From Clostridia bacterium (GTDB taxonomy: Bacteria > Bacillota > Clostridia > TANB77 > CAG-508), in contig JAUNSM010000002.1 in the NCBI GenBank assembly GCA_030539215.1, forward strand, positions 744 through 64,743: DNA of 64,000 nucleotides, written 5' to 3'. Below the pieces are notes generated by a model that saw nothing but the letters and a program-made list of their open reading frames with translations, had not been told where the DNA came from and did not search any database. The position numbers and the translations under genes are program-made. This document shows, in pieces, positions 1 to 64,000 of this stretch. How positions within the stretch are numbered: position 1 is the stretch's first letter; every line of letters starts with the position of its first letter.

Positions 1-2
1 TG

Positions 3-635
3 ACAGATGCATATGTTAATACAGATGGAGCAACATATACAACAAATGCAAAGAAAAATGTAACAACATACGCACCAGTAAGTAAACAAAATGTACAAGC
101 ATGGAATTATATATCACAAACAAATTCTAAAATAGTAGCAGAAAAAATGTATAATAAAGATGGTTTAAAAAGTTATTTAGTAGACGGTTATGCATGGAAT
201 GCAGTATGTAGAGTAATACAATCAAAAACATCAAAGAATATAACAAATTCAACAACATGGGGAAATTATTATAATAATACAACTACAAATTACGAAGGAT
301 TAAATACATTGTTTGCAATGCATGGTTATAATTCTGGTTGGACAATTGCAAGTACATATAGCAAGGGAACTGTAATAGGAGCACCTAAAAATTCTGGACT
401 AAATAGATTAGAACTTGCAACAGGAGCAAGTGATGATTTTAAAGCATATAATGTATACGATATAGCAGGAAATATGTGGGAATGGACAACAGAGAATAAC
501 GGAACATACGCAGTGCGTCGTGGGGGGAGCTTCAACAACTATGGCTCTAGCTATCCTGCCGTTTACAGCCACGGTGGCGATGGTGTAGGCAATTGCGACT
601 TCAACTTCGGTTTTCGCGTCGTGCTTTATATGTAG
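3..635 (+). CDS. DGR variable (target) protein with a C-terminal FGE-sulfatase / C-type-lectin fold; 5' end lies outside the window
   Basis: The frame is open from base 3, upstream of the first Met at 147. The C-terminus ...GNMWEWT...RRGGSF...FGFRVV is the CLec/FGE fold typical of DGR targets. Its last 114 nt are the VR that pairs with the TR at 2596-2709. Confidence 0.85.
   Translation, partial: TDAYVNTDGATYTTNAKKNVTTYAPVSKQNVQAWNYISQTNSKIVAEKMYNKDGLKSYLVDGYAWNAVCRVIQSKTSKNITNSTTWGNYYNNTTTNYEGLNTLFAMHGYNSGWTIASTYSKGTVIGAPKNSGLNRLELATGASDDFKAYNVYDIAGNMWEWTTENNGTYAVRRGGSFNNYGSSYPAVYSHGGDGVGNCDFNFGFRVVLYM
512..625 (+). repeat. DGR variable region (VR)
   Basis: 114 nt match the reverse complement of 2596-2709 except at 11 positions. 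All 11 are adenines in the TR sense strand (A to G x6, T x4, C x1), mostly in AAY codons. Confidence 0.95.
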
Positions 636-636
636 C

Positions 637-661
637 ACTGACCCTTGTTGATATAGTCAGT
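637..661 (+). promoter_or_regulatory. Hairpin just 3' of the VR (possible DGR homing-associated stem-loop)
   Basis: ACTGAC (637-642) and GTCAGT (656-661) form a 6-bp stem with a 13-nt loop. It starts 2 nt after the target gene stop codon. Confidence 0.4.
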
Positions 662-718
662 ATCTAGAAGAAATAGAGATGAAATTAAATATAGAATGAA
701 GAAGAAAAAAATAAAAAA

Positions 719-748
719 GGAGTGTATAAGTAAAATTTATACACTCCT
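719..748 (+). terminator. Hairpin between the target gene and avd (terminator-like)
   Basis: GGAGTGTATA...TATACACTCC is a perfect 10-bp stem, but the following T-run is weak. Confidence 0.4.
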
Positions 749-777
749 AATATTAAAATGAAGTAAAGGGGACAAGA

Positions 778-1158
778 GTGACAAGTGTTGTAAATGAAAA
801 AAAAGATTCATCACTTATACTTATTCCAAAGTATGAAATCTATGTAGAATATATGTTGGAAATAATTTTATTACAATTACCTAGAACGGAAAAATATAGT
901 ATTGGTAATGAATATAAAACATTAATGTATGAAACATTAAGAGATATTATGTATGTTGATAAAATGGAAAAAAGTAAAAAATTGCTATATTTAAATAAAA
1001 TAGATGCACAATTAAATACTCAAAGAATTTTGCTAAGAATAATGAAAAAAATGCACTGGATAAATGAGAAAAAATTTAACTATGTAATGAATACTTTAAT
1101 AAAAGAAATTGGAATGATTTTAGGTGGGTTAATAAAATATTATGCCAAAAACAATTAG
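778..1158 (+). CDS. avd: DGR accessory variability determinant (Avd, four-helix-bundle protein)
   Basis: 126 aa, helical and basic, with a GTG start. It sits between the VR gene and the RT and overlaps the RT start, which is the canonical avd position. Confidence 0.75.
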   Translation: MTSVVNEKKDSSLILIPKYEIYVEYMLEIILLQLPRTEKYSIGNEYKTLMYETLRDIMYVDKMEKSKKLLYLNKIDAQLNTQRILLRIMKKMHWINEKKFNYVMNTLIKEIGMILGGLIKYYAKNN

Positions 1159-2167
1159 AAATGAATTTTATAAATATTTGAGTTACGACAAGCTTATGGA
1201 AGCTCATTTGAAATGTCAAAAAGGTAAAAAAAATAGAATAAATGTAATAAAATTTAATGTAAAAAAAGAAGAATATGTACAATGGTTATATGAACAAATC
1301 AAAAATAAAAAATACAAGCAAGGAAAATATACAACTTTTTATGTAAGAGAACCGAAAAAAAGAAAAATTGAAGCTGCTAGATATATGGATAGAGTTGTGC
1401 ATAGGTGGATATTTGATAATTTTCTTGAACCAGCATTTTTACCTCAAATGATAGATACTACATATGCTTGTATAAAAGGAAGAGGAATGCATAAGGCTGC
1501 TTTAGATGTTCAAAATGCAATGAAGAAATGCCAAAAAGAATTCGGAAGTTATTATATATTAAAAATGGATGTTGCAAAATATTTTCAAAGCATAGATAAA
1601 GATATTTTAATGAATATAATAAAAAGAAAGATTAAAGATTTAGATTTATTAGAATTAATTAATCAAACAATATACTATGGAAGAGATGAAAGTGGAATTC
1701 CAATTGGAAATTTAAGTAGTCAATTATTTGCAAATCTATATTATAATGAAGCAGATCAGTTTATAAAACATAAATTAAAAATAAGATATTATTTTAGGTA
1801 TATGGATGATAGTATAATTTTGTTGAAAAATAAAGAAGAATTAAAAGAAGTTAAAAGAAAAATAGAAGAATTTATTTGGGAAAAGTTACATTTAAAATTT
1901 AATAACAAAACAAATATATTCAAAAACAAACAGGGTGTTAATTTCTGTGGATATAAAATAAATGAATATAGAATGAAAATAAGGGATAAAGGAAAAAGAA
2001 GAATAAAGAAAAATATAAAGAAACTAAAAATTAAAATAAAAAATGGAGAAATTAGTTCAAAAGACGCCAAAAGATACTTGTGTGGACATTTTGGATATAT
2101 AAAGTATGCAAATACATATAATTTTATTAGAAATAATTTTGCGATTGATGAAGAAAAAATTATGTAG
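1142..2167 (+). CDS. DGR reverse transcriptase
   Basis: Contains the YMDD catalytic box (FRYMDDSIILL) and the IGNLSSQLFANLY motif (I/LGxxxSQ) characteristic of DGR RTs. It is next to avd and a VR/TR pair. Confidence 0.9.
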   Translation: MPKTIRNEFYKYLSYDKLMEAHLKCQKGKKNRINVIKFNVKKEEYVQWLYEQIKNKKYKQGKYTTFYVREPKKRKIEAARYMDRVVHRWIFDNFLEPAFLPQMIDTTYACIKGRGMHKAALDVQNAMKKCQKEFGSYYILKMDVAKYFQSIDKDILMNIIKRKIKDLDLLELINQTIYYGRDESGIPIGNLSSQLFANLYYNEADQFIKHKLKIRYYFRYMDDSIILLKNKEELKEVKRKIEEFIWEKLHLKFNNKTNIFKNKQGVNFCGYKINEYRMKIRDKGKRRIKKNIKKLKIKIKNGEISSKDAKRYLCGHFGYIKYANTYNFIRNNFAIDEEKIM

Positions 2168-2432
2168 AGGAAATATGTTCTATTTCCTCTATTATTATAT
2201 TTATTTTACTATTAATCCAGCCACAAATACAAACAAAGTCTTTTTCTGAAAAAAATCTATATACAAAATCCGCTTTTTCATCATATGCTTTAACTGTAAA
2301 TTGTGTACGATTTCCACAAAAGGTATTGATACTAATTGTGAAAGTTAGAACAGACATATGCTTTTTACTATTATAAACAAAACTATAATTTATTGGAGAT
2401 ATTATTTCCCCAGATACAAAACAATAATTCAT
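2160..2432 (-). CDS. Hypothetical small protein (possibly OB-fold/SSB-like) downstream of the TR on the minus strand
   Basis: 90-aa ORF convergent with the RT. Its beta-rich pattern resembles a short OB fold, but there is no firm motif. Confidence 0.35.
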   Translation of the reverse strand: MNYCFVSGEIISPINYSFVYNSKKHMSVLTFTISINTFCGNRTQFTVKAYDEKADFVYRFFSEKDFVCICGWINSKINIIIEEIEHISST

Positions 2433-2595
2433 ATTAAATCCTTTTTATTATTGTAGACTACTATATATTCAAAAATTTACTAATACCTCATCTACTGATT
2501 CATATTTACCTATAAAGGAAGGAATAAATCCCTTTAATATCTAATATCATAACTGTATATTTTCCTTGAAAAATATAATCACTATTGATTATTAG

Positions 2596-2709
2596 AGCAC
2601 GACGCGAAAACCGATGTTGATGTTGTAATTGCCTACACCATTGTTACCGTTGCTGTAAACGGCAGGATTGCTAGAGCCATTGTTGTTGAAGCTCCCCCCA
2701 CGATGCACT
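2596..2709 (-). repeat. DGR template repeat (TR), inverted relative to the RT and VR
   Basis: The sense strand (reverse complement) is identical to the VR apart from 11 of its 30 adenines. It is non-coding and much more GC-rich than its flanks. Confidence 0.93.
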
Positions 2710-2761
2710 TAAAATTGCACTTATGACTTATCCCTAATAAATTTTATATTGTAATAAAAAT

Positions 2762-3184
2762 TTATTTTGTATTTAAAATTGACTTTGAAATATCTTTAAT
2801 ATTATCTATAAAACTATAAGCTTTACTAACAGATAAGTTATTAGTATCAATATTAGATATTTTTAACAACAATTTGTCGATATTATCTGGAATTGAATAA
2901 TTATTTACTTTAAAAGTTGTTTGAAGATTTGAATCTATTATTTTAAAAGAATAATTAGATATATTTAATAAAGTACTATATTTTTCAAGAGATTTAATTG
3001 GAAAGCCACATTTTACAATATCTTGATTAAGATTTGTAAGCTTTAAATTTAAAATTTGCGATGCTTTTTTTGCATCTTTGTCAATGCAAATGAAAAATAT
3101 TCCAGACTTGAATAGATAAAGAGTATTTTCATTATCTTTTTCATTTGTTTTTAATGATATATAAGTATCATATAATTTACTCAT
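2762..3184 (-). CDS. MutS domain-I-like small protein (MSL-type DGR accessory candidate)
   Basis: YLFKSGIFFICIDKDAKKASQILNLKLT...CGFPIKSLEKY aligns with the MutS N-terminal mismatch-binding domain ([27 protein letters not shown]...AGIPYHAVENY). It lies immediately upstream of the TR on the same strand. Confidence 0.65.
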   Translation of the reverse strand: MSKLYDTYISLKTNEKDNENTLYLFKSGIFFICIDKDAKKASQILNLKLTNLNQDIVKCGFPIKSLEKYSTLLNISNYSFKIIDSNLQTTFKVNNYSIPDNIDKLLLKISNIDTNNLSVSKAYSFIDNIKDISKSILNTK

Positions 3185-3213
3185 AATATCCTCCTTCGTA
3201 ATAATAAAATTTT

Positions 3214-3498
3214 TTAGTTATCTATTTTTTGTTCGTTAATAATTAAATTTCTTAAATCATTAAATGCAAATTCATAAAATTTTTTACTAGTAGTTTTTAT
3301 AGAATTAAAAAGAAATTTTTCAATCATTATGTATGCATAAATTATTCTGCGTTTTAATTCTTCATCTTCTATATTTGATATTAAATCATTAAAGCGTTCA
3401 AATAATTTTAGATATTCTTTATCTTCAATGGTTATGATATCTTCAGAATGTGTAGAATATATATTCTTTATTAATGAGTTGGATCTATTTAATTTCAT
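3214..3498 (-). CDS. Hypothetical protein
   Basis: 94-aa ORF preceded by an RBS (AGGAGG, read on the minus strand). Confidence 0.5.
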   Translation of the reverse strand: MKLNRSNSLIKNIYSTHSEDIITIEDKEYLKLFERFNDLISNIEDEELKRRIIYAYIMIEKFLFNSIKTTSKKFYEFAFNDLRNLIINEQKIDN

Positions 3499-3638
3499 TA
3501 AATTTACCTCCTAGTCTTTGAAACATTATAATATATAATGTCAAAAAAAGCAACTGCCGACAGTTAAAAAAAGTAATAGTGGGCGGTGCTTAATAAAAAT
3601 ACTGGAATGTTGTATAATTAATAAAAGGTGGTGTAAAT

Positions 3639-3977
3639 ATGTCTTACTTTAATAAATTTGATAAAAAAGAAAAAACAATAGGTAGAACAGTAGAAGTTGA
3701 TGATAGATTTTATACTATACTTGAAAAGCTATCTAAAGAAACTTATGATGCATCTATAAATAAATTAGTGAATGCAGCAATAGAAAAATTAGTTGAAACA
3801 GAAAATATAAAAACTTATGATCAAACAAATAGTACAAAAATTGTTAGGACATTCCTTATTAGAAGCAGTTTAATGAATTCATTAAAAGATTTAAGAAAAA
3901 AATATAAAATTCCAGTATATTTATTAATAAATATTGCTATAAGAAATGCATTAGTTGATGAGGGATTAATTAAATAA
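3639..3977 (+). CDS. Tandem ribbon-helix-helix-like DNA-binding protein
   Basis: Shows an internal duplication: RTVEVDDRFYTILEKL..SINKLVNAAIEKLV and RTFLIRSSLMNSLKDL..VYLLINIAIRNALV. The RBS is AAAGGTGG. Confidence 0.5.
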   Translation: MSYFNKFDKKEKTIGRTVEVDDRFYTILEKLSKETYDASINKLVNAAIEKLVETENIKTYDQTNSTKIVRTFLIRSSLMNSLKDLRKKYKIPVYLLINIAIRNALVDEGLIK

Positions 3978-4080
3978 AATCTCTGTTATCTCTAAAGAAT
4001 ATTAAAAGCCCAGACAACTTTTTGTTATGGAATATTGGTAACGCACTTCAAAACAATATAATATGAAAAGAGGTGTAACA

Positions 4081-4248
4081 ATGGAGATTTTAGATAAATA
4101 CTTATTAAAGAAAGAGAAAACAATACTCAAAAAGTTTGAAATAGATAATAGTTTATATGAGCAATTAATAAAATTAGCAAATAATATTTATGATGCGTCA
4201 ATAAATAAAATTGTTAATATTGCAATAAATAATGCATTAAATAGTTAG
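4081..4248 (+). CDS. Single RHH-like paralogue of the 3639-3977 protein
   Basis: Shares the ...LYEQLIKLANNIYDASINKIVNIAINNAL segment with the upstream gene. RBS AGAGGTG precedes the ATG at 4081. Confidence 0.5.
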   Translation: MEILDKYLLKKEKTILKKFEIDNSLYEQLIKLANNIYDASINKIVNIAINNALNS

Positions 4249-4347
4249 TAGCAATGTATTCTTTTTTATAGTAGTGTGATAAAATATATGAGACTGAACT
4301 GTTAATATAATATGAACAACTATAAAAAAAGAAGGAGAGTTATAAAA

Positions 4348-4596
4348 ATGAAATGCAGTAAATGTAGAAATATTTTAAATGAAGAGAAAAGTAATTATAT
4401 ATGGAGAGAAGGTAGTAAAACAGTTATCATAGAGAATACTCCAGTGCTTTTTTGTGATAATTGCATAAAACAATTTTATACAGAAGATGTTGTAAAAAAT
4501 ATTAATGATATTGCAGAAAATATTAAAGAATTACCAGTTAAACTTTCAGTTATAGATTATAATGAGTTAAAGAGCTATATTAGTAATAAAGAGTAA
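4348..4596 (+). CDS. YgiT/MqsA-type zinc-finger protein
   Basis: MKCSKC...(27 aa)...CDNC forms a zinc ribbon. RBS GAAGGAG precedes the ATG at 4348. Confidence 0.5.
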   Translation: MKCSKCRNILNEEKSNYIWREGSKTVIIENTPVLFCDNCIKQFYTEDVVKNINDIAENIKELPVKLSVIDYNELKSYISNKE

Positions 4597-4747
4597 TGGA
4601 TTAAAGGGACAGAATGCGTTTGTATTCTGTCCTTTCAAATCTTAATATAGTATATAAGATATGTATGAAAGTTATAAAAAATATATACAAAAACTTACAA
4701 TTATGTTATACTTTTTATATTAAAAGTAAAAGTAAAAGAGGTAAGTG

Positions 4748-5437
4748 ATGGAAAATATAATTTATATTATTTTGTTACTAGTAACAACAATTTTATTCAA
4801 GTTTGTATTTAAAATTAATTTTAAGAAAGCAAAAAGTTTGAAAGAAAATAAAGAAATGGAAAAAATAACAGATAAATTTCCAAAAAATATAGAAGTTGCA
4901 AAACAAATGCTAGAAATGCTAGGCAATAAAGAGGTAAAAGTAGAAGAAGCAAAAAATACTCAAACTAGTTTATATATTGCAATTACAAATAAAATTTCAA
5001 TTGCAGATATGAAAAGCAACTATTCAAGGCTTCAAACAATAGCACATGAATGTTTACATGCATGTCAAGATAGAACAATGCTTTTATTTAATTTTGTATT
5101 TTCAAACATAAATATACTATATTTTTTAATTATTACTATACTTACAATATTTAAAGTTATAAACAATACAATGTTGCAAATTGCAATATTAATTTTGTTT
5201 ACATTAATTCAATTTAGTGTAAGAAGTTTTTTAGAAATAGATGCAATGACAAGAGCAAAATTTTTGGCAAAAGATTATATAGAAAAAGAAAATTTATGTA
5301 CAAACAAAGAAAAAGAACAATTATTAAAAGAATATGACAAAATAAACAAAATAGGAATTCCATTTGTAATAGATAACTTATTAACAAATGGATTAATAAA
5401 AATTTTAATATATATAATAATAAGTGGAATTGTATAA
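4748..5437 (+). CDS. Membrane protein with an HExxH metalloprotease motif
   Basis: Contains [11 protein letters not shown] (HExxH) and several hydrophobic segments. Confidence 0.5.
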
Positions 5438-5468
5438 ATGTGATTTATTTAATGCAAGGGGAGGAATT

Positions 5469-7280
5469 ATGCAAAACAACCAAAAACATATTAGAAATTT
5501 TAGTATTATAGCACATATAGATCATGGAAAGTCTACTTTAGCAGATAGACTAATAGAAAAAACAGGTCTTCTTTCTTCAAGAGAAATGGAAAGCCAAATT
5601 TTAGATAATATGGATTTAGAAAAAGAGCGTGGAATCACAATAAAAGCACAAGCAGTTAGAATGTTATATAAAGCTAAAGATGGACAAGAATATATATTTA
5701 ATTTAATAGATACACCAGGTCATGTGGATTTTAATTATGAAGTATCAAAAAGTCTAGCAGCATGTGAAGGAGCAATATTAGTAGTTGATAGTAGTCAAGG
5801 AGTAGAGGCACAAACACTTGCAAATGTCTATTTAGCTTTAGAAAATGATTTAGATATATTACCTGTTATTAATAAAATAGATTTACCAAATGCAAGACCA
5901 GAAGAAGTAAAAAAAGAAATAGAAGAAATTATAGGAATTCCTGCTGATTCTGCACCATGTATATCTGCAAAAACTGGACTTAACATAGAAGAAGTATTAG
6001 AAAAAATAGTAACAGAATTTAAACCTCCGATAGGTGACGAAACAAAACCTTTAAAATGTTTAATATTTGACTCGTTTTATGATAATTATAAAGGAGCATT
6101 AAGTTATATAAGAGTAGTACAAGGTACAGTAAAAACAGGTGATGAAATTTTATTTATGGCAACAAACAAAAGATTTATTGTATCAGAGCTTGGATATTTA
6201 GAGCCAGGGGTTACAGTGCCATGTGATAAACTTTTAGCTGGAGAAGTTGGATATATTGCAGCTAGTGTAAAAAATGTATCTGACTTACATGTTGGAGATA
6301 CAATAACAAATGCTAACTATCCAGCAGAAGAGCCATTACCAGGATATAAAAAAGCAAATTCAATGGTATATTGTGGCTTATACCCTTTAGATGGTGGAGA
6401 TTATGAAAATTTAAAAACAGCATTAGAAAAACTAAAATTAAATGATGCAGCATTACAATATGAGCCAGAAACTTCTATCGCATTGGGGTTTGGTTTTAGA
6501 TGTGGATTTTTAGGATTGCTACATTTAGAAATTGTACAAGAAAGATTAGAAAGAGAATTTGATTTAAGTTTGATTACAACAGCTCCATCAGTTATATATA
6601 AAGTATATAAGAAAACAGAAGAAATGATTGAATTATATAACCCAGTAGACCTTCCACCAATTCAAAAAATAACATATATAGAAGAACCAATAGTAAAAGC
6701 ACAAATAATGCTTCCAAAAGAATTTGTAGGTAATGTAATGGAAATATGCCAAGAAAGGCGAGGCACGTATATTGACATGAAATATTTAGATAATACTAGA
6801 GTTGCATTAGAATATGAGCTTCCATTAAATGAAATTATATATGATTTTTTTGATACATTAAAATCAAAGACAAAAGGATATGCATCATTTGACTATGAGT
6901 TTAAAGAATATAGAAAATCAGACTTGGTTAAATTAGATATACATATAAATAGTGAATCAGTTGATGCATTATCATTTATTGTACACAAAGATACAGCATA
7001 TGCAAGAGGTAGAAAAATGGCGGAAAAATTAAAAACAGTAATTCCAAGACAATTGTTTGAAATACCTATACAAGCTGTAGTTGAAGGAAAAATAATTGCA
7101 AGAGAAACAATATCAGCAATGAGAAAAGATGTTCTTGCTAAATGCTATGGTGGAGATATTACTAGAAAGAAAAAATTGTTAGAAAAACAGAAAAAAGGTA
7201 AAAAGAAGATGAGACAAATAGGAAATGTAGAAATACCACAAGAAGCATTTCTATCTGTGCTTAAATTAGATGATGAATAG
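5469..7280 (+). CDS. lepA: Translation elongation factor 4 (LepA)
   Basis: [28 protein letters not shown] and NKIDL form the GTPase motifs, and the LepA C-terminus ...[15 protein letters not shown] is present. Confidence 0.95.
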
Positions 7281-7291
7281 GAGAATTAAAT

Positions 7292-8065
7292 TTGAAAAAA
7301 AAAGTAAATAATGTAGAACAAGAAAAAATCTCTGACCAAATAGAAGGTAGAAATTCAGTTTTAGAACTTTTACAATCAAATAAAGATATAAATAAAATAT
7401 TTATTGCAAAAGGAGAAAAACATGGTTCAATAAATAAAATCATATCAATTGCAAAACAAAGAAAAATAGTAATTGTAGAAGTAGAAAGACAAAAATTAAA
7501 TGTAATATCTGAAACAAATAATCACCAAGGGGTAATTGCAATTGTTCCTCCATTTAATTATGTAGAAGTAGATGATATATTAAATGAAGCTAAATCAAAA
7601 AAAGAACAACCCTTTGTATTAATTTTAGATGGAATAGAAGATCCACACAATTTGGGAAGTATTATTAGAACTGCAGAGACAGCCGGAGTCCATGGAATAA
7701 TTATACCTAAAAGAAGAGCTTGCGGAGTTAACAGTACAGTGGCAAAAACTTCTGCAGGTGCGGTAGAACATATGAAAATAGCAAGAGTAAACAATATAAA
7801 TGAAACAATAAAATATTTAAAAGATAATGGAATATGGATATGCGGAACAGATGGGGAAGCAAAAACTTATTACTATGATCAGGATTTAAAAACAGCAATA
7901 GCAATAATTATAGGAAGCGAAGGGTTTGGAATAAGCAGATTAGTAAAACAAAATTGTGACTTTTTAGTAAAAATTCCAATGAAAGGAAAAGTTACTTCAC
8001 TTAATGCATCAGTATCAGCAGGAATAGTAATTTATGAGGCGGTAAAACAAAGAAATATTGGATAA
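7292..8065 (+). CDS. rlmB: 23S rRNA 2'-O-ribose methyltransferase, TrmH/RlmB family
   Basis: Has a SpoU-type C-terminal domain (LILDGIEDPHNLGSIIRTAE, IIGSEGFGIS, SLNASVSAGI). TTG start. Confidence 0.85.
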   Translation: MKKKVNNVEQEKISDQIEGRNSVLELLQSNKDINKIFIAKGEKHGSINKIISIAKQRKIVIVEVERQKLNVISETNNHQGVIAIVPPFNYVEVDDILNEAKSKKEQPFVLILDGIEDPHNLGSIIRTAETAGVHGIIIPKRRACGVNSTVAKTSAGAVEHMKIARVNNINETIKYLKDNGIWICGTDGEAKTYYYDQDLKTAIAIIIGSEGFGISRLVKQNCDFLVKIPMKGKVTSLNASVSAGIVIYEAVKQRNIG

Positions 8066-8176
8066 AACCTTGACAAAGTGTAAAATAATTAGTATACTTT
8101 TATGGTGACAAAAAAATAAAAAAGTATGTATTAACATAGACATATAGATATAAAGCATGCAAGGGAGGGAATGAAT

Positions 8177-8359
8177 ATGGCACAACCAAAAAGAAGATGG
8201 TCAAAACAAAGAACACATACAAAAAGGTCAACATGGAAATTAGAAACACCAAATATTGCAACATGTAAACATTGTGGTGAACCAGTATTACCACACAGAT
8301 TATGTGATAATTGTGGATATTATGATGGGAAAGAAATAATAGTAAAAAAAGATGCCTAA
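8177..8359 (+). CDS. rpmF: Ribosomal protein L32
   Basis: Starts MAQPKRRWSKQR and carries a CxxC...CxxC zinc ribbon. RBS GGGAGGG. Confidence 0.85.
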   Translation: MAQPKRRWSKQRTHTKRSTWKLETPNIATCKHCGEPVLPHRLCDNCGYYDGKEIIVKKDA

Positions 8360-8443
8360 AAATATAAGGGCATTTTTTTTCATTTCTTGACTAAAAAAAA
8401 TATTTGGTATAAAATAGCATAAGAAAGATAAAAGGTGAAAATA

Positions 8444-9773
8444 ATGCCAAAACCAATGGTCGCAATAATAGGAAAGCCAAATGTTGGTAAATCAAGTTTT
8501 TTTAATTATATAATTGGTAAAAGATTGTCTATAGTAGAAGATACACCAGGGGTTACAAGAGATAGAGTTTATGGAGAAGCAAATTGGAGAGGAAGAAATT
8601 TTACTTTAATAGATACAGCTGGAATAGAAACTAAATCAGATGATATTATTTTAAATCAAATGAAAGCACAAGCAAATATTGCTATAAATATAGCTGATGT
8701 AATAATATTTATTACAGATATCAAACAAGGAGTAACAGCAGTAGACGAAGAAATTGCATTAATACTAAAAAAATCAAAAAAACCAGTTGTATTAATATGC
8801 AATAAATCTGATAATTTTGGAAATGCAAAAGATGATATATACGAATTTTATAATTTAGGACTTCGGAGACCCATATCCAGTATCATCTACAAATGCACTT
8901 GGAATAGGTGATGTATTAGATGCTATATATGATAATTTTCCGCCTAAAAATGAAAATGAAGAAGATAGCCAAATAATAAATGTTGCAGTAATAGGAAAAC
9001 CAAATGTAGGTAAATCTTCTTTAGTAAATAAAATATTAGGCGAAAATAGAGTAATAGTAAGTGATGTAGCAGGAACTACTCGTGATGCTATAGACTCATA
9101 TTTTGAAAATGATAAAGGAAAATATAATTTTATAGATACAGCTGGAATAAGAAAAAAGAGTAAAATATCGGAGTCAATTGAAAAATTTAGTATAATGAGA
9201 GCACTTTTAGCAATAGAAAGAGCAGACGTATGTTTAATGTTAATAGATGCTACTTCAGGAGTAACAGACCAAGATGCAAAAATTGCAGGAGAAGCACATG
9301 AGGCAGGAAAAGGAATAATTATAGTAATTAATAAGTGGGATGCAGTAGAAAAAACAACAGGAACATTGGAAAAATATAAAAAAGAGGTATATAATAAATT
9401 ATCATATTTAACATATGCTCCAATAATATTTATATCAGCTGAAACAGGACAAAGAGTTGATAAAATATTTGATTTAATAAATAATGTAGCAAATATGAAT
9501 TCTATGAGGATATCAACCTCAATGTTAAATCAAGTTATAAATGAAGCAATAGCAGTGGTTCAACCACCTACAGATAAAGGAAAAAGACTTAAGATTTTAT
9601 ATGTTACACAAGCTACAACAAAGCCACCAACATTTGTTATATTTGTAAATAATAAGCAGTTGTTCCATTTTTCATATGAAAGATATTTAATAAATCAAAT
9701 AAGAGCAAATTTTGGTTTAGAAGGAACACCAATAAGAGTAATAACTAGAGAAAAAGATAAGAAGGAGGGATAG
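8444..9773 (+). CDS. der: Ribosome-associated GTPase Der/EngA; needs a +1 shift at the in-frame CGG 8864-8866
   Basis: Two G domains, each with [12 protein letters not shown]-track fragments 8435-8911 and 9195-9773 join if C8864 is skipped, giving [24 protein letters not shown]. Confidence 0.9.
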
Positions 9774-9779
9774 TTTAAA

Positions 9780-64000: not shown

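What the first reader, a model, noticed from the sequence alone, without database searches (positions are those of the whole stretch)
3..3184. Complete diversity-generating retroelement with textbook adenine-only VR/TR divergence
VR 512-625 and TR 2596-2709 (reverse complement) are 114 nt long. They differ at 11 positions, all of them TR adenines, so 11 of the TR's 30 adenines are changed. There are no non-A differences. The changes fall mainly in AAY codons: N to Y, Y, H, G, D and D, plus Y to C and I to F twice. They lie in the C-terminal CLec/FGE fold of the target protein. avd (778-1158) and an RT with IGxxxSQ and YMDD motifs (1142-2167) lie between them. The element therefore looks active or recently active.
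Basis: partly seen in the sequence, partly recalled or inferred. Interest (0 to 1): 0.7.

Follow-up and report, generated by a model that had tools for sequence, protein, structure and literature searches.

The report
Retroelement with flipped template module

Summary
VR 512-625 and the reverse complement of 2596-2709 are 114 nt long and differ at 11 sites. All 11 are TR adenines (P about 1e-7).

It is a DGR. Its parts are:
- an Avd gene;
- an RT closest to the Bordetella phage DGR RT;
- an A-free, GC-rich 3' boundary;
- an FGE/CLec-type target C-terminus.

The target gene runs off the window start, so the element is not "complete" here.

- ORF 2762-3184(-) is an MSL (MutS-domain-I-like) accessory gene.
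- ORF 2160-2432(-) is a 90-aa SSB-like OB-fold protein. It sits beside the DGR in 70 of 80 relatives. I found no paper describing it as a DGR accessory.
- Rfam RT-14 RNA (2453-2597, minus strand) abuts the TR 3' end.
- The block TR + RT-14 + SSB-like gene is inverted. All 52 relatives with a detectable TR/VR pair, and all 23 checked for RT-14, carry it on the RT strand.

After the inversion the block lies co-directionally downstream of MSL, which gives a plausible new transcription route.

Current activity cannot be tested, because no same-species sequences exist in the databases searched.

Verdict: a known kind of element, in a variant with extra accessory genes and an unusual rearrangement.

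The parts
3..635 (+). 3' part (210 codons plus stop) of the DGR target gene. The ORF is open from the window start. The C-terminus is of the FGE-sulfatase/CLec type.
   Evidence: Pfam FGE-sulfatase E=0.0084, below the curated cut-off. Full-length relatives of 494-533 aa score at or above the cut-off and begin with a pilin-like hydrophobic N-terminus.
512..625 (+). Variable repeat (VR)
   Evidence: 114 nt, 11 differences from the TR, all at TR adenines; the changes affect 10 codons.
607..625 (+). A-free, GC-rich 3' end of the VR, identical in the TR. This is the IMH-like boundary. The VR-specific flank follows it, and its motif GTAGCACTGA..CTG is conserved in relatives.
   Evidence: alignment A2 of 46 VR 3' ends. 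A weak possible hairpin lies at 618-642 (z = -1.97); covariation does not support it.
778..1158 (+). avd (accessory variability determinant), 126 aa, pI 9.4
   Evidence: Pfam bAvd 56.8 bits against a cut-off of 40. NF033474 E=1e-17, below its cut-off; pI.
1142..2167 (+). DGR reverse transcriptase, 341 aa, with IGNLSSQ and YMDD intact
   Evidence: the best solved-structure match is 8ub7_A at 151 bits over residues 3-329, against 71 bits for the best group II intron RT. RVT_1. The C-terminal tail NNFAIDEE matches the tails of relatives.
2164..2192 (.). Terminator-like hairpin, readable on both strands, at the point where the RT gene and the SSB-like gene converge
   Evidence: 11-12 bp stem followed by a T-rich tail on both strands.
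2160..2432 (-). SSB-like OB-fold protein, 90 aa, with no C-terminal tail. It is a candidate DGR accessory gene.
   Evidence: 96 representative homologues, nearly all 70-140 aa; 58 of 73 match Pfam SSB. AF2 pLDDT 92.6. Foldseek matches SSB/PriB, probability 1.00, TM up to 0.86; found beside the DGR in 70 of 80 relatives.
2453..2597 (-). RT-14 RNA (Rfam RF02921), abutting the TR 3' end. It occupies the position of the DGR spacer RNA.
   Evidence: 89.3 bits against a gathering score of 48.1, full length 1-144. It has the same position relative to the TR in 23 of 23 relatives, always on the RT strand there.
2596..2709 (-). Template repeat (TR), on the strand opposite to avd, RT and VR
2725..2737 (-). 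Motif TTAGGGATAAGTC about 15 nt upstream of the TR. It is seen, with small variations, 10-30 nt upstream of the TR in most of the 14 relatives inspected. It is probably the 5' part of the DGR RNA.
2160..2750 (.). Block that is inverted relative to all relatives. It holds the pre-TR motif, TR, RT-14 and the SSB-like gene. The breakpoints lie at about 2155-2175 and 2739-2765.
   Evidence: The longest exact inverted repeat across the two junction regions is 8 nt.
2762..3184 (-). MSL (MutS-like) accessory gene, 140 aa. It contains a MutS domain I.
   Evidence: PF01624 37.8 bits against a cut-off of 20.6; alignment to Taq MutS. Phe at the MutS F36 position in 52 of 52 homologues, and Glu38 never kept; present in 59 of 80 relatives.

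Best explanation
This is a chromosomal diversity-generating retroelement of an uncultured, low-G+C gut Clostridia bacterium. It belongs to a large clade with this standard layout: target(VR) - avd - RT - [pre-TR motif, TR, RT-14 RNA] - small SSB-like gene - MSL.

Mechanism, inferred from established DGR biology:
- An RNA containing the TR and the RT-14 spacer is bound by the RT-Avd complex.
- cDNA synthesis starts at the TR 3' boundary and misincorporates opposite template adenines.
- The cDNA replaces the VR in the C-terminal FGE/CLec-type domain of a pilin-like-anchored surface protein. This recodes up to 28 codon-position-1/2 adenines.

Shown here: the parts, their intactness, the A-only TR/VR pattern and their conservation.

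In this genome the roughly 590-bp TR/RT-14/SSB-like block has been inverted. It now lies directly downstream of MSL and in the same direction. The template RNA must therefore be made from the minus strand, by MSL read-through or from a local promoter, and must act in trans on RT-Avd made from the plus strand. I rate continued function after the inversion at about 0.6.

I propose that the two extra proteins serve the poorly understood cDNA-integration step. The tail-less SSB-like protein would coat the single-stranded cDNA or the exposed target strand. MSL, which keeps the mismatch-wedging Phe but not the Glu, would occupy the densely mismatched heteroduplex and shield it from host MutS. Both roles are inferred, not shown.
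For: DGR identity:
- A-only TR/VR divergence (P about 1e-7).
- Avd above the Pfam cut-off.
- The RT is closest to the solved DGR RT 8ub7_A, at 151 bits, and carries IGNLSSQ and YMDD.
- 28 of 30 TR adenines are in codon positions 1 or 2.
- The 3' boundary is GC-rich and A-free.

Clade and layout:
- 170 RT relatives were found in GTDB genomes, all in gut Clostridia-type MAGs.
- 2144 database proteins match at E <= 1e-60.
- The SSB-like gene is in 70 of 80 loci and MSL in 59 of 80.
- RT-14 follows the TR in 23 of 23 loci.

Inversion:
- Nucleotide alignments to 10 relatives show it.
- All 52 relatives with a detectable TR/VR pair have the TR on the RT strand.
- Five further nearest relatives have avd+ RT+ SSBl+ MSL-.
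- An independently built Logan contig is identical over window 465-8206.
- There is no inverted repeat longer than 8 nt at the junctions.

Intactness:
- All four ORFs are full length compared with relatives.
- RT-14 scores 89 bits against a gathering score of 48.
- There are no non-A changes in 84 non-A positions.

SSB-like fold.

MSL motif.

Literature:
- MSL is a recognised DGR accessory, and TR and RT can lie on different strands (PMC5758913).
- Deleting host mutS raises retrohoming 5- to 10-fold in Bacteroides (10.1101/2024.11.15.621889).
- ExoI and lagging-strand template exposure affect retrohoming (PMC12875486).
- Positive GC skew on the + strand suggests the target is co-directional with replication, which is the favoured orientation.
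Against: - The inverted arrangement is unique among the 57 relatives checked. It could therefore be a recent, possibly disabling, accident.
- RT-14 in the window has the lowest score of the 24 copies (89 bits against 91-126).
- No promoter for the minus-strand TR RNA could be identified above background in this AT-rich DNA (28 sites found, 32 expected).
- No population data exist to show VR variation.
- The roles proposed for the SSB-like protein and MSL rest on fold and context only.
- The SSB-like family was found starting from DGR loci. I could not survey its members for DGR linkage in the reverse direction (searches failed).
- Neither protein was found in 80 more distant viral DGR loci, so they are not general DGR requirements.
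Confidence: 0.8

Rival explanations
1. The element is a recently disabled DGR. The inversion separated the TR/RT-14 RNA from the avd-RT transcript on which it normally rides. The A-only VR/TR pattern is a relic of retrohoming that took place before the rearrangement.
For: - All 52 relatives with a detectable TR/VR pair, and all 23 checked for RT-14, keep the TR module on the RT strand, usually directly after the RT gene. This suggests selection for co-transcription.
- The window's RT-14 has the lowest score among the copies.
- No convincing minus-strand promoter was found.
Against: - There are no non-A substitutions in the VR/TR pair and no frameshifts in avd, RT, the SSB-like gene or MSL.
- The block landed co-directionally downstream of an expressed-looking gene with a strong Shine-Dalgarno sequence. 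That gives it a transcription route.
- TR and RT on different strands occur in other DGRs judged functional (PMC5758913).
- A very recent inactivation would look identical, so this rival cannot be excluded.
Confidence: 0.3
2. The inversion is an assembly artefact and the real genome has the standard avd-RT-TR-SSB-like order.
For: - The source is a metagenome-assembled genome.
- The arrangement is unique among relatives.
Against: - A separately built Logan contig from run SRR24915786 is 100% identical across both junctions. It may, however, derive from the same reads.
- The longest exact inverted repeat between the two junction regions is 8 nt. That is far below any assembler k-mer, so there is no graph path that would flip the block.
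- The tail-to-tail 8-nt overlap of the RT and SSB-like ORFs gives both genes clean stops.
Confidence: 0.05
3. It is not a DGR. Instead it is another RT system (retron, group II intron or defence-associated RT) next to a chance or duplicated repeat.
For: The RT also gives sub-threshold matches to group II intron, retron and DRT models.
Against: - All of those matches fall far below the curated cut-offs and far below the match to the solved DGR RT.
- Avd is present.
- The 11 of 11 adenine-specific differences have P about 1e-7.
- The same TR/VR logic recurs in 52 relatives.
Confidence: 0.01

Closest known systems
MSL-containing DGRs (Architecture D of Wu et al. 2018, PMC5758913; Msl-encoding Bacteroides DGRs, 10.1101/2024.11.15.621889)
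   Same: - It has avd, RT, TR/VR and a small MutS-domain-I-like gene.
- MSL co-occurs with avd, and no HRDC gene is present.
- The target ends in a C-type-lectin/FGE-type variable domain.
   Different: - The host is a low-G+C Clostridia lineage.
- There is an additional conserved SSB-like gene.
- The TR module is inverted so that it follows MSL.
- The target in relatives has a pilin-like N-terminus rather than being a type V pilus tip protein.
Bordetella phage BPP-1 DGR (mtd-avd-TR-brt)
   Same: - The RT is the closest solved homologue.
- Avd is present.
- Mutagenesis is adenine-specific.
- The 3' boundary is GC-rich.
- A structured spacer RNA follows the TR. In BPP-1 this is RT-10 (PMC5737381); here it is RT-14.
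   Different: - This element is chromosomal, not phage-borne.
- The gene order is avd-RT-TR rather than avd-TR-RT.
- The TR is on the opposite strand.
- There are two extra accessory genes.
- No clear GC-rich cruciform follows the VR.
Rfam RF02921 RT-14 RNA (Weinberg et al. 2017, PMC5737381)
   Same: It is a full-length match above the gathering score, next to an RT gene.
   Different: The paper left the role of RT-14 open and only speculated that further RT motifs belong to DGRs. Here RT-14 starts at the last bases of the TR in 24 of 24 loci, which places it as the DGR spacer RNA.
Bacterial SSB / PriB OB-fold proteins
   Same: - The predicted fold matches SsbA, SsbB and PriB.
- 58 of 73 family members match Pfam SSB weakly.
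- A conserved aromatic residue (Y50) aligns with a Phe of the SSB ssDNA-binding surface.
   Different: - It is only 90 aa, with no disordered linker or acidic C-terminal tip.
- Sequence identity to SSBs is 10-18%.
- It is encoded inside a DGR cassette.

Membership tests
Diversity-generating retroelement | TR/VR repeat pair whose differences are (almost) all at TR adenines | tested here: met
   11 of 11 differences are at TR adenines over 114 nt. P = 8.5e-8.
Diversity-generating retroelement | RT of the DGR clade, with a [I/V/L]GxxxSQ motif and an intact YxDD catalytic motif | tested here: met
   IGNLSSQ and YMDD are present; the best PDB match is the DGR RT 8ub7_A at 151 bits, against 71 bits for a group II intron RT.
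Diversity-generating retroelement | VR at the 3' end of a protein-coding target gene, with TR adenines concentrated in codon positions 1 and 2 | tested here: met
   the VR ends 8 nt before the stop codon, and 28 of 30 TR adenines are in codon positions 1 or 2.
Diversity-generating retroelement | Target variable domain of the C-type lectin / FGE-sulfatase fold | tested here: inconclusive
   the window fragment scores 16.2 bits against a cut-off of 23.3; three of four full-length relatives score at or above the cut-off. No structure was modelled.
Diversity-generating retroelement | GC-rich IMH-like 3' boundary shared by VR and TR, followed by divergent flanks | tested here: met
   19 identical, A-free nt at 607-625, after which the flanks diverge; the VR-specific flank is conserved in relatives.
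Diversity-generating retroelement | Demonstrated mutagenic retrohoming (VR variation within a population) | not testable with these tools
   No same-species sequence was found. The RT cluster has one member and the nearest relative is 80% identical. The target has no homologue above 63% identity.
MSL-containing DGR (Architecture D, Wu et al. 2018) | Small (112-283 aa) MutS-like protein encoded in the cassette, together with avd and without HRDC | tested here: met
   the 140-aa ORF matches MutS_I at 37.8 bits against a cut-off of 20.6, avd is present, and there is no HRDC hit.
MutS mismatch-recognition domain I | Phe-x-Glu mismatch-binding motif | tested here: not met
   Phe is kept in 52 of 52 MSL homologues. 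The Glu position is Ile, Val or another residue, never Glu. MSL is therefore MutS-domain-I-like but not a canonical mismatch sensor.
Rfam RF02921 RT-14 RNA | Covariance-model score at or above the curated gathering score | tested here: met
   89.3 bits against 48.1, covering model positions 1-144 of 144.
SSB (Pfam PF00436) family | OB fold of the SSB type | tested here: met
   the model has pLDDT 92.6; the top 50 Foldseek matches are almost all SSB or PriB, with probability 1.00 and TM 0.63-0.86.
SSB (Pfam PF00436) family | Sequence match above the Pfam gathering score, and a C-terminal acidic protein-interaction tip | tested here: not met
   the window protein gives no SSB hit at E <= 1. Family members match only weakly (best 2.3e-7). 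The protein ends at residue 90 (…EHISST) with no tail.
SSB (Pfam PF00436) family | Binding of single-stranded DNA | not testable with these tools
   This needs a biochemical assay.

The most novel reading that the evidence does not exclude
The tail-less SSB-like protein and MSL form a dedicated cDNA-integration module of a large gut-Clostridia DGR clade. The mini-SSB would coat the mutagenised cDNA or the exposed target strand without recruiting host SSB partners such as ExoI. MSL would cap the mismatch-dense heteroduplex against MutS. In this genome the template RNA has been re-wired into the same minus-strand operon as these two genes, which would show that the DGR RNA works fully in trans from the RT-Avd transcript.
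Probability: 0.3. Interest if true: 0.65.

Novelty: new variant of a known kind. Interest (0 to 1): 0.45.

Why it matters
DGRs are well known. How the mutagenised cDNA enters the target gene is still unresolved.

Recent work implicates host MutS (10.1101/2024.11.15.621889). It also implicates ExoI and exposure of the lagging-strand template (PMC12875486).

This clade of DGRs encodes its own SSB-like protein in 70 of 80 loci and a MutS-domain-I-like protein in 59 of 80 loci. It therefore points to element-encoded factors for exactly that step. It also offers small, tractable proteins to test in reconstituted systems and in DGR-based directed-evolution tools.

The results also assign a concrete role and position to an orphan Rfam motif: RT-14 is the spacer RNA fused to the TR.

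The inverted template module, if functional, is a natural experiment. It would show that the template RNA need not be co-transcribed with the RT.

Tried and rejected
- **A second VR in the window.** I searched with the IMH-like 17-mer allowing 3 mismatches and with blastn of the TR. Only the known pair was found.
- **The missing 5' part of the target gene.** An exact-protein look-up of the RT returned one contig, identical to window 465-8206 and starting inside the target gene.
- **Same-species strains, to test VR diversity and date the inversion.** Homologue searches with the target (best 63% identity) and the RT (next best 80%) found none.
- **The SSB-like protein in the word-indexed protein search**. 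It found only itself, so I used the exhaustive HMMER search instead.
- **Single-sequence AF2 model of the SSB-like protein**. pLDDT was 58.7, too low to use. It was replaced by the alignment-based model.
- **A BPP-1-like GC-rich hairpin after the VR.** Only a weak 8-bp stem at 618-642 was found (z = -1.97). Relatives do not covary to keep it. I do not claim it.
- **My first placement of the left inversion breakpoint**, at 2140, with a replaced RT C-terminus. This was wrong. The tail NNFAIDEE matches the RT tails of L005, L016 and L022.
- **Promoter scan**. It was uninformative in 25% G+C DNA: 28 sites found against 32 expected.
- **Prophage or defence-system context.** There were no close viral relatives of the RT (at most 41% identity). 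There were no PADLOC hits apart from generic RT models.
- **Supplementary tables of Wu et al. 2018.** They are not held. I could not check whether the SSB-like gene is one of their PAG1-4 candidates.


Full report
**1. The observation**

Window 512-625 (+) and the reverse complement of 2596-2709 are both 114 nt. They differ at 11 positions: 517, 540, 552, 570, 576, 577, 579, 595, 597, 600 and 606. At each one the TR base is A. The TR has 30 adenines, and none of the 84 non-A positions differs.

The probability that 11 random differences all hit A positions is 8.5e-8. The pair is also the longest inverted repeat in the first 6 kb.

One was left out: H>R at 517. 28 of the 30 TR adenines are in codon positions 1 or 2.

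Both repeats are 49-55% G+C in a 26% G+C genome. The last 19 nt (607-625) contain no A, are GC-rich and are identical in the two copies. After that the flanks diverge. This is the expected IMH-like boundary.

No other VR exists in the 64 kb window.

**2. The core genes**

- ORF 778-1158 matches Pfam bAvd above its cut-off.
- ORF 1142-2167 is an RT with IGNLSSQ and YMDD.
- The RT's best solved homologue is the 328-aa RT of entry 8ub7, at 151 bits over residues 3-329. The best group II intron RT scores 71 bits. From its sequence I recognise 8ub7 as the Bordetella phage DGR RT; that identification is my own knowledge.
- Matches to retron, group II intron and defence RT models are far below their cut-offs.

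The target ORF is open from base 3, so its 5' part is outside the window. The NCBI contig is only 749 nt longer than the window in total. An independent Logan contig starts at window position 465.

The window fragment gives a sub-threshold FGE-sulfatase match. Full-length homologues in relatives are 494-533 aa. They start with a pilin-like hydrophobic N-terminus (KGITLIALV...); its N_methyl match is sub-threshold. They end in an FGE-sulfatase domain that scores at or above the cut-off in three of four proteins tested.

The target is therefore most likely a membrane-anchored, surface-exposed binding protein. That is inferred from relatives.

**3.

(a) *MSL.* ORF 2762-3184(-), 140 aa, matches MutS domain I at 37.8 bits against a cut-off of 20.6.
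- This is the MSL accessory class that Wu et al. found in 16 of 372 DGRs, always together with avd (PMC5758913). It is also reported in Bacteroides DGRs (10.1101/2024.11.15.621889).
- In 52 unique homologues the Phe that wedges into the mismatch in MutS is invariant. The Glu of the Phe-x-Glu motif is never present.

(b) *SSB-like protein.* ORF 2160-2432(-), 90 aa, had no family hit on its own.
- An exhaustive HMMER search found 96 representative homologues, nearly all 70-140 aa.
- 58 of 73 of these match Pfam SSB weakly.
- A profile of the family hits SSB chains in the PDB.
- An alignment-based AlphaFold model has pLDDT 92.6.
- Foldseek places the model among SsbA, SsbB and PriB OB folds, with probability 1.00 and TM up to 0.86.
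- The protein has no linker or acidic tail.

(c) *RT-14 RNA.* Rfam RF02921 matches 2453-2597(-) at 89.3 bits against a gathering score of 48.1, over its full length. It starts at the last two bases of the TR.
- Weinberg et al. described the RT-1 to RT-19 motifs.
- They tied only RT-10 to the BPP-1 DGR and speculated that other RT motifs also serve DGRs (PMC5737381).

(d) *Pre-TR motif.* The motif TTAGGGATAAGTC at 2725-2737(-) lies about 15 nt upstream of the TR. It recurs, with small variations, 10-30 nt upstream of the TR in most of the 14 relatives inspected.

**4. Relatives**

The RT has 170 relatives in GTDB species genomes. All are uncultured gut Clostridia-type MAGs from rabbit, chicken, ruminant and human samples. 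It has 2144 database homologues at E <= 1e-60. Viral-contig relatives are at most 41% identical.

Among 80 fetched loci:
- HMMs find the SSB-like gene beside the DGR in 70 and MSL in 59.
- Neither gene occurs in 80 more distant viral DGR loci.

RT-14 follows the TR in 23 of 23 loci scanned.

A TR/VR pair with at least 80% A-specific differences was detected in 52 loci. In every one the TR is on the RT strand, usually directly after the RT gene.

The nearest relatives are L002, L004, L006, L009 and L162-L167, at 65-80% RT identity. They read avd(+) RT(+) TR(+) RT-14(+) SSB-like(+) MSL(-).

**5. The inversion**

Nucleotide alignments show the following:
- Window 2443-2763 (TR plus RT-14) and 2178-2390 (SSB-like gene) match these relatives in reverse orientation.
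- avd-RT (about 780-2150) and MSL (2940-3185) match in forward orientation.

So a block of about 590 bp, holding the pre-TR motif, TR, RT-14 and the SSB-like gene, is inverted here.

The RT C-terminus is not affected. Its tail NNFAIDEE matches the tails in L005, L016 and L022, and homology to those loci runs to 2149-2158.

The breakpoints lie at about 2155-2175 and 2739-2765. At the left one, the RT and SSB-like ORFs overlap tail to tail by 8 nt. The right one lies between the pre-TR motif and the MSL stop codon.

The longest exact inverted repeat across the two junction regions is 8 nt. This argues against an assembler-made flip and against a dedicated invertase site. The Logan contig has the same order, although it may come from the same reads.

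After the inversion the minus strand reads MSL > pre-TR motif > TR > RT-14 > SSB-like gene > hairpin. The plus strand reads target > avd > RT > the same hairpin (2164-2192, terminator-like on both strands).

**6. How it most likely works**

*Established for DGRs (PMC5758913 and the papers cited above).* RT-Avd binds an RNA made of the TR and its spacer. It synthesises cDNA that is error-prone at template adenines. The cDNA then replaces the VR.

*Shown here.* All parts are present and intact, and the VR carries the A-specific signature.

*Inferred.* In this genome the template RNA is transcribed from the minus strand, together with or just after MSL, and acts in trans. Wu et al. note that the TR and the RT can be on different strands. 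I rate continued function at about 0.6 for three reasons:
- No component shows decay.
- The block landed in a transcribed orientation.
- The VR/TR pair has no non-A drift.

The alternative is a recent disabling accident whose A-only pattern is a relic. I rate it at about 0.3.

*Proposed roles for the extra proteins.*
- Deleting host mutS raises Bacteroides retrohoming 5- to 10-fold, in an all-or-nothing manner.
- ExoI inhibits retrohoming non-catalytically, and targets whose cDNA-complementary strand is the lagging-strand template are favoured.
- I therefore propose that MSL shields the mismatch-dense heteroduplex from MutS. I also propose that the tail-less SSB-like protein coats the cDNA or the exposed target strand.
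- GC skew is positive along the + strand. The target is therefore probably co-directional with replication, which is the favoured orientation.
- These roles are hypotheses drawn from fold and context.

**7. Novelty**

The DGR itself, MSL and RT-14 are all known kinds.

I found no paper linking an SSB-like or OB-fold gene to DGR cassettes. I could not check the PAG1-4 candidates in the Wu et al. supplement, which is not held.

I rate the finding a new variant of a known kind for three reasons:
- The SSB-like gene is regularly present in this clade.
- RT-14 can now be placed as the TR-fused spacer RNA.
- The inverted template module is unique among the relatives examined.

Interest is moderate.

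Noticed in passing
window 25405-25487 (+): Rfam RF02924 skipping-rope RNA, 71.3 bits against a gathering score of 36.7. This is an orphan structured RNA motif of unknown function.
   Followed up: no
window 13254-13617 (+): Bacterial RNase P class A RNA, 300.8 bits. Together with lepA (5424-7280) and a SpoU methylase gene (7292-8065), it shows that the DGR sits in ordinary chromosomal context, not in a prophage.
   Followed up: partly
window 3639-3977 (+) and 4063-4248 (+): Two paralogous small ORFs of 112 and 61 aa. Their DNA is 71% identical in register, with a spacing of 445 nt (D2/D3). A homologue of the first lies divergently next to MSL in L004, L006 and L033. It has no family assignment. 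The 94-aa ORF 3214-3498(-) between it and MSL has no homologue in the relatives.
   Followed up: partly
window 718-748: A 12-bp hairpin between the target stop codon and the avd start. It has a T-run only on the minus strand and an A-run before it on the plus strand. It would terminate antisense transcription coming from the avd side. Its role for the plus-strand target-avd transcript is unclear.
   Followed up: no
window 626-660 and alignment A2: Non-coding positions just after the target stop codon are conserved across 46 relatives (consensus GTAGCACTGAnCnCTGnTAGCGAT). This may be a VR-specific recognition element that distinguishes the VR from the TR. It is not a clear hairpin.
   Followed up: partly
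L001 start (= window 465); window start; many contigs: Assemblies repeatedly break inside or just upstream of the DGR target gene or VR. Most target homologues come from contigs of 1-2 kb. This fits VR heterogeneity or paralogous target copies breaking assembly graphs, but I did not test it.
   Followed up: no
L016 5719-7305 and 8001-9587; L022 474-1958 and 10659-11273; L020 9031-9167 and 12941-13074: Some relatives carry two paralogous target genes. L020 has two VRs matching one TR (17 and 30 differences, mostly at A).
   Followed up: no
L165 303-2577: In one near relative, an IS21-like element (Mu-transposase C-terminal and IstB domains) sits where the target gene lies in other loci, directly upstream of avd.
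   Followed up: no
L034-L037, L039, L040, L043, L047, L048, L054, L055, L060: In a sub-clade the SSB-like gene lies on the minus strand directly downstream of MSL, forming an MSL > SSB-like operon, while TR and RT-14 stay on the RT strand. The orientation of the SSB-like gene has therefore changed more than once in this family.
   Followed up: partly

What the first reader, a model, noticed from the sequence alone, without database searches (positions are those of the whole stretch)
2160..3184. The TR is inverted relative to the RT, avd and VR, and sits between a MutS-domain-I-like gene and a small OB-like ORF on the other strand
In canonical DGRs the TR is transcribed in the same direction as, and usually adjacent to, the RT. 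Here the A-containing (sense) strand of the TR is the minus strand. The layout is target-avd-RT on + and msl-TR-orf90 on -, converging at 2160-2167. The TR RNA must therefore come from its own transcript or from an msl-linked one. The 423-nt upstream gene aligns with the MutS mismatch-binding domain I. MutS-like (MSL) accessory genes have, to my recollection, been noted in DGR surveys, but their role is unknown. The 164-nt stretch 3' of the TR (2595-2433) would be the spacer/priming region.
Basis: partly seen in the sequence, partly recalled or inferred. Interest (0 to 1): 0.65.

Follow-up and report, generated by a model that had tools for sequence, protein, structure and literature searches.

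The report
DGR with flipped template–SSB module
This is a real diversity-generating retroelement from a gut Clostridia chromosome whose template RNA module, together with a small and apparently undescribed SSB-like gene, has been flipped to face the reverse transcriptase, which points to two helper proteins (MutS-like and SSB-like) for the poorly understood step of installing the mutated DNA copy.

Summary
VR 512-628 (+) and TR 2709..2593 (-) match at 105 of 117 positions, and 11 of the 12 differences fall on TR adenines read on the minus strand. The layout is target-avd-RT on +, converging with msl-TR-spacer-orf90 on -.

- **msl** is a MutS domain I protein, shown by Pfam and by predicted fold. 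MSL is already a published DGR accessory gene.
- **The spacer** 3' of the TR is the known Rfam family RT-14. Together with a covarying 10-bp helix that brackets the TR, it reproduces the Bordetella DGR RNA plan.
- **orf90** is a real, conserved, tail-less SSB-like OB-fold protein. Its family always sits just after TR/RT-14 in one Clostridial DGR clade. I found no paper describing it.
- **The inversion.** In 13 other loci of that clade, RT, TR, RT-14 and OB all point the same way. The window differs by a clean ~590-bp inversion of the module [5' flank-TR-RT-14-OB].
- **Context.** In a sister MSL clade, a TR opposed to the RT is the rule (42 of 50 loci), so an opposed TR is not exceptional in itself.

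Most likely this is a working two-operon DGR whose RNA acts in trans. It is a new variant of a known kind, of moderate interest.

The parts
3..635 (+). 3' part of the DGR target gene. The open frame runs off the window's 5' end. The C-terminus resembles an FGE-sulfatase / C-type-lectin domain.
   Evidence: The frame is open from base 3. Pfam FGE-sulfatase gives E = 0.0036, which is below the family cut-off.
512..628 (+). Variable repeat (VR)
   Evidence: It matches the TR at 105 of 117 positions, and 11 of the 12 differences lie opposite TR adenines at codon positions 1 or 2. It is the only VR-like copy in the 64-kb window.
778..1158 (+). avd (accessory variability determinant)
   Evidence: Pfam bAvd, E = 3.6e-15. 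It is 80-82% identical to the avd of L027 and L040.
1142..2167 (+). DGR reverse transcriptase, 341 aa, full length
   Evidence: Pfam RVT_1, E = 1e-15. It is 78-80% identical to the RTs of L027, L040 and L047. The conserved C-terminus is intact, and only the last ~8 residues are new.
2164..2192 (.). Hairpin at the convergence point of the two gene sets. It looks like a terminator on both strands.
   Evidence: The terminator scan finds it on both strands. The folding energy is -13.8 and -13.4 kcal/mol, with z about -5 against shuffles.
2160..2432 (-). orf90: a small SSB-like OB-fold protein without the acidic C-terminal tip. It is a conserved DGR-linked gene.
   Evidence: tblastn finds homologues directly after the TR in 7 loci. 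A profile search gives 95 proteins and 268 clusters at E <= 1e-10. Of 55 family members, 33 hit Pfam SSB. The AlphaFold2 model has pLDDT 90.7, and its best PDB matches are SSB and PriB. None of the 55 has an SSB-type C-terminal tip. An AAGGA ribosome-binding site lies 7 nt before the ATG.
2453..2597 (-). Spacer RNA 3' of the TR, equal to Rfam RT-14. It contains a 9-bp tetraloop hairpin (2577..2556), two UAUUAG/UAUUAAAG motifs complementary to the TR 3' end, the 3' arm of the long-range helix (2530..2521), a small hairpin followed by A-rich bases, and a 3' hairpin.
   Evidence: RF02921 scores 89.3 bits against a cut-off of 48.1 and matches the full-length model. Conservation is shown, and covariation.
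2593..2709 (-). Template repeat (TR); the sense strand is the minus strand.
   Evidence: It has 31 adenines and typical AAC-rich content.
2725..2734 (-). 5' arm of the long-range helix that brackets the TR. It pairs with 2530..2521 and is analogous to the Bordetella avd:Sp 'cPRT Stop' duplex.
   Evidence: The helix has 10 bp and is 100% paired in 9 sequences. Four of its pairs show compensatory double changes. The single-sequence fold recovers it as well.
2762..3184 (-). msl: MutS-like accessory protein (MutS domain I plus two C-terminal helices)
   Evidence: Pfam MutS_I, E = 2.5e-9. The search found 745 homologues. The AlphaFold2 model has pLDDT 88.2 and matches MutS domain I with probability 1.00, rmsd about 2 A over about 85 residues. 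The Phe of the Phe-X-Glu motif is invariant and the Glu is replaced by I/L/V.
3214..3498 (-). 94-aa gene directly upstream of msl on the same strand, possibly in the same operon. Function unknown.
   Evidence: It is 80-84% identical and syntenic in L001-L004 and is found in 10 of 89 MSL loci. It has no Pfam hit.
3639..3977 (+). 112-aa divergently transcribed gene, a weak match to Arc/RHH-type repressors. It is a frequent neighbour of msl.
   Evidence: PHROG Arc-like repressor, E = 1e-4. tblastn finds it in 46 of 89 MSL loci.

Best explanation
This is a chromosomal diversity-generating retroelement (DGR) of the MSL type, split into two convergent transcription units.

**The two units.**
- The + strand unit encodes the target protein (its VR lies at the 3' end), Avd and the reverse transcriptase.
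- The - strand unit carries (p94)-msl, then the complete DGR RNA, then a small SSB-like OB-fold gene.
- The DGR RNA consists of a ~25-nt 5' flank, the 117-nt TR and the ~145-nt RT-14 spacer.
- A hairpin at 2164-2192 looks like a terminator on both strands. It would keep RT-operon transcription from running antisense through the TR.

**Inferred mechanism.**
1. The TR RNA is made from the minus strand. The most likely source is read-through from msl, because only 52 nt and no predicted terminator separate msl from the TR. A weak promoter-like site at 2777..2748 is an alternative source.
2. The RNA folds like the Bordetella DGR RNA. The features are a TR-bracketing duplex, a 9-bp tetraloop hairpin just after the TR, and a TR-3'-end:spacer duplex that would place a spacer adenosine as primer.
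3. The RNA is used in trans by Avd-RT to make adenine-mutagenised cDNA, which replaces the VR.
4. MSL and the OB protein are proposed to act after cDNA synthesis. The tail-less SSB-like protein would coat and protect the single-stranded cDNA. The MutS domain I protein would bind the mismatch-dense cDNA:VR heteroduplex and keep host mismatch repair off it.

**Origin.** The arrangement arose from a co-directional ancestor (target>avd>RT>TR>RT-14>OB> <msl) by inversion of the ~590-bp segment between the RT and msl stop codons. There was also a recombination junction at the msl 3' end.

**Shown versus inferred.** Shown here are the anatomy, homology, RNA structure, conservation and the inversion. 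Inferred are transcription, activity, and the roles of MSL and OB.
For: **DGR hallmarks.**
- A-specific TR/VR differences.
- bAvd and RVT_1 domains.

**RNA module is complete.**
- Rfam RT-14 matches on the minus strand.
- The spacer is conserved, and three helices show covariation: 97.5% of cells paired, 10 pairs with double changes, and 0 of 500 shuffles as good. The slid controls collapse to about 50% paired.

**Everything else is intact.**
- RT, Avd, MSL and OB are all full length.
- The hairpin lies between the two units.
- No terminator is predicted between msl and the TR, or between RT-14 and the OB gene.

**Trans action has precedent.**
- 42 of 50 related MSL loci have the TR opposed to the RT.
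- Wu et al. reached the same conclusion.

**Inversion.** blastn against L027, L040, L047 and L072 shows avd-RT and msl in one orientation and window 2178-2763 in the other.

**OB gene is tied to the DGR.** It sits after TR/RT-14 in 13 other distinct loci.

**Rationale for the MSL and OB roles.**
- Deleting host mutS raises DGR mutagenesis 5-10-fold in Bacteroides (bioRxiv 10.1101/2024.11.15.621889).
- In E. coli the cDNA appears to anneal to the lagging-strand template. ExoI inhibits the process without needing its nuclease activity, through an unidentified partner (PMC12875486).
- The target here is co-directional with the inferred replication direction.
Against: - No expression or activity data exist. 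VR/TR divergence could predate the inversion.
- The arrangement is unique among the 14 OB-type loci examined, so selection for it is unproven.
- Promoter-like matches are no more frequent than in shuffled sequence (37 found against 37.4 expected), so no promoter is established.
- One of the 12 VR/TR differences is not at an adenine.
- The DGR lies at the very edge of a metagenomic contig and the target gene is cut off, so a second target or upstream elements cannot be seen.
- MSL lacks the Glu of the mismatch-recognition Phe-X-Glu motif, so mismatch binding is uncertain.
- The window's own OB protein does not reach any Pfam SSB threshold. Its assignment rests on its family and on the predicted fold.
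Confidence: 0.66

Rival explanations
1. The inversion disabled the element. The window shows a DGR that was active in the past and is now decaying, with a TR that is no longer properly transcribed or no longer coupled to RT-Avd.
For: - The arrangement is unique among 14 OB-type loci.
- Decayed relatives exist. L091 has an MSL-OB fusion ORF with no avd or RT, and L095 has a split RT.
- One VR/TR mismatch is not at an adenine.
- No promoter is demonstrable.
Against: - All four protein genes and every conserved RNA element are intact.
- The new RT and OB C-termini end in proper stop codons, and the hairpin lies at the junction.
- The sister clade normally works with the TR opposed to the RT.
- msl read-through offers an obvious source of transcription.
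Confidence: 0.17
2. The inverted segment is an assembly artefact of a metagenomic contig, for example a chimeric or mis-oriented join near a hypervariable locus at the contig end.
For: - The DGR sits at the extreme end of the contig. The window starts inside the target gene, and the contig of 64,749 nt is barely longer than the window.
- The msl side resembles Type I loci at 84-90% DNA identity, whereas the avd-RT-TR-OB side resembles Type II loci at 73-81%. This is the pattern a chimera could give.
Against: - Two breakpoints only ~590 bp apart would be needed, and there are no inverted repeats at the ends to mislead an assembler.
- The 29-nt hairpin is shorter than usual assembly k-mers (my general knowledge of assemblers).
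- Both junctions give intact reading frames, with ~38 nt of lineage-specific sequence forming new RT and OB termini.
- The TR matches the VR on the same contig.
Confidence: 0.08
3. The TR-RT-14-OB segment is a reversible, phase-variable invertible element that switches the DGR between states.
For: A discrete ~590-bp segment is found in the opposite orientation in close relatives.
Against: - No inverted repeats flank the segment, even at a low threshold.
- The relatives differ by about 20% in sequence, so this is divergence between lineages and not switching within a population.
- The junctions carry lineage-specific coding adaptations.
- No recombinase gene was seen among the annotated neighbours up to 8 kb, although this was not searched systematically.
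Confidence: 0.03

Closest known systems
MSL-containing DGRs ('Architecture D', Wu et al. 2018, NAR 46:11, PMC5758913) and the Msl-carrying Bacteroides DGRs (bioRxiv 10.1101/2024.11.15.621889)
   Same: A small MutS domain I protein is encoded next to avd and a DGR RT. A TR/VR pair shows adenine-specific differences. The survey already noted that TR and RT may lie on different strands.
   Different: Here msl is co-directional with the TR and directly upstream of it, and it is convergent with avd-RT. A further conserved gene, the SSB-like OB protein, follows the spacer. No role for MSL has been published in the papers I read.
Bordetella phage BPP-1 DGR RNA/RNP (Handa et al., NAR 2018, PMC6182149; bioRxiv 10.1101/2023.10.23.563531)
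   Same: The RNA plan is the same: a duplex between the sequence upstream of the TR and the spacer, followed by a small stem-loop and adenosines; a ~9-bp tetraloop hairpin just after the TR; and pairing of the TR 3' end with the spacer. Avd and RT are encoded together.
   Different: In BPP-1 the order is avd-TR-Sp-brt on one strand. Here the RNA module is on the opposite strand to avd-RT, and the gene following the spacer is an OB protein and not the RT. There is no sequence similarity between the spacers; the BPP-1 spacer is Rfam RT-10 according to Weinberg et al.
Rfam RF02921 RT-14 RNA (Weinberg et al. 2017, PMC5737381)
   Same: Window 2597..2453 is a full-length member above the gathering score, and the local helices match the Rfam consensus.
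   Different: Rfam lists it as an sRNA of unknown role found near RT genes. Here it lies immediately 3' of a DGR TR. Its 'unpaired' UAUUAAAGGGAUUUAUUCC stretch pairs with a conserved block upstream of the TR, so the motif as curated is only part of a larger TR-bracketing structure.
Bacterial SSB / PriB OB-fold proteins (Pfam PF00436)
   Same: The predicted fold matches SSB and PriB structures (probability 1.00, TM 0.7-0.85). Of 55 family members, 33 hit the Pfam SSB model.
   Different: The family members are only ~81-90 aa and none has the acidic C-terminal tip. Sequence identity to solved SSBs is 10-18%. The genes are found next to DGR RT/TR and not in replication or repair contexts.

Membership tests
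Diversity-generating retroelement (DGR) | A TR/VR repeat pair whose differences fall almost only on adenines of one copy | tested here: met
   11 of 12 differences are at TR adenines, all at codon positions 1 or 2.
Diversity-generating retroelement (DGR) | A reverse transcriptase gene adjacent to the repeats, with Avd | tested here: met
   Pfam RVT_1, E = 1e-15, and bAvd, E = 3.6e-15, in overlapping genes.
Diversity-generating retroelement (DGR) | VR at the 3' end of a target gene with a C-type-lectin / FGE-sulfatase-type variable domain | tested here: inconclusive
   The VR ends 7 nt before the stop codon. Pfam FGE-sulfatase gives E = 0.0036 and 17.4 bits, below the 23.3-bit cut-off, and the gene is cut by the window edge.
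Diversity-generating retroelement (DGR) | Structured RNA flanks of the TR that are needed for self-primed cDNA synthesis | tested here: met
   RT-14 match. A covarying TR-bracketing helix and hairpin. Correspondence to the Bordetella elements.
Diversity-generating retroelement (DGR) | Ongoing mutagenic retrohoming (RNA, cDNA, VR heterogeneity) | not testable with these tools
   No reads or expression data were available.
MSL accessory proteins (Wu et al. 2018) | A small protein (112-283 aa) homologous to MutS, encoded in a DGR cassette that also has avd | tested here: met
   140 aa. Pfam MutS_I scores 37.8 bits against a 20.6-bit cut-off. Foldseek matches MutS domain I with probability 1.00. 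avd is present.
MutS mismatch-binding domain I | The Phe-X-Glu mismatch-recognition motif | tested here: not met
   The Phe (F30) is invariant in 27 homologues, but the Glu position is I/L/V (I32 in the window). The motif identity comes from established MutS structures (my knowledge).
Rfam RF02921 RT-14 RNA | Covariance-model score at or above the curated gathering score | tested here: met
   89.3 bits against 48.1, model positions 1-144 of 144, minus strand.
SSB family (Pfam PF00436) | Sequence match to the SSB profile | tested here: inconclusive
   The window protein itself has no Pfam hit at E <= 0.01. 33 of 55 family members do, with a best E of 4.3e-9.
SSB family (Pfam PF00436) | OB fold of SSB type | tested here: met
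   The AlphaFold2 model has pLDDT 90.7 and pTM 0.79. The top 50 PDB matches are all SSB or PriB, with probability 1.00. This is a prediction and not a solved structure.
SSB family (Pfam PF00436) | An acidic C-terminal tip that recruits partner proteins | tested here: not met
   0 of 55 family members end in a D-D-(D)-I/L-P-F type tip.
SSB family (Pfam PF00436) | Binding of single-stranded DNA | not testable with these tools
   This needs biochemistry.
Invertible (phase-variable) DNA switch | Inverted repeats at both ends of the invertible segment | tested here: not met
   No inverted repeat was found between 2090-2230 and 2700-2860 at a permissive score.

The most novel reading that the evidence does not exclude
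The small tail-less SSB-like protein and the MutS domain I protein form a dedicated 'cDNA installation' module of a large clade of Clostridial DGRs. The OB protein would coat the mutagenised single-stranded cDNA. Lacking the SSB C-terminal tip, it would exclude SSB-recruited factors such as ExoI, while MSL would shield the mismatch-dense cDNA:VR heteroduplex from host MutS. In this window the two genes have become physically joined to the template RNA in one transcript (msl-TR-RT-14-OB), separate from target-avd-RT. This would be a natural demonstration that the DGR divides into a cDNA-synthesis unit and an RNA-plus-cDNA-handling unit.
Probability: 0.3. Interest if true: 0.75.

Novelty: new variant of a known kind. 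Interest (0 to 1): 0.52.

Why it matters
How DGR cDNA is installed into the target gene is still unknown. Recent work implicates replication, host MutS and a non-catalytic effect of ExoI. It does not name any element-encoded factor for this step.

A conserved DGR-encoded SSB-like protein sits next to the already noted but unexplained MutS-like protein. Together they give two concrete candidates that can be tested in existing E. coli or Bacteroides reconstitution systems.

The flipped module in this window, together with the sister clade in which the TR normally opposes the RT, shows that the template RNA is a self-contained trans-acting unit. This is relevant to engineering DGRs.

The work also gives the orphan Rfam motif RT-14 a specific role and extends its structure.

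Tried and rejected
- **First orf90 search.** A single-sequence search for orf90 found only itself. That wrongly suggested a spurious ORF. tblastn on related loci and a profile search overturned it.
- **PDB sequence search for orf90.** It gave only weak lectin hits, which I discarded as noise.
- **PHROGs.** No informative match for orf90 or MSL.
- **Metagenome scan with the broad OB alignment.** It failed for lack of a conserved stretch. The narrow alignment returned one locus only.
- **Viral contigs.** No OB relatives were found, and RT relatives were at most 41% identical, so I dropped a phage origin.
- **Inverted repeats at the inversion breakpoints.** None were found, so a site-specific switch is unlikely.
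- **Promoter scan.** It was no better than shuffled sequence, so I do not claim a TR promoter.
- **nhmmer with the spacer alignment.** It did not detect Type I spacers. Only the Rfam model gave a borderline hit in one Type I locus, so the homology of the two clades' spacers is left open.
- **Single-sequence fold of the whole RNA.** It was not significantly more stable than shuffles (z = -1.16). The structural claim rests on covariation.
- **Supplementary tables of Wu et al.** They are not held. I could not check whether one of their 'PAG1-4' candidate genes is this OB family.
Full report
**1. The observation**

The window carries a 117-nt inverted repeat, 512-628 against 2593-2709, that is 90% complementary. 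Read on the minus strand, the second copy differs from the first at 12 positions. Eleven of these are adenines in the minus-strand copy (A to G six times, A to T four times, A to C once). All eleven fall on first or second codon positions of the + strand ORF that ends at 635. With 31 A in 117 nt, 11 or more of 12 mismatches on A has a chance probability of about 4e-6 (my arithmetic).

| Feature | Coordinates | Strand |
|---|---|---|
| Target gene (open from the window edge) | to 635 | + |
| avd | 778-1158 | + |
| RT | 1142-2167 | + |
| 90-aa ORF (orf90) | 2432..2160 | - |
| 140-aa ORF (msl) | 3184..2762 | - |

The RT and orf90 stop codons overlap at 2160-2167. Pfam gives bAvd (E = 3.6e-15), RVT_1 (E = 1e-15) and, for the 140-aa protein, MutS_I (E = 2.5e-9, 37.8 bits against a 20.6-bit cut-off).

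**2. The MutS-like gene**

The 140-aa protein belongs to a large, well-conserved family. The search found 745 proteins of about 140 aa, mostly from uncultured gut Clostridia.

Its AlphaFold2 model (pLDDT 88.2) matches MutS domain I in many solved MutS and MutS-beta structures, with probability 1.00 and rmsd about 2 A over about 85 residues. Two extra C-terminal helices are also conserved in the family.

In the alignment to Taq MutS, the mismatch-stacking Phe of the Phe-X-Glu motif corresponds to F30, which is invariant in the family. The Glu is replaced by Ile, Leu or Val.

MSL is already a named DGR accessory gene. Wu et al. 2018 defined it, placed such elements in 'Architecture D', and noted that TR and RT can lie on different strands (PMC5758913). 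Msl also occurs in experimentally active Bacteroides DGRs. No function is known.

**3. The 90-aa ORF is a real, conserved, SSB-like gene**

A single-sequence search found nothing. tblastn against loci fetched through MSL then found homologues at 30-50% identity in seven loci. Each lies directly downstream of the TR on the TR's strand and has its own ribosome-binding site.

- A profile of these sequences retrieves 95 proteins of about 81-90 aa.
- An exhaustive HMMER search of 1.84 billion representatives retrieves 268 clusters at E <= 1e-10, nearly all 80-110 aa.
- Of 55 members, 33 hit Pfam SSB and 15 hit the generic OB-fold model.
- The window protein's model is confident (pLDDT 90.7, pTM 0.79). 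Its best 50 PDB matches are all SSB or PriB.
- None of the 55 members has the acidic C-terminal tip of bona fide SSBs.

I found no paper linking an SSB-like or OB-fold gene to DGRs. I could not inspect Wu et al.'s supplementary 'PAG1-4' list.

**4. The spacer is a known RNA motif and part of a canonical DGR RNA**

Rfam RT-14 (RF02921) matches 2597..2453 on the minus strand over its full length (89.3 bits against a 48.1-bit cut-off). Weinberg et al. described RT-1 to RT-19 as motifs near RT genes. They tied only RT-10 to a DGR, the one in Bordetella.

I aligned the module from nine loci. The alignment shows near-invariant blocks 3' of the TR and a conserved block (TAGGGATAAATC) about 15-25 nt upstream of the TR. 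That upstream block pairs with GATTTATTCC in the spacer (window 2734..2725 with 2530..2521). The pairing holds in all nine sequences, and four of the ten pairs change on both sides.

A 9-bp hairpin with a tetraloop lies just after the TR (2577..2556) and also covaries. The invariant TR 3' end CUAAUA can pair with an invariant UAUUAG in the spacer.

Overall, 97.5% of cells are paired, ten pairs have double changes, and none of 500 shuffles does as well. Slid controls fall to about 50% paired.

The layout matches the Bordetella RNP element for element:
- a TR-bracketing duplex, followed by a small stem-loop and adenosines;
- a 9-bp tetraloop hairpin;
- a TR:spacer template:primer duplex.

Exactly which adenosine primes cannot be decided from sequence.

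**5. Comparison of loci: what is usual and what is not**

I fetched 89 MSL loci and classified them automatically by RT, Avd and MSL profiles and by A-biased repeat pairs.

| Type | Arrangement | Notes |
|---|---|---|
| I | msl> avd> RT> <TR <target | 42 of the 50 loci with a recognisable TR/VR and RT. The TR opposes the RT (verified by hand in three loci). A borderline RT-14 hit in L006 lies on the strand opposite the RT. No OB gene. |
| II | target> avd> RT> TR> RT-14> OB> <msl | OB-containing. |
| IV | target> (msl>) avd> RT> TR> RT-14> OB> | OB-containing. |

Types II and IV together account for 13 distinct loci, all with the RNA module co-directional with the RT.

The window's avd, RT, TR, spacer and OB are closest to Type II loci L027, L040 and L047 (78-82% protein identity for avd and RT). 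At the DNA level:
- avd-RT (779-2140) and msl (2816-3189) match L040 in one orientation;
- 2178-2763 matches L040 in the opposite orientation.

The window therefore differs by a clean inversion of the ~590-bp module [5' flank-TR-RT-14-OB] between the convergent RT and msl ends.

From 2791 leftwards in msl orientation (msl, p94, p112 and beyond), the window is 84-90% identical to Type I loci L001 and L003. Its avd-RT is only about 65% identical to theirs. There is therefore also a recombination junction at the msl 3' end.

Other points about the inversion:
- No inverted repeats flank the inverted segment.
- RT, MSL and OB are all intact. Only the last few codons of RT and OB are lineage-specific.
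- Those codons form a 12-bp hairpin at 2164-2192 that looks like a terminator on both strands.

**6. How it most likely works**

*Shown:* a complete DGR gene set, a complete and structurally conserved DGR RNA module on the minus strand, and no predicted terminator between msl and the TR or between the spacer and the OB gene.

*Inferred:*
- The RNA is transcribed as part of an msl-TR-RT-14-OB unit, or from a weak promoter-like site at 2777..2748. Neither can be demonstrated, because promoter-like matches are at background frequency.
- The RNA folds as in Bordetella and is used in trans by Avd-RT. Trans action is supported by the Type I clade and by Wu et al.
- The target is co-directional with the inferred replication direction. 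GC skew is positive and about 80% of long-ORF residues are on +. This is the orientation found to favour DGR editing in E. coli (PMC12875486).
- For the accessory proteins I propose that the tail-less SSB-like protein coats the cDNA and that MSL occupies the mismatched heteroduplex. The reasons are that host MutS suppresses DGR mutagenesis 5-10-fold in an all-or-nothing manner and that ExoI, an SSB-tip-binding nuclease (my knowledge), inhibits DGR non-catalytically through an unknown partner.
- The loss of the Glu in MSL's motif weakens a simple mismatch-recognition reading.

**7. Rival explanations**

- *A disabled, decaying element.* This is possible. Decayed relatives exist (L091, L095). 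The intactness of every part argues against it.
- *An assembly artefact.* It cannot be excluded without reads, because the locus lies at a contig end. It would need two joins within 590 bp without repeats, and both would have to yield intact frames.
- *A reversible switch.* This is unlikely, given the absence of flanking repeats.

**8. Novelty and verdict**

Already known:
- the DGR itself;
- MSL as an accessory gene;
- TR on the opposite strand to the RT;
- the RT-14 motif;
- the general DGR RNA plan.

New, as far as the searchable literature shows:
- the conserved SSB-like accessory gene family placed immediately after TR/RT-14;
- the assignment of RT-14 as the spacer of this DGR clade, with an added TR-bracketing helix;
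- this window's derived inversion, which joins msl, the template RNA and the OB gene on one strand.

This clade does not appear in IMG/VR viral contigs, and the window's neighbours are housekeeping genes (lepA at 5424-7280, RNase P RNA). It is therefore a cellular DGR. I rate it a new variant of a known kind, with moderate interest.

Noticed in passing
window 13254-13617 (+) and 25405-25487 (+): Bacterial RNase P class A RNA (300.8 bits) and a 'skipping-rope' RNA (71.3 bits), both above their Rfam gathering scores. This is consistent with a chromosomal context.
   Followed up: no
window 4063-4248 (+) versus 3639-3977 (+): The 61-aa ORF is a shorter paralogue of the 112-aa Arc/RHH-like gene. 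Direct repeats 3663-3787 and 4108-4232 are about 71% identical. The 112-aa gene is a neighbour of msl in 46 of 89 loci and could be a regulator of the DGR.
   Followed up: partly
window 3552-3565: The palindrome AACTGCCGACAGTT lies in the intergenic region between the divergent p94/msl and p112 genes. It could be an operator or a small hairpin (read directly).
   Followed up: no
L091 5001-5525: A 174-aa ORF joins an MSL N-terminus (Pfam MutS_I) to an OB-family C-terminus, with no avd or RT nearby. It looks like a deletion remnant of a DGR of this clade.
   Followed up: partly
L095 495-1510: The RT is split into two ORFs of 225 and 121 aa next to an intact OB gene, probably a frameshifted, decaying DGR.
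   Followed up: no
L092 5365-5956: An OLE (ornate large extremophilic) RNA, 347.6 bits, lies immediately downstream of the DGR's OB gene.
   Followed up: no
L006 10527-12212, L099 1-1172, L101 5330-7012: Genes with AAA-ATPase_like plus PDDEXK_9 domains recur next to DGRs of both clades. L101 also has a MutS2-type gene (MutS_V-Smr) close by.
   Followed up: no
window 637-661: A short inverted repeat (ACTGAC ... GTCAGT, 13-nt loop) lies just after the VR and the stop codon, where some DGRs carry a hairpin that aids retrohoming. It is AT-rich and weak (read directly).
   Followed up: no
window 4312-4596 (+) and 4745-5437 (+): A YokU-like zinc-ribbon protein (E = 2.8e-5, just below the cut-off) and a putative neutral zinc metallopeptidase lie between the DGR flank and lepA.
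   Followed up: no
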